This document shows, in pieces, positions 1 through 64,000 of a DNA stretch of 64,000 nt; within the stretch, counting starts at the first letter, position 1, and each line of letters starts with the position of its first letter. Origin of the DNA: an uncultured virus (IMG/VR IMGVR_UViG_3300014208_001449) (taxonomy: Duplodnaviria; Heunggongvirae; Uroviricota; Caudoviricetes); IMG/VR virus record IMGVR_UViG_3300014208_001449; one strand, 5' to 3'. Both the position numbers and the translations under genes were made by a program. Under the pieces are notes generated by a model. That model did not search any database, was not told where the DNA came from, and saw only the letters and a list, made by a program, of their open reading frames with translations.

Positions 1-774
1 TTATACGATTTTGCCCTTAACCGTAGGCCCCCAGTAGCCAAATTCCATGAGGTCATCTCCAGCGAACCGAAGAGTGCTGGCTGGCACCTCTGCCCGAAGA
101 ATCCCCCAGCCTTCTTCTCCGTTAGACCGGAGGTGCTGTTTAGCATAGCTAAGGGAAAGCGTTACCCAATCACCGCGATTGATTCCGTCGACCGAAGGAG
201 GCACCGCCCTATACAACGTGAGACGTGCCGATGGTTTACCCTGAGCCTTGAGGACTGAGTTCCAGAACGAGGGGAGGAGACTTCTAAACCCCGTGTAGTG
301 CTCGGGGTGGGTCAAAACGTCCGATCCCTCTAAAAAGTTGCCATCTTCGACGAGATCATGAGCTGGCGGGCCATCCGCTGCGGGGTTGTGTTCTCTCCCG
401 TAGCCGCCAAACCTTTCCGCCGCTTCTTTGGATCTAAAACGAGAGGCCACTCGAACAGCCATGCTTGCGGCTCTCTGAGACCCTTCTAAATCCCCGTTGT
501 ACGCCTTGATGGCGTCCTCCAGGTGCTGGTTCACGTAGTTCACGGCTCCCTTGAGGTCATTGAAATCTTGGCTCATCCAGTACCGAGCGGGGTTCCCTGT
601 GTAGTAGACGCCGACGAAATTCCTCGCCTTCGTGCCAGGATTCCGTTCCTCGGTGATCTTGGCGGCTCCGTCTGCAATATCGATTGCCCTGTGTTCCCAG
701 GCCTGATTCCGGTAGTCGAGAGTCCAGTGCTTTTGCCGGAGAGCCTGAGCAATAGCGGTAACAGAGACTTTCAA
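1..774 (-). CDS. phage protein with C-terminal ADP-ribosyltransferase-like domain
   Basis: C-terminal LYRAVP...GDWVTLSLSYAKQH...EFGY resembles the R-S/T-E ART fold of phage polyvalent proteins; RVASRF linker. Confidence 0.45.
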   Translation of the reverse strand: MKVSVTAIAQALRQKHWTLDYRNQAWEHRAIDIADGAAKITEERNPGTKARNFVGVYYTGNPARYWMSQDFNDLKGAVNYVNQHLEDAIKAYNGDLEGSQRAASMAVRVASRFRSKEAAERFGGYGREHNPAADGPPAHDLVEDGNFLEGSDVLTHPEHYTGFRSLLPSFWNSVLKAQGKPSARLTLYRAVPPSVDGINRGDWVTLSLSYAKQHLRSNGEEGWGILRAEVPASTLRFAGDDLMEFGYWGPTVKGKIV

Positions 775-791
775 AGTGGTTTCTCCTCGGG

Positions 792-1646
792 CTAGTCCCG
801 CGTGAATACCGTGAGGGACACTTCTTCGTCGGTAACGTCAACGTGCACGATTAAAGAGATACCGAACTCTTCAGAAAGAGACTTATCCAGAAAATGAGCG
901 AGGTCGATGTCTTCTTGCCCTGCTTCTCCATCAAACCCATTTTCCCGGGTCGTGTAAGCTATGGAGTTCTTGCCTTTCCTTTCCATTTTGAACCACCCTA
1001 GCTTGCCCCGCAGGAATCTCTCCACGTCTTCCAGGGTAGGAAGACCCTGGAAACGCCCCTTTACGGGACCTCCTAGGTCTTTCAACATTCTGGCTACCCC
1101 GTATTTTTCCAAAAGGGCTTTAGCGTGCTGGATCGTGGGGAAACTGTCCATTACCACCACAGCGGTTGGGACTGCAAATAGCTTCCACAACCCCAGGGTG
1201 AATTTCGGCTTAGACAGCCCGAAAGTCATCGTGCCGAAGGCGCCGGGCTTGTCATAGCCTCTTCCCTCTGTCTGGCAATCAAGGGTGAGCTTGAAAACGG
1301 GAGCGCCGGTTCCGTGAGGACCTCGACCGCCCACACTTCCCTCCCACCGAGTGTGATCCCCCATCGTGATTACTTCGCCTTTGTCTGCTACGAACTTGTA
1401 ACCATCAAACTCTGGCACCTTGGACAGAAAAAGGGCAATGGTTTTCAGGAGTTTCTGGGCAGTCGGAAATTCCGACCCCATGTACTTGACGAAAGCTTCC
1501 AGAACGACCTTTCTTTGCTGATTCCGATCTCCAGAAAGGTAAAACGTCTCAGGGCTCTCACTCCCACGGAGCTGTTGAGCTAAATGCTGAGCGGCTACTC
1601 GTCGGACTATCTGGTCGGCTGTCTTGGTCGGGCTAGGCTTAGTCAT
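792..1646 (-). CDS. hypothetical protein (N-terminal IVRRVAAQHL motif)
   Basis: 284 aa ORF with AAGGAG RBS. Confidence 0.7.
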   Translation of the reverse strand: MTKPSPTKTADQIVRRVAAQHLAQQLRGSESPETFYLSGDRNQQRKVVLEAFVKYMGSEFPTAQKLLKTIALFLSKVPEFDGYKFVADKGEVITMGDHTRWEGSVGGRGPHGTGAPVFKLTLDCQTEGRGYDKPGAFGTMTFGLSKPKFTLGLWKLFAVPTAVVVMDSFPTIQHAKALLEKYGVARMLKDLGGPVKGRFQGLPTLEDVERFLRGKLGWFKMERKGKNSIAYTTRENGFDGEAGQEDIDLAHFLDKSLSEEFGISLIVHVDVTDEEVSLTVFTRD

Positions 1647-1758
1647 CGCGTGCTCCTTACAAAGAGGGGAGTATAGGGAAAATATCGTCGGACACTTTTC
1701 TCTTCCCTTCTTCTCAGGAATGAGGTACAGGTAGGGTGTGTATCATGAAGGCTCAGGC

Positions 1759-2079
1759 ATGGCCAGCGAAAAGAACCCGCCCAGTTACCCGTTTTTCTTC
1801 GTTGATCCGCCTTATCTGCTCCGTCCCGATGGGGCTCCTGATCCGAAACTCCCGTCGTGGGGGGATTTGCTGGAGTGTGTTCGTAAATCTCAGACTCATA
1901 GCCCCCCGGATTGGGACACCGTTTTGGCGCTGTTCAACATGCCAGAAGCCAAGGCTCTTCTGCGTCTTAGGCAACCGTTTCCGCCGCCTGGAGCACGGGG
2001 CGGGCTTCTGAGACCTCACCTCCAACGTTTGATGGGACTGTCTGTTCCGACTACACCAGAGGAGACTCGCGATGAGTGA
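1759..2079 (+). CDS. hypothetical protein
   Basis: ORF overlapping next start; start uncertain. Confidence 0.5.
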   Translation: MASEKNPPSYPFFFVDPPYLLRPDGAPDPKLPSWGDLLECVRKSQTHSPPDWDTVLALFNMPEAKALLRLRQPFPPPGARGGLLRPHLQRLMGLSVPTTPEETRDE

Positions 2080-2503
2080 GAAGCTTTACGGTTGGATCAA
2101 TCTTTTCTCTGACAAAGCGGGTCCGCCTCCCTGGGTCTGGAAGCTCCCCTCGGGAAAGGCCTTCGCAGTCCACGCCGTCAGCACTCATTCCAGTAGTCTG
2201 CCAGGGTGGCTCTGCCTCGGGGAGGTTACAGAGTTCATCTGCCACGAGGGTTTGAACGAAGGGCAGAACGCCCAACTCCGAGAACATTTCCGCGACGTAG
2301 GGGCCAGCACCTTCCCCAAGGATTTAGGCAGACTGACTGTCACATCTTTGGCTCCAGAGCCCGTCACAGAAACCAAAGACCCTCGCTGGAAGCCGAAACC
2401 TGGAGAGAAGTACCGCGTGATTTTCGAGGGCCTCTACGACACCCCTTACCACTTCCATCTGAAAATCCCCGTGATCGATCTCCCCGTGGGCATAAACGCC
2501 TGA
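2072..2503 (+). CDS. hypothetical protein
   Basis: GGAG RBS, operon packing. Confidence 0.65.
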   Translation: MSEKLYGWINLFSDKAGPPPWVWKLPSGKAFAVHAVSTHSSSLPGWLCLGEVTEFICHEGLNEGQNAQLREHFRDVGASTFPKDLGRLTVTSLAPEPVTETKDPRWKPKPGEKYRVIFEGLYDTPYHFHLKIPVIDLPVGINA

Positions 2504-2518
2504 GCCAAGGAGACTCCG

Positions 2519-2845
2519 ATGAACCTTCTTAGTGTCGTGGACTCTCTGATAGAGGCAACCTCTTCTTGCCGAATCCATTGGAAGTGCTCGGAAAATGGAA
2601 ACGGGCACGTGGAGTACGTTTCGCAGGTCCAGGAGGATGCCGTTTTTATCCACGAAACAGGAACCGACGACGGGGCGGCATACTCCTTGAAAATCCATCT
2701 GCACAACAAACCTTACGCAAGTTCCTACTGCTTACCTTTCGACAAGGGTAGGGACCTGTTCTGGGCCGTCTCAAAGAACAGCAGTCAAAAGAACACCGAT
2801 CTGGGCGTCCTTTTCGCCAAGCTGCAAAAGCTGAATCGTCCCTGA
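2519..2845 (+). CDS. hypothetical protein
   Basis: AAGGAG RBS. Confidence 0.65.
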   Translation: MNLLSVVDSLIEATSSCRIHWKCSENGNGHVEYVSQVQEDAVFIHETGTDDGAAYSLKIHLHNKPYASSYCLPFDKGRDLFWAVSKNSSQKNTDLGVLFAKLQKLNRP

Positions 2846-2867
2846 TTTCCTATCCGGTACGAATCCA

Positions 2868-2894
2868 GTTTCATTCTCTCCCGCTCTGGTGTAT
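2868..2894 (+). promoter_or_regulatory. class-1 repeated promoter motif GTTTCATT-N13-GTGTAT
   Basis: one of at least 13 intergenic copies with identical spacing. Confidence 0.75.
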
Positions 2895-2947
2895 ACGGTA
2901 GGTGTGAGGAGCTAGAAAGAACCAAAAGCCCGAGGGAGAGACACAAC

Positions 2948-3301
2948 ATGGCATACACCGCAATCATCCGCTCCGCCGAGATCCTGTCCGCGCTCTGCAA
3001 GGGCCAGGGCAAGTGGGGAATGTACATCAACGCTTGCGTGCACAGTACCATCCCCGATGAGAACTGGACGGACGAGGTGACGAAAGCGGCTCCGTGGCTC
3101 TCTCTGGAGGACCTGGATGAACTCGTCTTCAACGAAAGGGCGGGCTTTTTCCTGTTCGATTCGTTGCGGAACATGCAAGAAGCTTTCGACGAAACAGTTG
3201 GGGATGACGGGCCCACCCGACTGAACAGCTACGACGGACCGGTCACGGTCTACGCTCTGACCTGTTCCCCGACCGGTGAGTTGACGAACGAGAACACCTA
3301 G
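2948..3301 (+). CDS. hypothetical protein
   Basis: ORF downstream of class-1 motif. Confidence 0.7.
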   Translation: MAYTAIIRSAEILSALCKGQGKWGMYINACVHSTIPDENWTDEVTKAAPWLSLEDLDELVFNERAGFFLFDSLRNMQEAFDETVGDDGPTRLNSYDGPVTVYALTCSPTGELTNENT

Positions 3302-3315
3302 GGAGGGAAAATAGA

Positions 3316-3558
3316 ATGAGCCGCACCGTGACAGCCGAAGAAAAGGACCTCGTGGAACGGTATCGGCAAGCCCGTGCCGTTTTCGAGGGCTTTGAACCTG
3401 CCCTTCGTGACTTTTTCATGCCCTTGGTCTGTGCAGCTCTGGAGGAAGGAGATTGCGACAAGGCCAGAGAAATCGCTAGCGACTGTCCAGCCTCATCCAC
3501 GAAAGCGTACCTTTTAGAGGCTGTTCGACAGATCGAATATAACCAGCGAGGCCGGTAA
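3316..3558 (+). CDS. hypothetical protein
   Basis: GGAGG RBS. Confidence 0.65.
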   Translation: MSRTVTAEEKDLVERYRQARAVFEGFEPALRDFFMPLVCAALEEGDCDKAREIASDCPASSTKAYLLEAVRQIEYNQRGR

Positions 3559-3718
3559 TGGCTCTCATCGTGATCGATCTCATGGAAAACTTCGTACCTC
3601 GTGTTCTGCCTGTTCAATCTCCGGCCGTGTTCACGGATCGTGAACGACCCCGGGAGAATGAACTTGAACTTGGCCTTATCCTCATCGACACGACCCTCGA
3701 CCAGGAAGGGAATTGACC

Positions 3719-3778
3719 ATGTACACGTGCACGCTCGGGGTAAAGATCAGTGACGCGGGGTACGAGCATGGGGCGTGA
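3719..3778 (+). pseudogene. truncated duplicate of the N-terminus of ORF 4108..4395
   Basis: MYTCTLGVKISDA* versus MYTCTLRVKIKDA; near-identical DNA start. Confidence 0.55.
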
Positions 3779-3779
3779 A

Positions 3780-4091
3780 ATGCTTTCGCTACAGGCAAGG
3801 CTAACCCTGATCGCGCGTGAAGGTGCCAGAAACCTTGCGACAAGCGCCGCGATAGAATTGTTTGACGCAGAAATGGGCGGGTATGCCTCTCCGGCCGCCC
3901 GCGAGCTGGCGCGCAAGTGCCGGTTGGCGGCAGATAACGATGATTTTGATCGGGCGTTGGATTACGAGGGCAAGACCCTCGCAAGGATCAGAAACGACTA
4001 CTACTGCTTTGTGACGAATCTTGTAGTGGCCGACCGTAGGGTGTTCACGGACCGTGAGTGTTCATGTGTCGTGAACATTGTCGAGAAATGA
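3780..4091 (+). CDS. hypothetical protein
   Basis: ORF between the duplicated starts. Confidence 0.55.
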   Translation: MLSLQARLTLIAREGARNLATSAAIELFDAEMGGYASPAARELARKCRLAADNDDFDRALDYEGKTLARIRNDYYCFVTNLVVADRRVFTDRECSCVVNIVEK

Positions 4092-4107
4092 ACAGAGGGG
4101 ACAAGCC

Positions 4108-4395
4108 ATGTACACGTGCACGCTTCGTGTCAAGATCAAGGACGCTGACCCCAAGACGGGACACGGTGATGTTTTCCAGTTGAAACTGAAGCCTTCCAGG
4201 GAGTTCCCCAGCATCCCCGCGGCGGGGGACGGGATCGACGTTTCGGACGGCAGGCTCGGTGAGATCACCGTCGAGAGTCGGACGTTCACGCCGAATAGCT
4301 GCTACGTGCAGTTGAACTGCGTTTACTGTACGCTGGCCCCTCACGACGTGGCTGAGGCTTTCGTCAAGGAACTCGGCTGGACAAAGATCAAGTAG
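4108..4395 (+). CDS. hypothetical protein
   Basis: GAGGGG RBS. Confidence 0.65.
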   Translation: MYTCTLRVKIKDADPKTGHGDVFQLKLKPSREFPSIPAAGDGIDVSDGRLGEITVESRTFTPNSCYVQLNCVYCTLAPHDVAEAFVKELGWTKIK

Positions 4396-4411
4396 AGGCC
4401 GGTCGATTTCT

Positions 4412-4438
4412 GTTTCATATCCCCTCGAAGTCGTGTAT
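4412..4438 (+). promoter_or_regulatory. class-1 promoter motif upstream of rtcB
   Basis: GTTT-N17-GTGTAT. Confidence 0.75.
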
Positions 4439-4464
4439 ATAGAAAACACAGGAGGCACTGTTTC

Positions 4465-5679
4465 ATGAGCACGAACGAGCACAAGATTCAAGGCGGACGG
4501 GCAACGGCGATCATCTACGGGGGCTATCTCGACCAGATCGAGAACCAGCAACTGTATGCTCTGCTGGACAACCCTGCCTTCGAGGGGTCCTCTGTGCGAA
4601 TCATGCCGGACCACCATGCCGGAAAGGGCTGCATGATCGGCTTCACTTGCCCGATCAACATGAGCGATCCCAAGATCGTGCCTAATGTTGTTGGCTCGGA
4701 TATCGGTTGTGGAGTTGTGGCCTATCCTCTGGTGGGTGTGAAGGCCGCCAATTTCCTCGGGGATCGTGAGTCCTTTGATCAGCATCTTCGGCGGGTTGTC
4801 CCCTTCGGATTCAACAACCGCCAAACGGTCTACAAAGGATTGGCCGACCTCTTCAAGAAGCACCTGGGTCATGGCCAGTCGTTCCAGGATTTCGAAAAGG
4901 AAGTCAACGCTCTGGACAAGAAAATAGAAGGAGACCAGACCGGAGTGTGGCTTGGTATCGGGTCTATGGGGCAGAATAATCACTTTTTGGAGGTTGACCA
5001 GGATTCGGAGACTTCGGATCTGTGGTTGACTGCGCACTCTGGCTCCCGTAATTTCGGGCTCAGGGTTTGCAACTGGCACCAGAAGAGAGCGGAACAACGG
5101 GTTGGCCAGCGAGCCGGTTTGGCGTGGCTTTCCGATGAAGAAGCCCTAGAGTACCTGCACGATATGCGTTTGGCCCAACAGACGGCTATCCTCAACCGGC
5201 TGGTCATGCTCTGTGAGCTGCTGGCTTTTTTCAAAGTGCCTCTGGAGAAAGAACTCCTGGTCACTTCGGTACATAACTACATCGGAGACGACAACATAAT
5301 CCGAAAAGGTGCCATCTCGGCCTATACCGGAGAGACATGCATCGTACCGTTCAACATGGAAGATGGGCTAATTCTCGCACGAGGCCGAGGAAATCCTGAC
5401 TGGAACAATTCCGCCCCCCACGGAGCTGGGCGCATCATGTCTCGGGGACAAGCCCGCAAAGACCTGTCTGTTGAAGAATACGAAACTCGGATGCAGAAAT
5501 CTGGGGTGTGGTCTTCCTGCGTGGGTAAGGATACCATCGATGAAGGGCCCGCAAACTACAAGCCCATGCAGGAAATCCTAGACGCTATCGGGGATACCGT
5601 TGAGGTTGTGAAGATGCTCAAGCCGCTCTACAACTTCAAAGCCGCCAAGAAAATCCCCAAGAAGAGCCACAAGGAATAG
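4465..5679 (+). CDS. rtcB: RtcB family RNA ligase (3'-phosphate/5'-OH)
   Basis: MPDHHAGKG, VGSDIGCG, NHFLE, HSGSR, HNY, RKGA, SAPHGAGR and DEGPANYK motifs. Confidence 0.95.
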   Translation: MSTNEHKIQGGRATAIIYGGYLDQIENQQLYALLDNPAFEGSSVRIMPDHHAGKGCMIGFTCPINMSDPKIVPNVVGSDIGCGVVAYPLVGVKAANFLGDRESFDQHLRRVVPFGFNNRQTVYKGLADLFKKHLGHGQSFQDFEKEVNALDKKIEGDQTGVWLGIGSMGQNNHFLEVDQDSETSDLWLTAHSGSRNFGLRVCNWHQKRAEQRVGQRAGLAWLSDEEALEYLHDMRLAQQTAILNRLVMLCELLAFFKVPLEKELLVTSVHNYIGDDNIIRKGAISAYTGETCIVPFNMEDGLILARGRGNPDWNNSAPHGAGRIMSRGQARKDLSVEEYETRMQKSGVWSSCVGKDTIDEGPANYKPMQEILDAIGDTVEVVKMLKPLYNFKAAKKIPKKSHKE

Positions 5680-5684
5680 ACGTC

Positions 5685-6170
5685 ATGGGCAACAAACACG
5701 GAACCCGCCACGAACGCAAGTTGGCCTCCCGTAAGCGAGCGGCTGAGAAGAAAGCCGCAGATACTCGGGACTGGACCTGCAAGACGGTCGACAAGTACAT
5801 GAAGCATGTTGGCCAGCCCCAGTACCACCTCCACCAAGGCCCTGAGCGCATCGGCCAGCCAACTCCCTGGAGTAAGCTAGGAGGCCCTTTCGTCAGTCCT
5901 CAAGAAGACGTCCGAGGGTTCCTCCAGGACTGCAAAGAGTATGCGGGTCACAAAACGGACCGCTTCTTTTTCACGGTCTGGCCTTTCTATCTGGTCATTG
6001 GCCTGTTCTGTCTCCTGCTCCTCGGGAGTCTGGTCTTCCGAAACGCCATGCGGAACGACCCCCAGTGTGAGAAGAAGATAGCCGGGTGGTTCGAGACCGC
6101 CACTCCCGAAACGATTCGGTCTTTCTGCCACGAACCTGAGTCTCCCTCCGCCCACTATTTCCCCTTGTAA
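5685..6170 (+). CDS. hypothetical membrane protein
   Basis: single hydrophobic segment. Confidence 0.6.
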   Translation: MGNKHGTRHERKLASRKRAAEKKAADTRDWTCKTVDKYMKHVGQPQYHLHQGPERIGQPTPWSKLGGPFVSPQEDVRGFLQDCKEYAGHKTDRFFFTVWPFYLVIGLFCLLLLGSLVFRNAMRNDPQCEKKIAGWFETATPETIRSFCHEPESPSAHYFPL

Positions 6171-6190
6171 GCCCCACGGGCATTCCCCTG

Positions 6191-6203
6191 AATAGAGTAT
6201 AGT
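6191..6203 (+). promoter_or_regulatory. class-2 motif AATAGAGTATAGT
   Basis: recurs at 9825 and 30910 and on the minus strand upstream of genes. Confidence 0.6.
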
Positions 6204-6232
6204 GGGAGGGCAACTCCGGTGGAGGCCCTCCC

Positions 6233-6631
6233 ATGGTATTCGAGATTTCAGGTGAGTTTTTCCAAGCGATGTCGGCCGCCCCTGGCTGGTTCTCCCTCTT
6301 TGAGACTGACGGGCGGATCTACAAGATCCCGATCGCTTTCTGGGTCGTCACCAAGTCGGCGCGTCCTACAACAAAGAACCCGAACCCCAGCGGCAAGACC
6401 TGCATTCGGCCTGTCGGGCCCGTGGGTGATTCTCTTGCTCTCCTTGATACCCTAGCCAACGAGCGAGGTATCATCGGTCCTGGCTTGGGGGAATCGGTCC
6501 CTGAGGAGGACTACCCGAAATACGGCATTGAAATCGATGAGCCCGAGGAGACAAAGAGCATTCCGGCACCTGCTAATAAGGTAGCTCGCAAGCCCAGGCA
6601 AAAGAAAACTGGTCTTGGGAGTGCTGAATGA
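6233..6631 (+). CDS. hypothetical protein
   Basis: GGAGG RBS. Confidence 0.7.
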   Translation: MVFEISGEFFQAMSAAPGWFSLFETDGRIYKIPIAFWVVTKSARPTTKNPNPSGKTCIRPVGPVGDSLALLDTLANERGIIGPGLGESVPEEDYPKYGIEIDEPEETKSIPAPANKVARKPRQKKTGLGSAE

Positions 6632-6809
6632 TCTCCCTGGCAGAAAGCAAGATTCCGGTTGACGGCCGGAAAAGAACCAAAGCCCATGCGGCACTTTGGG
6701 CGGACACTCCCAAGAGTTTCTCGTTAGAGCAAGTGCTTGCGGAGTACCTGAAACGGCAGAGAGAACAAGCAGAAAACCAGAAGAAACGGAACAAAGGAGA
6801 GTAGAAATC

Positions 6810-7130
6810 ATGCAGACCAAGTTTGAAGCTTACGAAGTACCCGTAAAGCGTGACGAGTTGGGTGCTTGGGCGCACCCGGACTTTCCGTGGGACAATTGGC
6901 CCGACAACACAAGCCTGGACCCCTATTTCGAGAGTCTGAATTTCAGATGCAAGAGCGTGTTGATGCAGGACGAACTGGAGGGCGAGGCTCTCAACAATTA
7001 CTTTGACAACAGTGAGACTGATTACTCTCTCTGGGAACCCAGAAAACCCGACGGCGCAGGTTGGTTCCTGGCAGCCATCCACGACACGGACGAGGGGCCT
7101 TGTGCTCGCTGGGTTGCCCCTCTGAAATAG
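6810..7130 (+). CDS. hypothetical protein (tandem paralog A)
   Basis: WEPRKPDGAGWFLAAIHDTDEGP; AAGGAG RBS. Confidence 0.75.
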   Translation: MQTKFEAYEVPVKRDELGAWAHPDFPWDNWPDNTSLDPYFESLNFRCKSVLMQDELEGEALNNYFDNSETDYSLWEPRKPDGAGWFLAAIHDTDEGPCARWVAPLK

Positions 7131-7144
7131 CGAAAGGAGCACCC

Positions 7145-7669
7145 ATGATCGTCAAGTTTGAAGCTCACGAAGTGCCTGCCATGCGTAACGAGTATGGCTA
7201 CTGGGACCATCCGGCTTTTCCGTGGGACACGTGGCCGGATGACACCAACTTAGCTCCCTACTTCAAGGACCTGGGCTTCAGGTGTAAAGGCACCTTGATG
7301 CAAGACGAACTGGACGTCGAGGTGGTTGACAAGTTCTTCGACGATGGGGAAACAGACTGCACCTTCTGGGAACCGAAGAAACCTGACGGACAGGGTTGGT
7401 TCCTGGCCTCTATCCACGACACCGAAGAAGGACCTTGCGCTCTGTGGGTCTCTCCCATTCTGGTAACAGTGTCCTCTATCGTCGTGGACTACCTGACGGA
7501 GAAAGGTTTCGACGGGCTGTTCAACAGTGATATTGGCTGTGCCTGTGCTTTCGAAGACCTGTTTGAAAATTGCGCCGGGGAAAGCTGTAGCGAATGTCAG
7601 CCTGGATATGAGAAGCCGTGTGCCTGTGGCGAGCACGATTTCCACATTTCGGCAGAGAAGGCAGTATAG
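7145..7669 (+). CDS. hypothetical protein (tandem paralog B plus Cys-rich C-terminal domain)
   Basis: WEPKKPDGQGWFLASIHDTEEGP followed by CAC...C..C tail. Confidence 0.75.
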   Translation: MIVKFEAHEVPAMRNEYGYWDHPAFPWDTWPDDTNLAPYFKDLGFRCKGTLMQDELDVEVVDKFFDDGETDCTFWEPKKPDGQGWFLASIHDTEEGPCALWVSPILVTVSSIVVDYLTEKGFDGLFNSDIGCACAFEDLFENCAGESCSECQPGYEKPCACGEHDFHISAEKAV

Positions 7670-7671
7670 CC

Positions 7672-7857
7672 ATGCTTCGAAAACTCGCCGGTATATGGCT
7701 CGTCTCTGTGGGCTGGTATCTCGGCACCCGAGCGGCTCCTGATGCGGGTGCCAGTCAGTTTGATATGTTCCGGGGAGCAATGGCCGTACTGATTTTTGGA
7801 TTTTTGGGGGTTATTACGGCCCTCCCGGGAACCCCTCCGGAGCAGAAAAAGCCATGA
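7672..7857 (+). CDS. small membrane protein
   Basis: two hydrophobic segments. Confidence 0.55.
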   Translation: MLRKLAGIWLVSVGWYLGTRAAPDAGASQFDMFRGAMAVLIFGFLGVITALPGTPPEQKKP

Positions 7858-8036
7858 CTTTCCTCTCCTCCCTCTGGGGTCGATTCCGCCGCTGGTGGTA
7901 CCTCATCACCGTAGGAATGTGGCGGGGAGAAAGAGCCCTGACGATCTACTGGACTCCTGGACTGGTGCCCCACCTGATTGCCGTCGAACTGAAAGACCGG
8001 ACCCTGAAAATCTTCTGGAAAAGGAAACACCCATGA
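7854..8036 (+). CDS. hypothetical protein
   Basis: ATGA overlaps at both ends. Confidence 0.55.
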   Translation: MTFLSSLWGRFRRWWYLITVGMWRGERALTIYWTPGLVPHLIAVELKDRTLKIFWKRKHP

Positions 8037-8311
8037 GAGCCCTAGATTGGAATAACCGCACCGCAGGCGAGCAAGACTTCATCCACCAACAGACCAAGCA
8101 CTTGACGGTAGTGTGGGCCAACCGGCAGTTGCAGTCGGAAGCGGAGTGTCTGCTCCCGACTGAAGCCTTGACGCACGGCATCACTTTTAAGTTCCTGCCT
8201 CATGAAGCTTTGTTCGTCGAGTACGCTCGAACGAAGGGTTGGATCTCCAAGGTCAAGGACGCTCTCACGGCGGCGGGCTTCAAGCAAGCCGCTGCGGTCC
8301 TGAAGAAGTAG
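8033..8311 (+). CDS. hypothetical protein
   Basis: AAGGA RBS, ATGA overlap. Confidence 0.65.
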   Translation: MRALDWNNRTAGEQDFIHQQTKHLTVVWANRQLQSEAECLLPTEALTHGITFKFLPHEALFVEYARTKGWISKVKDALTAAGFKQAAAVLKK

Positions 8312-8323
8312 AGCGTTAGAAGA

Positions 8324-8893
8324 ATGGAAATCCGACGGATCTTTCTGGATGTCGATGGCGTGTTAGGGGATTTTGTCAGCCGGTGGTTATACAACTTCAA
8401 CCAACAGAACGGAACCCAGTGGACTCCGGACGATGTGACGGAGTATGACTTTGTCCAGCAGTTTGGGCACAAGCCCTCTTTCGCAGAAATCAAACGTTAC
8501 ATCGACCACGACCTCTGGACGCAGCTCAAGCTATACTCCTGGGCCGAAGAGCTAGTCAAAACAACGGACAACACGGGCCTCCCGTGGGCGTTCCTCTCGT
8601 CAGTCTGGTCTGGGGCGGCTTACGACGGACGAGGGATCTGGCTTGACCGGTACTTTGCCCCTCTGCTGAAAGTGCAGCCCAAGAGGAAACTTATCATCGC
8701 TGTCGACAAAGGTCTCGTCGGGGGCCCGGGGGATTTATTGATTGACGACGCCCCTTTCCACGCTGAGGCATTCAAGAGAGCGGGCGGGGATACAATCATT
8801 CTGGCCCAGCCCTGGAACAAAGGCCATGCAGACCGCATGACCCCCAGTGCTATTATCGACTGGATTGGGAGTCACTGTTATGGCGGCTACTAG
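8324..8893 (+). CDS. 5'(3')-deoxyribonucleotidase, HAD family
   Basis: DVDGV motif I; K...LLIDDAP; AQPWN. Confidence 0.85.
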   Translation: MEIRRIFLDVDGVLGDFVSRWLYNFNQQNGTQWTPDDVTEYDFVQQFGHKPSFAEIKRYIDHDLWTQLKLYSWAEELVKTTDNTGLPWAFLSSVWSGAAYDGRGIWLDRYFAPLLKVQPKRKLIIAVDKGLVGGPGDLLIDDAPFHAEAFKRAGGDTIILAQPWNKGHADRMTPSAIIDWIGSHCYGGY

Positions 8894-9521
8894 AGGGCTT
8901 TACATCGTCATAGAGGGCTCGGACGGGGCAGGGACGACCACACAATCCCGCCTGTTGTGCAACTGGCTGGAACAGGAGGGCCGGACCCCTAAGGCGGTCC
9001 AAGAGCCTACCGGAATGACGTTGGGCAGGGAAATCCGTCAGAGGCTACGCGGTGAGGGTAACTCACAGCACAATCGTACGGACCAAATCCTGGCCCTGTT
9101 GTTTGCGGCGGACCGGCTTGATCTCTACGCCAAGGAGATCGAGCCTGCCCTGGAACGGGGCGAAGTTGTGGTGTCAGACCGGAACGTTCTCTCTTCCCTG
9201 GCCTACCAAGGCTCTGTCCTGGCGGGAAACGACTGGTCCCCGAGAGAAGCCCGTGATTGGGTTTGGTCGATAAACCAATTCGCGACACAACCCGACTTTC
9301 TGTTTTTCCTGGACGTGCCCGTAGAGGTATCTCTGGCTCGTATTTCTGCCCGTACGGGGGTGGAAAAGGAACGGTTTGAGGTTGGAGAGACGTTGCGGAA
9401 AGTCAGAGAGGGATACCTAGCATCTCTGCCTAGGTTCTCTCCTCGCGTCCGCATCGACGGTACAATGGCGGTCGACAAGGTGTTCGATGAAATCACACTC
9501 AACCTGGGAGGCGTGCTATGA
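8880..9521 (+). CDS. tmk: thymidylate kinase
   Basis: IEGSDGAGTTTQ P-loop, EPT, LLFAADR, DRNVLSSLAYQ, PD motifs. Confidence 0.93.
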   Translation: MAATRGLYIVIEGSDGAGTTTQSRLLCNWLEQEGRTPKAVQEPTGMTLGREIRQRLRGEGNSQHNRTDQILALLFAADRLDLYAKEIEPALERGEVVVSDRNVLSSLAYQGSVLAGNDWSPREARDWVWSINQFATQPDFLFFLDVPVEVSLARISARTGVEKERFEVGETLRKVREGYLASLPRFSPRVRIDGTMAVDKVFDEITLNLGGVL

Positions 9522-9829
9522 AAGTGACCGTGGCTGTGTCGGTGACGCTTTTGTGTGATTCTTATGGGGACTTGTACCGGTGGTGTAAAGGTTACGGGGA
9601 TCCTCGTCCGGTCATCCTGATAGACGACGGTGAGTCTACCCGTAGGTACGCCCACACGATCTTTTTCTTCAGCACCACAGATCGCGAAATCTGGCTGGAA
9701 AAACAGGGGATTGCAAACTCGGACTTTTGTACTCGCTATTCAGTGTTCCAGAGCCCGAATCTCACGTTCCACCTGTCGGACTTGCCCGTCAATCGGGATC
9801 TGCCGAAGCCGATCGAAGACCCCGAATAG
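9518..9829 (+). CDS. hypothetical protein
   Basis: ATGA overlap with tmk. Confidence 0.6.
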   Translation: MKVTVAVSVTLLCDSYGDLYRWCKGYGDPRPVILIDDGESTRRYAHTIFFFSTTDREIWLEKQGIANSDFCTRYSVFQSPNLTFHLSDLPVNRDLPKPIEDPE

Positions 9830-9873
9830 AGTATAGTGACCTCTGAAACCTTTCCGCAGGACAGGACTAGACC

Positions 9874-10152
9874 ATGCCCAACACGAACGTAGAGGATCTC
9901 CGGGACTGGCTCGACGAGGAGAATCCCGAGGCCCTTCTCATGGACGGATTTGAAGACGCCATTCTCGGAGTAGCCTGTCAGTATTCCCGGCCTCCCCTAG
10001 TCGTCTACGACAGGGAGAGGTGCATCGAGGTCCTCGTAAAGAGAGACGCCATGACGTATGAAGAAGCGGAAGAATATTTCTCGTTCAACTGCGAGGGGGC
10101 CTGGGTCGGCGAAGGCACTCCGCTCATCCTGACTCGATTTGAAGACCAGTAG
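9874..10152 (+). CDS. conserved phage hypothetical protein
   Basis: DGFEDAILG...VVYD...EEAEEYFSFN..GAWVGEGTP pattern common in phages. Confidence 0.75.
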   Translation: MPNTNVEDLRDWLDEENPEALLMDGFEDAILGVACQYSRPPLVVYDRERCIEVLVKRDAMTYEEAEEYFSFNCEGAWVGEGTPLILTRFEDQ

Positions 10153-10176
10153 CCCTACCAGAAAGGCACTCTAAAA

Positions 10177-10953
10177 ATGGCCGTAGACCGTTGGGTATCC
10201 AGGGATAAGCAGTGTACTATCCTTTTTCAGGACGCTTACGATTTCCCGGGCTCCATGCCCGCGGATTTGCCGGAGAGCACCTTCGACGCCATTATCACGG
10301 ATCCTCCCTACGGGATTCCGGCTAAGGCGGGTTTCGTCCGAAAAGGCGGGACGGTCATTTCCAACGGGGTAGGGACGTTCAACAGTTCGGAAAATCCATA
10401 TCGTTGGATCCCCCTCTATGCCCCCCTCGTGAAACAGGGCGGCCATATGGCCTTCTTCATCGACCTCTTCACGGGAGAAGCGGCTCTAGAAGCCGTTCGA
10501 TTCGCGGGGCTCTCGTTTTGGCACAAGTATTACATCGTGAAAGCGGCCCCGCCCCCGACTCCCAGGCCAACCTTTGCCAGTTCGGTTGAAGAGTGCATCA
10601 TCGCAGAGAGCAAGAACGGCAACCGGCATTGGTTCGGTGGAGGGTACACGCCCAATCGGTGGATTGGCTGCACTCCCAACATGCTCGGAGTTGGTCTGGG
10701 CCACGAATCAGAGAAGCCCCTGGAAGCCATCATGGAACTCGTCAAGGCCCTCACTCCTGTAGGCGGTAGTGTGCTTGACCCCTTCGTAGGGTCTGGGACA
10801 ACCGTGACTGCTTGCATGGCTATTGGCCGTAAATGTGTGGCTATCGAGAACGATCGACGTTACTTCGAAATGGCAGTGGAACGGGCCAAGTCGGGGGACT
10901 TCTCGACAGACCAAAGTACCGTTACGGGAATTTTCGGAGGCCAGAAGGAATGA
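10177..10953 (+). CDS. N6-adenine/N4-cytosine DNA methyltransferase (beta class)
   Basis: TDPPY precedes HESEKP and DPFVGSGTT. Confidence 0.9.
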   Translation: MAVDRWVSRDKQCTILFQDAYDFPGSMPADLPESTFDAIITDPPYGIPAKAGFVRKGGTVISNGVGTFNSSENPYRWIPLYAPLVKQGGHMAFFIDLFTGEAALEAVRFAGLSFWHKYYIVKAAPPPTPRPTFASSVEECIIAESKNGNRHWFGGGYTPNRWIGCTPNMLGVGLGHESEKPLEAIMELVKALTPVGGSVLDPFVGSGTTVTACMAIGRKCVAIENDRRYFEMAVERAKSGDFSTDQSTVTGIFGGQKE

Positions 10954-11414
10954 GACCCGACTGGGACGACTATTTCCTGTCCATTGCCAAGGTGGTGGCG
11001 ACTCGTTCTAACTGCGTCCGTCGCCAAACCGGAGCAGTGATTGTCACGCAGGAACACCAGATCATCACGACTGGCTATAACGGCACGCCTCGGGGGTACC
11101 GAAATTGTGACGAGGGAGGTTGCCCCCGTTGCAGTGGCGACGCCCCTAGCGGGTCTGACCTGTCTGAATGTTTCTGCTCCCACGCCGAAGAGAATGCAAT
11201 TGTCCAGGCCGCCCTTCATGGCGTGAGCGTGAAAGACGGCCATATGTATGCCACCCACTCCCCCTGCCTCATCTGTGCCAAAATGATCGTCAACGCAGGG
11301 ATCCGACTGGTGGTCTTCGAAACTCTGTACCCGACCTTTGAAGCACAATCCAAGCCACTGCTCAAAGCATGCGGCGTCACGCTCGTCTACAAAAGAGACG
11401 GAAAGGATAGCTAA
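10950..11414 (+). CDS. dCMP deaminase
   Basis: WDDYF, TGYNG, HAEENA, PCLIC zinc-deaminase motifs. Confidence 0.93.
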   Translation: MRPDWDDYFLSIAKVVATRSNCVRRQTGAVIVTQEHQIITTGYNGTPRGYRNCDEGGCPRCSGDAPSGSDLSECFCSHAEENAIVQAALHGVSVKDGHMYATHSPCLICAKMIVNAGIRLVVFETLYPTFEAQSKPLLKACGVTLVYKRDGKDS

Positions 11415-11415
11415 A

Positions 11416-12966
11416 ATGGACACCAACGATCTCCGTCAACTCGACGCCTTTGTGACCAACCCGGGCGGCAGTGTTTACTGCATCAAGAACCTGCCCGAAG
11501 AGGTGGTTGCGGTCCTCTTCGCCTACGTCTCACGGAACCCTGACAGCATCCAGCTCAACTTGCTGAAAATGCTCCAACAGCAGAACGGGGACGGCGCTAT
11601 CGATCCTGCCATGTTCGACCTCTTTGACTTGGCTTCGGAGAAAGCAGCAAAGTTCCACGAGAAGTGGGTTGTGGGGTATGGGCATGCTTCGGTTGCAGAG
11701 CACGCCGTCCTGCACTACGGTATCGAGGGCATTTCCATCCTGGCCACGAAGGTCCTGGAAGACGCCCGTCTCGCGGCTTATACCGAGAAGTCGACCCGTT
11801 ACCAGTTCTTCGGGAAAGACACGTTCTACCTGCCCGAGAGTCTGGAACAGTACCGCCCTGATATGAACCGCCTCATGGAGGACTACCGAAACCTTTTCGG
11901 GGAGGTCTACGCTCGACTCGAAGAAAAGTACCCTCCGAAGGAAGACCTTAACGACGAGGGGAAAGCTTACTTTGCAGCCCTGAAAGCCCAAACGTGTGAT
12001 GCTGTCCGCGGGCTGCTCCCTGCGGGAACCAAGACCATGCTGGGGATGACGGTAAATGCAAGAGAAGCGGCGTACGTCATTTCGAAGCTCCTGTCGAATC
12101 CGCTTCAGGAATGCCAAGACCTGGGTCGAGAGATGCTGGCCGAAGGCCGGAAAGTTTGCCCCACTCTGTTCCGTCATGCTGAAGCTTCTGATGCGCTGAA
12201 AGAATTCAGTGACCATGTTTACCACACCCCCAGAGCGGACTACCTGTTCGAGGACTCTAAACTGCCCGCCCTCAAAAGGAACGAAGTCAAGCTCATTCGA
12301 AGCTGGCCTGACAGCGGGGACGCTACAGAATTCCTGTCTAGAGCCGAGAGGTATGAGCACAGCAATGCTCCCATGGAGGCTATGGCTAACTGCAGGGTAG
12401 AAGACCTGAAAACTCTAGCGGCATGCGACGGGGGGCATTTAAATCGTATCCGGCAAATCATGAACATGGATGCCCACGCGGCTCCCCCCAGGTTTTTTGA
12501 GTTGATGCGCTTCGTTTTCGAGATCACCTGTGACTACGGAGCATTCAGGGATATTCAGCGGCACCGAATCGGAACCCAACTGTCTCCCCTCTTCACAGCA
12601 TCTTTGGGCTATGAAGTGCCCGAGGAAATCTTGAACCTGGGGTTGCAACCCCTCTATGCCGCCGCCATCGAGAGGGTCAAGAAAGCCTACCTCAGTGCCT
12701 GTGAGGGGTCGGGATTTACTGACTGCCAGTACCTGCTCCCCATGGCTTTCAGAAAGCGCCTTCTCGTCGATTGGGACCTCCGGGAGGTAATCCATTTCAT
12801 CCGGCTGCGTTCTGGCCCGCAGGGCCACATCTCGTACCGGAAAATTGCATGGTCAATGCGGGATCAGATCCTGGCAAAGTTCCCGGAGTTGGAACCGTTT
12901 GTTACGGCAGATACCAACGAATATCCGCTTGGTAGAATGGCTGCGTATGTGTCGGAGACGGAGTAG
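11416..12966 (+). CDS. thyX: FAD-dependent thymidylate synthase, two-domain type
   Basis: YGHASVAEH and EKSTRY in N-half; RDIQRHR and LRSGPQGHISYR in C-half. Confidence 0.88.
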   Translation: MDTNDLRQLDAFVTNPGGSVYCIKNLPEEVVAVLFAYVSRNPDSIQLNLLKMLQQQNGDGAIDPAMFDLFDLASEKAAKFHEKWVVGYGHASVAEHAVLHYGIEGISILATKVLEDARLAAYTEKSTRYQFFGKDTFYLPESLEQYRPDMNRLMEDYRNLFGEVYARLEEKYPPKEDLNDEGKAYFAALKAQTCDAVRGLLPAGTKTMLGMTVNAREAAYVISKLLSNPLQECQDLGREMLAEGRKVCPTLFRHAEASDALKEFSDHVYHTPRADYLFEDSKLPALKRNEVKLIRSWPDSGDATEFLSRAERYEHSNAPMEAMANCRVEDLKTLAACDGGHLNRIRQIMNMDAHAAPPRFFELMRFVFEITCDYGAFRDIQRHRIGTQLSPLFTASLGYEVPEEILNLGLQPLYAAAIERVKKAYLSACEGSGFTDCQYLLPMAFRKRLLVDWDLREVIHFIRLRSGPQGHISYRKIAWSMRDQILAKFPELEPFVTADTNEYPLGRMAAYVSETE

Positions 12967-12967
12967 T

Positions 12968-13234
12968 ATGATGTCAAGCAGAAATAAGTGGGTCGACTTC
13001 TGTCCTCGTTGTGGCAGTCATGTAGAAGAAGCCCTTTCAAGTGCTCCCGTAGATAGGGACTATCAGTGGGGAGATGATATCGAACCTTCTGACGAATATG
13101 ATGGATCCGTCAAAGTTCGATGTACTAACCCAAACTGTATGTTTAGTGATTGGGACACCTGTTGGACTCTACATCATCCTGCGGGCAGCCAAACCAGTCC
13201 CGGGGAAAGCTTCTCACTCTCTTGGATTCGATAG
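12968..13234 (+). CDS. putative zinc-binding hypothetical protein
   Basis: CPRC...CTNPNC. Confidence 0.6.
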   Translation: MMSSRNKWVDFCPRCGSHVEEALSSAPVDRDYQWGDDIEPSDEYDGSVKVRCTNPNCMFSDWDTCWTLHHPAGSQTSPGESFSLSWIR

Positions 13235-13244
13235 GAGGCGTGAA

Positions 13245-13808
13245 ATGATCCTGACGCTTAACATTCCTGATGATTTAGTTGACGAGGCAATTTCAGCGGG
13301 GCTGGAAAATGCCCTGTCGAAAGATATAGAGGACTACACAGACTGCGGGATTCAGGGAGTGTATGCCGGCACTCCAATCCAGAAGTTCGTAGAAACCGAA
13401 ATGGAAAAACGAGATATCCGAGGAATCCTGGCTTCTGCAGTATCTGAGAGCATGCAGTCTTTTCTGTCTAACGTAGTGCAGAGAGAAACATTCGTCCTGC
13501 TGAGGAATTTGGTTTGTGAACAGATATCGAAAAGCCGTCGGGAAGGACACACCCTACCTCTGATCTTCATCGTGAACGGAGAGAATATTCCGGTCGAAGC
13601 CGTCCCCACGGAACTTCTTTACAAAGCTCGAAACAGGGCTCTGGAGCTTAGCCACAACACAGGACGCCCTTACGACGAGTGGGAGGTTTACAACGAACGA
13701 GGAGAACGAATCCGCCCTATAAACAGCCTCACACCGGAGGATCTCAGACTGCCCGCCCACACCAGACTCTTCGCATCTTTGAGAGTTGGGGTAGGAGCTG
13801 ATATTTAG
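13245..13808 (+). CDS. protein with C-terminal ubiquitin-like (DUF2604-like) beta-grasp domain
   Basis: IVNGENIPVEA...ALELSHNTGRPYDEWEVYNERG...RLFASLRVGVGA; AGGAGG RBS. Confidence 0.72.
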   Translation: MILTLNIPDDLVDEAISAGLENALSKDIEDYTDCGIQGVYAGTPIQKFVETEMEKRDIRGILASAVSESMQSFLSNVVQRETFVLLRNLVCEQISKSRREGHTLPLIFIVNGENIPVEAVPTELLYKARNRALELSHNTGRPYDEWEVYNERGERIRPINSLTPEDLRLPAHTRLFASLRVGVGADI

Positions 13809-13852
13809 CGAACCAGAGTTGGTAGAATCCACCGTGCATAACGGAGTGCTCC

Positions 13853-14215
13853 ATGACTGAATCCAAGTCTCCCGAAACTATCCGCGAGTGGCAAATCGCC
13901 ATCCATGACTACGCCAAAGAGAAAGGCTGGTACGGCACCGATATCGTGGAGCGCCGGTCCTTTGGGGACTTGATTGCTCTCTGGCACTCTGAGCTGTCTG
14001 AGGCATATGAGGAGTTCCGCAACGGCCACAGCCTCACGGAAATCTACTATGGCCCCGATGGAAAACCCGAAGGAATCCCTGTAGAGATCGCCGACTTGGT
14101 TATCCGCATCCTGGACACGTGCGAGCATTTCGGGATCGATATGCAAAGCACGATGGAGATCAAGCACAGGTACAACCAGACCCGTCCGTACCGCCACGGC
14201 GGGAAAGCCACCTAG
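13853..14215 (+). CDS. MazG-like nucleotide pyrophosphohydrolase
   Basis: HSELSEAYEE...EIADLVIRILD...K..YN..RPYRHGGK. Confidence 0.88.
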   Translation: MTESKSPETIREWQIAIHDYAKEKGWYGTDIVERRSFGDLIALWHSELSEAYEEFRNGHSLTEIYYGPDGKPEGIPVEIADLVIRILDTCEHFGIDMQSTMEIKHRYNQTRPYRHGGKAT

Positions 14216-14229
14216 AAAAGGAAAAGAGC

Positions 14230-14706
14230 ATGAGCAATCCAGAGATCCATGAAAGAGTCGGTCTGCCCGAGCTTGAAATGCGACGGGTGTTCCGGATCAA
14301 AACGAAACCAACCGTTGCCGCTCCTGTGAGAATCACTGCCCACCTGGAATTGCTTCAGGAAGGGGGGATAGAAGAGATCAAGTTCTCTGACCTGAAAGCG
14401 GACGATCTGTTTGTGCTCCTGGACCCCGACTGTACCGAGAAAGCTCCCATCCACAGGTTCTATACCGAAGATGGTTCGAACCTCTGCATTGCACTGGCAG
14501 ACCCCTTTGATATGAACGGAACACAGGGAATCAAGATGAAAGAGGTTGCAGAACTGGACAAGTGCATTCTGGAATCCCTGATTCCAACCAAAACGGATAC
14601 TATACCCAGCGTTTCCATGGGCTGCTCCGTTCTCAAGAAATCCCCCTGCGGTTCCTGCGATTGCAACTGTCCGACTACACAAAGGATCTCGAATGAAGAA
14701 CCGTAA
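14230..14706 (+). CDS. hypothetical protein
   Basis: operon packing. Confidence 0.6.
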   Translation: MSNPEIHERVGLPELEMRRVFRIKTKPTVAAPVRITAHLELLQEGGIEEIKFSDLKADDLFVLLDPDCTEKAPIHRFYTEDGSNLCIALADPFDMNGTQGIKMKEVAELDKCILESLIPTKTDTIPSVSMGCSVLKKSPCGSCDCNCPTTQRISNEEP

Positions 14707-15208
14707 TGCCATTGCCAAGAGGCAACAGAAAAAGCACCTCCAGAAGCTTTCAAAGAGGAAAGCTGAGAAGCCCAACCTCCAGAAAACCCAGAGTGCGGAC
14801 AAGCAGTTCGTCCGCGAGGTCCATGCCTTCGAAGTCAGCGGGCTTCACAACTACTGGATTGCCCACGTCTCCAACTTCCTGGTCTCCGACTACAAGACTG
14901 GAAAGTGGCGTCCTGTTTTCGACGAGATTTACGAGGGGGACGTGCCCGCCCTCGATTTCATGTTGCAGAAGCTGGATACCCTCTATCGGGTGGGAGATAA
15001 GGATGAGTACGAGCCTGACGGCATGCTTCTCCTCGGGTGGTTCTTGCAGCCGGTCGACGTGAAGTACGGGCTCTTCAAGAAGGCCCTTGATGCGGTCAAG
15101 GAGGCGTACCCCTTGGAAGCGCCCTTCGATGCAATCCAGAGGCCCCATGAGCCAGTGGTGTGGGATATCCTGAAGGACTTCCAGAAGATTCTGGATACAG
15201 ACAACTAA
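14693..15208 (+). CDS. hypothetical protein
   Basis: overlapping start, basic N-terminus. Confidence 0.65.
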   Translation: MKNRNAIAKRQQKKHLQKLSKRKAEKPNLQKTQSADKQFVREVHAFEVSGLHNYWIAHVSNFLVSDYKTGKWRPVFDEIYEGDVPALDFMLQKLDTLYRVGDKDEYEPDGMLLLGWFLQPVDVKYGLFKKALDAVKEAYPLEAPFDAIQRPHEPVVWDILKDFQKILDTDN

Positions 15209-15217
15209 CCTTCCTCG

Positions 15218-15421
15218 TTAGCCATTCCCCACCGGCAAACCTTTCACAGCCCCACAAACAGAACACACCGCAAGATCATTCTGCGGGTCTGGCGGTATAT
15301 GCGTGGGCTTGGGTGATTCCAGGTCTTGGCACATATCGTCGGCGCAGTACGGGCAGAGGGGCACAGAATGTTCCTTGCCCTCGAAATCAATGAGATAGAG
15401 AGGCCAGCGGAGAGGTTTCAT
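15218..15421 (-). CDS. small Cys-rich protein
   Basis: CPYC...CSVC. Confidence 0.5.
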   Translation of the reverse strand: MKPLRWPLYLIDFEGKEHSVPLCPYCADDMCQDLESPKPTHIPPDPQNDLAVCSVCGAVKGLPVGNG

Positions 15422-15424
15422 TTT

Positions 15425-15871
15425 CTAGTACCTCTCATCCCCGGGCCCGCCATAGCTTTCGTCATTTCCGTGGCCGGCGGATGCAAGGGCGGACTCGTGG
15501 TCCCCGTCCATTGCGTCGCAATCCTCTACATCAGGGACGTCGTCCTCGTCCAGAGAATCCAGGATCTTCCACGCCACGTGGTTCTCATCGAGGTCATTAT
15601 CTTCGACGTAGTCGCCTAAGTCCCAGGCAGTATCGAACACGAAAGCCCTGTCGTCCCACCAGCCGAGGACAGAACCGTCCTCGTAGAGGAAACACGCCTG
15701 TTGCACTCCGGCGGCCCTAGCTACTTGCCCTGGACGTAGAGCGTCTTTGCGCAACTGCCCAATATGGGGGCTGTCCTTCGGGAGAAGCCGTTGGGCCATG
15801 AAAGCCCGTCCGGCCATTGTACGGGAGAGTTCATTTTCTGTCCGCTCAGTCGAACCCGTCAGATCGTCCAT
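15425..15871 (-). CDS. hypothetical protein with acidic tail
   Basis: GGAG RBS; class-1 motif variant upstream at 15930-15956. Confidence 0.65.
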   Translation of the reverse strand: MDDLTGSTERTENELSRTMAGRAFMAQRLLPKDSPHIGQLRKDALRPGQVARAAGVQQACFLYEDGSVLGWWDDRAFVFDTAWDLGDYVEDNDLDENHVAWKILDSLDEDDVPDVEDCDAMDGDHESALASAGHGNDESYGGPGDERY

Positions 15872-15975
15872 AGCTATCTCTCCCTGGCATAACGGCTCTG
15901 GCACACAAACCGGAGCCCTATCTCCCCCTATACACCAGGAATGAATGGAATGCAATCGGAAAAGTGAGCGGAGGG

Positions 15976-16932
15976 CTAATTCCAGTCTCGGCCGAACACA
16001 CGATCTTTGGCCTCGACCCAGAACTCAAATTTCTGGGCCTCAGCCAGAGGATACACTTTCAACAGCTCAGTCCCAAATTGACTTACATTCGAAATTAATC
16101 CGACCAAATAACTCAGGTGCCAAAATTCACTTGCTTCTACGTCAGCTTTGTCCCAAAAGGCTTTGCGGCCCGAGATTCGACTGAACCCGAACTTAGCCGC
16201 GAGAGCGGTGAAATCAAACATGACTGCAGTAGCCGTTTTGCTCAGGACTTTGCCTCCAGAAACATACGTGGCCGGAACCGTTACCATCCCCCCACGGATT
16301 CCCTGAGCAGTACACGCAGCAGTCAGGGCAGATTCCCCCAGGCTAGACTTACACCAAACCGTCCAGAACTTGGTGTTCCCGACTCTCTCCAGCAAGTAAG
16401 GATCTTTGGCGGGGTTCTGCATCCCCGAACCCATGGCCATATCAAACGCCCGACCTACGTAGTGCATCGAAGTTCGAGAGCGATTAGGCCCCGCTCCAGC
16501 GTTGAGCGCCCTCTTGCCTCCTGCGGACGTCACAACACCCCCGAGAGCGTGGACAGCAGCGTAGAGGTCGTTGTACGCCTTGGCTACGTCCTCACGAAGC
16601 GTAGTGTTGTCGTACCCTCCACAGAGGGGGTCTGCGGGGCACTTCGTCCACCCCATAAGCTTTAAGGGCTCCATGGGGGCGAGAGTGACTACGTTCAGAT
16701 CCTGGAGGGTCGCTTTCAGGGCAGTAGGCACAAGATCATTCAAAACCTTGAGGGTAATCGGCCCTGCCACCCCATCAGCATAGAGGTCATGGTCCCGCTG
16801 GAAAGCTTCGACGGCGTCCTCTACTTTGTTTCCGAAGACCCCGTCGACCGCCCCGCACGGATACTTGAGGTAAGAAAGAGCCTGCTGAAGAGTCCGAACA
16901 TCGTTCCCGTGGGAATTGAGTCGTAGGACCAT
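15976..16932 (-). CDS. endolysin-like protein: peptidoglycan-binding domain plus M15-type zinc peptidase
   Basis: V..LQ..L...VDGVFG...AV..FQ...L.ADGVAGP.T; SMHYVGRAFD; EFWH. Confidence 0.85.
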   Translation of the reverse strand: MVLRLNSHGNDVRTLQQALSYLKYPCGAVDGVFGNKVEDAVEAFQRDHDLYADGVAGPITLKVLNDLVPTALKATLQDLNVVTLAPMEPLKLMGWTKCPADPLCGGYDNTTLREDVAKAYNDLYAAVHALGGVVTSAGGKRALNAGAGPNRSRTSMHYVGRAFDMAMGSGMQNPAKDPYLLERVGNTKFWTVWCKSSLGESALTAACTAQGIRGGMVTVPATYVSGGKVLSKTATAVMFDFTALAAKFGFSRISGRKAFWDKADVEASEFWHLSYLVGLISNVSQFGTELLKVYPLAEAQKFEFWVEAKDRVFGRDWN

Positions 16933-17544
16933 TTACTTAGCTCCCCTCTTCGAAATGAAATCCGCCAGAGCCACACGGAAAGCGTCCAAGCGGGTTTTCA
17001 GCATGGACCGTTCTTCCGCCTTGAACAGGAAAGCTACGTCATTCGCTTCCACGAGATCCTCCGCTTTGTCGAGCAGGGTCTCTAGGGCTCTGTATTCAGT
17101 GTTGGTTTCAATATCCAGGTAGGAGCGGGGGAGCATATCGCACCGAGAGATAGCCCGTTCCGCCTGCATGCTCGCGGACTCAATTCGATTCTCCGGAACC
17201 TCTTCTCCCTCCAGGAGTTTGGACGCCACGGAATCCAACTTCTCTCCCGCTTGGAGAACCGCGTTCACGACAAAAGCAGGGTCCAGGCCAGGAGATACGA
17301 GAGAGAGGTCTGCCCCGAAACGTTTCTTGACCAGCTTTTGGTAGTAATGAATCGTTTCTTCCGCAGCTACCAGTTTCAGTCTCCAAAAATCAATGGTAGA
17401 CTGCGAAACGGGCATGGACTCCGCCTGCTTGATCTGAACACACTGAGGATGGGCCGGTCTTCCGTCCCAGAACAGGGTGATCCCAGGCTCGATATCGTGG
17501 AGGCAGACACAGCATTTCAGCGGCACGGCTGACGAATCATTCAT
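16933..17544 (-). CDS. hypothetical protein (N-terminal C..C...H..C)
   Basis: abuts endolysin; GGAG RBS. Confidence 0.65.
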   Translation of the reverse strand: MNDSSAVPLKCCVCLHDIEPGITLFWDGRPAHPQCVQIKQAESMPVSQSTIDFWRLKLVAAEETIHYYQKLVKKRFGADLSLVSPGLDPAFVVNAVLQAGEKLDSVASKLLEGEEVPENRIESASMQAERAISRCDMLPRSYLDIETNTEYRALETLLDKAEDLVEANDVAFLFKAEERSMLKTRLDAFRVALADFISKRGAK

Positions 17545-17615
17545 AGCTAAATCACTCCCATAGAAAGTTCCCTGTCACTATACCAACGGGGCGGGTCCGC
17601 CCGTGTCGCTTTTCT

Positions 17616-17642
17616 GTTTCATTCCGGCTCGGGTCGGTGTAT
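17616..17642 (+). promoter_or_regulatory. class-1 promoter motif
   Basis: GTTT-N17-GTGTAT. Confidence 0.75.
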
Positions 17643-17679
17643 ACGAGGGTTGTGAAACCACCCTGATGGGGAACTTTCA

Positions 17680-18333
17680 ATGACCGGCCAGCCGAACGAA
17701 ACTCGCAAAGCGTATCTCATTCTCTTTTTCGCGTGGGTAGAGCGGGTCGCCCCGCAGACCGTGTGGACATGGCTGGGGTTACACCAGCGGGAAACGACCA
17801 AGGAACTGGTCTTCAAGCGGGCCATGGTATCAGGTGGATCGGCCCACTCCCTCTCCATCAACCGCGAAGGGGAAGTGGCTCTCGATATGTACGAAGTCGA
17901 GAACACCCAGGGCTATGGCGCCGCAGAAAAGCAGATGGTTGCCATGCTGGAGAACGTCGTGTCTCTCCGCTGGCTCTGGGCTCACGTCGTCGAGGGGCTC
18001 GTCCCGAACGAGTGGCGTCGCTGGCGTGAGGATGGCAAGTTGCCCCTCGACTACATCGAGCAGGCCGTGTACCTGTTCGACGAACAGTTGACGGACTGGC
18101 TGAGCGGGGAACGGCCTGTGCCGCCCGACATGGAAAGGGATTCCCGGCACTACGAAGTCGAAAAGACCGGCGGGGTCACCCGCGAGTTCGACGCCCCCAC
18201 CCTGGAGGAAGCGGTCGAAATCGCAGAAGACTTGCCCGAATCGGTTCGTTTGTGGTATTGCCAGGAGGGCTACACGAACAAGGTGCTGGTTTGGGAGCGT
18301 CCTGCTGAACTGGCCCTGAGCGTGGAAGGATAG
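17680..18333 (+). CDS. hypothetical protein
   Basis: ORF after class-1 motif. Confidence 0.7.
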   Translation: MTGQPNETRKAYLILFFAWVERVAPQTVWTWLGLHQRETTKELVFKRAMVSGGSAHSLSINREGEVALDMYEVENTQGYGAAEKQMVAMLENVVSLRWLWAHVVEGLVPNEWRRWREDGKLPLDYIEQAVYLFDEQLTDWLSGERPVPPDMERDSRHYEVEKTGGVTREFDAPTLEEAVEIAEDLPESVRLWYCQEGYTNKVLVWERPAELALSVEG

Positions 18334-18338
18334 GAACC

Positions 18339-19208
18339 ATGAGCAAGCATGGAATCCAAGTCTCGTCGACGCCGACTTCGCAGGAAATCCTGGCCGCTTT
18401 CCCGCTGGCCCGCTTCTCGAACAAGTTCATGAAGGGTCTTCCCCCGCCCAATGGGGATGGGGACTGGTTCATGAGCAACTACAGCACCATCTTGCAGGTC
18501 ATGCACTACCGCGTGGCTTACAGCATGATGATCTGCCAGATTCCCGGGCTTGACTTCGCTTTCCCGTTCTCTTCTGCGGCAATCGAGAAGGAGAACGGAG
18601 AGACGGAGTTCGTCGTCTACTGGATCGGCTATCATGACCCCTATAACCTCGGGGACGGAATCATGTTCCGTGCGAAGACCACCTGGACTTCTGCTTCTGC
18701 GGATCGGCGTATCAGTTATGGGCTGGAATGGCACAACGACCAGGAAATGACGTATGCCCCCTCCGGTTTCCCGAAGGACGTCCTGCGCCTGATCACTCGG
18801 GCCATTCCGTCCGACGTGTTCGAGGAGGCGTTCTTTACATTCTACAAGGCCCTGAACGTCTTTGTTCCGTGCACCTACGAAACGAAGAACAAGGAGAAGG
18901 ACTACTACGAGCATCCGGAGACGGGTTGCCCCGAGTGCAAAGACGTCGGGTGGGTTCTCCTGGAGTTCAAGAACCCCAAGTTCAGCCCGACGTTCTGGTT
19001 CGAATGCTTTGCGAACGCTGAGTTCGTGCACAAGCCTCGCGTGCAGGAGAAGAAAGCCCCTTCGGTTCTGCTCCCCGAACCCGTGATGTGCCAGAAGTGC
19101 TCCTGTGCCAACCACGAAGCCAAGACCTGTGGGGCTTCTCCTGAGTCTCTGGCCAACGATCGTCCCGAGGGCGTGCCTTCGGACTGCCCCATGCTGGCAG
19201 GGATGTAG
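18339..19208 (+). CDS. hypothetical protein
   Basis: 289 aa ORF, operon packing. Confidence 0.7.
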   Translation: MSKHGIQVSSTPTSQEILAAFPLARFSNKFMKGLPPPNGDGDWFMSNYSTILQVMHYRVAYSMMICQIPGLDFAFPFSSAAIEKENGETEFVVYWIGYHDPYNLGDGIMFRAKTTWTSASADRRISYGLEWHNDQEMTYAPSGFPKDVLRLITRAIPSDVFEEAFFTFYKALNVFVPCTYETKNKEKDYYEHPETGCPECKDVGWVLLEFKNPKFSPTFWFECFANAEFVHKPRVQEKKAPSVLLPEPVMCQKCSCANHEAKTCGASPESLANDRPEGVPSDCPMLAGM

Positions 19209-19211
19209 ACC

Positions 19212-19505
19212 ATGCGAATCACCACCCCCTTCATCGGCATGGACGAATCCGGCAAGGAGCAGTTCTTCGAGCTGGAGGCTGAGTATCACCCTGAGGACCA
19301 GTCCATGGTGCTACATCGGGTGTGGGTGGTCGACCAGGATACCCTCGAACGCACCGAGGGGCAGGAGCACCTGCCGTTCCTGCTGGCCACCTATGAATCC
19401 GAAATCCTCATGGACGTCAAAGAGGCACACCTGGAGAGGTTCGACGAGTTCCTTGCGAACTTCGTCGTCTTTCCGGAGGATGAGTCCGACTTGGATTGGG
19501 AGTGA
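19212..19505 (+). CDS. acidic hypothetical protein
   Basis: operon packing. Confidence 0.65.
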   Translation: MRITTPFIGMDESGKEQFFELEAEYHPEDQSMVLHRVWVVDQDTLERTEGQEHLPFLLATYESEILMDVKEAHLERFDEFLANFVVFPEDESDLDWE

Positions 19506-19511
19506 AAAGAA

Positions 19512-19694
19512 ATGAGAGACTTTGAACGGTGCAAGAAGGGCGCAGAACTGGCGGCTCAGTGCGGGAAGAAGGGGGCAGAACTTTTGGCCGAGCAGGCCCG
19601 AAACAGCAAAGCTGCTCACCTGATGGCCGAGAGGGACCGCCGGTTCTACCGTATGCTGCGGGAGCTGGACTCTACTTGCGGGAGAACTTGCTAG
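19512..19694 (+). CDS. hypothetical protein with KKGAEL repeat
   Basis: KKGAEL occurs twice. Confidence 0.5.
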   Translation: MRDFERCKKGAELAAQCGKKGAELLAEQARNSKAAHLMAERDRRFYRMLRELDSTCGRTC

Positions 19695-19778
19695 ATTGCA
19701 CTTGCATCTTTCCCCAGACGGGAGTAAGGGTAGCGTAACAGGTATGAGGACCAACGCTGAAAGAAAGAGAGGCGAACG

Positions 19779-21383
19779 ATGACCGTCGCGAATAACACCG
19801 GAGTTGCACTTGGCAGTGACCCCGAGTACGATGCATTCCTGGCACGTGTGAACAAGCGCTTCAACGAGCGGGTCGCGGAGGGTTTTCCGCTTCTGACGAC
19901 CGATGCAACGGGGTTGTGGGAAGCCTATCTGGGCGGCTTCTCCGAAGACTTCCGCCAGCACAACAACTGTCACGCCTGCCGCCAGTTCATCGAGCGGTTC
20001 GGCGGATTGGTGCAGACCGAACCGACCGGCAAGACTCACTCGGCTATCTGGGACGCCGAAGATGCCCCTGAGGCATACAAAGCGTCCGTGACTGCGATGA
20101 TCAAGATCGTGCATCGTGCAAAGGTCACGGGCGTGTTCTTGTCGTCCGAGAAGACGTGGGGTACTCCGGCCACGGGACCGTGGCATCACTTCTCGGTGAC
20201 GCCTCCCGCCGCACTGGTCATGCGCAAGGGCGTACAGACGGCCGGGCAGGCCATGGCCGAGAAGCGTGAGGACTTCGGGCAGGTCATGCGGGCACTCACC
20301 GAATTCACGGCACCGCTGGTCGAGCAGGCTTTGCGTATCCTGCGTGCCGACGCTCTCTACCGCAGCGAAAAGGTGCTTGGGCAGGCTGAGTGGCTGAACC
20401 GGCTGCACGAGCAGATCAAGGCGCTGAAGGGAGTACGGCGTACCAACATGATCTGGCACGAGGTAGCGAAAGCTCCGGCCGGCTTCTGCCACCCTCGGGC
20501 CAGCATGATCGGCACGTTGCTCGAAGACCTCGCGGCGGGCATGGATTTCGAAGCTGTGAGCAAGCGGTTCGCGGCCAAGATGCACCCGCTCGCGTACCAG
20601 CGTCCGCAGGCGGCTCCGACGCAGGGAGCGATCGACCAAGCCGAGAAGCTGGTCAAGCAGATGGGAATCGAGCGGTCGCTGCTCCGACGCTACTGCCGAA
20701 CCAACGAGGTGATTGCGCTGTGGCGTCCGTCCGAAGAGAAGGTGCCGGACCGCGGTGCGGGCGTGTTCGGACACCTGAAGCCGAAGGGTGCAACCCCCAT
20801 CCCCGACGTTAAATTGCCGATGCAGACCATGACACTGGCAAAGTTCCGCGGCACGGTTCTTCCGACCGCAGAGGGGATCGAAGTGTTCATCGGCTACGGC
20901 AACCTGAATTTCTCAGTGTTGCTGACGGCGGTTGATCCCGAAGCTCCCCCGATCCTGCAATGGGACTCCGAGGATCTGCGCAACTCCGTGTCGCAGTACG
21001 TGTGGACGGGCGGGTCAACGGCCGGTCAGTTCGGAATCTCGGCGGGCGCCTACTGCAAGGTCAATGCACTGGCATTTATGCCACACCAGTGGCACGACGA
21101 GAACGCCTACAAGCACCACGGCAAGGGTCTGCTGTTCCTCCTGCACGGGGCGATCGAAACGCGGCAGTCGGGCATGGCCCTGTTCCCTGAAACCCTTCGG
21201 TCCGAGATGCACGGTGTTCGATCCGTCATCGAAGCACACTCGAAGAGCGGGCACCCGGAAGGTTTCGGTGAACCGCATGCCGTTGGGTTGCGCTTCGATG
21301 CTAGCCTGCCTACGTGGGACTGCCGCGTCCGTGTGACGTCGTGTGGGCACCAGTCAGAGTACAAGATCGACCGCTGGGACTGA
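19779..21383 (+). CDS. conserved phage hypothetical protein (534 aa)
   Basis: long GC-rich ORF; QHNNCHACRQF and W.HF motifs. Confidence 0.8.
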   Translation: MTVANNTGVALGSDPEYDAFLARVNKRFNERVAEGFPLLTTDATGLWEAYLGGFSEDFRQHNNCHACRQFIERFGGLVQTEPTGKTHSAIWDAEDAPEAYKASVTAMIKIVHRAKVTGVFLSSEKTWGTPATGPWHHFSVTPPAALVMRKGVQTAGQAMAEKREDFGQVMRALTEFTAPLVEQALRILRADALYRSEKVLGQAEWLNRLHEQIKALKGVRRTNMIWHEVAKAPAGFCHPRASMIGTLLEDLAAGMDFEAVSKRFAAKMHPLAYQRPQAAPTQGAIDQAEKLVKQMGIERSLLRRYCRTNEVIALWRPSEEKVPDRGAGVFGHLKPKGATPIPDVKLPMQTMTLAKFRGTVLPTAEGIEVFIGYGNLNFSVLLTAVDPEAPPILQWDSEDLRNSVSQYVWTGGSTAGQFGISAGAYCKVNALAFMPHQWHDENAYKHHGKGLLFLLHGAIETRQSGMALFPETLRSEMHGVRSVIEAHSKSGHPEGFGEPHAVGLRFDASLPTWDCRVRVTSCGHQSEYKIDRWD

Positions 21384-21394
21384 CTGCGTTTCTA

Positions 21395-21421
21395 GTTTAT
21401 TTGCCTATCGAAATCGGGTAT
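21395..21421 (+). promoter_or_regulatory. class-1 promoter motif
   Basis: GTTT-N17-GGGTAT. Confidence 0.7.
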
Positions 21422-21445
21422 ATAGAGAACAGGAGGAAACGCAAA

Positions 21446-21739
21446 ATGCTCGACTGGACTCCCCTTCGCAACATGGCTGAAGTAGACCCGCGAACCCACG
21501 AAGCCTCATGGCAAGAGGGGTATCTACTGCGTGTCACGGGTTTCAAGGACGACTGGGAAGCTTACTTGGCGGGGACCCCTGTTCGTGAGGACTGGTCCAC
21601 GGATGACAGGGCCGGTGAGCCAGTCTGTTGCCGTCACATTGTTTGGAAGGAAACGGGTTTCTCCTCTCAGGAAGAGGCCCGTCAGGCGGTTGAAGACAAT
21701 TTCATCCGCGTGACCTCTCCCCTGAAGGCCGCCGCTTGA
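21446..21739 (+). CDS. hypothetical protein
   Basis: AGGAGG RBS. Confidence 0.7.
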   Translation: MLDWTPLRNMAEVDPRTHEASWQEGYLLRVTGFKDDWEAYLAGTPVREDWSTDDRAGEPVCCRHIVWKETGFSSQEEARQAVEDNFIRVTSPLKAAA

Positions 21740-22092
21740 TGTTGGTGCCTGACAGGATGGCCTCAGATAGCGTGCTCTTTCCTGTCGAGGGGAAACGAGT
21801 AGCGCTTTTAATCCCCATTCCTATGGCTGGAAAAGCCTACGTGAACGTCATGTCGGCTGACACGGCCCTAAAACTGTCAGAATCCAAGACTCTACCCCCC
21901 GCCATCGTAACCGATCTGCGGACAGCCGCCGCCTCTACCCAGGTATCATCCTCTACGGAGGTGGATTTCTGGGAAACCAAGAGCCTGAAAGAAAAGGACT
22001 TTCTTCGTTGGGTCGACGAACAGCTTGGGACGTTTGTTCCAGGTACGCAGTTACCATTGGACGTCATGAACTTCTTAGCTGGTAAAGGATAA
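21736..22092 (+). CDS. hypothetical protein
   Basis: overlap with previous stop; start uncertain. Confidence 0.55.
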   Translation: MMLVPDRMASDSVLFPVEGKRVALLIPIPMAGKAYVNVMSADTALKLSESKTLPPAIVTDLRTAAASTQVSSSTEVDFWETKSLKEKDFLRWVDEQLGTFVPGTQLPLDVMNFLAGKG

Positions 22093-22097
22093 ATACC

Positions 22098-22325
22098 ATG
22101 CCCCTCTACGAATTCCGATGTCTTCGTTGCAGAAATGAGTTTGAGAGGATCCTTCATGTGGACGAACCAAACCCCCCCTGTCCTTTTGACGCCCCTGGTC
22201 TAGAGGAGGACGAGGAAGCAATTCCCTGCGGGGGAGAGACCGAGCGTTTGATCTCTCGGAACACCTTTCACTTGAAGGGAGGCGGCTGGGCCGCCGACGG
22301 GTATTCCTCTTCCGGCACCAAGTAA
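22098..22325 (+). CDS. FmdB-family zinc-ribbon protein
   Basis: MPLYEFRCLRC..EFE...CP...CGG...RLIS..FHLKGGGW..DGY. Confidence 0.85.
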   Translation: MPLYEFRCLRCRNEFERILHVDEPNPPCPFDAPGLEEDEEAIPCGGETERLISRNTFHLKGGGWAADGYSSSGTK

Positions 22326-22346
22326 GCGGGGAGGGGGATACAAGAA

Positions 22347-22646
22347 ATGGGCTTTCCAGAGGTAAATCTAGACCTGAATAGTGAGATCCTCCCGGGACCT
22401 GACGCAGAGCATCCTTACAGCGGGGCAGAATACTACGTAGACGGCCCCTCTCCTATGATGGTCTGCAAGAAACGCAACAACAAGAAAATGAGGGTCGAAG
22501 ACTGCCTCGTTTCTTACAGAGAGGCGGGAGCTTTCAACTGCCTTGACAAAAAAAACGGCAAGAAGAAAAACCCTTGCTATCCATGCGCCCAAGGCGCTAG
22601 GATGCGCAAAGAGTTCTCTGAGATGGACGAAGAAGAAACCGAATGA
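22347..22646 (+). CDS. hypothetical protein
   Basis: GGAGG RBS. Confidence 0.6.
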   Translation: MGFPEVNLDLNSEILPGPDAEHPYSGAEYYVDGPSPMMVCKKRNNKKMRVEDCLVSYREAGAFNCLDKKNGKKKNPCYPCAQGARMRKEFSEMDEEETE

Positions 22647-23122
22647 GACCGCCTGCCGCTCTGTTACGCGAATTGCTTGACCTCCTAACTCGAACCCGAG
22701 GGAGGGGATACAGCACAACGATTGCCAAGGCGGCCTTGAACGACGCAGCCACGGTGCTGGTAGTTTCCACTCAGGACAAACAGGACTTCCCACAGGGTAC
22801 TGAGATAGACCTTCGAACGATGGCCGAAGCCCGTGCCAAAATGAGAAAGAAAGGATTCAAGCCGGTCCTGCCGGACAACTCTCTGTTGTTGCAAGCATCC
22901 TCCGAAGCTATCAAGGACCTGGACGATCTAGCGGCACGTCTCCTGAAACTCCAGTCGAACTTGAACGAAGTGCGGGCTCAGACTCCCGAAGAGATCGAGC
23001 GTTTGCACACCCAGGCGAGGTTGGAGCGGAGAATGTGGTTGGAAGTCCAGGAATTCCAAGTCGGGGCCAGGGCTAGGTTCCAGAAAGAAATCCCTCGGCC
23101 CAGGGAAAGGGCCTCCCTATGA
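22643..23122 (+). CDS. hypothetical protein
   Basis: ATGA overlap. Confidence 0.6.
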   Translation: MRPPAALLRELLDLLTRTRGRGYSTTIAKAALNDAATVLVVSTQDKQDFPQGTEIDLRTMAEARAKMRKKGFKPVLPDNSLLLQASSEAIKDLDDLAARLLKLQSNLNEVRAQTPEEIERLHTQARLERRMWLEVQEFQVGARARFQKEIPRPRERASL

Positions 23123-23306
23123 CCGACCAGTCTGAAAACATGGTCCTGCAATTTCGCCAGCGCGGTAAGAGCAGGCTTGTGTTGCAACAGCACCTCTACC
23201 GACTCTACGAGGCTATGGATGAGGATGGGAAAAAAAGAGTTCATGGCCTTTGTGACGGAGCAAGAGGCCCTGTGGTGCCCTGAACCTGAACCTGAAAGAG
23301 AAACCG

Positions 23307-23867
23307 ATGGACACGAAAATCTGTGCCTTGTGTGAGCGCATCCAAGCAACACAGGCGGACTTCCAAGGATACCTGGACGAAGACACCCGCCTCCAACCCA
23401 CAGACTTTGAACCCTCTTTGTGCTGGCGTGAGACCCTGAGTGGCTGGACGGGAAGTAATGACTTGTCGACGGCTACGGAAAACTGCCTGCGAACGGCTCT
23501 CGACAAGGCCCATCGTCGGCTCAACGTAGTGCGTCGGGGCGTTTATCCCTTCATCCAATGGGGTCGAGAGTGGAAGATTCTAGGAGACTTGGATTCCCCG
23601 GCCTTTCCCACGATGGAGGATGCCCTGGATTCCAAACCGGAACACGACCCGAACCCGCCTGACAAGATGGAAACCCCGTCCCGTAAGTTGGGGTTCACGA
23701 CTAGGGGGGGAAAAACCCAGACACGTCTGACAAAACCAGACTCGACGAGTTTGTGCCAAAGTGCGGGAACAATAATTTGGCGTACTCCGACTGCATGGGG
23801 CAAGGCCCGCTCCGTGGGGATGAACCCTGCGAAGACCGTGACCAGTGTACTCACTTCTCTCTGGTGA
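23307..23867 (+). CDS. hypothetical protein (paralog of 23872..24255)
   Basis: LCWR...C..TAL.KA.RRL.V.R.GV...FPTME.ALD. Confidence 0.7.
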   Translation: MDTKICALCERIQATQADFQGYLDEDTRLQPTDFEPSLCWRETLSGWTGSNDLSTATENCLRTALDKAHRRLNVVRRGVYPFIQWGREWKILGDLDSPAFPTMEDALDSKPEHDPNPPDKMETPSRKLGFTTRGGKTQTRLTKPDSTSLCQSAGTIIWRTPTAWGKARSVGMNPAKTVTSVLTSLW

Positions 23868-23871
23868 AACC

Positions 23872-24255
23872 ATGAGGGGAATTAGATGTCCTTCCTGCGA
23901 ACGCCTGCACGCAACTGAAGAGGATCACGACAAGTACCTTGCGGATACGACAGCAAAGCACCTGCTTGCCTGTTGTTGGCAGAAAAATTTGTGTTGGAGA
24001 AGAATAGCCCGTGATCAAAAGGACGGAGCCAGCTTAATGGCCGAAGACTGCGTGGAAACGGCCCTTGAAAAAGCCAAACGTCGTTTGGACGTTATTCGCA
24101 AAGGTGTCACGGTGAGTGAATCTCCTTTTGGTTGGAATGCCTTGGTATCCATGAAATCTCCGTGCAATCCAAAGTTCTTCCCCACGATGGAAGCCGCCCT
24201 CGACGACGCCGCGGATGCTCTGGACGACCTTGAACAGATCGAGCGAGGAGGTTAG
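23872..24255 (+). CDS. hypothetical protein (paralog of 23307..23867)
   Basis: same motif set. Confidence 0.7.
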   Translation: MRGIRCPSCERLHATEEDHDKYLADTTAKHLLACCWQKNLCWRRIARDQKDGASLMAEDCVETALEKAKRRLDVIRKGVTVSESPFGWNALVSMKSPCNPKFFPTMEAALDDAADALDDLEQIERGG

Positions 24256-24259
24256 ACCC

Positions 24260-24478
24260 ATGAGCGCCTGTGATGATTGCCGTTATCTGCGACCTCCATG
24301 TACCTGCCCAAACCCATTGTCCTCTCCGGGAGTCCCAAGGGATTGCTGCAAGAAACCCAAGAGGAACCGTACCGTCCAGAGGTTCTCGTGTCCAGATTGC
24401 GGGGCTGTCTTGGATGTGGAGAGTGACTCCGAACTTCCGTCAGATATATTTCTTCGATTCGTGAGACACGGAGGCTAG
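24260..24478 (+). CDS. small Cys-rich protein
   Basis: GGAGG RBS; CPDCG. Confidence 0.55.
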   Translation: MSACDDCRYLRPPCTCPNPLSSPGVPRDCCKKPKRNRTVQRFSCPDCGAVLDVESDSELPSDIFLRFVRHGG

Positions 24479-24643
24479 ACCATGTTGAGTAGATTCCGCA
24501 ACTGGCTCTATCACCGACGGATCCGCCGAGCGTTCCAATCCAACCCACTCATCGAAATCGACCCTCTGGGCAGAATTGTCGTGCCCCGCACCTGCCAAAA
24601 AGGCAGGACCGTGCTGCGTGACTCCAACGGGGAGTACTGAGAA

Positions 24644-24910
24644 ATGACCACGACCACCCACGTCAGTTGCTCCAAGTGCCACCAACACGCGATTCCTCCC
24701 AAGGGAACACTGCATTGGGCAAAGTTCACGGTCAAGTCCTCGTACTATGCATTCCTCGACGGAACGATAGACGAAACCATAGAAGTAGACCTCTGCCCTG
24801 CCTGCAAAAAGTTGCTCAATGGTTTCCTGCACAACAACGAATTTGAGCCTTCCTACAGGAGACTTTTCCTGGAGCGGGGTTGCGATGGCAATGTAGATCC
24901 GAACTGCTAA
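24644..24910 (+). CDS. putative zinc-binding hypothetical protein
   Basis: CSKC...DLCPAC. Confidence 0.6.
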   Translation: MTTTTHVSCSKCHQHAIPPKGTLHWAKFTVKSSYYAFLDGTIDETIEVDLCPACKKLLNGFLHNNEFEPSYRRLFLERGCDGNVDPNC

Positions 24911-24922
24911 CGGGCCGAGAAC

Positions 24923-24951
24923 TTGACAAGACCGGCCTCTGGTGCTAGACT
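24923..24951 (+). promoter_or_regulatory. sigma70-type promoter
   Basis: TTGACA-N17-TAGACT with extended TG. Confidence 0.6.
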
Positions 24952-25004
24952 GAGGCCCATCAAGTGCGAAGTGTGTTTGATTAACTGCTCCGGAGACGGA
25001 AGCC

Positions 25005-25622
25005 ATGGTGCCTTTTTTACTCTGCTTTTTGATGCACGCCATACCGGCGGCGCACAACTACTACCAGTTCACAATGCCCGACCAGGAGATCCGGCAAATC
25101 ATCCTGAACGCTCCCAAGTGGGACGGAAATGAGGGCCTGGAAAGGAACACCGCCGACTTGCTCTGCGAAGCCCTCTCAATGGCCAAGGCCCCCAAGCACC
25201 TGCAGATATCCGGAGCCCAGGCCGATTTCTTCTGTGATCATGCCCTGGACGTTGCCTTAACCGCCCGAGCCTACCGGTTGGACCCGTGGATTTTTGCAGC
25301 TCTAGGGACTACCGAAAGCCGTTGGTCCCCGAAAGCAGTCTCTCCGAAGGGAGCCTGTGGGCTTTATCAAGTTATGCCACACAAGGGCTACCCTTCCTGT
25401 GCCACGATGAAGAAGAATCACAGACAGGCAATCCTGGCTGGCGGGAAGGCCCTTCGAATGTGGCTGGATTTCTGCGAGGGGGACTTGGAGTGTGGACTCC
25501 GGAGTTACAATGGCGGGACCAGAGGCCCCAAGATGAAGGATACCGCGGGGTTCTATCGAGACATCGTGGACCTGACGATGCGGTACAAGAGCGTGTTCGA
25601 GCGGGATTTGCCGACTACCTAG
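25005..25622 (+). CDS. lytic transglycosylase (SLT domain)
   Basis: ESRWSPKAVSPKGACGLYQVMP...SYNGG. Confidence 0.88.
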   Translation: MVPFLLCFLMHAIPAAHNYYQFTMPDQEIRQIILNAPKWDGNEGLERNTADLLCEALSMAKAPKHLQISGAQADFFCDHALDVALTARAYRLDPWIFAALGTTESRWSPKAVSPKGACGLYQVMPHKGYPSCATMKKNHRQAILAGGKALRMWLDFCEGDLECGLRSYNGGTRGPKMKDTAGFYRDIVDLTMRYKSVFERDLPTT

Positions 25623-25648
25623 TTTCAATCTCTCCTCGGATCGGGTAT
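25622..25648 (+). promoter_or_regulatory. class-1 promoter motif
   Basis: GTTT-N17-GGGTAT. Confidence 0.65.
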
Positions 25649-25684
25649 TGTGTTTCCGTAACTCCTGGAGGATAGGAAAAACCC

Positions 25685-26179
25685 ATGGCCCTTCGACTCG
25701 ACGAAGCCCTCGTCAACAACATTGGCGAACTCCTGCTCAATCCTCGGCACCAGCAAATGACCACCCAGCTCGGAACCATTGAAGCCGATTGCAAGCGGCA
25801 ACTGGCCATTTCCAAGGACGGCCAGAACGGACACTTGTGCATCAAGCTCGAAGACGCCCTGTCCGCTCTGCGGCAACAGGCTGTCATCGAGGAGTGCGCC
25901 AAGTGGATCTCTTTCATCGAAGTCCTGCGGGAGAAGGGCGAAGGAGAGCAGGAAATCCTTACCCGAGTCCGTGAGGAGGTTGAATCCTATTCCGCGGATA
26001 TCACCCGCGAAACGGACACCTTCTCGGAATCGTTCGTCGACTGCAACGATCCCGATATGCGACTCGCCATGCTAGCCAACTTCAGCATGGCCCACAGCGC
26101 CCGTGAAGGAACCCTGACCGCCCTCCGTTTCATCCTCACGACCGTCAAGAACCTGCTCAATCCGAAAAAGGGCTGGTAA
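25685..26179 (+). CDS. hypothetical protein
   Basis: AGGA RBS. Confidence 0.65.
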   Translation: MALRLDEALVNNIGELLLNPRHQQMTTQLGTIEADCKRQLAISKDGQNGHLCIKLEDALSALRQQAVIEECAKWISFIEVLREKGEGEQEILTRVREEVESYSADITRETDTFSESFVDCNDPDMRLAMLANFSMAHSAREGTLTALRFILTTVKNLLNPKKGW

Positions 26180-26203
26180 AGCCCCCTGCCATCGTCGATT
26201 CTG

Positions 26204-26230
26204 GTTTCATTCCTCCGCTCCCTGGTGTAT
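26204..26230 (+). promoter_or_regulatory. class-1 promoter motif
   Basis: GTTT-N17-GTGTAT. Confidence 0.75.
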
Positions 26231-26261
26231 ATAGAGGACGAGAGATTGGGAGGAAAAAACC

Positions 26262-26669
26262 ATGAGTCCGACTTGCGACGATTTCTATGCCGTTCAGGAA
26301 CGGCTGGAGCAGTACGCCGAGTGGTTGATGGAGCATGACCTCGCCCTGTGGGCCGGTTCCAAAACCAGCTTCAACCTTGACAAAGGCCATCTCAAGTGCA
26401 TCGATATCAGTGAGGGACTACAGTTCATCTGGGAAGATTGGAATGATTCGGTTCTGAAATTCAGAGCCTCTCCCGAAGAGGTGTTCTGCGAAGATGCCCT
26501 CGAAAAGATCCTTGAACGAAAGAACCGGTACTTCCAGGAGCAGGTTGATCTAGCCGCCCGACGGGTAGAGAAGCTTGCCCAACTGGAGGCGGAGAAGGCC
26601 CGCCTCACCGAAGCGGCCGAACGGGAAACCCTGGCCCTGCTGACGGCCAAATACAAGGACCGCACATGA
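26262..26669 (+). CDS. hypothetical coiled-coil protein (similar C-terminus to 40796..41269)
   Basis: ER..L..L.AKY end. Confidence 0.7.
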   Translation: MSPTCDDFYAVQERLEQYAEWLMEHDLALWAGSKTSFNLDKGHLKCIDISEGLQFIWEDWNDSVLKFRASPEEVFCEDALEKILERKNRYFQEQVDLAARRVEKLAQLEAEKARLTEAAERETLALLTAKYKDRT

Positions 26670-27844
26670 CCAGCCCTCTCGTAGAAGCACTGAAGGAAAT
26701 TCGATTGTCCGAAGGGCACGAGGGAGAGGAAGGCCCGCTCCCTGGCTATCATAACCAAGTGGGGTTGGTACACACCCGTCACGGGGACTACGAGGTAGTC
26801 CAAACCCCAGAGTACAAGGCTTGTCGGGGGTCAAAATACAACTACCGGCTCGATATGAAGACCGGCGAGTTCTTCCGCTGGGGCAATACCCCCGAGGAAG
26901 ATCCCGAATTCGCCCCCGCCGGTCCTGAAATCCTGGACCTGGAAGTCAGCACCAACGGGTGCCCGAATGCCTGCCCCTTCTGCTACAAGGGGAACACGGC
27001 AGAAAAACCAACGAACATGACCTTGGACACCTTCAAGGATATCTTCCGCAGGTTTCCCCCCACCCTGACGTCCATTGCCTTCGGTATCACGGGGGTCGAA
27101 ACGAATCCTGACCTTCTGCCGATGATGCGGCATGCTCTGGCCAATGGGGTAAAGCCGAACCTCACGCTCTCGGGCATTGACCTCACCCCAGAACGGGCCA
27201 AGGATCTCGCCGAGGTCTGCGGTGGTATTGCCGTCAGTCTCTACGAGAAGGACAAGGAGACGGGGTACAACGCTGTCAAGATGCTCGTGGATGCTGGGAT
27301 GCAGCAGGTTACCGTCCACCTGATGGTGTCCAAGCAGACCCTGCCCTTCACTCGCGGGGTACTGGCCGACTACCAAGCGGGTGAACCTAGGCTTCAAGGG
27401 ATCACGGCTTTCGTGTTCCTGAGTCTGAAACCCAAGGGCAGAGCGGCGGGGACGTTTGATATCCTTCCTGCCAGCACATTCTCTCGACTGACTCGGGAGT
27501 GCCTTGCCAAGAATATCCCGTTCGGATTCGACTCGTGCTCCGCACCTCGATTCGAACGGGCCCTGCAGTACACCGTGCCCGTCAAGGTACGGGAGCAACT
27601 CATGATGACGTGCGAGTCCTGTGAATCCGGACTGTTCTCCTCCTACGTGTCGGCGGACGGCACCTACTATCCTTGCTCTTTCGCTGAGGGTGTCGAAGGT
27701 ATCCAGGGGATCAAGGTGCAGGACCACGAGAGTTTCCTGTCAATTTGGTACCATCCAGAGGTGCTGGCGTGGCGGGAAAATCTCCTGGCCAACCGGACCA
27801 AAGCGGGGACTAGGTACTGCCAGATTTACAAGGAGATCAACTAG
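26666..27844 (+). CDS. radical SAM protein with SPASM/Twitch-like C-terminus
   Basis: CPNACPFC; CESCESGLFSSYVSADGTYYPCSF...C. Confidence 0.9.
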   Translation: MTSPLVEALKEIRLSEGHEGEEGPLPGYHNQVGLVHTRHGDYEVVQTPEYKACRGSKYNYRLDMKTGEFFRWGNTPEEDPEFAPAGPEILDLEVSTNGCPNACPFCYKGNTAEKPTNMTLDTFKDIFRRFPPTLTSIAFGITGVETNPDLLPMMRHALANGVKPNLTLSGIDLTPERAKDLAEVCGGIAVSLYEKDKETGYNAVKMLVDAGMQQVTVHLMVSKQTLPFTRGVLADYQAGEPRLQGITAFVFLSLKPKGRAAGTFDILPASTFSRLTRECLAKNIPFGFDSCSAPRFERALQYTVPVKVREQLMMTCESCESGLFSSYVSADGTYYPCSFAEGVEGIQGIKVQDHESFLSIWYHPEVLAWRENLLANRTKAGTRYCQIYKEIN

Positions 27845-27847
27845 GCC

Positions 27848-28210
27848 ATGAAGTATCGCTTGGGTTGGGTCAGCAATTCCTCGTCGAGCAGCTTCATCCT
27901 GCTTAGGGCTCTCCTGACGCCAAAGCAGGAGCGGGAGATCCTGGGTTTCATCGACAAGGAGGGGTTCTACAGACACAACGTGACGGAAAGGCACATGTTC
28001 CTTTTCGCTACGGGAATGGCCGACACGGATGACCTACTTGAGTTGATGAAGAAGCGGAAGGTCCCGCAGGCGGCAATTTGGTTTGCCAAGGAGCACTCCA
28101 CGGCCCAGGACGAGATCGAAAACAAGTACGACTGGTTCTCAACGGCAATGTTTGACCAGCCGTTTATCGACCACCTGCTGACCACGTATCCGGACGGAGG
28201 AAACGACTAA
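27848..28210 (+). CDS. hypothetical protein with N-terminal MKxRxxxVSNSSSSSF motif
   Basis: MKYRLGWVSNSSSSSFILL directly after radical SAM gene. Confidence 0.75.
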   Translation: MKYRLGWVSNSSSSSFILLRALLTPKQEREILGFIDKEGFYRHNVTERHMFLFATGMADTDDLLELMKKRKVPQAAIWFAKEHSTAQDEIENKYDWFSTAMFDQPFIDHLLTTYPDGGND

Positions 28211-28416
28211 TGCGCATGACCGTTCGCAAACTGATATCTCTGCTGCACAAAATGCCTCAGAACGCTTTTGTAGTCTGGTCTGACCACGACCAGGGGGACG
28301 GCGAGATGAACAGCTATGTCGGGACTGTGCAGGAAGCCCGACCTGAGCTTATCGAGGCCCGTCTCGCTATCGGGGATATCAAACCAGGAACGAAACTCGT
28401 TGAACTGAGGTGGTAG
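28210..28416 (+). CDS. hypothetical protein (paralog of 42900..43106)
   Basis: TV..LI..L.KMP..A...W.DHD.G.G.MN.YV. Confidence 0.7.
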   Translation: MRMTVRKLISLLHKMPQNAFVVWSDHDQGDGEMNSYVGTVQEARPELIEARLAIGDIKPGTKLVELRW

Positions 28417-28417
28417 C

Positions 28418-28657
28418 GTGGTAAATCCTGTTCAGAGTTTCGTCCCCGCCCCAGGCCATGAGTGGCAAAACAGGCTGCTCGTGCTCTGGCGCTGTTCCTG
28501 CGGAACCAAGTTCACGAGGCGGATTCTCCCCCGTCTCTGGGGATTCAAGGGGATTGAAACAAAGTGTCCTCACTGCCAAAAGACCCTCAGTGAACTGACT
28601 GACAACCCAGAGGTACTTCGCGGAACAGCACCTCTCGTGGAGACCTTCGATGCTTAA
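28418..28657 (+). CDS. small zinc-ribbon-like protein
   Basis: CSCG...CPHC. Confidence 0.55.
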   Translation: MVNPVQSFVPAPGHEWQNRLLVLWRCSCGTKFTRRILPRLWGFKGIETKCPHCQKTLSELTDNPEVLRGTAPLVETFDA

Positions 28658-29093
28658 CCGCCGTCAGCTCCGGCCTTACCTCGACACCCTTCGGACCTTG
28701 AGCACCCGCAAGGCCCCGAACCTGCTCGCCGTTGTCCTGCAGAGCATCGATGCCTTGCGACAGGAATCCCTCTCTCCCGGGGCTCAGAAGGAACTCTGCC
28801 AGATCATTCAGGAGGTCCTCCCCGCCCTGAGTATCGAGGAGTACGAAGAGGTGGCTGCTCAGTGCCTATGGTGGGCTGCAAGCTTTCCCACTGAGCTGAA
28901 TCCTCTTCGGGTTCGTTTCCTGGGACTAGCGGCGGGACGCTTCTATGACTTGTCGGGAGAGCGGAGACTGGCAGTCGAAAGAGGGATCAATTCGTTGCCC
29001 TTCTCAGGTCCTTTGCAGGCGGACCTGCAATTGAAGCTGGCTTGGCTACGGGATCTCGTCAGTCAAGGTCAAGCCCGAGTTGTTGTTCCATAA
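28650..29093 (+). CDS. hypothetical helical protein
   Basis: overlapping start. Confidence 0.55.
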   Translation: MLNRRQLRPYLDTLRTLSTRKAPNLLAVVLQSIDALRQESLSPGAQKELCQIIQEVLPALSIEEYEEVAAQCLWWAASFPTELNPLRVRFLGLAAGRFYDLSGERRLAVERGINSLPFSGPLQADLQLKLAWLRDLVSQGQARVVVP

Positions 29094-29190
29094 TCACCTT
29101 GCTTCCGAACTGAAGATAGCCAACAGCCTCCAACGGCGTGACCTGGGCCTGATAAACCTGAATCTGGTCCCCGCTGTCGACCACAATCAT
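29059..29190 (-). pseudogene. 3' half of gene split by the TnpB element
   Basis: MIVVDSGDQIQVYQAQVTPLEAVGYLQFGSKVIMEQQLGLDLD* joins in frame with the 5' half at 30408-30572. Confidence 0.65.
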
Positions 29191-30407
29191 GGTTGCTCTC
29201 AGCTTTTCGGCATCGAGCTTGGAAGTAAACGGAAACCATAAATTCCCGCCAGCGCAAGGTCTCGGATGTTCTTAGCAGCATTGAGGTCGGCATGATCCGA
29301 ATGGCCACAAAACACGCATTTGAACACGTCGCCCTTACGGCTTCGTTTGTCCCATTTCCCACATTTCGGGCATCGTTGTGAGGTTTTCCAAGGATCTTTT
29401 CGTTCCAGCCGAATCCCAAGCTCCTCACACCTTTGCTCCAACCATGTGGAATAGGTTCCGTAGAACCAATGAGACAACCGCCTATTGAACCTACGCGGAA
29501 ACTTTCCGCGTGTACCAGATTTAACGTTTTTCAAATCCTCGATCGCAAGTACCTGAACGCCCTTGAAATCCAAGCCCTTGAGAGCATGAAACATCATGCT
29601 CTTTGCCTCGGCCTTGGTGTGCTTCTGTCTCTTCGAGAATTCCTGGATCCTGTCGTAGACCTCTTTCCCGATGAACTGCCCGTCAGAAGTGACAAGGCCA
29701 TTCTTATAGTTAGAATCGAGTCCCAGGACTTCGCCCTTTTCACGGATGGCGGGACGGGGCTTTTCCAGGAGGAAATCCACGAACAACCGTTTAGTCTTAC
29801 CGGAACAGTCGTAACCGAGTCGAATTGAATTCCCCAGAGTCCAACCCGCTCCAAGCTTCCTGTTGAGGTGCTCAGTCGACTTACACGGGATGATCATCTT
29901 AGGAGCCCCAGAGCCGCCGAGCTTGATCGCCCAATCGAATTTGGCGTTAGTTCCGGGAGCATTTTCAAAAGGTTCGATCTTGACAAAGTGGGAATAGAGG
30001 GTCATGGTGTGCTGGTGGAGGTTGGGTTTATGGGGGTGCTTGGTCATGAACTTAGCCCGTTTTCGGGAGGAGCGGATAGTCTCCTTGGCCTGTTTAGCAC
30101 AAGCCTGGGCCAGCCGAGCGGCAATCCCGAAACGGTCACAACCTCTGTGAACGGTGTCGAGATCGGCCAGGGTGGCAGAGAAGTCTTTCCTCTGCCAGAA
30201 AAGATCGATGAAATACTGGGTCACGTCGTGGCCCAGAAGGAGGAACAAAACGACTTCTTGGGTCTTGGTTGTGTTGAGGTCGTTAAGATAAACTCTGGAG
30301 GATCGGCGCATCGTAGGAACACGAAATTTAGGATGCGCCTTGATCACTTACGGAGTCCTTCTCTGTTGGATCTTACTATACCCGATTTGAGACGAAACAG
30401 AGGAACT
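29191..30407 (-). mobile_element. non-autonomous TnpB-only IS200/IS605-like element (about 1.2 kb)
   Basis: contains only tnpB; ATGATT present at both junctions; interrupts a gene. Confidence 0.7.
29199..30347 (-). CDS. tnpB: TnpB RNA-guided endonuclease
   Basis: RuvC GLDSN / IEDL / HADLNAA and CPKCG...CVFCG zinc ribbon. Confidence 0.88.
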   Translation of the reverse strand: MIKAHPKFRVPTMRRSSRVYLNDLNTTKTQEVVLFLLLGHDVTQYFIDLFWQRKDFSATLADLDTVHRGCDRFGIAARLAQACAKQAKETIRSSRKRAKFMTKHPHKPNLHQHTMTLYSHFVKIEPFENAPGTNAKFDWAIKLGGSGAPKMIIPCKSTEHLNRKLGAGWTLGNSIRLGYDCSGKTKRLFVDFLLEKPRPAIREKGEVLGLDSNYKNGLVTSDGQFIGKEVYDRIQEFSKRQKHTKAEAKSMMFHALKGLDFKGVQVLAIEDLKNVKSGTRGKFPRRFNRRLSHWFYGTYSTWLEQRCEELGIRLERKDPWKTSQRCPKCGKWDKRSRKGDVFKCVFCGHSDHADLNAAKNIRDLALAGIYGFRLLPSSMPKS

Positions 30408-30572
30408 AATCATCATGCAGCGTGGGCTCTCGCCTAACTCCCCCAGCTCTCCCTTCTCGACCTTACGTAGCACAGTACCCAGAATTTCCCGCGCGGGTGT
30501 CATCATCGGGTCCTGGGTTTTAGACGACAGGTGAATCAATCGCCCCATGGGGTAAGACCCTCGGATTTTCAT
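30408..30572 (-). pseudogene. 5' half of gene split by the TnpB element
   Basis: MKIRGSYPMGRLIHL...GELGESPRCM then reads into the element; class-2 motif upstream at 30581-30593. Confidence 0.6.
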
Positions 30573-30658
30573 GCCTCTTTACTATACTCCATTTTTCACT
30601 ATCCAAAACCTCAGTTTTGAGGTAGGCTGATCTTGAGGGTCATGGAGGGAAGGCAACG

Positions 30659-30910
30659 ATGTTCTATCGAGCCGAAATCCAAGTCTTCGTGAACGGTCAG
30701 CTAGTCGACGAAACCCCCGTCACGTCCATGCCCGAAGAATCCGTTTTTGATTTCCAGTGCCGAATCACCCGCTACGGCGGACGGGACTGCGCTCAATACG
30801 GACCTGACTGCGTTCATATCAAGCTGAACGGGCAGTACAGCCACCACTGGACGATGAACTGCCGCCACAAGTACCTGCTCACGAAAAATCTCGACGAATC
30901 CGCCACCTGA
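30659..30910 (+). CDS. hypothetical protein
   Basis: GGAGG RBS. Confidence 0.6.
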   Translation: MFYRAEIQVFVNGQLVDETPVTSMPEESVFDFQCRITRYGGRDCAQYGPDCVHIKLNGQYSHHWTMNCRHKYLLTKNLDESAT

Positions 30911-30986
30911 ATAGAGTATATAGAGGGCCGTGAGGTTCCTCTCCATAGGAACTCTCCGCCGATGAAAACACACCCAGGAGTTTCCC

Positions 30987-31721
30987 GTGGAAGAATCCGC
31001 TCTGCTCCTCCCGCCCCCGTACCGGCACGTAGTCTGCAAGAAGCCCAAGATCCTCAACAAGGAAATGCAGAGGGTCAAGAAGGCTATCGAGGCCCAGGCC
31101 ATGGGTTTGCCCTTGGAGGCGGACTGCCAGGACCTTTTGGCTACTATCAAGGGCGGCTCGGGGGCCGTTCTGAACGACCCGAGTGTCATCGCGGTCGAGA
31201 TGGACGATCAAATGGCAATTCGGGTTGGGCCTGCCATCCGGCAAAAGGCTTTCCCGAAGGGAACCATGATCGAACAGAACGCAGGGAGCCTTTTCGTGAC
31301 CGCCGCCTTCGAAGACGAGCGCGGTCCGGAATGGGCCTTCATGGAGGGACGGGACCGCGTGCTCGCCATGTTCCGTAAGCGGTCTGACGAAATGATGGCC
31401 CGACAAGGACGGGACGAAACCTTCGTCCTGGTCACGATCGTCCAGACCACGGTTACGGTATGGCCCCTGGTGCCCAAGGGATTCCAGGTCGGCTGCGAGT
31501 TCCAGCAATACGTCTATCTCGGGGACCCCTACTTCGGAGAACCTGGGGCTCTAGATTTTGAAATCGAGTCCGAGCGTGGGGACTACCCCGTGACCGTACC
31601 TTCGTCCGAAATCGTTATGTTCATGATGCAGGACGCTAGCGATATCGTCACGCCTGCCCATCTTGGCAGGGACCGTGTTCCTGGAACCCGCGGAATCATT
31701 CCGGCTACGAGAGACAAATAG
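30987..31721 (+). CDS. hypothetical protein
   Basis: AGGAG RBS, GTG start. Confidence 0.7.
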   Translation: MEESALLLPPPYRHVVCKKPKILNKEMQRVKKAIEAQAMGLPLEADCQDLLATIKGGSGAVLNDPSVIAVEMDDQMAIRVGPAIRQKAFPKGTMIEQNAGSLFVTAAFEDERGPEWAFMEGRDRVLAMFRKRSDEMMARQGRDETFVLVTIVQTTVTVWPLVPKGFQVGCEFQQYVYLGDPYFGEPGALDFEIESERGDYPVTVPSSEIVMFMMQDASDIVTPAHLGRDRVPGTRGIIPATRDK

Positions 31722-31723
31722 CT

Positions 31724-32134
31724 ATGAATTCCCTGGAACTTGAGCACAGTAGCTACGATGTTGGCGGACAGCGTGTGGTTCAGTGGCACGATGTTTGCGT
31801 GGTCCTGGACGGGAAAGATACCGAAATCGCAGCTCTGGAGGAAAAGAACAAGCAACTCCAGAATCACTTTGGCAGAGTCTACAACGACCTGCGGGCAGAA
31901 AGGCACCGCCTTGAGGGTTTACGAAAGAAAGCTAGCCCTCCTCTGCACTACCTGAAAGGACGCGGTGGGCACTACTCGGAAATGGCCATCGAGGCCCTTG
32001 ATCTACTTGAGAACCCTGCAGCCCCGATTGACACAGAAGCCGAGGCAAGAGGGCTAGAAACCCTGAAACGGATGCTGGACTCCGTCAAGAGAAACCACGT
32101 TGTGGATCGCGCAATCGTGGAGAGAGGTTTCTAA
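31724..32134 (+). CDS. hypothetical protein
   Basis: operon packing. Confidence 0.6.
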   Translation: MNSLELEHSSYDVGGQRVVQWHDVCVVLDGKDTEIAALEEKNKQLQNHFGRVYNDLRAERHRLEGLRKKASPPLHYLKGRGGHYSEMAIEALDLLENPAAPIDTEAEARGLETLKRMLDSVKRNHVVDRAIVERGF

Positions 32135-32331
32135 TGGGCTTTTTCAAACGCACACTTAGGTTTGCCAAGAACGTAGCCATGACTCCCGTGGATGCTGTTG
32201 TCGACGTAGCCACCGCTGGAATCCGTTGTGAAGATGAAATGCCCTATGACAGCGATCCCCGTACAGTCGAACGTCTCCGGAAACTAGCTGACGAAGTAAG
32301 AGAAGCCGCCAAGTGGTTGGATAAGGACTGA
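32134..32331 (+). CDS. hypothetical protein
   Basis: TAATG overlap. Confidence 0.6.
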   Translation: MGFFKRTLRFAKNVAMTPVDAVVDVATAGIRCEDEMPYDSDPRTVERLRKLADEVREAAKWLDKD

Positions 32332-32332
32332 A

Positions 32333-32791
32333 ATGAAACCAGACACCAAGTGCCCCATCCCTGGCTGCAAGGCTCCCAAGTTCGAGCGGGGTAGTGACGA
32401 AGTCTACGACCACTGGCGTTGCGGTCGACGGGCGCATATGGACGGAATTACTCCACCGGACCGGCCTTGTGGAAACGCAGAGAAACTTCTTCTGGAGGCT
32501 CTAGCCCGTTTGGACAAGATCGCTGAACTGCTCCGGTACGAAGATGGGGGTCCAGAATCGGAAATCAGAACTTGTGAATGTTGCGGATACACAGGACACT
32601 TCGATACTATCGGATGTGCCTGTTATGACGAGTGGGCCTATGGTTGTACCCCCGAACATCCTGGACCGGGATGCTTTAATGGCTTTCCTCTGTGTCCTGT
32701 GTGCCAAAACGGAGAAGACTCCCCTGATACACAACAGGTTGCACAAGCCTTGATGTTGGCCGAAGGTTCACAGGATGCGCAGGAAACGTAG
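32333..32791 (+). CDS. Cys-rich hypothetical protein
   Basis: multiple CxxC pairs. Confidence 0.6.
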   Translation: MKPDTKCPIPGCKAPKFERGSDEVYDHWRCGRRAHMDGITPPDRPCGNAEKLLLEALARLDKIAELLRYEDGGPESEIRTCECCGYTGHFDTIGCACYDEWAYGCTPEHPGPGCFNGFPLCPVCQNGEDSPDTQQVAQALMLAEGSQDAQET

Positions 32792-32819
32792 TACCGAAGC
32801 CATTCTCCCCTTCCCGCTA

Positions 32820-32848
32820 TTGACAGGTTACATGAACCTCTCTATATT
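32820..32848 (+). promoter_or_regulatory. sigma70 promoter for the sigma-factor gene
   Basis: TTGACA-N17-TATATT. Confidence 0.7.
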
Positions 32849-32899
32849 GCTTCTGTGTTAAATGTTGTGCTTTCCCGATAGAAAAAGGGGACTTGAGCT

Positions 32900-33835
32900 A
32901 TGGTAGAAAGTAATCCCGTCGTTCTCTTTACCCGTGAAGAACATGGCAACCTCCCCGTTATCGCCTACCCTCCGGCCTCCGAAAAAGGGGCGGGGTCCTG
33001 GCGATACAAAGTAGAGACCGAAGAGGGACTTATAAGCTTCGACAGCTTCGAACAGCTCAAGCGGAACTGCTACGGGGAACAGAACAATCTGCACTGGACC
33101 CACGACCGGTATTTCCGTGTCGGGGAGAAATGGTCGAGCGGGATCATCGAGCCCGCTATTCCTACTACGGTTCTGTTCGCCCCCAAGCCTGGACTTCTGA
33201 CGGTTTCCAGCCCACATGTAGAACCGCTCCCTGGGGAAAACCTTTTGACTGTCGCTTCCAGTGCTGAGGGAATCGACCTTCAAGTCCGGCACATGGAGAT
33301 CACCAAGCTTCTGTTCGCGGGGTACCGGAACACCATCGCTCGAAACAACCTGGACCCCGAGGAAGTGCTACAAGAAGTCCGCCTCGGTCTGGAGAAGCGG
33401 AATCGCGGTAAGAGTCGCTGGGACCCAAATCGTTCCAAGTTCGGGTACTACGTGAACATGGTATGCGGTAGTATCCTCAACAACATGCTGCGGAAACAGA
33501 TTCTGCGTAACTCCCACGAGTCTACGGGTATCCTGGCCTTCCGAGAGAACCGCATGGAGGTCATGGACGTTCGCGAGGCGGAGCACCTCGCCGACTGCCA
33601 GATCCGACTTACGGAATACGAAGACCGAGAAGCTCTCGAATCTTTCGGGCAGTGGCTTGTCCACCAGCCTGGGGGGAGAAAGCAGATCATGAAAACGGCT
33701 TTGCAGATTCTGCCCCATATGTACGCCGGTTGCGGGGTGTCAGATATCTGCTTGCTGACCGGCATGGAGCGGAAATCAGTCTCAGCGGCTATTAAAGCCC
33801 TTCGGGCAGTCTCGGGTCCCTACTTCGGTCGGTAA
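32900..33835 (+). CDS. phage sigma-70-family RNA polymerase sigma factor (N-terminally extended)
   Basis: region 2-like DPEEVLQEVRLGL...WDPNRSKFGYYVNMVCGSILNNMLRK; C-terminal HTH VSDICLLTGMERKSVS. Confidence 0.7.
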   Translation: MVESNPVVLFTREEHGNLPVIAYPPASEKGAGSWRYKVETEEGLISFDSFEQLKRNCYGEQNNLHWTHDRYFRVGEKWSSGIIEPAIPTTVLFAPKPGLLTVSSPHVEPLPGENLLTVASSAEGIDLQVRHMEITKLLFAGYRNTIARNNLDPEEVLQEVRLGLEKRNRGKSRWDPNRSKFGYYVNMVCGSILNNMLRKQILRNSHESTGILAFRENRMEVMDVREAEHLADCQIRLTEYEDREALESFGQWLVHQPGGRKQIMKTALQILPHMYAGCGVSDICLLTGMERKSVSAAIKALRAVSGPYFGR

Positions 33836-33864
33836 ATTCTCACTACTCGGGTCTTGACTCTAAA

Positions 33865-33911
33865 CCCCATTGGACTTATGTTCTTGTTCAAGAACAACTT
33901 CTCCAATGGGG
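33865..33911 (+). promoter_or_regulatory. inverted repeat or hairpin covering the hsp20 RBS
   Basis: CCCCATTGGA...TCCAATGGGG with inner GTTCTTG/CAAGAAC stem; TTGACT-N17-TATGTT overlaps it. Confidence 0.55.
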
Positions 33912-33921
33912 GGATAAAAAA

Positions 33922-34326
33922 ATGCGTGACACTGCTCTGGCCAACTGGAGTCCCTTCTACGACTTTTTCTATCCTGCCGAGACCGCTCAGCCCAGGGACT
34001 GGACGCCCAAGGTCGACGTCTATCAGCAAGGAACCAAGACAGTCCTGCGGGCGGAACTGCCTGGGGTAAGCCGCGAGGATATCCACGTCGAAATAGAGAA
34101 CGGCTTTCTCAATCTTCATGGCGAGAAGAAGGGCGCCCTGAAGGGTGAAGAGATTACTGCACAGCGGGTAGAGACTAGTCGCGGCAGTTTCAGCCGTACG
34201 TTTTCTTTGTCCGATGGCCTGGACCCGGATTCGGTCGAGGCGTCCTACAAGGACGGTGTTTTGACGGTGGTGTTGCAGGCCAAGAAAGAGGCTCTGCCCA
34301 AGAAGATCGACGTCAAGGTCTGCTAG
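33922..34326 (+). CDS. Hsp20/alpha-crystallin small heat-shock protein
   Basis: PKVDV...AELPGV..EDI...L.L.GEK...GSFSRTFSL...ASYKDGVLTV. Confidence 0.95.
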   Translation: MRDTALANWSPFYDFFYPAETAQPRDWTPKVDVYQQGTKTVLRAELPGVSREDIHVEIENGFLNLHGEKKGALKGEEITAQRVETSRGSFSRTFSLSDGLDPDSVEASYKDGVLTVVLQAKKEALPKKIDVKVC

Positions 34327-34329
34327 AGG

Positions 34330-34671
34330 CTAGAGCTTCGGCATGCCCGAAGGCCCACTCCCGTCACTGTGCTCAGGAAACACGCTCGTAGGACAACCTG
34401 CAGGTGCTTGTTCCCGTGCGTTTTCTTCCTCTTCTCGCCCCTGAGAATGCCACTGGGCAGTGTAGCCAGGATTCCACTTGTACTGGTGATAGCCATCGAA
34501 AAGCACCCCGATAGCCCCCAAGACCCCCTCAGGATCCTCCGTCTCGTGCTCCTCGCAGACTTTGTCGGTGAGGACGATTACGCCCTCCTCGATTTCCTCT
34601 GCTAGAGTCACTACCCAACCGTTTGTGGCTCGACGAAGCAGTTTGTCTCCAGGACGCAGATCGACTCTCAT
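34330..34671 (-). CDS. hypothetical protein
   Basis: co-oriented with phosphoesterase. Confidence 0.6.
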   Translation of the reverse strand: MRVDLRPGDKLLRRATNGWVVTLAEEIEEGVIVLTDKVCEEHETEDPEGVLGAIGVLFDGYHQYKWNPGYTAQWHSQGREEEENAREQAPAGCPTSVFPEHSDGSGPSGMPKL

Positions 34672-34677
34672 TTTCCT

Positions 34678-35997
34678 CTACCTCCCCGTCCGACGTTCGA
34701 AACAGGTCAGCCCATGAAGCCCGTGCTCTCCGACGAGGCATGCGAACTGTGCTGGAGCGCCGGACAGCCCTAAAGCTCTCCCATACTCTGTTTCCCCTAT
34801 CAAACTAGGTACAAGAATAACCTGCTGATCATTCAAAGTGCTATGATGATGAAAATGTCCGATTAGTATATGATCAGGAGGCTTTTTACCTTGTCCAGAA
34901 CGCTCATGCGCCATCGCCGCAGCCCTACGAGCGATGCCATAATACGGGCTTACTCCAGTTGCTTTGATCTGATGACCGTGCATACAAGCTATCATCCTGC
35001 CTTGCACTTCAACCACCGGCATAGCATCTTCGGACAGATCAAAATGGACATGTTTTTGTTTGCCCAGAGATTCCCGGGCAATAATGTAAGCGAGATGAGA
35101 GAGCGAATCGACATTGGTACGTTTGAACGGCGTTTTCTGGGCCAACCGGTCGTGGTTACCGGCAACACAAGTCACGTCGACCTGTCCGAAGTCCTGAGCC
35201 AGCATCGCAACGGCTTCTGCTAACAAAGCACCCGCCTTTGCGGTTGCTACGGGAGCCGGAACCTCTGCATTGGCGGCCAGCTCAGGATGAATACCGCCGC
35301 CGATCAAATCCCCCAGACAGAGAACCTGGGCCTTGTCGATAGTGTAACCGTGCCTCTGGTAAGACGTCCACTGAAGGATACGCCGGACGATATCCAACAA
35401 ACCGTCTCTGGCAACCTCCAGGTTGTAATTGTTTACTCCCCCCATTTCTTGGGGCAGAACGATTTCCCCCAGATGAAAATCTGAGAAAGCCAACAGGAGC
35501 GTAGTCTCGGGCCTCAGCGAGTTCTGCTTACGAGAGATAGCCGGAATGGGAGCCAAAGGGGTTACGGCACCGGCAACGATTCGGGCCTCTTCTCTGCGTT
35601 GAGCTAGGGAGAGTCGCAGCTTGCGGTTATCGGCCTCCAACTGGCGGATAGTCGCCTGCTGACACAACAGGGTGTCCTCTTCCTCCGCGGTCGGCTGAGG
35701 GATTTCCTGAGGAGCCGGAGCGGGCACTGCTTTAACCGGCTTGTTCTTTCTAGTAGCCAGGGTATCGGCCACTGTGTTAGGATGGGACCATTGGTTCTCG
35801 GTGAAACTGCCTCCTGGGTTCCTACCAGCAGGAATCTTGTAGGGCTGCAGTCCCAATTTCGTGGAGTAACGACGGAGAACGTCGGTAGAAACCAGAGCCC
35901 TGTCGGCAAGGTCCTGGTTGGACAGAACTTCCCCGGGAGTGAGTTGTTTGAGGACGACTAGCAGCTTAGCCATGGAAACGGGCACTTCTTGAGCCAT
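34678..35997 (-). CDS. calcineurin-like metallophosphoesterase with N-terminal HTH and coiled coil
   Basis: SDFHLGE, GDLIGG, GNHDR, HGH, GHFHH; AGGAGG RBS. Confidence 0.85.
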   Translation of the reverse strand: MAQEVPVSMAKLLVVLKQLTPGEVLSNQDLADRALVSTDVLRRYSTKLGLQPYKIPAGRNPGGSFTENQWSHPNTVADTLATRKNKPVKAVPAPAPQEIPQPTAEEEDTLLCQQATIRQLEADNRKLRLSLAQRREEARIVAGAVTPLAPIPAISRKQNSLRPETTLLLAFSDFHLGEIVLPQEMGGVNNYNLEVARDGLLDIVRRILQWTSYQRHGYTIDKAQVLCLGDLIGGGIHPELAANAEVPAPVATAKAGALLAEAVAMLAQDFGQVDVTCVAGNHDRLAQKTPFKRTNVDSLSHLAYIIARESLGKQKHVHFDLSEDAMPVVEVQGRMIACMHGHQIKATGVSPYYGIARRAAAMAHERSGQGKKPPDHILIGHFHHHSTLNDQQVILVPSLIGETEYGRALGLSGAPAQFACLVGEHGLHGLTCFERRTGR

Positions 35998-36162
35998 CCG
36001 ATTGACCTCCTACTCGGTTTTCAGAGAGTGCCCATGAATCCCAGTTGGACCATGCGCGCTACTGTTGCCTCTACTATACTCGATCCCGCGCGAAATCACA
36101 AAGCGCGGAGCCGCCTTGTGCCTCGATTCCCCAGATTTTCCGGCCTCGGACGTGAAAAAGTT

Positions 36163-36189
36163 GTTTCATTTTTCCGCCGCGTGGTGTAT
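36163..36189 (+). promoter_or_regulatory. class-1 promoter motif
   Basis: GTTT-N17-GTGTAT. Confidence 0.75.
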
Positions 36190-36218
36190 CTAAGGGGTGA
36201 ACAGATGGGAGCGCGGCA

Positions 36219-36494
36219 ATGAGGTTCTACGTTTCGGCAGAGTACCTGGGCGGGTCGATCTCCATTCACAACGAGGCGGCCTCGGAAGAGGAAGCCCTCG
36301 TCAAGGCCCGAAAAACCTTGGGAGAGCACTTAGCCAAGGAGTACGACGACGGAAAGACTCCGGACGAGTGTGTGGCCCACTTCGACCACTACGCTTGGGA
36401 GGCTTTCTCGTGGGACGACTTCCTTAAGTATGCCCCGAGCGCCGAGTGGCGTGGATCGGAGAACGGTATCGTGACCAGCATCTGGATGCCTTAA
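36219..36494 (+). CDS. hypothetical protein
   Basis: GGAG RBS. Confidence 0.65.
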   Translation: MRFYVSAEYLGGSISIHNEAASEEEALVKARKTLGEHLAKEYDDGKTPDECVAHFDHYAWEAFSWDDFLKYAPSAEWRGSENGIVTSIWMP

Positions 36495-36504
36495 AGGAGA
36501 TGCC

Positions 36505-36891
36505 ATGCTATGGCCCATTATCCTCTCGCTGATCGGAGCGGCGCTCTGCGGCTATTCAGGGCACCGTAATGGGGTTCTCTTCTTTCTAGGGATCTTCTTA
36601 GTGGTATCCAGGCCCGGCATCCTCGCCAATAAGGAACGGGACTTCGTGAACTCTTCCAGAGCCGTGGCCTTGACTTATGCTGCTAGCCAGCTCCCGCCCT
36701 GGGAACTGAAGAACATTGTCTGCTGGACTACGAGCACCCCAACCTACGGGTTTGGTAGTGCTACGTATGCGGGAAGATGCACGTTGACCATGACGGCGAA
36801 TGAGGAGCATATCAAGCCAGGGCTCCACGTTTTTCACTTCACCTGTCGAGGAGAGCACGCAACTCCCGAGTGCTCTCGGGACCAACCCTAA
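36505..36891 (+). CDS. hypothetical membrane protein
   Basis: hydrophobic N-terminus; AAGGAG RBS. Confidence 0.6.
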   Translation: MLWPIILSLIGAALCGYSGHRNGVLFFLGIFLVVSRPGILANKERDFVNSSRAVALTYAASQLPPWELKNIVCWTTSTPTYGFGSATYAGRCTLTMTANEEHIKPGLHVFHFTCRGEHATPECSRDQP

Positions 36892-36904
36892 AGGGACTTT
36901 AAAC

Positions 36905-37519
36905 TTGAAAACCTATCCTTCCATAGAGCGCAAACCCCACTACGGGTCGGGATACGTCTACCTGTTCGACAAGCTGGACGGCTCCAACATCCGATCTGAG
37001 TGGGCACGTAAGACCGGGTTTGGTAAGTTCGGGCGGCGGAATGGTCTGCTCGACGACACCAATCCCGTCTTGAAGGAGGCCATCGGGATCTTCGAGGCCA
37101 AGTATGCTGAAGACCTCGGCCGCATCTTCAAGGACCAGCGATGGATGAAAGCCATCGCTTTCCTGGAATTTCATGGCCCCAACTCCTTCGCAGGGAACCA
37201 TCCTGACGAACCCCACGACCTGACCCTGTTCGACGTGGCTGCGGACAAGAAGGGCATTATAGAACCCAGGGAGTTCATCCGCACCTTCGACTCCGTGGAC
37301 CATGCCGCCCTTCTTCACCAGGGAAATTTCAATCACATCATCGAAGAACAGGTCAAAACCAGTACGTTGCAGGGCATGACCTTCGAAGGGGTCGTCGTGA
37401 AGGGCACCTATGCAAGCCCCGGACTGCCCATGATGTTCAAGGTCAAGTCCCAGGCGTGGCTCGACAAGCTGCGGGGTTACTGCCACGGGGATGAGCAAAT
37501 GTTTGAGCGATTGAGGTAA
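36905..37519 (+). CDS. RNA ligase-like covalent nucleotidyltransferase (Rnl2-like)
   Basis: KLDGSN (motif I), EFHG, LFDV, EGVVVK, FKVKS. Confidence 0.8.
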   Translation: MKTYPSIERKPHYGSGYVYLFDKLDGSNIRSEWARKTGFGKFGRRNGLLDDTNPVLKEAIGIFEAKYAEDLGRIFKDQRWMKAIAFLEFHGPNSFAGNHPDEPHDLTLFDVAADKKGIIEPREFIRTFDSVDHAALLHQGNFNHIIEEQVKTSTLQGMTFEGVVVKGTYASPGLPMMFKVKSQAWLDKLRGYCHGDEQMFERLR

Positions 37520-37523
37520 GGCC

Positions 37524-38009
37524 ATGCTAGAAACTATCGTCCTCCTGTTCCTGGCGGCAGGTTTCATCGGTGGGCTCTACATCCACGGGCGGGATATCGG
37601 CTATACCAGAGGATATGCAGCAGGCTACCTGAAAGCGGGCGAGATAGGTCTCGACGATCTGGAGAGAGCCCGTCTCATTCTTTTGGACCCGAGCAACTTT
37701 GCTCTTCGGGACGTTGCCCGTGAGACCATTCTCTCTTTGCTGAACACCCTGGAATTCCTAGGATATCAGTTGTCCCGGGCCGAAGGACTCATGACAGAGG
37801 AACAATTCGAGAAAGAAATCGTCCCCGAGTACATGGTGAAATCAAGCAACGGGGACTCCGAACTGCCGGAAAAGGTACGGCTGTTGAGTATAATCCTAGG
37901 CGCCGAAAAGTTGGACGGCGAAGTGGTCTCCACGGTTTTCCACTGTGGCCCAGACAGAGCCATCGAGATCCTGAAAGAAATCCGTCTGTCTTCTAAGGAG
38001 TTGTCATGA
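37524..38009 (+). CDS. hypothetical membrane-anchored protein
   Basis: N-terminal TM; GY..GY..GY. Confidence 0.6.
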   Translation: MLETIVLLFLAAGFIGGLYIHGRDIGYTRGYAAGYLKAGEIGLDDLERARLILLDPSNFALRDVARETILSLLNTLEFLGYQLSRAEGLMTEEQFEKEIVPEYMVKSSNGDSELPEKVRLLSIILGAEKLDGEVVSTVFHCGPDRAIEILKEIRLSSKELS

Positions 38010-38527
38010 AGATCGCTTGGAGAGAGCAGTGGGAGAACCCTGTAGGGACCGACGAAACGATCTTTGCCCTTAACAAGAAGGGGGAGATCATCGGGGCAGT
38101 ATGTCGAGGGAACGATTCTATTGGAGCGGATCAGTACAACGGGTACTACCAGAACTCCTGGGTCTGCGGTCGCAGGACGCGAGAAGAGTGCCAACAGGCT
38201 CTGGCCGAAATAATCCGAGAACGGGCCTTCTGGAGGCGGAGCTTCGATGCGGCCGGATGCTTTTTCTTCGACAACTGGCTGGGAATCGTGATTGTGCTTG
38301 TCATTGTCGGACTCGTCGGGTTCGTCTTTTGGGACGCCTTCAAGGAGAAAGGCGTCAGGGCAACCTGCAAAGCCACATGTACGGCCCACGGGTTCCCGGA
38401 GAGCGATATCGAGCGAAATTGGTTCTCTTTTGGACCGTGCCTCTGTTCCCCTCAGCCTTCTTATGTGAAATTCCCGCTCCTTTCAGAGCAACCCAACCCC
38501 ACGCCGGAGATAGATAATGGGAAATAG
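38006..38527 (+). CDS. hypothetical membrane protein
   Basis: central TM segment. Confidence 0.6.
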   Translation: MKIAWREQWENPVGTDETIFALNKKGEIIGAVCRGNDSIGADQYNGYYQNSWVCGRRTREECQQALAEIIRERAFWRRSFDAAGCFFFDNWLGIVIVLVIVGLVGFVFWDAFKEKGVRATCKATCTAHGFPESDIERNWFSFGPCLCSPQPSYVKFPLLSEQPNPTPEIDNGK

Positions 38528-38897
38528 CACCACGCGAGACCAAGCAATCCTCCTGGCGGAATTTGCTCTACTGGAAGGTATTAACACGGCTTTCGACGTG
38601 CACGGAGCCGTGAACATCTCCAGGTACGAGCCTACCGCCGACACCCCTTTCAATTTTGCCCTTTGGAAGAAAGATAGCCCTACCATGCTCCTGAGGGTCA
38701 CGGTAACCGTATGTCTCCCGGAACTTGAAATGCTTGCAGACAGGTTACCGCCTAAAACCACATGGCCCTGCACTATGGAATTGGGTGGCCAGCTCGAAGG
38801 GATCGTAGCGAAGCGGCTCGAAGATCGGATTCGGTCCACGTTCGAAAAGGTATCCTTCATCGACGCCGGACCGGACAGCGGAATCCCGAACGCATAA
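38517..38897 (+). CDS. hypothetical protein
   Basis: overlapping start. Confidence 0.6.
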   Translation: MGNSTTRDQAILLAEFALLEGINTAFDVHGAVNISRYEPTADTPFNFALWKKDSPTMLLRVTVTVCLPELEMLADRLPPKTTWPCTMELGGQLEGIVAKRLEDRIRSTFEKVSFIDAGPDSGIPNA

Positions 38898-38913
38898 GAG
38901 AAAGGAACCTGCT

Positions 38914-39891
38914 ATGGGTCTGTCGAACGAGGAGCGCCTCTCGAAAATGTTCTGGGCGGTGCACCACCTGTCCCTCCAATGCAGGGAACTGAAAGCAGAG
39001 GGCTGGCACCGAGAGAGCATTGAACACCTCCAGGAATTGGGGGACAAGCTCTGGCATGCGCTCCTCGAAGGGAAACGCGATTCCGCTTATTGGATTCTGG
39101 GCGGGGACCTCGACTCGGGGGTCACGGGCCCCAACTCGCCCTGGGGGGTGCTAATTGAGGCCCAGTGCGAAGAGGCCCAAGCTTCCGAAGAGCCAAGTCG
39201 AGATGATTTGCCTTTCGACCCCTTCCGGTGTTTCCTCAGCGTAGAGGGTCTGGCCGGACAGGGAGTGGATGGGGAATTTCGCCGGAATGTTCTGGGGATA
39301 TACCGTGAGGTAGAGTCCCTGATCTACGGACTACGGCGCTATACGGACACTTTCCGGTTGGGGTTCGAGAATCTGGATAGGCTGGCGTCCAATTTGCTGG
39401 GGGCGTGTTTCGCTGCCATGCAGGGAGAGGATGGTTATGCTAAGGCCTACGTAGGAAACCGTCTCATGAAGTGGATCTACGGGCAGTGGGGTGGGCCGGT
39501 CTGGAAGGCCTTGAACGAAGTCAATATGCACCACTACCTGTCCAGATTCATGAGCGATTACTGCACTCTGGCTGAGGTCATTGCCTGGGACGAGTGGCGA
39601 TTGACCCACAAAGACACCGTGCAGAACCGGCTCGTTCTGGCCCTGCGGATGGCTGGACGCAGGTTCCACTATGACCACCAGTTTACTCAGTTGGTCAAGG
39701 CCACTCGCGGTCTGGGGGTCAGGGAAAAGGTCCTGAAGCGGGAGTTTGCCAAGTGCATAAAGGCCCATGAAGCTCACGAAGCTGAGAATCAGGGGCAGTA
39801 TGTGGCGGAACGGGACTCTGAGGAGAACACCGTCATTCATGGTTTCGACTACAAAAGCCAATGGGAACGAAAGGGGGATAGAAATGCTTGA
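38914..39891 (+). CDS. hypothetical protein
   Basis: 325 aa ORF, AAGGA RBS. Confidence 0.7.
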   Translation: MGLSNEERLSKMFWAVHHLSLQCRELKAEGWHRESIEHLQELGDKLWHALLEGKRDSAYWILGGDLDSGVTGPNSPWGVLIEAQCEEAQASEEPSRDDLPFDPFRCFLSVEGLAGQGVDGEFRRNVLGIYREVESLIYGLRRYTDTFRLGFENLDRLASNLLGACFAAMQGEDGYAKAYVGNRLMKWIYGQWGGPVWKALNEVNMHHYLSRFMSDYCTLAEVIAWDEWRLTHKDTVQNRLVLALRMAGRRFHYDHQFTQLVKATRGLGVREKVLKREFAKCIKAHEAHEAENQGQYVAERDSEENTVIHGFDYKSQWERKGDRNA

Positions 39892-40138
39892 TTTCCTGAA
39901 AAGCCTGTTTTCCTTCGAGCACAAAACGAAGTTCACGGCGTTTACCTACGTGGACGATGCCTCAGGTAAGCCCCTGCCTGCCCCCCAAGAAGTGGGCCGG
40001 TGCATTCACTGGCTTCCACCCGTCATCACTCAAGGCGGGTCCTACGAGGAACGGGAACGACGGGCTTTCAAGGAACTCAGAGAGCAGAACAGGCTCCTTG
40101 AGGGACAGGTCTGGATTTACGAAACTCAAAGGGCTTGA
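39884..40138 (+). CDS. hypothetical protein
   Basis: overlapping start. Confidence 0.55.
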   Translation: MLDFLKSLFSFEHKTKFTAFTYVDDASGKPLPAPQEVGRCIHWLPPVITQGGSYEERERRAFKELREQNRLLEGQVWIYETQRA

Positions 40139-40141
40139 ACC

Positions 40142-40792
40142 ATGAAAGTACACCTGATCGCTGGGGATTTGACTACGTTTGCAGGGGGCGCTATATGCAA
40201 CGCGGCAAATGAGGTCATGCTTGGTGGCGGGGGCGTCGACGGAGCAATCCACCGTGCCGCGGGCCCAGAACTTCGAAAGGCGTGTGAGGCGGTCTACGCT
40301 GAGGACGTGTTGGCCTACGGTCCAGGTCTCAGAGAGATGCGAGGCAAGCGTTGTGGTATAGGGCAGGTTGTTCCGACTCCGGCTTTCAACTTGCCGTGTA
40401 AGTGGGTCTTCCACACAGTAGGGCCGGTCTGGCCTGTGGGCTGCGAAGAGGATGAAGACCCCCTCTCCAGGTCCACCCAACCGGACGATGACGGCAAGCC
40501 CTTCCTGACGAAGGGCAGGCACGCCCGTCTCCAACTGGCTGCATGCTACGGTCGGTCCCTGTACTTGGCCTCAGCTATGGGGCTCAAGAGCATTGCTTTT
40601 CCGGCCATCTCAACCGGAGTTTATGGTTGCCCTCAAGAGGTCTGTGCTGAGGTGGCCGCGTCGGTGTGCGGTGGGAGACACATGCAGTTCCTTGGGGCTG
40701 AGAAACTGCGTCTAGAGGTGACCTTTTTCATCCATCCGGCTGAGCATCTCTCAACATGGCAAGAGGCGGCTAAGTACAAGGCAGGAGATTAA
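40142..40792 (+). CDS. macro domain protein (ADP-ribose binding/hydrolase)
   Basis: GDLT, NAAN, GGGGVDGAIH, HTVGPVW, FPAISTGVYG. Confidence 0.93.
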   Translation: MKVHLIAGDLTTFAGGAICNAANEVMLGGGGVDGAIHRAAGPELRKACEAVYAEDVLAYGPGLREMRGKRCGIGQVVPTPAFNLPCKWVFHTVGPVWPVGCEEDEDPLSRSTQPDDDGKPFLTKGRHARLQLAACYGRSLYLASAMGLKSIAFPAISTGVYGCPQEVCAEVAASVCGGRHMQFLGAEKLRLEVTFFIHPAEHLSTWQEAAKYKAGD

Positions 40793-40795
40793 AAA

Positions 40796-41269
40796 ATGAA
40801 CCAGGAACAACTGTCTGCCCTCAAGACCTCTTTGCAAGAGATCGAGGCTGCAAAGGACGCCCTCAAGGCCCAGTACGATCTGATCGAAAACACCCGGGAG
40901 GAAGCCGTCGAAGTCGCCTGGGAGATCCTGCACCTGGAGAACCGTATTCAAGGGTCCTGGAAATCGAACGTCCAAGTAGTCTTCGGAGCAGAGACAGTGT
41001 ATGCCTCCGTGGAAGGCTATGACAGCGACACATACGAGACCTGCTTCCCCCTGGACTACCTTGGGGACCCTGACTTTATGATCAAGGCCCAGGCCGTAAA
41101 AGAAACCAGGAAACAGCAGGAACGCGAGCGGGAAATAGAGAGACTTCGCGTTGCGGAGTTGGAGAGGCAGGAACACGAACGCCAAGAGAAACTATCTCGG
41201 GAAGCTTCGGAACGCCGCCGCCTGCGTGAACTGGCCCAGAAATACCCCGACGAGATCCCCAAGCTCTAG
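40796..41269 (+). CDS. hypothetical coiled-coil protein
   Basis: ERRRLRELAQKY end; AGGAG RBS. Confidence 0.7.
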   Translation: MNQEQLSALKTSLQEIEAAKDALKAQYDLIENTREEAVEVAWEILHLENRIQGSWKSNVQVVFGAETVYASVEGYDSDTYETCFPLDYLGDPDFMIKAQAVKETRKQQEREREIERLRVAELERQEHERQEKLSREASERRRLRELAQKYPDEIPKL

Positions 41270-41279
41270 TCAGATTCCA

Positions 41280-41306
41280 GTTTCATTCCGTCTTCCCTTG
41301 GTGTAT
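41280..41306 (+). promoter_or_regulatory. class-1 promoter motif
   Basis: GTTT-N17-GTGTAT. Confidence 0.75.
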
Positions 41307-41350
41307 ACCTAATGCGTGAGGGCAAAGGACGCCCTCGGGGAGATACAGAA

Positions 41351-41899
41351 ATGGTCAAATACCACGAACTGCACATGGAAATGGCCCTTCAGGTCGTCAA
41401 AGCCCTGTGCGCCAAGAACCACTCCGTGACGGATATCCGCCTGGGCCGTGACGGATCCAACCACTACCTGTTCGTCGACAACATCGAGCTGGAGATTTCG
41501 ACCTGCCCGGTCCTCGTTACCCACAGCATCAAGCAGTCAGGGAACCGCTACAAGGTACTGGTGGCGGGGCAGTCGTTCCCGTCCGTCAAGGGTAGCTTCG
41601 ACACCAAGATCGACGCTATCGTGATCTGCATCGAGGAGTACGTGGGCCAGAAGCTGGCAGAGCGGAAGAAGGAAGACGCCAAGCAGAGCGTTGTCCGGCA
41701 AGTTGCGGCGGCTTTCCCTGGCTCTCGCCCGACGCTGGAAACGGTCGCTCTTCCTGGGCGCTTCGGGGCCTTTCTGAAGTGCGGGTCCATGGGCTCCAAA
41801 CTGGAACTGTCTATTCCGAACGAAGACCTGATGGGCGTGCTGCTCAAGCTCCAGAATGCCGGTATCCTCGGCGGCACCCCGAATCCGGAAGGGAAGTGA
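41351..41899 (+). CDS. hypothetical protein
   Basis: GGAG RBS. Confidence 0.7.
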   Translation: MVKYHELHMEMALQVVKALCAKNHSVTDIRLGRDGSNHYLFVDNIELEISTCPVLVTHSIKQSGNRYKVLVAGQSFPSVKGSFDTKIDAIVICIEEYVGQKLAERKKEDAKQSVVRQVAAAFPGSRPTLETVALPGRFGAFLKCGSMGSKLELSIPNEDLMGVLLKLQNAGILGGTPNPEGK

Positions 41900-41903
41900 T
41901 TCC

Positions 41904-42239
41904 ATGTTAGTCCAAACCGTCCGCGGCAACCGTGACAATTGGTCGGGCACCGAAGGCACCGTGACGTTCTGGGAGCCCGAGGGCCCCGAGGCGGGCCGCG
42001 TCCTGTTCACCTGCGAGGACCTCGAAGGGTACGAGTTCGAAGCGGTCTATTCCGCTTGGCTCGATATCGACGGTCGGAAGCTGTCCCCCGAAATCCTGTC
42101 CCCGTTCTACCGCATCTACGGGAACGCATGGCGGGATGACTGCCTCCTGCTCCTGGAAACCGAACGGGACAACGGGGAAGCTAGGACAAAGGAGCAGATT
42201 GTTCTGGCGGCTGCTCGCCGGTTCTGGAACACCATTTAG
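41904..42239 (+). CDS. hypothetical protein
   Basis: operon packing. Confidence 0.6.
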   Translation: MLVQTVRGNRDNWSGTEGTVTFWEPEGPEAGRVLFTCEDLEGYEFEAVYSAWLDIDGRKLSPEILSPFYRIYGNAWRDDCLLLLETERDNGEARTKEQIVLAAARRFWNTI

Positions 42240-42254
42240 GACAGGCAGATAAAA

Positions 42255-42494
42255 ATGCTGCGTTTCGACGATCACCACGAACTCGTTGCCAAGCGGAACG
42301 GCAAGGCAACCTGTGGCCCCCATATCAGCGGAGCCCCTCACCACGTTCGGGTGGGGGATACCATCGGTTGGGCACGCCGTTACAAGGAAACCTCCGTTGT
42401 GTGCGCCTCCTGCTGGGCTAAGTGGAAGGCCGAGGTCGAAGAGGAGGATCGGATTCTCGGGGTGAGCCTGTCGGCTCCTGAGTGCCCCTACTGA
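42255..42494 (+). CDS. hypothetical protein
   Basis: CG.H...GD.IGW...C..CW pattern. Confidence 0.6.
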   Translation: MLRFDDHHELVAKRNGKATCGPHISGAPHHVRVGDTIGWARRYKETSVVCASCWAKWKAEVEEEDRILGVSLSAPECPY

Positions 42495-42520
42495 GGAGTA
42501 GACACATCGAGCCGATTCCT

Positions 42521-42547
42521 GTTTCATTCCTTTCCGGTTTGGCGTAT
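42521..42547 (+). promoter_or_regulatory. class-1 promoter motif
   Basis: GTTT-N17-GCGTAT. Confidence 0.75.
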
Positions 42548-42575
42548 ATAGGGAATGTAAGAATCGAACTCCCTG

Positions 42576-42896
42576 ATGGAGGACCTTGAAATGCAGTTCG
42601 AAGTGACCACCTCCCACCATGGACAGCCCTGCATCCAGGGGAATGGGATCAGTGTCAAGGTCATGCGACTGGTCCGCAATATCGTGACGAACAACTACAC
42701 TCCCAGCGACGACTACAAGATGAGGTTGCATGGCTCCCCCTTCTTGCAGGGCTATCAGGAAGAGGACGCCTATGGCCCCTACAACGAAGCCGAGTCCGAT
42801 GAGGGGGTCGGCTGGATTCTCGTGGAGTTCTGGAACGATGACTGTCAGCCCTGGGTTGACTACGTGAACAAGTGCCTTGCCGAGGCGGGGTTGTAA
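42576..42896 (+). CDS. hypothetical protein
   Basis: ORF after class-1 motif. Confidence 0.65.
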   Translation: MEDLEMQFEVTTSHHGQPCIQGNGISVKVMRLVRNIVTNNYTPSDDYKMRLHGSPFLQGYQEEDAYGPYNEAESDEGVGWILVEFWNDDCQPWVDYVNKCLAEAGL

Positions 42897-42899
42897 CCC

Positions 42900-43106
42900 A
42901 TGCTGACCGTAAAAGCCCTGATCGCAAAGCTGAAGAAAATGCCCCCAGAGGCAATCGTTATTTGGCGGGACCACGACAACGGCTTTGGCGACATGAACGG
43001 CTACGTCAACTATGTGGCTGAGTGTGACGAAGAATTCATCGAGGAGCGAATCAATCGTGGCGACACTTCCGTGCGGGGTAAACGCATGGTAGAGATGACT
43101 ACGTAA
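42900..43106 (+). CDS. hypothetical protein (paralog of 28210..28416)
   Basis: shared motif. Confidence 0.7.
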   Translation: MLTVKALIAKLKKMPPEAIVIWRDHDNGFGDMNGYVNYVAECDEEFIEERINRGDTSVRGKRMVEMTT

Positions 43107-43142
43107 GGTACACAGGCAGTAACCCTCTAGAGGATAGAAAAA

Positions 43143-43475
43143 ATGAAGCCCATTCTTGATTTCCAGGTGATCGATCACGGAGTCACAGGGTCCCAGTTCT
43201 TCCAGGGCTGCGGAACCTCGTTCACTCCTTTCGAGGTCTGCGAGACAGGGATCGGGGATACCGCGACCGAAGCCCTTGACAGTGCTCTCGAACAACTGGC
43301 CGAAGTGGGCTGGGAAGTGACGGACGCCTTCGTCGAACAGTGCCGGAAAGACCTCGACCCCAGCACCTGCGACGAATCCAAGTGCAAGGGCTGCGAATTC
43401 GAGAACCGTGGCGAGGACGAAGAGTGCCCTGACTCGTGTGAAACATGGCACTTTGTCTCTGTGCGGGTGAGCTAG
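43143..43475 (+). CDS. hypothetical protein
   Basis: GAGGA RBS. Confidence 0.65.
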   Translation: MKPILDFQVIDHGVTGSQFFQGCGTSFTPFEVCETGIGDTATEALDSALEQLAEVGWEVTDAFVEQCRKDLDPSTCDESKCKGCEFENRGEDEECPDSCETWHFVSVRVS

Positions 43476-43476
43476 A

Positions 43477-43773
43477 ATGGAAATCCAGTGGGGTGAGATC
43501 CAAGAAGGCATCCAGGACGGGAGGAAAGAGCCCTTCCCCGTAAAGGCTGTGTTGGGGTACGACCCTGTCCGCTTCGCCCTGTACAACTCTGCTGCCAAAA
43601 GCGATTCCGTTCTGTGGACCCTCCACGATTTCGTGACTGGAATTTCCTGGTTCCGGTACGGGAAGGGTTGGGACGAAGCCCAGCAAAACGCAGGGAAGCT
43701 GATCGTGAAGATTCTCGCTAGCACGAGTCCCCCTGGACCGACACACGCAAGGAGACCTGATGAAGAACCCTGA
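43477..43773 (+). CDS. hypothetical protein
   Basis: operon packing. Confidence 0.55.
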   Translation: MEIQWGEIQEGIQDGRKEPFPVKAVLGYDPVRFALYNSAAKSDSVLWTLHDFVTGISWFRYGKGWDEAQQNAGKLIVKILASTSPPGPTHARRPDEEP

Positions 43774-44227
43774 AACTCTACACGACCTCGGACTGGCTTG
43801 GCTGAAAGAAGACAAGAACCCTCCTTGTCCAAAGGCCACGGAGCTGGGGCTCAAGCTGGTCCACGCTTTGAGGGAGGAGCGGGGAATTCTCCTCCTCGCC
43901 GATCAGAACAAAGCTCTTCAGCTCTCTGACTCGGGTCAGTGCTGCTCGATCAAGGTGCTAGATATCATCCCCAATCGAGAGTTGTCCAAGGAGATCCAAG
44001 ACTACAGGCTCCTGGAGCCCATTCCAGAATACGGGGATTTAATGACCCTGACGGAATTCCTGGAGCACGTACGGACGGGCTTCTTCATCGACGACGATGG
44101 TTGTGGGAGCTTTGCTCTGGAGTCCGGTATGTCTCCGGAGTCTCTCCCGACTCTTTCTGACCCCGATGAACTCCAGAGGCAGGGAGAAGAGGACGGATGG
44201 ACTCACGTTGTGTGGTTCAACAAATGA
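43760..44227 (+). CDS. hypothetical protein
   Basis: GDLMTL.EF...G.FIDDDG.G...THVVWFNK. Confidence 0.7.
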   Translation: MKNPETLHDLGLAWLKEDKNPPCPKATELGLKLVHALREERGILLLADQNKALQLSDSGQCCSIKVLDIIPNRELSKEIQDYRLLEPIPEYGDLMTLTEFLEHVRTGFFIDDDGCGSFALESGMSPESLPTLSDPDELQRQGEEDGWTHVVWFNK

Positions 44228-44427
44228 AGTTTGAACACTGGCAGAACGAAACGGAGAACACCGAAACTGTCGTCCCGGCCGATTACGACCCCGCAATGAA
44301 AGTCTTGATCTGCGGAGAAGGTGCCAAGCTCTGTTGTGTCATCGAGGCAGACTCCTGGAATGAGGCTATGACAAAGTACCACGAGCACCAGGGCTGGGGG
44401 CCCTACGTTCCCTTTGAGGAGAAATGA
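44224..44427 (+). CDS. hypothetical protein
   Basis: IEADSWNEAMTKYHEHQGWGPY. Confidence 0.6.
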   Translation: MKFEHWQNETENTETVVPADYDPAMKVLICGEGAKLCCVIEADSWNEAMTKYHEHQGWGPYVPFEEK

Positions 44428-44708
44428 CTGTGGGAAGCTCCTTTTTCGATATCGGGAACGGTGAATTCAGTCTCACCCGTGAAGAGATCCTATGTCTCGC
44501 TACGGGGAAATTCCACACCGTTACCTGCCCAGTTTGCGCGGGGTCAAAATGGTTCTACGTGAACGGAGTTACGGGAGACATCGAACGGCCCCCAACCGGA
44601 TCTACCCCAGAACAAATTGAGGAGGGGTGCTATTATACACACCCCTGCGACGAATGCAACCAGTTCGGGTTCAATATCGTGTTCCATGAGGAAGGAGAGA
44701 CAAAGTGA
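44424..44708 (+). CDS. zinc-finger-like hypothetical protein
   Basis: CPVC.G...CDEC...G. Confidence 0.6.
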   Translation: MTVGSSFFDIGNGEFSLTREEILCLATGKFHTVTCPVCAGSKWFYVNGVTGDIERPPTGSTPEQIEEGCYYTHPCDECNQFGFNIVFHEEGETK

Positions 44709-45412
44709 CGACCGCGCAGATCGACACCTTCAAGGACATCCCCGACCAGATGCTCTGGAAGGGCCCCGCCCTCCACCAGATCGAAAATTTCCGGAAGCTC
44801 ACTCAGAGGCTGGGCTACCGTTGGGCTACTGTGGGGCACCACTTCTCTAAGAGCATCAAGCTCCCAGTGGTCCGCATCTCACGGAAGGGGTTGCAGTTCT
44901 ATCTCAGGGACAACTTCTACGACATCAACCTGTGTGCGGTGTCGAAGGAGCCCATCACGGTGCCTATGTCCGTGCTGTTTGAAGGTGTTCTCACGCCACA
45001 GACCTGGGATTGGTATCTGAACGAAATCTCTCGGTCCCGGGGGTATTCGTGGAGCCCGTGGACGGATGCGCAAATGGACGATCCCGACCTGTTGACCGTC
45101 GACCCCGATCCGGAGCCGAGGAGATACACGCATATGACCAAAGAGCCCGGAGAGAAAGCTCGTTGGCTCCGGCGTATGATGGATCCGACGTGGTATTCAC
45201 ACGACTGGTCCAGCGGAGTCATCTGTTGGGAAGAGGATTTCGGTCCCGGAGCCAAGCTCTACATTCAGGAGCACCCTTACCTGGAGGGGATCTCCTCTAT
45301 CGTCCCCAAAAAGAAGACTCAGCCGTATGTCACAGGCTGCAAGGGGTTTGCTGTAGCCCTGTCCTCGTTGGAGCAAGCAGAGGCCCTCATCCGCCGTCTC
45401 ACGGCTGACTAG
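44705..45412 (+). CDS. hypothetical protein
   Basis: GTGA overlap. Confidence 0.7.
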   Translation: MTTAQIDTFKDIPDQMLWKGPALHQIENFRKLTQRLGYRWATVGHHFSKSIKLPVVRISRKGLQFYLRDNFYDINLCAVSKEPITVPMSVLFEGVLTPQTWDWYLNEISRSRGYSWSPWTDAQMDDPDLLTVDPDPEPRRYTHMTKEPGEKARWLRRMMDPTWYSHDWSSGVICWEEDFGPGAKLYIQEHPYLEGISSIVPKKKTQPYVTGCKGFAVALSSLEQAEALIRRLTAD

Positions 45413-45429
45413 ACCGAGAAACCTGAAAC

Positions 45430-45924
45430 ATGAAACTAACCTGTATCGTCTATGGGGAAGAGTACTCGATAGAAACCGAAGAGGGCCAAAGTCTGATCCG
45501 CCTCAGGGAAACAGTTCTAACGGAAAGCTTGGTGACAGGCAGACCCTATTCTCATTTCGAGCTACGAAATGATAAAGGAGTCTGGCTGAATCCTTTGCTA
45601 ACCACATCCGAAGCAGGACTCCGGGACGGAGACATACTGTGGGTCACCCCGGCCATTGCTGCTGGTGGGTCCAACAAAATCAACCACCGCAGGAAGCACC
45701 AGCGTATCAAGACCGACTGTCGATATGCCAAAGGTAAACGTCAGGTCTCCGGGGGTCCGTGCCGGAACACTTCGGGGCATTACCACAATGGCGTAAGGTG
45801 GATGAAACGAGAGGGAGTTCGTACCTGTCGTCGTGCAGGGTGGCCCACAGGAACGGTCCGGTACATCCAACCCTATTTTAGATCTCCTTCCAAGCTGCGT
45901 GCTCTGATGCTCAGTGGGGAATAA
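45430..45924 (+). CDS. ubiquitin-like (DUF2604-like) protein with Gly-Gly and basic C-terminal extension
   Basis: residues 1-80 end in IAAGG and align by eye with the Ubl of 13245..13808; 84 aa K/R-rich tail. Confidence 0.7.
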   Translation: MKLTCIVYGEEYSIETEEGQSLIRLRETVLTESLVTGRPYSHFELRNDKGVWLNPLLTTSEAGLRDGDILWVTPAIAAGGSNKINHRRKHQRIKTDCRYAKGKRQVSGGPCRNTSGHYHNGVRWMKREGVRTCRRAGWPTGTVRYIQPYFRSPSKLRALMLSGE

Positions 45925-45927
45925 GAC

Positions 45928-46548
45928 ATGACCGAGTTTCACCAGAAGGTTCTGTACCGCATCGGCACGTACTATCATCCTCTGGGTGGGCTGGACACCT
46001 CGTCCAAGTTGTTCCTGCACATGGCGTCAGTCAGGCATCCTGAGGTTCGTGACCACTGCGAACGTGTTGCTTTGCTGGCTGAAGCTGTTGCGGGTGCCCT
46101 CCAGAAAGATACCAAGGCGGCTTTCTTCGCTGGACTGCTACATGACCTGGGGAAAATCCTCATGCCTGCGGTTCTCTTCGACGGGCACAACATTTCTGCC
46201 GAGGAATATGCCCTGGTAAAAGAGCACGCCTACGACGGGTTCAGCGCCCTCAAAGAAATGCACTTGTTCACCTCTCTGGTCTGCGGAGCCCATCATGCCA
46301 TGTACCGTGCAGGTTATGGGGTAAAGACCGAGGAACTCCCGAAGGAGTGGGGGTTGGCGACAATCAAGAAGGTCCTGGAGATTTCGACCATCGTGAGCGT
46401 TTGTGACTTCGTCGACGCCTTCACGCACCGGACCACCTCCATCAAGGACGGGACGGCTGGCGGGGACCTGAGAGAGATGCTGGAGAAAAAGTACCCTGAG
46501 GACCTGTTGGTTGTAAGGACAGCTCTGAAACTCGCCCCGACTTTTTGA
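45928..46548 (+). CDS. HD-GYP-like metal-dependent phosphohydrolase
   Basis: HCERVA, LLHDLGK, KEH, HH..Y..GY, VCDFVDA. Confidence 0.82.
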   Translation: MTEFHQKVLYRIGTYYHPLGGLDTSSKLFLHMASVRHPEVRDHCERVALLAEAVAGALQKDTKAAFFAGLLHDLGKILMPAVLFDGHNISAEEYALVKEHAYDGFSALKEMHLFTSLVCGAHHAMYRAGYGVKTEELPKEWGLATIKKVLEISTIVSVCDFVDAFTHRTTSIKDGTAGGDLREMLEKKYPEDLLVVRTALKLAPTF

Positions 46549-46567
46549 TCTTCACCCTCACTTTTCT

Positions 46568-46594
46568 GTTCCATTCTAACCCCCCGCGGTGTAT
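46568..46594 (+). promoter_or_regulatory. class-1 promoter motif (variant)
   Basis: GTTC-N17-GTGTAT. Confidence 0.65.
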
Positions 46595-46660
46595 ACATAA
46601 GGTGTGGGGCTGTCCAGGAGGTCCTGACGGCACCTGAAAACGGAGTCCGGAGCAGAAACC

Positions 46661-47263
46661 ATGACCTATTGCGTGGACTGGGACAAATTCAAACCTCTTT
46701 TCAAAACCCTATCGGATACAGAGATCGCCGAGAAGGCGGGAGTGCCTGTAAGCTGCGTGCGGCGGTACAGGCAAAAAAACCCTTTCCCGAAATCTAGACT
46801 ACTACCGGAAAAACACATCAAGCTCCTAGGCACCATGCCGGATATAGAACTGGCGGTAAAAATTGGCAGAGGTCCTATTTTTATCCGGAGACGTCGTCTA
46901 GAGAGGGGGATTCCCCCTTTCAAGAGCAGGCGGATCAACTGGGATTCGATTACTCCTTTACTAGGGGTAAAAACAGACAGGGAATTAGCTATTATGTTTG
47001 GTGTGAGTCACACTGCAATCAGAAACCGCAGAATACAACTAGACGTCCCCGCACACAGAAAACACAGCAGGAAAGGGGTTAGGAAGGTCGATTGGGATGA
47101 AAATCAGCACTTGCTGAGGATCATGGCTGACGCTGATTTTGCCGCTAAATTCGGGATATCCAGGCAGCGGGTATCTCAGGTACGCATACAGACAGGAATT
47201 CCCAGGCCCATCCCTTCCACCCAGAAACTAGCCGAAGCCCTCGGCACAATCGGCACCCACTGA
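46661..47263 (+). CDS. repeat protein with four tandem HTH-like units
   Basis: L....D.E.A...G.....V...R....IP repeated four times. Confidence 0.7.
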   Translation: MTYCVDWDKFKPLFKTLSDTEIAEKAGVPVSCVRRYRQKNPFPKSRLLPEKHIKLLGTMPDIELAVKIGRGPIFIRRRRLERGIPPFKSRRINWDSITPLLGVKTDRELAIMFGVSHTAIRNRRIQLDVPAHRKHSRKGVRKVDWDENQHLLRIMADADFAAKFGISRQRVSQVRIQTGIPRPIPSTQKLAEALGTIGTH

Positions 47264-47275
47264 AAGGAGCCCTTC

Positions 47276-47767
47276 ATGATCGGTTACCGTTTCGGACTGC
47301 CTACCACCCTGGACGTGCTCACCCATGCGGAGAAGCACCCCATTCCGATGGAGAACGACGAAGGGGGTTTCATCGCCGGACGTTGGATGGAACACGCGGG
47401 GTTCCAACCCGTCGTGATCCGTCTCAGGGTCACGAAGCAGGGCGAAATCCTGGCTTCCAACGACGACTGCGGGTCTTTGTGGTACAGGCCAGAGGCCTTG
47501 GCTCGGTACATGCCACTGGACCGTGACGGTGTGCCATGCTCCTGGCCAAATCAGCTTCAGTACACCGAAGGCACCATGCAGGGCGTATCCTGGCTGGGTG
47601 CGGTACGAACCTGGATTCAATGCCGATTCGTCAACGGCGAAACCGTCACGTGGGGCAGTCACACCCCGCTGAACGGCCCGAGTCTCACCCCCGCTCTCGT
47701 GGAAGAGATCGGCCGGATTGCTGTCGCCGCTGATAGGAATGCAATCCGTGACTGGATGAGTAACTGA
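47276..47767 (+). CDS. hypothetical protein
   Basis: AAGGAG RBS. Confidence 0.65.
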   Translation: MIGYRFGLPTTLDVLTHAEKHPIPMENDEGGFIAGRWMEHAGFQPVVIRLRVTKQGEILASNDDCGSLWYRPEALARYMPLDRDGVPCSWPNQLQYTEGTMQGVSWLGAVRTWIQCRFVNGETVTWGSHTPLNGPSLTPALVEEIGRIAVAADRNAIRDWMSN

Positions 47768-47908
47768 GCGGAAAAATCAACCCCGCAGGGTTGAGTAGGG
47801 TCTTATCGCCCTCCCAGGGTTGACAAACAAAACAGGTTGACGAAACCGTTCCCGTTGTGGTAGGGTCCAAGAGGGACTGAGGCTTTTGCCACAAAAAGAG
47901 GTACTTTA

Positions 47909-48622
47909 ATGTGTCGATTCCATCGTGACGCCCCCCGTCATCCTACCGATCCCAAAGAGCGCAAGGCCCTGGTCCTGTGGTTGAAAGACCACCTCCTCTG
48001 GACGTATCCCGTCCACACCAAGGTCCCGCCCAGAGACACCTCTGTCGAAGACCATTTCATCGAACGCCCTGACGGTATGTTCGAGATGCGACAGCCTGGG
48101 CCCGATTGGGTCGACACGATTGTTCCGATGGGGCACCTCTACGAATGCTTGGACGTGGAGTACGTCTACGTAGACCCCACGACGGAGCACATCGAAGACG
48201 AAGATTCCCGCAACACGACTTTCCGTGTCTGGCTCGAAGCCGGTGGGTGGTTTGACAACTCCAAGGATCCGAACCTGACCCCGCCTCCCGAGGGCTGGGA
48301 TGACTACAGCCGTTGGAGCCGCAGCCACGACCTGAAACTCGACTGTGGAGGCCCTGACCTGGAATCGGCCCTCCTCGAACTCGCCCTCCGAGTCAAGTTC
48401 TATTACTGTGAGGATGGCACGGACAGGGAGGGGGTCCCCAGACAGTGCGAGTTTGAGAGAATCGAAGGGGACGACTACATTTCCACCTGCGTCGACGCAG
48501 GGGATGGGTACTGCAAGACGTGTGGCTACCCCGTAACTGGGGACATTCCGATATCCGCGATCCTCAAGGGCCGCATCGAGGATATCGACAAGCATAAGGT
48601 CCCGGAGGAAGAGAATGCGTGA
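47909..48622 (+). CDS. hypothetical protein
   Basis: GAGG RBS. Confidence 0.7.
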   Translation: MCRFHRDAPRHPTDPKERKALVLWLKDHLLWTYPVHTKVPPRDTSVEDHFIERPDGMFEMRQPGPDWVDTIVPMGHLYECLDVEYVYVDPTTEHIEDEDSRNTTFRVWLEAGGWFDNSKDPNLTPPPEGWDDYSRWSRSHDLKLDCGGPDLESALLELALRVKFYYCEDGTDREGVPRQCEFERIEGDDYISTCVDAGDGYCKTCGYPVTGDIPISAILKGRIEDIDKHKVPEEENA

Positions 48623-48902
48623 GGCAGAGGATCCCATCCTGCACTTCTGGGCCCCTGACGATTTCCATCTAATCATCGCAGGCAATCGGGAAGGTCTGGA
48701 GAACATTGGGCTCACTGGCTTGACGATCGGGCACCGGTCCCTCTCCTATCAGAATGACCGGACCGTGCTGGTCTGTTGCACCAGAGATCCTGCCGGTAGA
48801 ATTCTCCGTCAGAAACAGACAGGAGACTGGTGCGGGGTCCAAAAGACCAGCGCTTCTGATATCCTGGGTCCTGCGGCTACCCCAAATCAGAATCCGGAGT
48901 AA
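48615..48902 (+). CDS. hypothetical protein
   Basis: overlapping start. Confidence 0.55.
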   Translation: MREAEDPILHFWAPDDFHLIIAGNREGLENIGLTGLTIGHRSLSYQNDRTVLVCCTRDPAGRILRQKQTGDWCGVQKTSASDILGPAATPNQNPE

Positions 48903-48905
48903 TCG

Positions 48906-49388
48906 ATGTGCGAACAGTGCACCTGCGAAGCCAAGATGATCGGCCAGTTCCTCCCTGGCTGGTACTTTGTCCAAGCGACAAAAGACGGGAGCGAAGGGGA
49001 GATGAAGGCGGGAGGTTTCGGGCTGGTACAGTGCAACAACCCTGATTTCCGCTTCACCACCCTCCCGACACCGAGTCAAGTCTACGAAATGACCGAGGAG
49101 CAGGCCAACGCTCTGGGGGATCATGACCCGCTGTGGGACGTTTCTTTAGAGTGGCAGAAAGAAGTCGAGAAATTCGAAAACGACCTCTGGGGAGAGCCTT
49201 ATGTTTGCTGGGAATTGGTGCAAGCCGCCATTTCCTGTGGCTATGACCGCAGCAAGAACGGGCGGTTTGCAATGTGGCTCTTCCACCGACTAGGCCGCCT
49301 ACTCCAAACCCGTTGGGCCTCACCCCTAGAACCGGACAGCCCAGGTCCTTTGGGGCAAAACGATCTCACAGTCTCCATACAGGAGTAG
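48906..49388 (+). CDS. hypothetical protein
   Basis: GGAG RBS. Confidence 0.65.
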   Translation: MCEQCTCEAKMIGQFLPGWYFVQATKDGSEGEMKAGGFGLVQCNNPDFRFTTLPTPSQVYEMTEEQANALGDHDPLWDVSLEWQKEVEKFENDLWGEPYVCWELVQAAISCGYDRSKNGRFAMWLFHRLGRLLQTRWASPLEPDSPGPLGQNDLTVSIQE

Positions 49389-49409
49389 ACCTCTATCGTT
49401 CTCCGAAAC

Positions 49410-50702
49410 TTACTTGTCTAGCTCCAATTGAGCTTCGTCAACGTTCGGTTCCTGCTTCACAGAGTCAAGTTGTGCCCCCTCCCCCGTAGGTACATAAGAG
49501 CCAGAGCTTGTCTCTCCACAGGCTTCTGTGATCCGTTTCTTCTTCCTTTTCGGCTTCCGAACAGGAGGAAGGAGAACGGAGCACACGGGGGAACTCCCCG
49601 CTAACTTCGTTAATTTTGCTAACTGAACCAAGTTGATCGCTGCGTTGTGATCCCTGTCAGCTTCGAAACCACAAGCCTCGCAAATGAATGTTCTTTCCCC
49701 TAGAGTCAGTTCTTTCTTTACTACACCACAGGCGGAACACCTCTTAGACGAAGGGAACCATCGATCCGCCTTAACCACAGTCCCGCCCGCCATCCACATC
49801 TTGTACGTGATCATTCTGTGAAGACTGCCGGGCGAGGCGTCCGCAAGTGCCTTCGCCAAGCAATGGTTCTTCGCCATCCCAGCAACGTTCAACGTCTCTA
49901 ACACGACCGTTTCGGCTCGCTTGGCTATCGCGTCCGAAACTTTGTGCAGGGCGTCGTTGCGCTGACAGGCGACTTTATAGTGTTGCTTGGCTAGTGCAGT
50001 TTTGGCTTTCTTGGAGTTCTCGGATCCTTTCTTCTTGCGAGAGAGGGACTTTTGTAAAAGGCGTAGCCTCCTTTCTGACCGTTTAAGGGCTCGTGGATTT
50101 TCGAAAACTGTCCCATCGGATAAGACTGCCAAGGACTTGATCCCTACGTCAACTCCCAGGGTTTCTGTCCCCAGAGGTCGAACGTGGGGCTCATCGGTTT
50201 GAATTGAGACAAACCACCTACCCGCTCGTTCCGAAACCGTTGCTGACTTGATTTCGACGTCAGTTGGAAAGTACCCGTGCTCTTTAAGACGGAGCCATCC
50301 GATACGGGGAAGACGGATTCTTTGTTCTGTTACCAGAACACTCCCACGTAGAGTGAATGACCCGATCCCGTCTTTTTTCTTCTTGAACTTAGGATAGCCT
50401 TTCTTCTTACACTTAGGATCCCTACATCGGCGGAAAAACCCATCCATTCCGGAATCTACGTTGGCCAGAGCCCCCTCAGAAACTTTAACCGGAATATCAT
50501 TCAGCCAAGTGAACTCTGTTTTCTTGAGTTGCGTGAGTTCCTTCAGGAGATCATAGGCGGTATGGTACTTCTCCCCGTTCTTATAGGTTTCGTTTTTCCT
50601 TCTAAGACCATAGTTGAATACCCAACGAGCAGCACCTGAGTACTGCTTGCAAGTAGTTTTCTGCTTGTTGTTCAAATCCAACTCGGTCTTATAGGATCTC
50701 AT
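49410..50702 (-). CDS. tnpB: TnpB RNA-guided endonuclease (IS607/IS605 OrfB)
   Basis: HTH ARWVFN, GYPKFKKK, GVDVG, LETL, FPSSKRCSACG, DRDHNAA. Confidence 0.93.
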   Translation of the reverse strand: MRSYKTELDLNNKQKTTCKQYSGAARWVFNYGLRRKNETYKNGEKYHTAYDLLKELTQLKKTEFTWLNDIPVKVSEGALANVDSGMDGFFRRCRDPKCKKKGYPKFKKKKDGIGSFTLRGSVLVTEQRIRLPRIGWLRLKEHGYFPTDVEIKSATVSERAGRWFVSIQTDEPHVRPLGTETLGVDVGIKSLAVLSDGTVFENPRALKRSERRLRLLQKSLSRKKKGSENSKKAKTALAKQHYKVACQRNDALHKVSDAIAKRAETVVLETLNVAGMAKNHCLAKALADASPGSLHRMITYKMWMAGGTVVKADRWFPSSKRCSACGVVKKELTLGERTFICEACGFEADRDHNAAINLVQLAKLTKLAGSSPVCSVLLPPVRKPKRKKKRITEACGETSSGSYVPTGEGAQLDSVKQEPNVDEAQLELDK

Positions 50703-51016
50703 TTCCCGGCTTTTCCTTCTACTACCTTAGTCATTACCGCCAAAATCTCCCGAGCTAGCTCCTCAGAACACCGGATCGTAACTCGATTGTCTGGCTTTCG
50801 TTCTTGAACAAGAGGAGCAGGCCCTCTTAGCGGGACATCTTTACTGTCCTCTCCTGTTCCCATGAAAGTGTCGATATCAGACTGCCGGTACCTTCTATGC
50901 CCCCCAGGAGTTCGAACAGGAACCAGCTTACCCTTAGTGTCCCAGTGCCGAAGGGTCTCCGCATGAACCCCCAGGGCCTTGGAAACTTCCTGAATGCTCA
51001 AGAGGCGCTCAGCCAT
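50699..51016 (-). CDS. IS607 TnpA-like MerR HTH lacking the serine-recombinase domain
   Basis: LLSIQEVSKALGVHAETLRHWD.KGKL.PVRTPGGHRRY; no YARVS catalytic motif. Confidence 0.8.
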   Translation of the reverse strand: MAERLLSIQEVSKALGVHAETLRHWDTKGKLVPVRTPGGHRRYRQSDIDTFMGTGEDSKDVPLRGPAPLVQERKPDNRVTIRCSEELAREILAVMTKVVEGKAGK

Positions 51017-51177
51017 TTTTCATCTGCTCCTTCTATCTACTATAGCCGAGTTATAGGCAAACTATTGGAAGTTTTCCGGAGGGGGCCGAAGTTCACTGAA
51101 GACTACACCTAAAAAAGCTTGCATGAGACTGCGGGATAGGGTACCATACGACTGGCTTGAAGAACAGAGGAAACTCC

Positions 51178-51912
51178 ATGGGAGACCCACACAACTCCGA
51201 GCGTTACGGCGAAACTTGGCCTCAGCACCGGACTGACGCCTACCTGAAGGACTTGGAATCCCTCAAGGAATTCGTAGTGATTTCAGGCGGCTTCGCTTGG
51301 CACATGCTTTCTTCGACAGGCCACACAGAGTACAAGCACGCCCATGACCAGAAGGACCTTGACCTCTTCGTCCCCAAGCACCTTGTGGGAACCGTCCTCC
51401 CTATTCTCAGCACTCTGGGCTACAAGAAGGTTACGACCATCTACGACAAGATCCCTAGCAAAGAGAATTTCCGCCGATATGAACGGACAGTCGAGGATAG
51501 TGCCCATCCGGCCTGTAAACTGACAATCGACTTCTTTGTAGGGGGCCATCCAACACTGACTACTCGGGAAGGTTGGACAGTAGTGCGACCTGACGTGCTC
51601 CTGTCCTTCTACCGCGATATCCATTCCAGTGACAATTGCTGGGCTGTTCGGTCGGCCACTCGACTATTGGAGAACGGGGAGACTGTTGAGAATCTCGTAG
51701 GGAACGGAGCCTTAACTTTGTGTCCTGACCTGCCCTACTGGTTTTGCACCAAGTGCGGCTGGTCAGGACAATTCCCAGAGAGCACAACCCCACAAGGCAC
51801 ACTCCTCAAGGGGCTCGGAGGAGCATGGCACCCTGGTTGTGGCTACATGGCACACAATCTGGGTCTGCCAACATATCGACCCAGAGCAGAGTTCGAGAAA
51901 AGAGTGCCTTGA
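51178..51912 (+). CDS. putative nucleotidyltransferase (Pol beta-like)
   Basis: ISGGFAW...KDLDLFV...IDFF; TTGCAT-N17-TACCAT promoter upstream. Confidence 0.6.
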   Translation: MGDPHNSERYGETWPQHRTDAYLKDLESLKEFVVISGGFAWHMLSSTGHTEYKHAHDQKDLDLFVPKHLVGTVLPILSTLGYKKVTTIYDKIPSKENFRRYERTVEDSAHPACKLTIDFFVGGHPTLTTREGWTVVRPDVLLSFYRDIHSSDNCWAVRSATRLLENGETVENLVGNGALTLCPDLPYWFCTKCGWSGQFPESTTPQGTLLKGLGGAWHPGCGYMAHNLGLPTYRPRAEFEKRVP

Positions 51913-51970
51913 CACTCTGAGGATTCCGGAGTACAGATAGAAACAGCAACCTCCTGTGAGGGATATAAAA

Positions 51971-52174
51971 ATGTACGGAAGTGCCCTAAAGGCCCTCCAA
52001 GAACTTCTGGTCGGGGCTACAGTGCTCGCCGTTGAACCTCCTGGCGAGGACGAGTATATTGCCCGCTTCCTCGTGGAGAAAGACGGGAAACAAACTTCGT
52101 TTATGTTGGGGGCTACGGACCTGGGGAGTTGGGTGTCTCGTCGCCAAACAGAAATTACTGAAGAAAATGCCTGA
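51971..52174 (+). CDS. hypothetical protein
   Basis: GAGGG RBS. Confidence 0.55.
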   Translation: MYGSALKALQELLVGATVLAVEPPGEDEYIARFLVEKDGKQTSFMLGATDLGSWVSRRQTEITEENA

Positions 52175-52442
52175 CGATAACAAGTTCGACAAGCTGCGGG
52201 AGATCGGCTACACAATCCCCATGGGCTGTGCGCTCTGTGTTCACGCTCATTTCCCTGCCTATGTGGAGTGGGGCACCTGCGGTAAGCACCTTTACCAGCA
52301 CCTGAAACACACGGGAGAGCCCCGTGAGGTTTCGATTCATCGAGCCGGAACTTGCCCCGACGCCTATTGCGGAGCAGAACCTGCTGCGGGAGTCTACGGA
52401 GCCCACGCGGAGTTTCTGGCCTTCGTCAAGAAAGCCCTGTAA
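52167..52442 (+). CDS. hypothetical protein
   Basis: C..C.H...WGTC. Confidence 0.6.
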   Translation: MPDDNKFDKLREIGYTIPMGCALCVHAHFPAYVEWGTCGKHLYQHLKHTGEPREVSIHRAGTCPDAYCGAEPAAGVYGAHAEFLAFVKKAL

Positions 52443-52443
52443 C

Positions 52444-52788
52444 ATGACCGTCGATGAGAAAGCTGCTGAGACAATCAAGAAGTTCCGGAACCTCTGCCAG
52501 TTGTTCGAGTTTCCGGAACCACCGATCGTACCGGTTTTGTCGACCGAGTCCGACGGGGCAGTTTCAGCCCAGGGAGTCCGCCTGGATTTCAAAGTCAATG
52601 GTACGACGGATCCGGACCTTCAAGCCAAGCGGGTTTTTGCTCGTTACTTATGTGACCTGCGGGTGTCCAAGCCCGAGTTTGACCACGAGGTCATTGCTCT
52701 TATCGCCGACCTCATCACGATCTATGAGGGGTACTTGAAAGTCTGGGCCGAAAAGGTTTCCCCGACCCGTGACGGAACTCAGAACTGA
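52444..52788 (+). CDS. hypothetical protein
   Basis: operon packing. Confidence 0.6.
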   Translation: MTVDEKAAETIKKFRNLCQLFEFPEPPIVPVLSTESDGAVSAQGVRLDFKVNGTTDPDLQAKRVFARYLCDLRVSKPEFDHEVIALIADLITIYEGYLKVWAEKVSPTRDGTQN

Positions 52789-52799
52789 GGCATGCACTC

Positions 52800-53171
52800 A
52801 TGAAAATCGCAGTTGACTTTGACGGAACCTGTGTTCTTCACGAATATCCGGGAATCGGAGAGGACGTGCCCTGGGCAGTAGAGACCCTGAAATGGCTTGC
52901 TGAGAACGGGTGGCAGATCATTCTCTACACTATGCGGAGTGGCCGCCTGCTCTTGGATGCAGTTTGCTGGTTCGAAGCCCGCGGAATCCCCCTGTACGGC
53001 ATAAACACAAACCCCGACCAAAAGGCCTGGACAGTATCCCCCAAATGCTACGCCAACTTTTACGTTGACGACGCAGCTATCGGGTGTCCCTTGGTTACCG
53101 GCATGAGCGAACGGCCCTACGTCGACTGGAAACAGGTTCGTCGGATGGTGGTCAGCCGGACACTCGGGTAG
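52800..53171 (+). CDS. small HAD-superfamily hydrolase (BT0820-like)
   Basis: IAVDFDGT, ILYTMR, SPKCYANFYVDD. Confidence 0.85.
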   Translation: MKIAVDFDGTCVLHEYPGIGEDVPWAVETLKWLAENGWQIILYTMRSGRLLLDAVCWFEARGIPLYGINTNPDQKAWTVSPKCYANFYVDDAAIGCPLVTGMSERPYVDWKQVRRMVVSRTLG

Positions 53172-53178
53172 AGACTAG

Positions 53179-53205
53179 GTTTCTGTGCGGGTTGGAATGG
53201 GGTAT
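53179..53205 (+). promoter_or_regulatory. class-1 promoter motif
   Basis: GTTT-N17-GGGTAT. Confidence 0.6.
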
Positions 53206-53235
53206 AGAGAGGGCCGGACTGTAAAGAGGTGCCGA

Positions 53236-53727
53236 ATGACTACTTCACCCGCCAAAACCTTCACCAAGGTTGCAGAGACTCTCTTCGAGGGCCACGAGTG
53301 GCAACTCCGAGGTGTTCTTGGCTCTCTGGAAACAGAGTATGCCAAGAAAGTCAAACAAGCAGCGGAGGGAACCCTGCGCGGGCCAAACGGCAATCGTGGG
53401 GTCTGGATCTCGCTTTCCTCGGTGCCTGACCAGAAACTGCGTGACAGAGTAAAGGCGGAACTGGCCAAGCGGAAAGTAAGGGTAGACGGGTTCGTGGCCT
53501 ACTGCCCCTGTTGCAACCAAACCTTCGATATGCCTTCGCAGTTCACGAGTCTCCGTGAAAACGGGCTCTGCGACCAGTGCCTGAATGTCGCAGAAGGCCG
53601 GAGTCCTGGGACTATTGGTTGGCGGGAACCCTGTGTAGAAGAAGTGCTGGCACTGCCTTTCGGGGACATTCGCTGTCTAGAGGCGGAAGTGCTCCGGAAA
53701 GAGATCCTGGCAGGGAGGAAACTGTGA
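53236..53727 (+). CDS. hypothetical protein
   Basis: GAGG RBS. Confidence 0.6.
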   Translation: MTTSPAKTFTKVAETLFEGHEWQLRGVLGSLETEYAKKVKQAAEGTLRGPNGNRGVWISLSSVPDQKLRDRVKAELAKRKVRVDGFVAYCPCCNQTFDMPSQFTSLRENGLCDQCLNVAEGRSPGTIGWREPCVEEVLALPFGDIRCLEAEVLRKEILAGRKL

Positions 53728-53966
53728 GTTCACTAGCAGAACGGATCCTGGCGGAATACATGATTGTGGAACAGGGTGGCACTTTTGGAGATTCCGACGC
53801 CCCCGCTAGGGGGAGGTGCAAATTCTGCGGATTTGGCTGGACGGCCAACTGCACCGTTGAGGACGACGGGCAAACTTACCAGGAGTACTGCGCGGTCCCT
53901 CCGGAACAGGAACACCACAAATCGGATTGCCTTGTCCTTCAAGCACGGAAAGAGGCAGGGCTATGA
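53724..53966 (+). CDS. zinc-binding hypothetical protein (triplet paralog 1)
   Basis: LAERIL..Y...CKFCG..W...PEQEHH..DCLVLQAR. Confidence 0.7.
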   Translation: MSSLAERILAEYMIVEQGGTFGDSDAPARGRCKFCGFGWTANCTVEDDGQTYQEYCAVPPEQEHHKSDCLVLQARKEAGL

Positions 53967-54238
53967 CCGGAAAAACCTTAGCAGAACGAATCCTGGCATG
54001 GTACGTCGAGCCTGACTGCCGCGTCGACCGCGATTACAAAAGAATCAACGATGAGGACAACAACGATATCACCGAGATAGCCCGTTGTAAGGTTTGCGGT
54101 GGCGAGTGGGATCTAGTTAAACGTGACAATCCGCAGGACGACTTCTACACTCCGCCTCTTCCCGCTTTACCTGAGCAGGAAAAACATCGGCCTGACTGTT
54201 TTGTCCTTCAAGCCCGCGAGGAGTTCAACAGATGCTGA
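53963..54238 (+). CDS. zinc-binding hypothetical protein (triplet paralog 2)
   Basis: LAERIL..Y...CKVCG..W...PEQEKH..DCFVLQAR. Confidence 0.7.
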   Translation: MTGKTLAERILAWYVEPDCRVDRDYKRINDEDNNDITEIARCKVCGGEWDLVKRDNPQDDFYTPPLPALPEQEKHRPDCFVLQAREEFNRC

Positions 54239-54705
54239 AGGTCCCCTTTGATGCAGCCCGGGTCTTCCCAATCCTGGCAGAAGCCATCCTATCCACGTAC
54301 AACTCCTATTCCACAGGAGGTGTTGTAGGAATGCCTGGGTGGAGTCAAGGGACCTGCATGTTCTGCGGAAGGTCTTGGAACGTAGAGGTAGAGAACCGGA
54401 AAGACCATTTGCGTTTCATCGACGTCCATCCCGAACGGGAAGAACATAGTCCTGGCTGCTTGGTTTTGTGGGCCCGTGAGAACGAGTCCCCGAGACCTAC
54501 CCACACCCCAATTCCGGATGTGTATTTTGCCTTGACCGTACAGGCCCTGAGAATGCGGAAAGAGGTATTCTCTGGAGTCGGAATGCGGCTGAAAGACTTT
54601 GACCAGATGTACCTCGACGGAATCGGCCCGTACGAAAGACAAGTGGCCGAGGAAGAAGGGATTGATCTATCAGACCTGAACACTGACGATGGGAGGCTCC
54701 TATGA
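54232..54705 (+). CDS. zinc-binding hypothetical protein (triplet paralog 3)
   Basis: LAEAIL..Y...CMFCG..W...PEREEH..GCLVLWAR. Confidence 0.7.
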   Translation: MLKVPFDAARVFPILAEAILSTYNSYSTGGVVGMPGWSQGTCMFCGRSWNVEVENRKDHLRFIDVHPEREEHSPGCLVLWARENESPRPTHTPIPDVYFALTVQALRMRKEVFSGVGMRLKDFDQMYLDGIGPYERQVAEEEGIDLSDLNTDDGRLL

Positions 54706-54989
54706 CGACAAAGCGTGCTGAGACGTATCTCGAACTCAAGAACTGCTACCTGACAGTATTCCCAGAAGAAGAGACAGCCCTGTGTTGGGGAGACCCTTCG
54801 ATAGACAAACCCGAAGACCTCGTAAGAGAGATCCTTCTAGATATGCGAACCGTCCGAGACTCCGCAACTGTACAGGACGCTATCGCCTTTCTGAAAGAAG
54901 GGGGCTACGGGATCTTCGATCCTAGCCTTCGCGAACCTGATCCCGAGGCTGTTGTTGAGAGACTTTACCGTCTACTACGCGGAGAATGA
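54702..54989 (+). CDS. hypothetical protein
   Basis: ATGA overlap. Confidence 0.6.
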   Translation: MTTKRAETYLELKNCYLTVFPEEETALCWGDPSIDKPEDLVREILLDMRTVRDSATVQDAIAFLKEGGYGIFDPSLREPDPEAVVERLYRLLRGE

Positions 54990-54998
54990 GGCCACGAA

Positions 54999-55286
54999 AT
55001 GACTTTCAAGCCAGTCTCTCCAAACGAAAAGGGCACGTACGTCCAGTGCCGTCTCTCTCGGGGCAACCAGGGAACCTACTCATGGATCCCCAAGAAGTTT
55101 GCCATCGTCGGTAAGGTCCTCCTGCTCAAGGAAGGCGAAGAGTGGGAGGACGACTGGAAGGTGGAAGAGGCCTGGGCCGAAGCGCCCGCAGAAAAGGTCA
55201 TTGCAGCGTCTCGACTCTACATGAAGCACAGGGACGGAACCGACGCTAGGCGAGATTCAGATGGCTGGAAAGGACCCAATAGATGA
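54999..55286 (+). CDS. hypothetical protein
   Basis: QC.L......SWIP.KFA..GK.L.LK. Confidence 0.65.
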   Translation: MTFKPVSPNEKGTYVQCRLSRGNQGTYSWIPKKFAIVGKVLLLKEGEEWEDDWKVEEAWAEAPAEKVIAASRLYMKHRDGTDARRDSDGWKGPNR

Positions 55287-55705
55287 GCACTTCTGAATGG
55301 GGCAGGCCGTATCGGAAAAGTTTCCCTGGACACCGTATCTTCCCGACTACCTCATGTGCCGACTGCGAGTATTTCGAAGTGGCCGCCATGTTCAGCCGGA
55401 GGTGCAGCAAGAATCCAGACACGCATATCTGGGCTCCAGGATTCAGCCCCGAGCAAGAACGCCAAGAGAACGGAGGAGTGCAAGCTGAGGTTTGCCCAAG
55501 CTTCACTTTGGCAAGAGAGATTCTGGAGTGCTTGCCTCACCGTTGTCTCGACTGTGCTTTCTTCGAACAGGCTGTTTACCCGACTGTCCTGGATGGTGGC
55601 CCCTACTGTAACCTCGTCAACACCTCTATGTCTGACGAGAAGTCCAGGGAGGGGAACCTCTGTCAATCGTTTAGCTCGAAACCCGCTAGCACCCACGTGG
55701 AGTAA
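55283..55705 (+). CDS. Cys-rich repeat protein
   Basis: CADCEYF / CLDCAFF repeats. Confidence 0.6.
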   Translation: MSTSEWGRPYRKSFPGHRIFPTTSCADCEYFEVAAMFSRRCSKNPDTHIWAPGFSPEQERQENGGVQAEVCPSFTLAREILECLPHRCLDCAFFEQAVYPTVLDGGPYCNLVNTSMSDEKSREGNLCQSFSSKPASTHVE

Positions 55706-55710
55706 AAGAA

Positions 55711-56259
55711 ATGCCTTTCGAGAACCATCCCAATCAACGGTGCTTGGATTGTGCTTTTCAGTCTTACCGGCTGGGCCGCCCGCAACCTGTTTTGAGTGTG
55801 GGATTCGGCACGCAGATTGTCGGTGAAATTCCCACGGTTTCCACCCCTATCTGTTCTTTAACCTTTTTCGAGATATCCGTCGACCCTGAAACTTACAATA
55901 GCTGTCCTTCTTACCGGCTTAGGGATTACCCAAAATCTGGAATTCAGTGTAAAACAGTTTGCGCAAAGCCCCAGAAAAACTGTGACGCTTCCACCTGCCC
56001 TGACTATGCAGAATGGCCACATGGCTCTACGGTAAATAGTGTTGTCACCCTCCCCGAGAAGTGTGGCCTAGGAGACCAACCTGGAACCCGAACCGGAGAG
56101 GTACGGTGCCCGCACCTGCAACCCGCGTTTGATAGATATGGTCATTTTGATGGAGAGGACTGCTCTCTAGAAGACGTCCGGTGCGGAGAGGAACGGTCAA
56201 ACAGTTGCCCTCTCGACCGAGACAATCCTGGCAAGGCCCTAACCTGGAGGCTTGACTAA
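55711..56259 (+). CDS. Cys-rich hypothetical protein
   Basis: CLDCAF shared with upstream ORF. Confidence 0.6.
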   Translation: MPFENHPNQRCLDCAFQSYRLGRPQPVLSVGFGTQIVGEIPTVSTPICSLTFFEISVDPETYNSCPSYRLRDYPKSGIQCKTVCAKPQKNCDASTCPDYAEWPHGSTVNSVVTLPEKCGLGDQPGTRTGEVRCPHLQPAFDRYGHFDGEDCSLEDVRCGEERSNSCPLDRDNPGKALTWRLD

Positions 56260-56747
56260 TGACTATCCCCCTGGAAACCATTGCACTAGCTGGCGGCCTC
56301 TTTGTCCCCCTCGTTGTCTGGCACTTTTTGGCAGATTGGTGCACGCAGTCAGAATACTCAGCAGAGGTCAAACACGAAGGAAACTGGGAACTCACCGCCC
56401 ACTGTCTCCTTTACACGTTCCTATTCGTGCCCTTCCTCTACCTGTACGGACTGCCCCTCTGGGCCAAGATCGCAGCAGGCTCGATTCTGCTCTGGTCCCA
56501 CTGGACTGGAGATCGAGGCATTCCCGTGTGGCTATGGGCTCGGTACATCCGGAAAATGACGTGTGTTCTAAACCTGGAAACTCTTGAGCGGGAGCGAATG
56601 ACAGTGCCCAAGGACTTGTTCCGTGACGGACAGTTCTTGAACACGTCTTTCTACTTCCGACCGATCCTGGTCATCGTCATTGACCAGTTGTGGCATTTAC
56701 TGTGGCTTTGGGCTATTGTTGGGCTGACGCTCTACGTAAGGGGCTGA
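56259..56747 (+). CDS. DUF3307-like membrane protein
   Basis: HFLADW..Q, H..LY, SHW..D, IDQLWH. Confidence 0.7.
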   Translation: MTIPLETIALAGGLFVPLVVWHFLADWCTQSEYSAEVKHEGNWELTAHCLLYTFLFVPFLYLYGLPLWAKIAAGSILLWSHWTGDRGIPVWLWARYIRKMTCVLNLETLERERMTVPKDLFRDGQFLNTSFYFRPILVIVIDQLWHLLWLWAIVGLTLYVRG

Positions 56748-56749
56748 TC

Positions 56750-57433
56750 ATGCTCGTGTACATGTTGACGTTCGAGGATCTCCGGACCTACGAAGGCTAT
56801 CAGTTGGAGCTAGGGGTAACCCATGAAATTCCGGAGGACCCAAACCGGAGGTGGCAGAAAACCCTGTGCTCAGACAGTCTGTTCAACTGGTATCTTGACC
56901 CTCTCCTGGCGGCAATCTGGGACGCTAGCTACGCCAGATACCAACTCCGGACCGACAGACAGGCCCGACTATTCGAGGCCGAAGCGAGCGGGCAAATCGT
57001 CTTGGGAGAGGATCTGAAAGTCAGCGGAGGGTCGGACGAGATCACGCTCTTACGTGAAATCCCCGTCCTGGAAATCTCACGGAACCAACGGGTAACTTTC
57101 GCTATCCTCTGTGCTCAGGAAGTCACAGATACCCCTACCTGGGGATGGAGAGCCTGGGCCGACAAATGGTTGAGCGGCGAAGACCGAACAGAGGAGTCTG
57201 CCCGAAAAGCAGGAGACAACATGGGGGCTTTGGAAGGTGGAAGTGCCGAATCGGCGGCTGCCTGGGCCGCCCAACAGGCGGCACGACACGAAATTTACCC
57301 GTGGATTTTGGCAGAAGAGGTGGGGATGTGGGCTAATCAAGCAGCAGTCCGATCCTCCATGCAGGCCCAACGAAGAAACCTTTCGCCTCTGGATTTCCTG
57401 GCGATTGCCAAACGTGCGGTGGAGAAGGGCTGA
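56750..57433 (+). CDS. hypothetical protein
   Basis: FAILCA...W..WADKWLSGEDR plus Ala-rich segment. Confidence 0.7.
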   Translation: MLVYMLTFEDLRTYEGYQLELGVTHEIPEDPNRRWQKTLCSDSLFNWYLDPLLAAIWDASYARYQLRTDRQARLFEAEASGQIVLGEDLKVSGGSDEITLLREIPVLEISRNQRVTFAILCAQEVTDTPTWGWRAWADKWLSGEDRTEESARKAGDNMGALEGGSAESAAAWAAQQAARHEIYPWILAEEVGMWANQAAVRSSMQAQRRNLSPLDFLAIAKRAVEKG

Positions 57434-57437
57434 AACC

Positions 57438-57713
57438 ATGATGCTGGAACGAGCCCTTGTGGCCTGGAACAGAGGCGAGCACCTTGTTCTCGAAGCCCAC
57501 GGTAGAACTCTCAGAAGAATCATAGAAGAAAAAGGAATCACAAACGCTTTTTACTATGACCCGTGCAGTAGCCCGTTCCACGGAATATGGGTTTGGGAGG
57601 GGACTCCTAACGTAGGACACCCAATCAGTCCCTTCGACGACTATCACTGGCGCCATTTGAAATGGCAAGAACGCAGGTGCTTGCACAAACAACTTTGTCT
57701 GTGGATGGACTAG
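57438..57713 (+). CDS. hypothetical protein
   Basis: GIWVWEG motif. Confidence 0.55.
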   Translation: MMLERALVAWNRGEHLVLEAHGRTLRRIIEEKGITNAFYYDPCSSPFHGIWVWEGTPNVGHPISPFDDYHWRHLKWQERRCLHKQLCLWMD

Positions 57714-57780
57714 CCCCCGCCGTTTTTTCAGCTATAGCCTCCTCTCTGTAGAGAGATTGCGTAAGCTACAGAGTCCGAAT

Positions 57781-57987
57781 ATGAACCGTTTCAACGCCCC
57801 TGAAGTCCTCGCGGCCCTCTTCAAGGCACTTGAAGTGGCAGGGCTCGAAGACACGATTTCCCGCTTGAAGCAGTTGGGCGTGCCTGCTATCGTCGACAAA
57901 GCTTGGCAACAGAGGTCCAAAATGGCGTCTGAAAACATAGCAGACAAAGTGGCGGACCGGTACCTGAAATCTGAGAAAAGGAAATAG
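57781..57987 (+). CDS. small protein with KVADRYL motif
   Basis: IADKVADRYL. Confidence 0.6.
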   Translation: MNRFNAPEVLAALFKALEVAGLEDTISRLKQLGVPAIVDKAWQQRSKMASENIADKVADRYLKSEKRK

Positions 57988-57991
57988 CACC

Positions 57992-59044
57992 ATGAACCAT
58001 ACCGCTCGTATCACCCCTCCCTCTTACCTTGTGGTTTCTGAGCCTACGACTGGCAAAGTGGTCTTCAAGACCCCGACGGCCATCAAGACGATCGGAGCCA
58101 TCCGGCACAAGGCTGAGGAGCTTCACGCTCAGTATCCTGGCATGGCGGTCCATGCTCTCGGCACGGAACGAGGATTCGGGGCGGAGAAGCTTGCCGCAGC
58201 TAAACCCGTGGGCAAGGTCCAGAAGGCTATTGTTGCCTACCTGGAAACCAAGAACGACAAGTCGGCCGACAGGGACGAGTTGCTCCGGCACTGTGGGCAT
58301 GGAGTTCACTTCGGTGCCTTTACCGACTCCCTCGACGTACTGGCAAAGAAAGGTCTGGTCAAGATGAAGGACAAGAACGTGACTCTAGTTACAGAGTCGG
58401 ATAAGACCGCGTCGCGGGTGGCCTCTCGGTTTGTCCAAGCCCTGATGCCCTATCCGACCATGCGGACCCTGGGGAACTTCAAGGACCCCAAGCTGATCAG
58501 CCGTCTCGTGAATGACCGGACCGACGTGGATTGGATCACGGACCCCCGTAGCGAACTGTACCAGCAGAAGTCGCAGGACAGCGGTTTCCTGGAGTACACG
58601 GTACCCAGTGTCAAGAAGCAGTTCGCAGAGGTGAATGACCTCATTCGCGAGGCTACTACCCGTTGCCTGAAACGCTTGAAGGCTTGGCAGAAGCTGGCCG
58701 TCCCGCAGTTCGAAGAGCTGGGCTACACCGTGAAGCTAGGGAAATTCACTTCCGTCGTTCAAAGTTCGGATTGGGCTGACTACGATTTCCGGCAGATCAT
58801 CAGCATCACAGACAACGTGTTCGGCGGCACAGAAAACCGACACCTGACCTGGGGGTTCCGAGACTTCGTGTACCTTTCGGAGTACCAGAACCACTGGACC
58901 AGTTTCTCCTCAGACTCGCAGATCGATGCACCTCTGACCTTTGCGGCTATGGTGCTCTCTATGAAAGAGCATCTTCAGAAGAATGCCTGGAAAGAGTTCA
59001 TCGCTTGGCGTCAGAAGAAGATGACGGAGAAGGGGGTCGCTTAG
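57992..59044 (+). CDS. multidomain hypothetical protein with RVASRF linker
   Basis: 350 aa; winged-helix-like middle segment; TASRVASRFV. Confidence 0.7.
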   Translation: MNHTARITPPSYLVVSEPTTGKVVFKTPTAIKTIGAIRHKAEELHAQYPGMAVHALGTERGFGAEKLAAAKPVGKVQKAIVAYLETKNDKSADRDELLRHCGHGVHFGAFTDSLDVLAKKGLVKMKDKNVTLVTESDKTASRVASRFVQALMPYPTMRTLGNFKDPKLISRLVNDRTDVDWITDPRSELYQQKSQDSGFLEYTVPSVKKQFAEVNDLIREATTRCLKRLKAWQKLAVPQFEELGYTVKLGKFTSVVQSSDWADYDFRQIISITDNVFGGTENRHLTWGFRDFVYLSEYQNHWTSFSSDSQIDAPLTFAAMVLSMKEHLQKNAWKEFIAWRQKKMTEKGVA

Positions 59045-59047
59045 ACC

Positions 59048-59311
59048 ATGCCCAAGAAAGCCCCGCAACCCGTCAACCTGAAAAAGAAAGACAACCTCAC
59101 TGTCCACCTGGACTCATCCATCCCTAGAGATACTTCGGCCCAAGCTCTTATAAATCGCCCTGGCTCCGGCCCTCATAAGAACCGCGAAAAGGACGTGGCA
59201 GAGGGACGTTCCAGGAAACCAAAGCATCCAAGACGATGGCTTGATAAAGAGGCACACATGGATGAACTGATTGGAAGGATTGTCTCACGGCACTCTAAAG
59301 AAACCGCCTAG
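59048..59311 (+). CDS. basic hypothetical protein
   Basis: GSGPHKNREK...RKPKH; LIGRIVSRH. Confidence 0.6.
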   Translation: MPKKAPQPVNLKKKDNLTVHLDSSIPRDTSAQALINRPGSGPHKNREKDVAEGRSRKPKHPRRWLDKEAHMDELIGRIVSRHSKETA

Positions 59312-59322
59312 AAAGGTAACCC

Positions 59323-59478
59323 ATGCCCAAGACTCCCAAGCCTGCGAAGCTACGGGACGAAGACCTAGACACTGGAACCTTTCACATCAAAACAGCCGCT
59401 CCGAGTGAGCGGGTCATGAGACTCTTCTCTTCGAAACAGACAGAAAAGAAACCAGTGAAACGATCCAGAGGCCGGTAA
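59323..59478 (+). CDS. small basic protein
   Basis: 51 aa ORF with AAGG RBS. Confidence 0.45.
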   Translation: MPKTPKPAKLRDEDLDTGTFHIKTAAPSERVMRLFSSKQTEKKPVKRSRGR

Positions 59479-59487
59479 CGTTAGTCC

Positions 59488-59516
59488 TTGACAGCCCCTA
59501 TCTCCCACGCTAATCT
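59488..59516 (+). promoter_or_regulatory. sigma70 promoter
   Basis: TTGACA-N17-TAATCT. Confidence 0.7.
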
Positions 59517-59522
59517 TTCTTC

Positions 59523-59696
59523 AATTCCCGTTGGGCCCCTGCTCCGTTGCAGCACAGTGCCTCGCGGGAGGTTGCTTACTGGGCCGAACGGTGCCCGAAG
59601 CGACGTCGGCTGGCTACATCTACCCGAGGCTAGCAGTCCGGCGATGGGGACTAGGAGGTGCTCGTTTCGATGATGAAAACGGGCTCCTTCCTTTTC
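59523..59696 (+). ncRNA. candidate structured small RNA
   Basis: promoter-bounded intergenic region with several stems, ending in hairpin plus T-tract. Confidence 0.5.
59653..59696 (+). terminator. putative intrinsic terminator
   Basis: AGGAGG-T-GCTCGTTT...AAACGGGC-T-CCTTCCT followed by T-rich tract. Confidence 0.5.
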
Positions 59697-59698
59697 TT

Positions 59699-59725
59699 GT
59701 TTCATTCCCCCAGACTTTGGCGTAT
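59699..59725 (+). promoter_or_regulatory. class-1 promoter motif
   Basis: GTTT-N17-GCGTAT. Confidence 0.75.
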
Positions 59726-59760
59726 ACAGGAAACGTAAAGGGTCTACCTAGGGACTTGTC

Positions 59761-60126
59761 ATGTTCCGCGAGACAACCATCGAAGAGTACACACAGGGCG
59801 GGTGCCACCTGTTAGCCAAAGAGATCCTCCGACTCCGGCCTGACCTAAAGGCTGGGATTCTTTCTCACAGGGGGGATGCAATCGGAGAAGCCCACTGTTT
59901 CGTTATCCTGCCCGAGAGTGAGTCCCTCGATACCCTTGTTCTCGACGTAACAGGGAAACAGCCCCTCTACAAGCTGAAAGACGAATGGGGTTGGTTGAAA
60001 CACGTGTCTGTCTTTGATTCCCGCGAGGAATTCGAAGAGGAGGTTTCAGATTGGTGGGCTCCGGATATCCCCAAGCCTTCGGTTCGCAGAGTCGCAAAGG
60101 TTCTACTTCAGTCTGTTGGGCTCTAA
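59761..60126 (+). CDS. hypothetical protein with possible Cys-His-Asp triad
   Basis: GGCHLLA...HCFV...LDVTG. Confidence 0.6.
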   Translation: MFRETTIEEYTQGGCHLLAKEILRLRPDLKAGILSHRGDAIGEAHCFVILPESESLDTLVLDVTGKQPLYKLKDEWGWLKHVSVFDSREEFEEEVSDWWAPDIPKPSVRRVAKVLLQSVGL

Positions 60127-60128
60127 GG

Positions 60129-60338
60129 CTAGATCGTCGTTGGCCGGTAAAGCTGTTCGTCGGTCACCTGTCGAACTTTCCGCAACTGCGCAATCTCAGC
60201 TTCCGCTCTGGCAAAAATCGCCTCCAAAGCAGCACGGTCTGTCAGGCGTTCCGCTGCAGCTTGCACTTGTGCTTTCAGTTCCGCTTCACGTTCAGGAGTC
60301 AGGCCAAGGTTGCTCATCTCTTTGCTCCTAGCCGTCAA
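60129..60338 (-). CDS. hypothetical protein
   Basis: minus-strand operon; start may be 60317. Confidence 0.55.
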   Translation of the reverse strand: MTARSKEMSNLGLTPEREAELKAQVQAAAERLTDRAALEAIFARAEAEIAQLRKVRQVTDEQLYRPTTI

Positions 60339-60589
60339 GGTTTGCGGCTACGCAGGATTTCCAAGTGCTTGTCAAACTCCGCTTTGAACTCCGCCAACGC
60401 TTTGCCCTCACTGTCAAGCATCATGACGGCGGCGTCCAGAAGTTTGGCGTAGGCCAGGACCAGTACCGTAACACTACGCGGTTCTAGATCCAGGACTTCC
60501 TCTTCCACCGAAGAGATTAGGTTCAAGTCCACACTACTGACAAAATCGGAACACTTCATTTTATCCACCCTTCCGTCCAGTTTTCGCAA
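60335..60589 (-). CDS. hypothetical protein
   Basis: minus-strand operon; start uncertain. Confidence 0.5.
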   Translation of the reverse strand: MRKLDGRVDKMKCSDFVSSVDLNLISSVEEEVLDLEPRSVTVLVLAYAKLLDAAVMMLDSEGKALAEFKAEFDKHLEILRSRKP

Positions 60590-60774
60590 GTGGGTTCACC
60601 GACACAGCCGAAACAAGGCAGATCCCCATCCCATGCCTTGGAACAGCTATCGAGCCGGAACCAGTGGTAAGAGTTTGTCCCGTCAGGACTGGCAACTAGC
60701 CAATATTCCCAGTGCCCGCCTCGTCGTTTACGCCACCACGCCCAGCCGCCAAACAGCCCGTCGAAAAGGTCCAT
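60556..60774 (-). CDS. Trp-rich hypothetical protein
   Basis: WWRKRRGGHWEYW; GGGAG RBS. Confidence 0.55.
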   Translation of the reverse strand: MDLFDGLFGGWAWWRKRRGGHWEYWLVASPDGTNSYHWFRLDSCSKAWDGDLPCFGCVGEPTCENWTEGWIK

Positions 60775-60850
60775 TTTTTATACTCCCTATCTATTCACGT
60801 CTAACCAAGTTTTCGTTCAAAGCCAAGGCATTTCCTGCCACGGAATCTAT

Positions 60851-61063
60851 TCACCGTCCAGTCCCATTAAGGTGCCGCCTGTTCCGATAAGAGAACGTCG
60901 CAGACCGATAAAACTCCTCCGGCGGAGTCACGTCGTAGAAGTAATTCTCGTCCGGTTCATAGGTCAGCCCGGCTGCTTCACAGGGCACCTGAGGATACGG
61001 GACCGGACCGCTTTTCAGATAAGTCGGCAACAGACTGTCAGGCTTGTTCCACTTGAGCGGCAT
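60851..61063 (-). CDS. hypothetical protein
   Basis: GGAG RBS; class-2 motif upstream at 61093-61105. Confidence 0.55.
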   Translation of the reverse strand: MPLKWNKPDSLLPTYLKSGPVPYPQVPCEAAGLTYEPDENYFYDVTPPEEFYRSATFSYRNRRHLNGTGR

Positions 61064-61133
61064 TTTTGTCAGTCTCCATGAAGGGCCTCTTTACTATACC
61101 CGATTTCAGTCTAGGAAACCATGTACGATTCCA

Positions 61134-61160
61134 GTTTCATTCTGGTCCGGTCCGGTGTAT
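61134..61160 (+). promoter_or_regulatory. class-1 promoter motif
   Basis: GTTT-N17-GTGTAT. Confidence 0.75.
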
Positions 61161-61205
61161 ACATAGGGTGCGAGAGAGAACGGACCTCAGTTGGGAGACA
61201 AGAAG

Positions 61206-61553
61206 ATGAGCACCAAGCAGACCGACCTGTACCCCTGGACCGAAGATATGGAAGTCTCCCTGACCTCCGGCAGAAGCCACGATGTCCCCCGCTTCCACAA
61301 GGTCTCCCGCCTCACCGACACGATGGTCATCATCAACGAACAAGAGTTCCGCAGGGATACAGGCTACGCGGTAGCCCTCCTCTACCAAGGCTGGAATATC
61401 CACCCCGTCACCCAGGAAGACCGTGACCTCGTGAACTTGCTGGATACCCGTGCCAAGCTGGTCAAGGCTCTTGACAGCTTCCGCCCCCTCTTCGCAGACA
61501 AGGCCACCTGCGAAGCCCTGCTGGCCCTCCTCGAACCCAAGACGGAAAGTTAA
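61206..61553 (+). CDS. hypothetical protein
   Basis: GGAG RBS. Confidence 0.65.
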   Translation: MSTKQTDLYPWTEDMEVSLTSGRSHDVPRFHKVSRLTDTMVIINEQEFRRDTGYAVALLYQGWNIHPVTQEDRDLVNLLDTRAKLVKALDSFRPLFADKATCEALLALLEPKTES

Positions 61554-61558
61554 CCAAC

Positions 61559-61756
61559 ATGGACGCTACCAAGATCCAGGATCTCGCTCAGCGCATCTAC
61601 GAAAACGAGAAGCAACAGAAGGCCATCGGCTGGGCCAAGTTCGCCGAACGGGCCCAGGCCCTGTGGGGTGAAGTCGCGGAGGAAGATCACGAGACTTACC
61701 TCGCTGTCAAAACCGCCGTCCAGGCGCTCAAGTTCTCAGGAAAGGAACGAGTGTGA
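61559..61756 (+). CDS. hypothetical protein
   Basis: operon packing. Confidence 0.6.
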   Translation: MDATKIQDLAQRIYENEKQQKAIGWAKFAERAQALWGEVAEEDHETYLAVKTAVQALKFSGKERV

Positions 61757-61758
61757 TC

Positions 61759-62028
61759 ATGAAGTTCCCCCTCGGCCAAATGGTCATGACTCCTGGTGTC
61801 CAGGAACTGGTCCTCGGCGGAGTCTGCAACCCCGCAGCCCTCCTGGCCCGTCACGCGGCCGGAGACTGGGGAGACCTCGACGAAGAGGACAAGGCCCAGA
61901 ACGAGGCCGCCCTGCGGAACAGGGAACGCCTGTTCTCGATGTACAGGCTGAGCCCCGCTCAGAAAGTGTACGTGATCACCGAGCGGGATCGTTCCGTCAC
62001 CACCCTCCTGCTGCCTGAGGAATACTAG
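61759..62028 (+). CDS. conserved mobile-element hypothetical protein
   Basis: FPLGQ.V.TPG...L.RH..GDWGDL..ED...NE.AL...ITE.DRS.TTLLLP.EY. Confidence 0.8.
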   Translation: MKFPLGQMVMTPGVQELVLGGVCNPAALLARHAAGDWGDLDEEDKAQNEAALRNRERLFSMYRLSPAQKVYVITERDRSVTTLLLPEEY

Positions 62029-62039
62029 GAGACTTCACG

Positions 62040-62288
62040 ATGACCTCCCCTTTCAAGAACCTCAAGTGCGTCCTCTTCCACAACATCCCCGTCTGTCACG
62101 GGTTGAGCACCACCTGCGCTTCTAACGGTAGTTCCTGTAACGCTTGTGTCCCCTACGGTGACTTTCCCCTCTGTTTCCTCGGCATCCGTGCCCTCGGTGG
62201 GTTCTTCAACGCCGTCGGCAACCCCTACGACGACGAAAGCGCGGAGTCCTTCCAGACCCGCGTCAGCAACCTCATCAAGGACCTGTAG
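62040..62288 (+). CDS. hypothetical protein
   Basis: AGGAG RBS. Confidence 0.55.
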   Translation: MTSPFKNLKCVLFHNIPVCHGLSTTCASNGSSCNACVPYGDFPLCFLGIRALGGFFNAVGNPYDDESAESFQTRVSNLIKDL

Positions 62289-62299
62289 GAGGAACCACC

Positions 62300-62530
62300 A
62301 TGCCAGTTCACGTTACCGTAGGCGACCTGAAGCGTGTGCTCGAAGGGGTACCCGACGACACCCCCGTCGTCGTACCCAGCACCGACCATTCCTTCCGAAA
62401 GGTCCGTGCCTCCCTCCAGCAGATTGGCACCGACAACCGAGGGTACTACGGAGAAGTAGATCGTCGTTGCCCCAACGAAGGCTGGGGCGACACCCCCTGC
62501 ACCCTCCTCACCGCACTCGTCATCGAGTAG
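62300..62530 (+). CDS. hypothetical protein
   Basis: TVGDL...L..VPDDTPVV; AGGAGG RBS. Confidence 0.65.
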   Translation: MPVHVTVGDLKRVLEGVPDDTPVVVPSTDHSFRKVRASLQQIGTDNRGYYGEVDRRCPNEGWGDTPCTLLTALVIE

Positions 62531-62541
62531 GGAGACCCGCC

Positions 62542-62865
62542 ATGTTTACCAAGCGTACTCCCATCCCCGGCGTCGGGCTCCTGACCGATACGGAACGAGC
62601 CGTCCTCATCGCCGTCTACGGTGCCGCCACCGCCCCCAACCCCTACGTACACAACGGGGTGAACACCGGGAACGTTTCCGTCCGAGATGTCAGCGACGCC
62701 TGCCAGCAGGTCGGTATCACGGTCACCGAAACCTATGCCGCCATTGAACGGATGAGTGTAGGAGGCTGGTTCCTCACGCGAGAGCACGACCCGAGGAAAG
62801 AGAACACCGTTCGCCTGCTGCCCAACGGTGCCGCACTGGCAACCCTCTTGATGACAGAAAGGTAG
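62542..62865 (+). CDS. winged-helix-like hypothetical protein
   Basis: LTDTERAVL...RENTVRLLPNG. Confidence 0.55.
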   Translation: MFTKRTPIPGVGLLTDTERAVLIAVYGAATAPNPYVHNGVNTGNVSVRDVSDACQQVGITVTETYAAIERMSVGGWFLTREHDPRKENTVRLLPNGAALATLLMTER

Positions 62866-63087
62866 ATCCTGCAGTGCACACTTTTCCTGTTGCTGGTTGC
62901 CTTAGTTTTGGCTCTCTTCATGGGAGTCGGCGTGGGGATCAGCGTGGGGCCACAATCCGGCAAGTTCACGGGCTACGGCTTGTGGAAGTGCAAGCCTGGA
63001 GACACCAGGATGGCCTGCCCTCCTCATCAATCAACGACGAAGACAAGCCAAAGCTTCAACAGAATGCCCGAAACGGAGAACTGAATC

Positions 63088-63390
63088 ATGGATAACGAAC
63101 AGAGACTTTTCCTTGACCTGCCGGTTGTGCTCCGCGACAAAGGGCCCATGTGCACAGGCCTGTACCTCTGTGGTTCCGCTTTCAAGGGCGGGGAAACAGC
63201 CCACGGCAATCGGCTGTACTGCAACCATAGTGCAGAGGGCGTCTGCCTCGTGGCAGTGAAACGTCTAGGTCGAGTTTTCGAAACAGCCTGCCAGAGCACA
63301 CCGGAAACTAATGAACAGCTCGGGCGTAGCGTGAGACGCATCCTGAAAACCGTCAAAGCCGCTGGCACGCACGAAGAGGAAAAAAACTAA
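63088..63390 (+). CDS. hypothetical protein
   Basis: GGAG RBS. Confidence 0.55.
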   Translation: MDNEQRLFLDLPVVLRDKGPMCTGLYLCGSAFKGGETAHGNRLYCNHSAEGVCLVAVKRLGRVFETACQSTPETNEQLGRSVRRILKTVKAAGTHEEEKN

Positions 63391-63465
63391 ACCTCGGTCG
63401 ATTTTGCTTCCCTTCAATGGGAATCCAGAATATAAAGCCCCCAGAACGCCCAGAGGAATCCAACC

Positions 63466-63744
63466 TTGACCGACTGGTCCAACCCCCACGAAAACAAAAC
63501 CTGCACCTCATGGGGCCGCCGTGTCGGGATCCTCTTCCTCGAAGTGGTCAGACTGTCAGGCAACACCAGCTACGGGACTCGTATCTCTCTGGGACCGAGC
63601 CCTCTCCATCCAATTCCGTTTCTCAGTGGCTTGCGATACTTCATCTCGGGTGAATCCAAGGATACCCTAACAGAAGCTCAGGAAGCGGTCGAGAAGTGTG
63701 CCCGAGAAATCCTCTGGCAGGCAAACGTAGACTTGGGAGACTAA
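63466..63744 (+). CDS. hypothetical protein
   Basis: TLTEAQEAVEKCAREIL. Confidence 0.55.
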   Translation: MTDWSNPHENKTCTSWGRRVGILFLEVVRLSGNTSYGTRISLGPSPLHPIPFLSGLRYFISGESKDTLTEAQEAVEKCAREILWQANVDLGD

Positions 63745-63755
63745 AGGAAACAAAA

Positions 63756-64000
63756 ATGGCAAAGACCCAGTGGCACGACATAGAAGAGGACGAGAGCTGC
63801 AGGCGTGTCGGTGGATTCATGCTCAAAGCCATGAAGGACCCTGAAGCCTCCGGTTGGTGGTCACACGTATGCTTGCCGCAAGTCATGGGAGAATTCAGAG
63901 CCGTAGCAACGAAGTACCCGCTCCCTTCCAAAGAGGTGGCTCAGGCGGCTTGTGAACAAATGGCCCGAGAGATGGCCCGGGATGTTCTGGACGACTTGAA
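63756..64000 (+). CDS. hypothetical protein, partial (runs off window)
   Basis: AAGGA RBS; SKEVAQAACEQMARE similar to upstream ORF. Confidence 0.55.
   Translation, partial: MAKTQWHDIEEDESCRRVGGFMLKAMKDPEASGWWSHVCLPQVMGEFRAVATKYPLPSKEVAQAACEQMAREMARDVLDDL

Follow-up and report, generated by a model that had tools for sequence, protein, structure and literature searches.

How does a bacterial type of ubiquitin-like modifier come to stand alone in the genome of a phage, and what can it do there with an alanine at the position where its family carries a reactive glycine? The question is raised by a gene of an uncultured virus (IMGVR_UViG_3300014208_001449). The window, as the whole stretch of DNA analysed here is called, is 64 kb of an 86,418-bp contig, and it holds two ubiquitin-like (Ubl) domains, one at the C-terminus of a 187-aa protein (P0001) and one at the N-terminus of a second protein (P0002). 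The features needed for the argument, in window coordinates, are these.

11338..12966, plus strand: thyX (Pfam Thy1, E 2.4e-47)
12968..13234, plus strand: small ORF of 88 aa with a CxxC...CxxxxC zinc ribbon (Pfam DNA_ligase_ZBD, E 3.1e-5, below cut-off)
13233..13238, plus strand: Shine-Dalgarno sequence AGGAGG, 6 nt 5' of the ATG at 13245 (sequence inspection)
13245..13808, plus strand: coding sequence of the 187-aa protein P0001, predicted helical/coiled coil plus Ubl, stop included (ORF and translation)
13245..13553, plus strand: predicted N-terminal domain of P0001, residues 1-103 (AlphaFold2)
13554..13796, plus strand: predicted DUF2604 / BilA-type ubiquitin-like beta-grasp of P0001, residues 104-184 (Pfam, PDB phmmer, Foldseek)
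13797..13805, plus strand: Ala185-Asp186-Ile187, the C-terminal end of P0001 (alignment to BilA)
13853..14215, plus strand: MazG-like pyrophosphatase (phrog_3301, E 1.7e-30)
45430..45669, plus strand: second DUF2604 Ubl, residues 1-80 of P0002, with the end AIAAGG (Pfam, BLASTP)
45670..45924, plus strand: 84-aa basic extension after the Gly-Gly of the second Ubl, stop included (codon score, relatives)

The reading of the gene agrees with the preliminary description, which had given an ORF from 13245 to 13808 ending LRVGVGA-DI: the ORF list and the translation both return an open frame of 187 aa on the plus strand with the C-terminal end ...LRVGVGADI*. The AGGAGG sequence overlaps the TAG stop (13232-13234) of the preceding ORF, which is the usual coupled arrangement, and 13245 is taken as the start because of this ribosome-binding site. 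Codon usage was scored with a measure derived from 17 genes of the window that have family support; the two halves of the ORF score +0.29 and +0.23 in frame, and the other frames score -0.47 to -0.64. The stretch is present in two groundwater metagenome runs from different studies, one of them probably its source; the second contains identical fragments of the stretch at about 3x depth, including 13619-13771. Searches of the stretch for tRNAs, Rfam families, promoters and terminators gave either none or no more than shuffled controls.

A longer frame for P0001 opening at 13074 was considered and is not adopted as the main reading, as the ideal spacing of AGGAGG and its coupling to the preceding stop favour 13245. 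That frame would extend the protein by a hydrophobic stretch, and its codon score is weakly positive from about 13140. The codon score of P0001 itself resembles that of thymidylate kinase but is under those of most family-supported genes scored, and the zinc-ribbon ORF at 12968..13234 has a weak codon score in its 3' part.

The 64-kb window is phage DNA. Its PHROG and Pfam matches include RtcB, 5' nucleotidase, thymidylate kinase, DNA methyltransferase, thyX, MazG, endolysin, transglycosylase, exonuclease, RNA ligase, a macro domain, Hsp20, ParB and two TnpB genes, and relatives of a 534-aa ORF occur in 532 GenBank phage records, with those of Rhizobium phages closest at 44% identity. By the same Pfam and PHROG matches, the gene of P0001 lies within a same-strand array with NT5C, thymidylate kinase, methyltransferase, thyX and MazG genes. 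It had been placed between thyX and mazG; both neighbours are there, with the 88-aa zinc-ribbon ORF additionally between thyX and the gene of P0001.

None of the enzymes that would normally accompany a Ubl lies close by. E1, E2 and JAB families were absent from the 82 window ORFs scanned with Pfam and from the 66 scanned with PADLOC, and a six-frame search of the window with profiles made from bacterial BilD, BilB and BilC genes found no E1, E2 or JAB (best E 1.4, 1.8 and 0.79). A Ubl profile run on the six-frame translation of the 64 kb returned exactly two domains, the 13245 and 45430 copies. Both Ubls are therefore orphans within the 64-kb window, and this holds for Pfam, PADLOC and the purpose-built profiles alike. 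About 22 kb of the contig lie beyond the window, and phage-encoded E1 or E2 genes might lie there or on a 189,794-bp contig that also carries the second Ubl. An exact 50-base pattern taken from the end of the window had no match in JGI metagenome contigs.

What kind of Ubl is it? The domain had been put by eye at about 13554 onward, and the Pfam match to DUF2604 (PF10790) begins precisely there, at residue 104, and runs to residue 184 (41.7 bits with the cut-off at 25, E 1.6e-10; positions 6-84 of the 85-position profile). The first matches of P0001 among PDB sequences (phmmer) are to BilA, 8tyx and 8tyz, at E 2.5e-7. An AlphaFold2 model made with a 98-row alignment has a mean pLDDT of 82, and residues 104-180 form a predicted beta-grasp with block pLDDT of 94-98. 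In a Foldseek search of the PDB the best match of this model is 8tyx_A, the BilA Ubl from a bacterial Ubl-deubiquitinase complex (TM 0.91 on the target, rmsd 1.5 A, 82 columns), followed by 8tyz_B and then by ubiquitin, SUMO1 and NEDD8 with TM of about 0.8. The family consensus is FIVNGEDV.V...L..AR..AL..S.NTGRP..EWE.R...G...RLFL.L.VGAGG, and its signature (NTGRP..EWE, LF.SL.VG.G) is largely kept in P0001. In 63 operon-linked relatives, 35 columns reach a conservation of at least 85%; P0001 keeps 28 of them, the 45430 copy 17 and a copy from another phage (L003) 21. On the strength of the sequence matches the C-terminal domain of P0001 is a DUF2604 Ubl of Type II BilA kinship, and its fold is predicted to be a ubiquitin-like beta-grasp.

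The assignment to Type II BilA is based on the gene neighbourhoods of the relatives. An HMMER search of 1.84 billion cluster representatives gave 162 proteins at E <=0.001, of which 150 are listed, and loci around relatives were collected from 16 genomes (one genome per species) and from 80 JGI metagenome sequences. Relatives that are 38-51% identical adjoin CEHH and PF14459/ThiF genes. Of the 146 ORFs listed for the 16 genome loci, 55 were scanned with Pfam; these come from 11 of the loci. The typical genome locus consists of the Ubl, then Metal_CEHH (PF14455), then a PF14459 plus ThiF gene; a JAB gene and an AAA_15 ATPase are usually on the opposite strand, and JAB is present in 7 of the 11 scanned loci. 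When an operon is defined by BilB and/or BilD nearby, and an orphan by at least 700 bp downstream examined without either, 15 of the 16 genome loci are operons and one is an orphan. The 77 metagenome loci with a full Ubl (3 of the 80 have partial domains) divide into 65 operons, 8 orphans and 4 that are too short.

Passages of Chambers et al. (10.1101/2023.09.26.559546) equate CEHH with the E2 BilB and PF14459 plus an adenylation domain with the E1 BilD, and they rename the CEHH/6C operons Type II BilABCD. P0001 is grouped with Type II BilA because its relatives sit in such CEHH and PF14459/ThiF operons, and the PDB matches agree. Bil is described as an anti-phage tagging system in extracts of Gong et al. 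(10.1101/2024.11.21.623966), Hor et al. (10.1101/2023.09.04.556158) and a review (PMC12948488), and according to these sources it is said to tag a phage tail protein. The related Bub operons are defined by a DUF6527/PF20137 protein in passages of Ye et al. (10.1101/2024.11.21.623953). Classification of the relatives' operons as Type II Bub, for which DUF6527/PF20137 is needed, was considered and rejected. Two of the CEHH genes match only Metal_CEHH at E up to 10, and those of other loci likewise match CEHH and not DUF6527 (E up to 0.001). The window itself contains no DUF6527/PF20137 gene.

The C-terminus is where P0001 departs from this family. Type II BilA is described in passages of Chambers et al. 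as ending in a conserved reactive Gly followed by up to nine non-conserved residues; the same passages call this Gly universally conserved in Type II BilA and state that short BilA tails are taken off by a peptidase. Ala185 of P0001 lines up in an ungapped alignment with Gly97, the reactive Gly of E. aridi BilA, so that in this register the reactive Gly is missing while the tail length (2) fits. The column occupied by Ala185 holds Gly in at least 90% of the rows in the family alignments, and the exchange of Gly for Ala pointed out in the preliminary description is thus real in the sequence and unusual. It amounts to one base (GCT versus GGN) in an assembly of about 8x depth, and the identical second-run fragment 13619-13771 lies 5' of this codon (13797-13799). 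Gly184 directly adjoins Ala185 and could be the reactive end of P0001, on the basis of a shifted register or of a tail shorter by one residue.

How often do relatives deviate in this way? The terminus pattern with Gly-Gly is found in 78 of 80 operon-linked relatives, with one more recognised by eye and one diverged, in locus sets biased to Gly-Gly by the genome search pattern and one of the two metagenome patterns, which required it. After the Gly, 11 of these 78 have no further residue, 66 have 1-10 and one has more than 10. The two-residue cap that had been seen as an oddity of P0001 is accordingly the family norm. The 149 HMMER matches listed form an unbiased set, and 126 of them have a recognisable terminus: 117 are Gly-Gly, 6 Gly-Ala, 2 Ala-Gly and 1 Ser-Gly. 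Tails in the 126 have no residues in 33, 1-10 in 58, 11-30 in 16 and more than 30 in 19. One Gly-Ala member (P0051) stops exactly at Gly-Ala. The recurrence of Gly-Ala termini (6/126) suggests that Ala may be tolerated, and by these counts the replacement at Ala185 is unusual (about 5% of the family) and not unique.

Copies of the family in other phages were sought in two collections. In IMG/VR, a search with the single P0001 sequence gave no match, and a search with the family alignment as the query gave four loci, which fall into two kinds. Their contigs measure 11 to 178 kb, and three exceed 130 kb. The first kind, which includes L001, is an 83-aa Ubl ending VGCGGHN and has two carriers, an 11-kb contig and a 155-kb contig that also bears replication genes. 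The second kind (L003 and L004, on contigs of 177 and 132 kb) has an N-terminal Ubl without Gly-Gly (…LALRMASICH…) and about 110 further residues. All four records have DUF2604 with one match each, and ThiF is found in none of the four, for which the estimated completeness is 65, 70, 49 and 6%. A tblastn search of 50,697 GenBank phage records with P0001, the L001 Ubl and the 45430 Ubl as queries gave no match at E <=0.01. The survey of phage sequences for orphan DUF2604 proteins that had been proposed thus found that orphans recur, at four IMG/VR loci and in none of the GenBank phages. The phage-borne copies seen so far are rare and are on large uncultivated phage contigs.

Orphans are also found among the metagenomic loci. 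A PHROG scan of seven of these orphans showed that they lie among small unknown ORFs, with one integrase and a few phage-family matches, at most a hint of mobile elements. Gly-Gly is kept in 11 of 14 orphans, including the phage copy L001 and, by eye, the 45430 copy. Tails longer than 10 residues are commoner in orphans (4 of 13, plus the 45430 copy) than in operons (1 of 78). A tree of 80 distinct domain sequences out of 99, made from 94 usable columns (a small number for this many rows), has one well-supported split (97/96) into a set of 55 rows (54 operon, 1 orphan) and a set of 25 rows (12 orphan, 9 operon, 4 short). Both copies from the window are in the smaller set, where three metagenomic rows, orphan or short, cluster with the 13245 copy (97/74, under the threshold for starring) and a different orphan with the 45430 copy (86/76). 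Their placement is unsure because of long branches, 1.33 for the 13245 copy and 2.92 for the 45430 copy.

The second copy belongs to the same family. Residues 2-73 of the 45430 ORF match DUF2604 in Pfam (E 2.6e-7, 31.4 bits), and BLASTP aligns the P0001 and 45430 Ubls over 65 ungapped residues at 32% identity with E 1e-7, so the likeness is not due to chance. The preliminary description had made its case depend on a significant alignment of the two Ubls and on a ubiquitin-like fold; the two align at this E value, and the predicted fold of P0001 is ubiquitin-like by its match to 8tyx_A. The opposite fusion orientation of the two DUF2604 Ubls was also borne out. They had been called paralogous, and this stands as far as membership of one family goes, but they are not sisters in the tree and are only about 30% identical to each other, with identities to other sequences of up to 49% (13245) and 39% (45430). 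The low mutual identity and the non-sister placement do not support a recent duplication in the phage, and judged by sequence the two copies look like separate lineages. The basic extension of the 45430 protein has an in-frame codon score of +0.10, compared with -0.44 and -0.41 elsewhere, and is conserved in three relatives of equal length. The exact sequence of the second Ubl is present on a 189,794-bp contig as well, and an IMG/VR scan with the family of the second Ubl found none.

A 235-aa gene upstream of the second Ubl was examined as a possible E2-like protein and rejected. Its model has a pLDDT of 93.8 and gave no Foldseek match (best E 0.49). VIA-align gave Z of 5-7 to many alpha/beta folds including UEV, E2 and RWD, which is within the background of the tool, and profile comparison gave a probability of 0.3% for a match with the Bil E1 profile and 0.2% for one with that of the CEHH E2. 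No Ubl lies near any of its 18 viral relatives.

The N-terminal part of P0001 is predicted by AlphaFold2 to contain a helix at residues 9-31, a low-confidence loop at 34-43 and a 58-residue helix at 44-101, which together would form an amphipathic two-helix hairpin. This part has no clear relatives. The listed matches among the 1.84 billion cluster representatives cover P0001 from about residue 76, that is the Ubl almost alone, with the exception of three weak HMMER rows (P0104, P0050, P0106) that reach further N-terminal. A protein atlas gave no lead for residues 1-102, and a word-based search with the whole protein returned only P0001 itself. N-terminal extensions of more than 60 residues are found in 32 of the 149 HMMER matches listed, and the bacterial relatives L012, L015, L016, L017 and L019 have charged helical N-termini before the Ubl. 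Among the Ubls of Type II Bil and Bub operons, extracts of Gong et al. describe some that have a single beta-grasp after an N-terminal coiled coil; two such proteins were tested in that study, and one proved to be a dimer. By prediction P0001 has the build of the coiled-coil Ubl_1 proteins, a helical N-terminus and one beta-grasp. The helical N-terminus of about 100 aa that had been described is therefore retained, but its interpretation as an unrelated domain or cargo is weakened, as the combination is known in bacteria. From the model, the N-terminus is not obviously cargo and gives no sign of an unrelated globular domain.

What, then, might P0001 do? The reading we prefer, with a probability of roughly 0.4, is that it is a BilA mimic that engages the Bil enzymes of the host as a dead-end pseudo-substrate. 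P0001 would dock on a candidate host Bil E1 (BilD) and/or JAB peptidase (BilC) in the manner of the host BilA precursor. With the reactive Gly missing it would be neither trimmed nor adenylated, and as it stayed bound untrimmed, fewer phage proteins would be tagged. The helical N-terminus may pair two copies of P0001. The 28 of 35 conserved columns that P0001 keeps fit continued binding to the enzymes of the family. A published E1-E2-Ubl structure was made with unprocessed BilA of E. aridi, and passages of Chambers et al. state that the extra C-terminal residue of this BilA lies in the E1 adenylation site, where it would block ATP binding, and that conjugates are absent while the residue remains. 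In the ungapped alignment Ala185 falls at that Gly; an untrimmable mimic would stay in the blocked state. The non-conjugatable trap of the preliminary description is in this sense no more than plausible, as Gly184 is adjacent and Gly-Ala is found in 6 of 126 family members. The 45430 copy, with its Gly-Gly and conserved basic tail, may affect this pathway by a different route. A bolder generalisation, which we hold more doubtfully, is that orphan BilA mimics serve large phages as a counter-defence against immunity by ubiquitin-like tagging and that this phage has two complementary ones: a helical, possibly dimeric, Gly-replaced copy that would plug the host E1 or peptidase, and a Gly-Gly/basic-tail copy that would be released by the host peptidase or soak it up.

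The retention of Gly-Gly by 11 of 14 orphans fits processed or conjugated modifiers better than pure blockers. P0001 could be a working modifier that loses Asp-Ile (or Ala-Asp-Ile) and is then conjugated, helical N-terminus included, to proteins of the host or the phage for the phage's own benefit, either by Bil-type enzymes of the host or by phage enzymes encoded beyond the window; the host pathway might be misdirected, for example, or host proteins marked. Short tails are normal precursors in the family, Gly-Ala termini recur and P0051 ends exactly there, the conserved columns are mostly kept, and part of the phage genome lies beyond the 64-kb window. We nevertheless consider this unlikely, given that the reactive Gly is called universally conserved in those passages of Chambers et al. 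and is found in 78 of 80 operon-linked relatives by pattern and in one by eye (in the set biased to Gly-Gly), that no E1, E2 or JAB is present in the 64 kb, and that the four related viral records, with a completeness of 6 to 70%, contain no ThiF. A ubiquitin whose final Gly has been exchanged for Ala can still be conjugated but is poorly removed by deubiquitinases. If P0001 behaved in the same manner, hijacking of the pathway or an irreversible-tag variant would be favoured.

Equally improbable in our estimate is a role unrelated to Bil, in which the beta-grasp is a non-covalent binding module of a helical scaffold or adaptor that acts, for instance, in the nucleotide-metabolism block. The same-strand array with NT5C, thymidylate kinase, methyltransferase, thyX and MazG genes would suit it, and so would an N-terminal domain without clear relatives, the long branches of the orphans and the complete loss of the terminus in L003 and L004. 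The family signature is largely kept, however, and so is a flexible Gly-rich tail up to its last position, for which an adaptor has no obvious use. A recently captured host gene that is decaying and has no function in the phage would explain a one-base change from Gly to Ala at a key residue, and P0001 is a singleton: it is the only match in the word search and has no close full-length relative among the cluster representatives. Such decay is the least probable of these explanations. The ORF is intact, with a canonical ribosome-binding site coupled to the preceding stop and a positive codon score, its fold is predicted very confidently, and identical fragments occur in a second groundwater sample. 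The identity to any relative found is at most 49%, so a capture would not be recent.

Comparison with known systems places P0001 closest to BilA of Type II BilABCD (Ensifer aridi 8tyx, 8tyz), its best match among solved structures in sequence and predicted fold, with which it shares DUF2604 and a Gly-rich flexible C-terminus followed by a short tail. Unlike BilA, P0001 is encoded by a phage, has no adjoining E2, peptidase or E1 (none in the 64-kb window), carries Ala in place of the reactive Gly and has 103 unique N-terminal residues. The coiled-coil Ubl_1 proteins of Bil and Bub in the extracts of Gong et al. resemble it in having a helical N-terminus and one beta-grasp, but the bacterial helices are highly charged with Glu, Lys and Arg, whereas P0001 is predicted to form an amphipathic hairpin. 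BubA (6E/DUF6527), as described in passages of Ye et al., is a related bacterial Ubl whose N-termini vary and whose C-terminal Gly is conserved; the partner in Bub is DUF6527, whereas that of the P0001 relatives is Metal_CEHH. Baculovirus v-ubi and the ubiquitins of giant viruses are also copies of a host's conjugatable tag carried by a virus, with the same fold, but they are close copies of eukaryotic ubiquitin. The N-terminal Ubl of lambda gpI, which according to part of PMC12908700 is cleaved by gpK, is a phage Ubl removed by a peptidase; gpI is a tail-tip structural protein encoded beside its own peptidase, whereas P0001 is a DUF2604 protein among nucleotide-metabolism genes with no peptidase nearby. 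No named phage protein appears among the 50 matches listed from BFVD.

Bil systems and coiled-coil Ubls are already known, and a phage-borne orphan of apparent BilA type with Ala at the reactive Gly position was not found described. No paper on homologues of BilA or BubA encoded by phages came up in the literature search; cases might be listed in the supplementary operon tables of three Corbett-laboratory preprints. DUF2604 or PF10790 is mentioned in no paper found, phrases for a phage-encoded Ubl or for anti-Bil or anti-Bub activity gave only unrelated papers among those listed, and a term search of Hor et al. gave no counter-defence passage. Phage answers to Bil tagging are described in no paper found. 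If the mimicry is true, no anti-Bil mechanism would precede it, and no phage before this one would have been seen to subvert a ubiquitin-like pathway by imitating the tag; if P0001 is conjugated instead, it would be a phage hijack of a bacterial ubiquitin-like pathway and equally new. P0001 is a concrete candidate for a tag mimic and cheap to test. The phage copies also provide natural variants that bear on the needs of the E1 and the peptidase: Gly-Ala followed by a short tail, Gly-Gly followed by a long basic one and, in another phage, a terminus that has been lost.

The second ubiquitin-like protein (Ubl) of the phage, encoded at 45430-45924 on the + strand, does not end at its Gly-Gly but continues into a basic extension and is preceded by the gene for a 235-aa protein.

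44705-45412, gene for a 235-aa protein, ending 17 nt before the second Ubl
45670-45924, basic tail of the second Ubl, 84 residues following Gly79-Gly80

Three relatives of the 45430 protein have the same length (71, 66 and 41% identity). When these are aligned, the junction and tail (GGSNKINHRRKHQR...) are more conserved than the Ubl domain itself. The arrangement of a Ubl followed by a basic tail resembles the fusions of ubiquitin to basic ribosomal proteins. The tail might be a cargo that is freed by cleavage at Gly-Gly, or the stretch might be a conserved nucleotide element.

The 235-aa protein has 22 relatives with 31-63% identity, and residues H46, S48, K49, S50, R68, N70, D73 and N75 are invariant in their alignment. 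An AlphaFold2 model of the protein has a pLDDT of 93.8, and a Foldseek search of the PDB with this model returned no match. With VIA-align, the model reached Z scores of 5-7 against numerous alpha/beta folds, UEV, E2 and RWD domains among them, and these scores are within background. Profile comparison of the protein with the E1 and E2 of Bil, the bacterial conjugation system, found no similarity. Relatives of the gene are also carried by phage contigs of up to 452 kb, where there is no Ubl nearby.

DUF2604 proteins are borne by other phages as well.

L003:9992-10567, also in L004, DUF2604 protein encoded on two IMG/VR contigs (177 and 132 kb)

This protein has an N-terminal Ubl followed by ~110 more residues, and Gly-Gly is entirely absent (LALRMASICH). 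It shares with the Ubl encoded at 13245 a Tyr in place of the family Arg (EWEVR is replaced by DWDVY or EWEVY).

The reading frame of the 13245 gene extends without a stop back to an ATG at 13074 (13074-13244). A start at this codon would add 57 residues, among them a hydrophobic stretch (VCLVIGTPVGLYIIL). In this frame the codon score is weakly positive from ~13140, where the score of the overlapping zinc-ribbon ORF drops. The protein could conceivably have a longer, membrane-anchored form. The thyX ORF (11338-12966) is long for a thyX gene, with 542 aa and two stretches matched to the 191-position Thy1 profile.

Several other genes share the phage region with the Ubl genes.

4465-5679, RtcB ligase
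10177-10953, DNA methyltransferase
29199-30347 and 49410-50702 (- strand), two TnpB/IS605-type genes
36800-37519, RNA ligase
40142-40792, macro-domain protein
50699-51016, MerR-like gene, adjoining the second TnpB/IS605-type gene

The RtcB, methyltransferase, RNA ligase and macro-domain genes are of kinds often tied to the repair of, or escape from, damage by host defences, and their presence is circumstantial evidence that this is an accessory, counter-defence region. The TnpB/IS605-type genes are mobile elements within the phage genome.

In bacteria, the published gene order of Type II Bil is Ubl-E2-peptidase-E1. In six bacterial Type II Bil-like loci (L006, L007, L009, L011, L019 and L020) the JAB peptidase is encoded on the opposite strand, downstream of the E1 gene. 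The JAB gene is accompanied by an AAA_15/AAA_21 ATPase in five of the six loci and by an unannotated gene of ~290 aa in four. Such loci may contain a variant of the operon, or a second system that lies next to it.

Follow-up and report, generated by a model that had tools for sequence, protein, structure and literature searches.

What does a radical SAM enzyme do in a phage genome when the next gene encodes a small protein that starts with a run of serines? The question is raised by two genes in the window analyzed here, a 64,000-nucleotide stretch of DNA from an uncultured Caudoviricetes virus (IMG/VR IMGVR_UViG_3300014208_001449). On the plus strand, a gene for a 392-aa radical SAM enzyme (26666..27844) ends with a TAG stop codon at 27842-27844 and is followed, after a gap of 3 nt on the same strand, by the ATG (27848) of a gene for a 120-aa protein (27848..28210), termed here the client. 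The client ORF begins MKYRLGWVSNSSSSSFILL (MKYRLGWVSNSSSSSF), and its product consists of an N-terminal tag, MKYRLGWVSNSSSSSFIL (residues 1-18, 27848..27901, plus strand), and an orphan body. A candidate Shine-Dalgarno-like element, AAGGAG (27830..27835, plus strand), was read from the sequence 12 nt before the client ATG, within the end of the enzyme gene. The initial annotation had described this gene pair exactly, in coordinates and in content. We find that the pair is best explained as one copy of a phage-borne two-part system composed of an enzyme and its clients.

The assignment of the first gene to the radical SAM enzymes on the basis of a CxxxCxxC motif proved sound. The [4Fe-4S] motif C99-x3-C103-x2-C106 (CPNACPFC, codons at 26960..26983, plus strand) is invariant in 30/30 aligned relatives, and the Pfam Radical_SAM model (PF04055) scored 34.6 bits against a gathering cutoff of 29.5 (E 2.8e-8). 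The enzyme matches PHROG 7293 (E 3.4e-69, residues 44-388 against positions 18-361 of the 384-position profile) and has 979 relatives at E<=1e-5; a search of PDB sequences yielded none at E<=1. The C-terminal tail had been described as Cys-rich and SPASM/Twitch-like, which is correct only in part. The predicted auxiliary-cluster domain (residues 289-388, 27530..27829, plus strand) contains the invariant residues C291, C319, C337, and C385, which are the only invariant Cys residues beyond the SAM cluster in the alignment of 30 relatives. A SPASM domain is defined by seven or eight Cys residues ligating two auxiliary [4Fe-4S] clusters. This two-cluster signature is absent here, with four invariant extra Cys residues, and the Pfam SPASM model (PF13186, residues 319-370) scored 14.9 bits, under its cutoff of 21.5. 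The alignment thus reads as four Cys residues that fit one auxiliary cluster of the Twitch-like kind, not the two-cluster SPASM motif. The NCBIfam SPASM and Twitch models gave weak matches; N_Twi_rSAM scored 11.9 bits (cutoff 170) and rSAM_skfB 12.1 bits (cutoff 300). A precomputed PF13186 match is present in some relatives of the enzyme, and one fusion ORF (L082) scores 24.0 with this model.

The AF2 model of the enzyme (pLDDT 88.8) was compared with solved structures. The best match was the streptide maturase SuiB in complex with its precursor SuiA (PDB 5v1t; Z 24.8, rmsd 3.4 Å over 314 aligned residues, model residues 29-392 against chain residues 2-437, identity 14%), followed by SkfB, the sporulation killing factor maturase with a Twitch domain (PDB 6efn; Z 22.1, model residues 49-389), CteB (Z 20.5), and the anaerobic sulfatase maturase anSMEcpe (Z 20.2). 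Further matches were ChlB with its leader (Z 19.6) and PqqE (Z 19.3), and lower ones were MoaA (Z 17.4), BtrN (Z 16.1), and PFL-AE (Z 13.9). Judged by this model, the best structural matches all act on peptides or proteins. The predicted N-terminal domain (residues ~30-75, 26753..26890, plus strand) is family-specific, carries the motif YNYxF..TGxFxRWG with invariant G67, R71, and G73, and is modeled as five strands (31-37, 40-46, 50-54, 59-63, and 69-72) with no helices. In the structural alignments, SuiB and SkfB have their own N-terminal domains at this position. A winged-helix, PqqD-like RRE was not recognized in this all-beta domain, and the enzyme had no PqqD-type Pfam match at E<=0.1. 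We infer that the beta domain is a candidate for binding the tag.

The motif MKxRxxFV(S/T)NSSSSSF, which the initial annotation had given for such proteins, is accurate. The logo of the tag family reads M1 K2 x R4 x G6 F7 V8 S9 N10 S11 S12 S13 S14 S15 F16, with N10-S11-S12 present in 413/414 and S15 in 404/414 sequences. The tag in the window fits this logo, its W7 being a rare variant, and is the single N-terminal Ser run of this kind in the 64-kb stretch. Its recurrence greatly exceeds what chance would give. Run against a library of 1.84 billion proteins, a profile of the tag matched 25,919 representative clusters (50% identity), and a reversed-pattern control gave 0 matches wherever it was run. 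The tag is borne on at least 75 bodies that have no sequence relationship to one another and no Pfam family, and a genome may carry from one client to at least ten.

The initial annotation had also stated that tag proteins often flank radical SAM genes, and had named a lack of co-occurrence across genomes as one result that would count against its proposal. The association is real and strong in both directions of sampling. In the forward direction, 80 IMG/VR loci were picked by the enzyme, with 6 kb on either side; these were retrieved with an alignment of the enzyme, a single enzyme sequence as query having returned nothing. Between one and eight same-strand ORFs starting MKxRxGFVSNSSSSSF were found in 69/80 loci. 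The 264 tag ORFs, including that of the window, comprise 0 on the opposite strand; 216 lie downstream and 47 upstream of the enzyme, and the nearest one is <=1 kb from the enzyme in 54/70 loci. Eight of the 11 tag-free loci are Slopekvirus/Pseudotevenvirus-type contigs, in which tags lie ~20 kb from the enzyme, as seen in one such contig and in phiEap-3; the remaining three are fragments that are 2-13% complete. The reverse sample consisted of 57 distinct contigs among the matches listed and is not random, since the tag DNA pattern required G6-F7-V8. Among these listed matches, the enzyme was present in 42/57 contigs, within 10 kb of the tag in 35 and elsewhere on the record in 7 more (completeness 33-100%), and the 15 enzyme-free contigs are all <=40% complete. 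Likewise, among the matches listed, all six tag contigs that are >=58% complete and have no enzyme nearby carry it elsewhere. In cultured phages, the enzyme occurs in 172 records and one client (P0123) in 175, with a nearly identical split among genera. The cultured carriers include RB43, RB16, KP15, phiEap-3, and Vibrio phage D479, which has the enzyme and 5 tags. There is no operon in the T4-like cultured phages, where 19-23 kb separate the enzyme gene from those of its two clients. No third partner recurred in 72 non-duplicate loci, where the enzyme and the tag families alone recur; a recurrent nearby protease, exporter, or packaging gene was looked for in these loci and not found. The enzyme gene is thus linked to proteins that share a presumed recognition segment, as is the case for RRE-dependent RiPP maturases and their substrates.

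The sequence of the tag varies together with that of the enzyme. A divergent clade of enzymes is accompanied exclusively by FVTNSSSSSF (T9) tags, which account for 8/8 tags in 4 loci and 5/5 in each of 2 further genomes, and the S/T alternative of the motif follows the enzyme clade. In the main clade (115 loci), position 9 is S in 483 tags, A in 5, and T in 0. This covariation involves one clade and so represents one evolutionary event. Within single genomes, rare tag variants are common to unrelated clients, and the concordance observed at positions 2, 3, 5, 6, 7, and 9 was reached by 0/2000 shuffles; gene conversion or recent duplication of 5′ ends could be another source of this concordance. 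The coupling of enzyme and tag is well supported.

From these observations we propose, with confidence somewhat above even, that the enzyme is a radical SAM maturase guided by a leader and that its target is the serine tag carried by many client proteins. The AdoMet radical core of this maturase would be preceded by a small beta domain at the N-terminus and followed by a C-terminal domain holding one auxiliary Fe-S cluster, and its clients would be unrelated bodies with the common 16-residue start M-K-x-R-x-G-F-V-S/T-N-S-S-S-S-S-F. The first half of the tag, MKxRxGFV, would be recognized by the enzyme in the way that a maturase recognizes a leader peptide, an H atom would be abstracted from a residue within S9-S15 of the flexible N-terminal tail, and a covalent modification would be left on every client. 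As a first guess at the chemistry, which follows that of anSME and BtrN, a Ser side chain (Thr in the variant clade) may be oxidized to a carbonyl (-2 Da); alternatively, the enzyme may form a cross-link (-2 Da) or epimerize a residue (0 Da). The physical contact of enzyme and tag, the site of modification, and its chemistry are proposals drawn from the sequences and the model. The tag contains neither Cys nor a (C/S)xPxR motif, and therefore no known radical SAM peptide chemistry maps directly onto it. All seven invariant Cys residues of the family are assigned as cluster ligands, which leaves none to donate an H atom, as a Cys does in EpeE, and makes epimerization less likely. The modified tag may serve in stability, packaging, covalent capture, or catalysis.

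Known systems resemble the proposed one in part. The radical SAM core of SuiB, like that of the phage enzyme, is flanked by an extra N-terminal domain and a C-terminal Fe-S domain, and the ribosomal substrate of SuiB has a conserved recognition segment, like the proposed clients. SuiB binds two auxiliary clusters in a full SPASM domain, carries a winged-helix RRE, and joins Lys to Trp in a short peptide. In contrast, the phage enzyme has four extra invariant Cys residues only and an N-domain modeled as all-beta, and it would act on whole proteins that contain a Ser run. SkfB has a domain with a single auxiliary cluster, which the four-Cys domain of the phage enzyme may resemble; it makes a Cys-to-Met thioether, whereas the tag has no conserved Cys. 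The sulfatase maturases (anSMEcpe, PDB 4k36-4k39; AtsB) are radical SAM enzymes that oxidize Ser or Cys in a full-length protein, and their chemistry had been offered as an example in the initial annotation. The enzyme model aligns with anSMEcpe (4k38_B; Z 20.2, rmsd 3.3 Å, 278 residues) over the core and the C-terminal domain only, starting at model residue 85; anSME lacks an N-terminal domain and has two auxiliary clusters. Its substrates carry the sulfatase motif (C/S)xPxR, and the tag logo, S9-N-S-S-S-S-S-F16, has no Pro or Arg in register. The fold match stands, but a likeness of fold does not show a common function. With no (C/S)xPxR in the tag and no two-cluster SPASM signature in the enzyme, the analogy serves as a lead only. 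Moreover, anSME acts on one substrate family and the phage enzyme would act on dozens. Prochlorosins offer a parallel in organization: the single enzyme ProcM processes many precursors that have a conserved leader and hypervariable cores, so that, as here, one modifying enzyme per genome faces many substrates sharing a recognition segment only. ProcM-type systems differ in using another enzyme class and short peptides from which the leader is cut off, whereas the phage clients are folded proteins of 80-280 aa, the carriers are phages, and no protease or exporter recurs nearby. Glycyl-radical-enzyme activases of the PFL-AE type, which have a small fold and act on the Gly of an RVxG[FWY] motif near the substrate C-terminus, were considered and set aside: R4-x-G6-F7 of the tag is one residue shorter and N-terminal, and the Z score of PFL-AE is far below those of the peptide maturases.

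Among the alternatives to a tag-modifying maturase, the tag could be a sorting or handling signal for capsid targeting, injection, or a host protease or chaperone, with a co-inherited enzyme that acts elsewhere. Tag arrays resemble the internal-protein loci of T4, where a short conserved N-terminal tag is found on many unrelated small proteins encoded in variable gene arrays. The likeness to the T4 capsid targeting sequence extends to a short N-terminal tag on unrelated small proteins in the variable arrays of T4-like phages, and the ~20-kb distance between enzyme and tag genes in Slopekvirus-type phages also suits independent roles. However, the capsid targeting sequence is a different one, which the prohead protease cuts at Leu/Ile-x-Glu, a site that is not conserved in the phage tag, and to our knowledge no radical SAM enzyme takes part in T4 internal-protein targeting. 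Co-occurrence persists at the genome level despite the distance, both in the six more complete contigs among the matches listed and in the nearly equal record counts of cultured phages; in addition, the S9/T9 variant tracks the enzyme clade, the closest folds of the enzyme are peptide and protein maturases, and the neighborhood has no recurrent protease or packaging gene. We therefore regard a sorting signal independent of the enzyme as unlikely. Virion proteomics was not found in the excerpted text of the KP15/KP27 paper (PMC5219037) or of the phiEap-3 paper (PMC6412083).

Alternatively, the tag may be a docking peptide and not a substrate, either tethering diverse adaptor bodies, each of which would present a different target (host protein, nucleic acid, or metabolite) to the radical active site, or regulating the enzyme. 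The many unrelated bodies per single enzyme and the covariation of tag and enzyme would be expected of such an arrangement, and some client bodies are zinc-ribbon-like, with CxxC pairs and sub-threshold matches to Pfam zinc ribbons, as would be fitting for bodies that bind nucleic acid or protein. Against it, invariance in the tag centers on the Ser run, a pattern typical of reaction sites and odd in a strand used purely for docking; the nearest solved enzymes modify the bound peptide itself, and we know of no precedent. A docking peptide is accordingly a decidedly unlikely explanation.

A third alternative is that the tag proteins form one fast-evolving enzyme superfamily, in which the strand and Ser loop are an active or ligand site and the radical SAM enzyme makes or recycles a common substrate or cofactor. 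Support comes from the one client family that was modeled (cluster 0), whose members match phrog_7397, one of them at full length. In this model (whole-chain pLDDT 91.2), S13-F16 are already within the first core strand, and the conserved C-terminal acid/His motif YSDxDG..LEHG..H..ISHH looks catalytic. The ESM Atlas also returned small alpha/beta folds (TM about 0.45-0.5) for the client of the window, from unnamed viral clusters alone. On the other hand, residues 1-10 of the cluster-0 model have pLDDT values of about 50, which indicates a flexible N-terminal tail in this one modeled client. Furthermore, a profile-profile comparison of the 16 largest body clusters detected similarity in 1/120 pairs, body lengths range from 20 to 279 aa, some bodies are zinc-ribbon-like, and no Pfam family passed its cutoff in 149 sampled clients. 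Descent from a single superfamily is thus improbable. No known fold can be named for the cluster-0 client, for which Foldseek gave nothing at E<=0.001 and a wide VIA-align search a best Z of 3.8; a new fold is not thereby proven. The client of the window matches PHROG 7397 over residues 1-19 only (E 0.017), with no full-length match, and therefore shares the tag and not the body. It found only itself among 5.8 billion proteins, had no relative in Pfam or NCBIfam, and none among PDB sequences below E 0.04, and a tblastn search of cultured phages gave nothing below E 0.3. A resemblance of its body to body cluster 2 was plausible by eye but was discarded at an hhalign probability of 10%. Finally, the shared 5′ end could be a DNA or RNA element (a recombination site, a translation-initiation cassette, or a repeat) without a selected peptide, as its position always at the very ORF start and the tandem arrays might suggest, but this can practically be discarded, because all six Ser codons, from both the AGY and TCN boxes, are used at every Ser position, both codons of N10 and of F16 occur while the peptide stays constant, and the pattern read backward has 0 matches; on this sequence evidence the tag is selected at the protein level.

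The preferred reading, a maturase that modifies the tag, has a broader form, to which we give slightly less than an even chance: a general phage protein-tagging system in which the serine tag marks tens of thousands of unrelated accessory proteins and a dedicated radical SAM enzyme would install a phage-specific mark, by a chemistry unseen on serine runs, that controls the stability, delivery, or reactivity of a whole host-takeover or anti-defense arsenal. The tag-enzyme system is unannotated and very widespread in phages. PHROG 7293 (the enzyme) and PHROG 7397 (one client family) are both labeled "unknown function" and are not linked to each other, and the tag is not captured there as a unit common to other families; literature searches on the tag motif, and on radical SAM enzymes in Slopekvirus, found the system in no paper. 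If the enzyme does modify the tag, phages would own a system that parallels leader-guided peptide maturation at the level of proteins, its substrates being whole and folded. Such a system would offer a first way into a very large block of phage "dark matter", might reveal new radical chemistry on serine, and might supply protein engineering with a portable pair of tag and enzyme. A test can be made immediately, as the carriers include easily grown phages (RB43 and RB16 of E. coli, KP15, phiEap-3, and Vibrio phage D479).

Upstream of the gene pair in the window lies a 135-aa ORF without an assigned function (26262..26669, plus strand). Its stop codon overlaps the start codon of the enzyme gene (ATGA), and the two are therefore probably co-translated. 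Searches of this ORF against Pfam, NCBIfam, and PHROG gave no match above noise, and it was not found as a recurrent neighbor across 72 related loci. Both genes of the pair had been placed downstream of a "class-1 promoter". A plain sigma-70 scan of positions 24400-29300 does not bear out a promoter of that ordinary kind, with 2 sites against 1.4 expected. The element meant is most likely a repeated, promoter-like motif of ~50 nt, GATTCyrGTTTCATTC-N14-GGTGTATAyA (direct-repeat families D2/D3), which is present in 7-9 copies on the plus strand of the window; one copy (26193..26244, plus strand) lies 18 nt upstream of the 135-aa ORF.

In agreement with the initial annotation, which described a radical SAM gene with a CxxxCxxC motif followed 3 nt later by a tag-bearing ORF, both ORFs were found on the plus strand. 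The enzyme gene (26666-27844) encodes a radical SAM protein of 392 aa with the motif C99-x3-C103-x2-C106 and ends in a TAG stop codon. The gene of its client, as we term proteins starting with the shared 16-residue tag M-K-x-R-x-G-F-V-S/T-N-S-S-S-S-S-F, begins 3 bases past this TAG (27848-28210) and encodes 120 aa with the N-terminus MKYRLGWVSNSSSSSFILL. The sequence AAGGAG lies 12 nt 5' of the client ATG, and the enzyme ATG overlaps the stop codon of a 135-aa ORF upstream (ATGA). The "class-1 promoter" placed ahead of the pair was probably the copy at 26193-26244 (+) of a repeated, promoter-like motif of about 50 nt; a plain sigma-70 scan of the enzyme/client region did not rise above chance (2 sites versus 1.4 expected). 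The motif, GATTCyrGTTTCATTC-N14-GGTGTATAyA, stands ahead of gene blocks and is probably a phage-specific promoter class. Its plus-strand copies in the window, 7-9 by repeat analysis, are each ~42-52 nt long and lie at 2857, 4402, 17605, 21385, 26193, 41269, 42510, 46557, and 61123.

The window enzyme matched Pfam Radical_SAM at 34.6 bits (cutoff 29.5) and PHROG 7293 ("unknown function") with an E of 3.4e-69, while the PqqE, sactipeptide, SPASM, and Twitch models of NCBIfam all scored far below threshold. The family comprises 979 proteins at E<=1e-5, many from contigs of 100-520 kb. Thirty aligned members share, without variation, the three SAM-cluster cysteines, C291, C319, C337, C385, and the N-terminal YNYxF..TGxFxRWG. 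The four additional cysteines would fit one auxiliary cluster of the Twitch-like kind rather than the two-cluster SPASM signature; the proposed "Cys-rich SPASM/Twitch-like tail" is only partly borne out, the Pfam SPASM score being 14.9 bits, under the cutoff of 21.5. The AF2 model of the enzyme (pLDDT 88.8) places five beta strands (residues 31-72) before the radical SAM core and the Cys domain. Its structural neighbors included SuiB with its precursor (model residues 29-392, Z 24.8), SkfB (Z 22.1), CteB (Z 20.5), anSMEcpe (Z 20.2), ChlB with its leader (Z 19.6), PqqE (Z 19.3), viperins (Z about 18.6), BtrN (Z 16.1), and PFL activase (Z 13.9); the activity of all thirteen best neighbors is peptide or protein modification.

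The association of enzyme and tag across genomes, whose absence the initial annotation had named as evidence against its proposal, was assessed in both directions and was found in both: in 69 of 80 enzyme-selected loci, and in 42 of 57 tag-selected contigs among the matches listed. For the forward sample, 80 IMG/VR loci encoding the enzyme were selected with A1, an alignment of enzyme relatives used as a search profile, and inspected for 6 kb on each side for ORFs starting with MKxRxGFVSNSS[ST][ST]SF. The tag ORFs totaled 264, the one in the window included, with 1-8 per locus; all were on the enzyme strand and none on the opposite strand, 216 lying downstream and 47 upstream. The nearest was within 1 kb of the enzyme in 54 of 70 loci. 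Eight of the 11 tag-less loci are Slopekvirus/Pseudotevenvirus-type contigs, and the remaining three are fragmentary (2-13% complete) and lack a tag anywhere on their records. For the reverse sample, a degenerate DNA pattern of the tag, requiring the consensus G6-F7-V8, was searched against IMG/VR and found at least 153 stretches; 78 loci, taken from 57 distinct contigs with 10 kb on either side, were searched for the enzyme by hmmsearch with A1 (E<1e-10). Among the matches listed, the enzyme lay within 10 kb of the tag in 35 contigs; for the 22 others, a search of the whole record revealed it in seven (completeness 96, 85, 100, 58, 77, 33, and 100%) and did not find it in 15. The latter are all at most 40% complete, so the enzyme is present in every tag contig among the matches listed with a completeness of 58% or more. 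Five records (four at least 96% complete, one 85%) carry 10, 5, 5, 8, and 3 tag copies, on a single strand in each. The reversed tag pattern gave no match in any control search, and no third recurrent gene family was found in 72 non-duplicate loci, where only the enzyme and tag proteins recur.

Cultured phages presented a similar picture. The enzyme was found in 172 of 50,697 records, and P0123, a phiEap-3 protein of the most widespread client family (cluster-0), in 175. Counted by genus or first word of the record name, the two split almost identically (enzyme/client): Klebsiella 110/115, Enterobacter 20/20, Cronobacter 14/14, Citrobacter 11/11, Escherichia 9/9, Raoultella 2/2, and Pseudotevenvirus, RB43 included, 2/2. 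The two tag genes of phiEap-3 lie 19-23 kb from its enzyme gene; Vibrio phage D479 carries the enzyme and five tag genes on one strand. Among 185,579 prokaryote species, one genome each, the enzyme occurred at only five loci, all in MAGs. Four were long enough to judge; two have adjoining tags, and the other two have tags on different contigs of the same bin. In cultured phages, homing endonuclease genes lie beside or inside the enzyme gene, with one such site in D479 (locus L250, 10106-10834). The enzyme match of Cronobacter phage leB is broken into two pieces, and a split enzyme gene is reported for phage Kpn35c1 (PMC9960720).

The tag is shared by proteins whose bodies are otherwise unrelated. 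At positions left free by the strict search expression, K2, R4, G6, F7, and V8 occur in 221, 223, 209, 207, and 215 of 224 unique ORFs. In a looser set of 414, the counts are 413 for each of N10, S11, and S12 and 404 for S15, and S13 and S14 accept Thr, Ala, or Cys. Both the AGY and TCN codon boxes are used at every tag Ser position, so the tag is selected as a peptide rather than as DNA. When a profile built from residues 1-40 was searched against 1.84 billion proteins, 25,919 representative clusters matched at E<=0.001, of which 1,252 passed E<=1e-10, and the matching stretch began at residue 1 in 139 of the best 150 of the 25,919 matches. Stripped of the tag, 219 bodies formed 75 BLAST clusters (largest 30, 26, 17, and 17 members). 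When the profiles of the 16 largest were compared with one another, just one of 120 pairs showed similarity. The window client is a singleton among these clusters and an orphan, its sole match among 5.8 billion proteins being itself; it is without relatives in Pfam, NCBIfam, or the PDB, and phrog_7397, which matches cluster-0, aligns with it at residues 1-19 only (E 0.017). Of 214 eligible tag proteins, 150 were compared with Pfam, and 145 had no match at E<=0.001. The curated cutoff was passed by one of the 150, a natural 138-aa ORF at locus L082 (5911-6324) in which the tag (MKIRNGFVSNSSSSSFIV...) is joined straight to the enzyme C-terminal Fe-S domain, from GFDSCSAP (Pfam SPASM, 24.0 bits). 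Recombination may have produced this fusion, or it may represent an enzyme gene that has been split. Some of the library proteins P0124-P0133 have two tags in one predicted chain and may represent fused adjoining ORFs; in P0124, the tag and first strand may instead have been duplicated in tandem.

The tag residue at position 9 also follows the enzyme clade. A divergent, long-branch enzyme clade (146-151 bits against A1; four near-identical loci and two further genomes) has only FV-T-NSSSSSF tags, 8/8 in the loci and 5/5 in each genome, whereas position 9 across 115 main-clade loci is S in 483 tags, A in 5, and T in none. Of 52 conserved enzyme columns, 13 distinguish the two clades, among them W72 and G73 of the N-domain and three positions next to the SAM cluster (E93, K108, and N110). 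This covariation points to a direct enzyme-tag link, but is suggestive only, because it represents a single evolutionary event. Unrelated clients of one genome have rare tag variants in common, for example "SLV" in 4/4 at L008, "HV" at positions 7-8 in 4/4 at L009, and "MRTRQ" in 3/3 at L053; none of 2000 shuffles reached the concordance seen at positions 2, 3, 5, 6, 7, and 9. Gene conversion could also cause such concordance.

Linkage, two-way co-occurrence, the lack of a third partner, covariation, and the maturase-like fold together make it very likely that the enzyme and tag proteins are a functional pair. The simplest reading, which we favor slightly, is that the tag is the substrate of the enzyme. 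That the tag is instead a sorting signal working independently of the enzyme with which it co-occurs appears unlikely, and a docking peptide recruiting adaptors to the enzyme quite unlikely. An active-site loop common to tag proteins, whose bodies are so diverse, is very improbable. If the tag is the substrate, the enzyme may, after anSME and BtrN, catalyze a two-electron oxidation that turns a tag Ser or Thr into a carbonyl; this is suggested by the hydroxyl residues of the tag and by the putative single auxiliary cluster of the enzyme. A cross-link is equally allowed, and epimerization seems less likely since the enzyme has no spare invariant Cys. The client family modeled was cluster-0 (members include L051 7653-8126 and phiEap-3 ALA45223.1), by the AF2 model of one client (pLDDT 91.2). 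Its residues 1-10 have a pLDDT of about 50 and its first core strand spans 13-21; given this low value, the tag's first half would be a free tail within reach of an active site. A structure search found no PDB neighbor of this confident fold. The cluster-0 C-terminus carries a conserved YSDxDG..LEHG..F..H.RISHH, with an invariant D135 and nearly invariant E142, H143, and H158, which resembles a metal or acid-base site.

The enzyme and client families are neither linked nor named in PHROGs or Pfam, and no account of the tag motif, or of the enzyme in phages, turned up in text searches of the literature. The logic resembles that of one-enzyme, many-precursor RiPP systems and of sulfatase maturation; in contrast to both, the putative substrates here are diverse proteins, whole ones unlike RiPP precursors, and the carriers are phages. 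If the tag proteins are substrates, the scale would be tens of thousands of clusters.

The window, phage DNA with a G+C content of 55%, comes from a contig of 189,794 bp and also encodes RtcB, thymidylate kinase, a DNA methyltransferase, an endolysin, an exonuclease, and two TnpB-like proteins. The TnpB-like genes (29199-30347 and 49410-50702, both minus; Cas12f1-like TNB domain, PHROG 506 "transposase") are insertions on the strand opposite to the gene pair, one of them 1 kb downstream of it. At 6797-7431, a 300-nt unit occurs in two tandem copies with 70% identity and a spacing of 335 nt. A 542-aa ORF (11338-12966, +) has a thymidylate-synthase-like middle (PHROG 36506, E 3.9e-21, residues 109-261); because it adjoins the thymidylate kinase and DNA methyltransferase genes, the three possibly form a pyrimidine-modification module.
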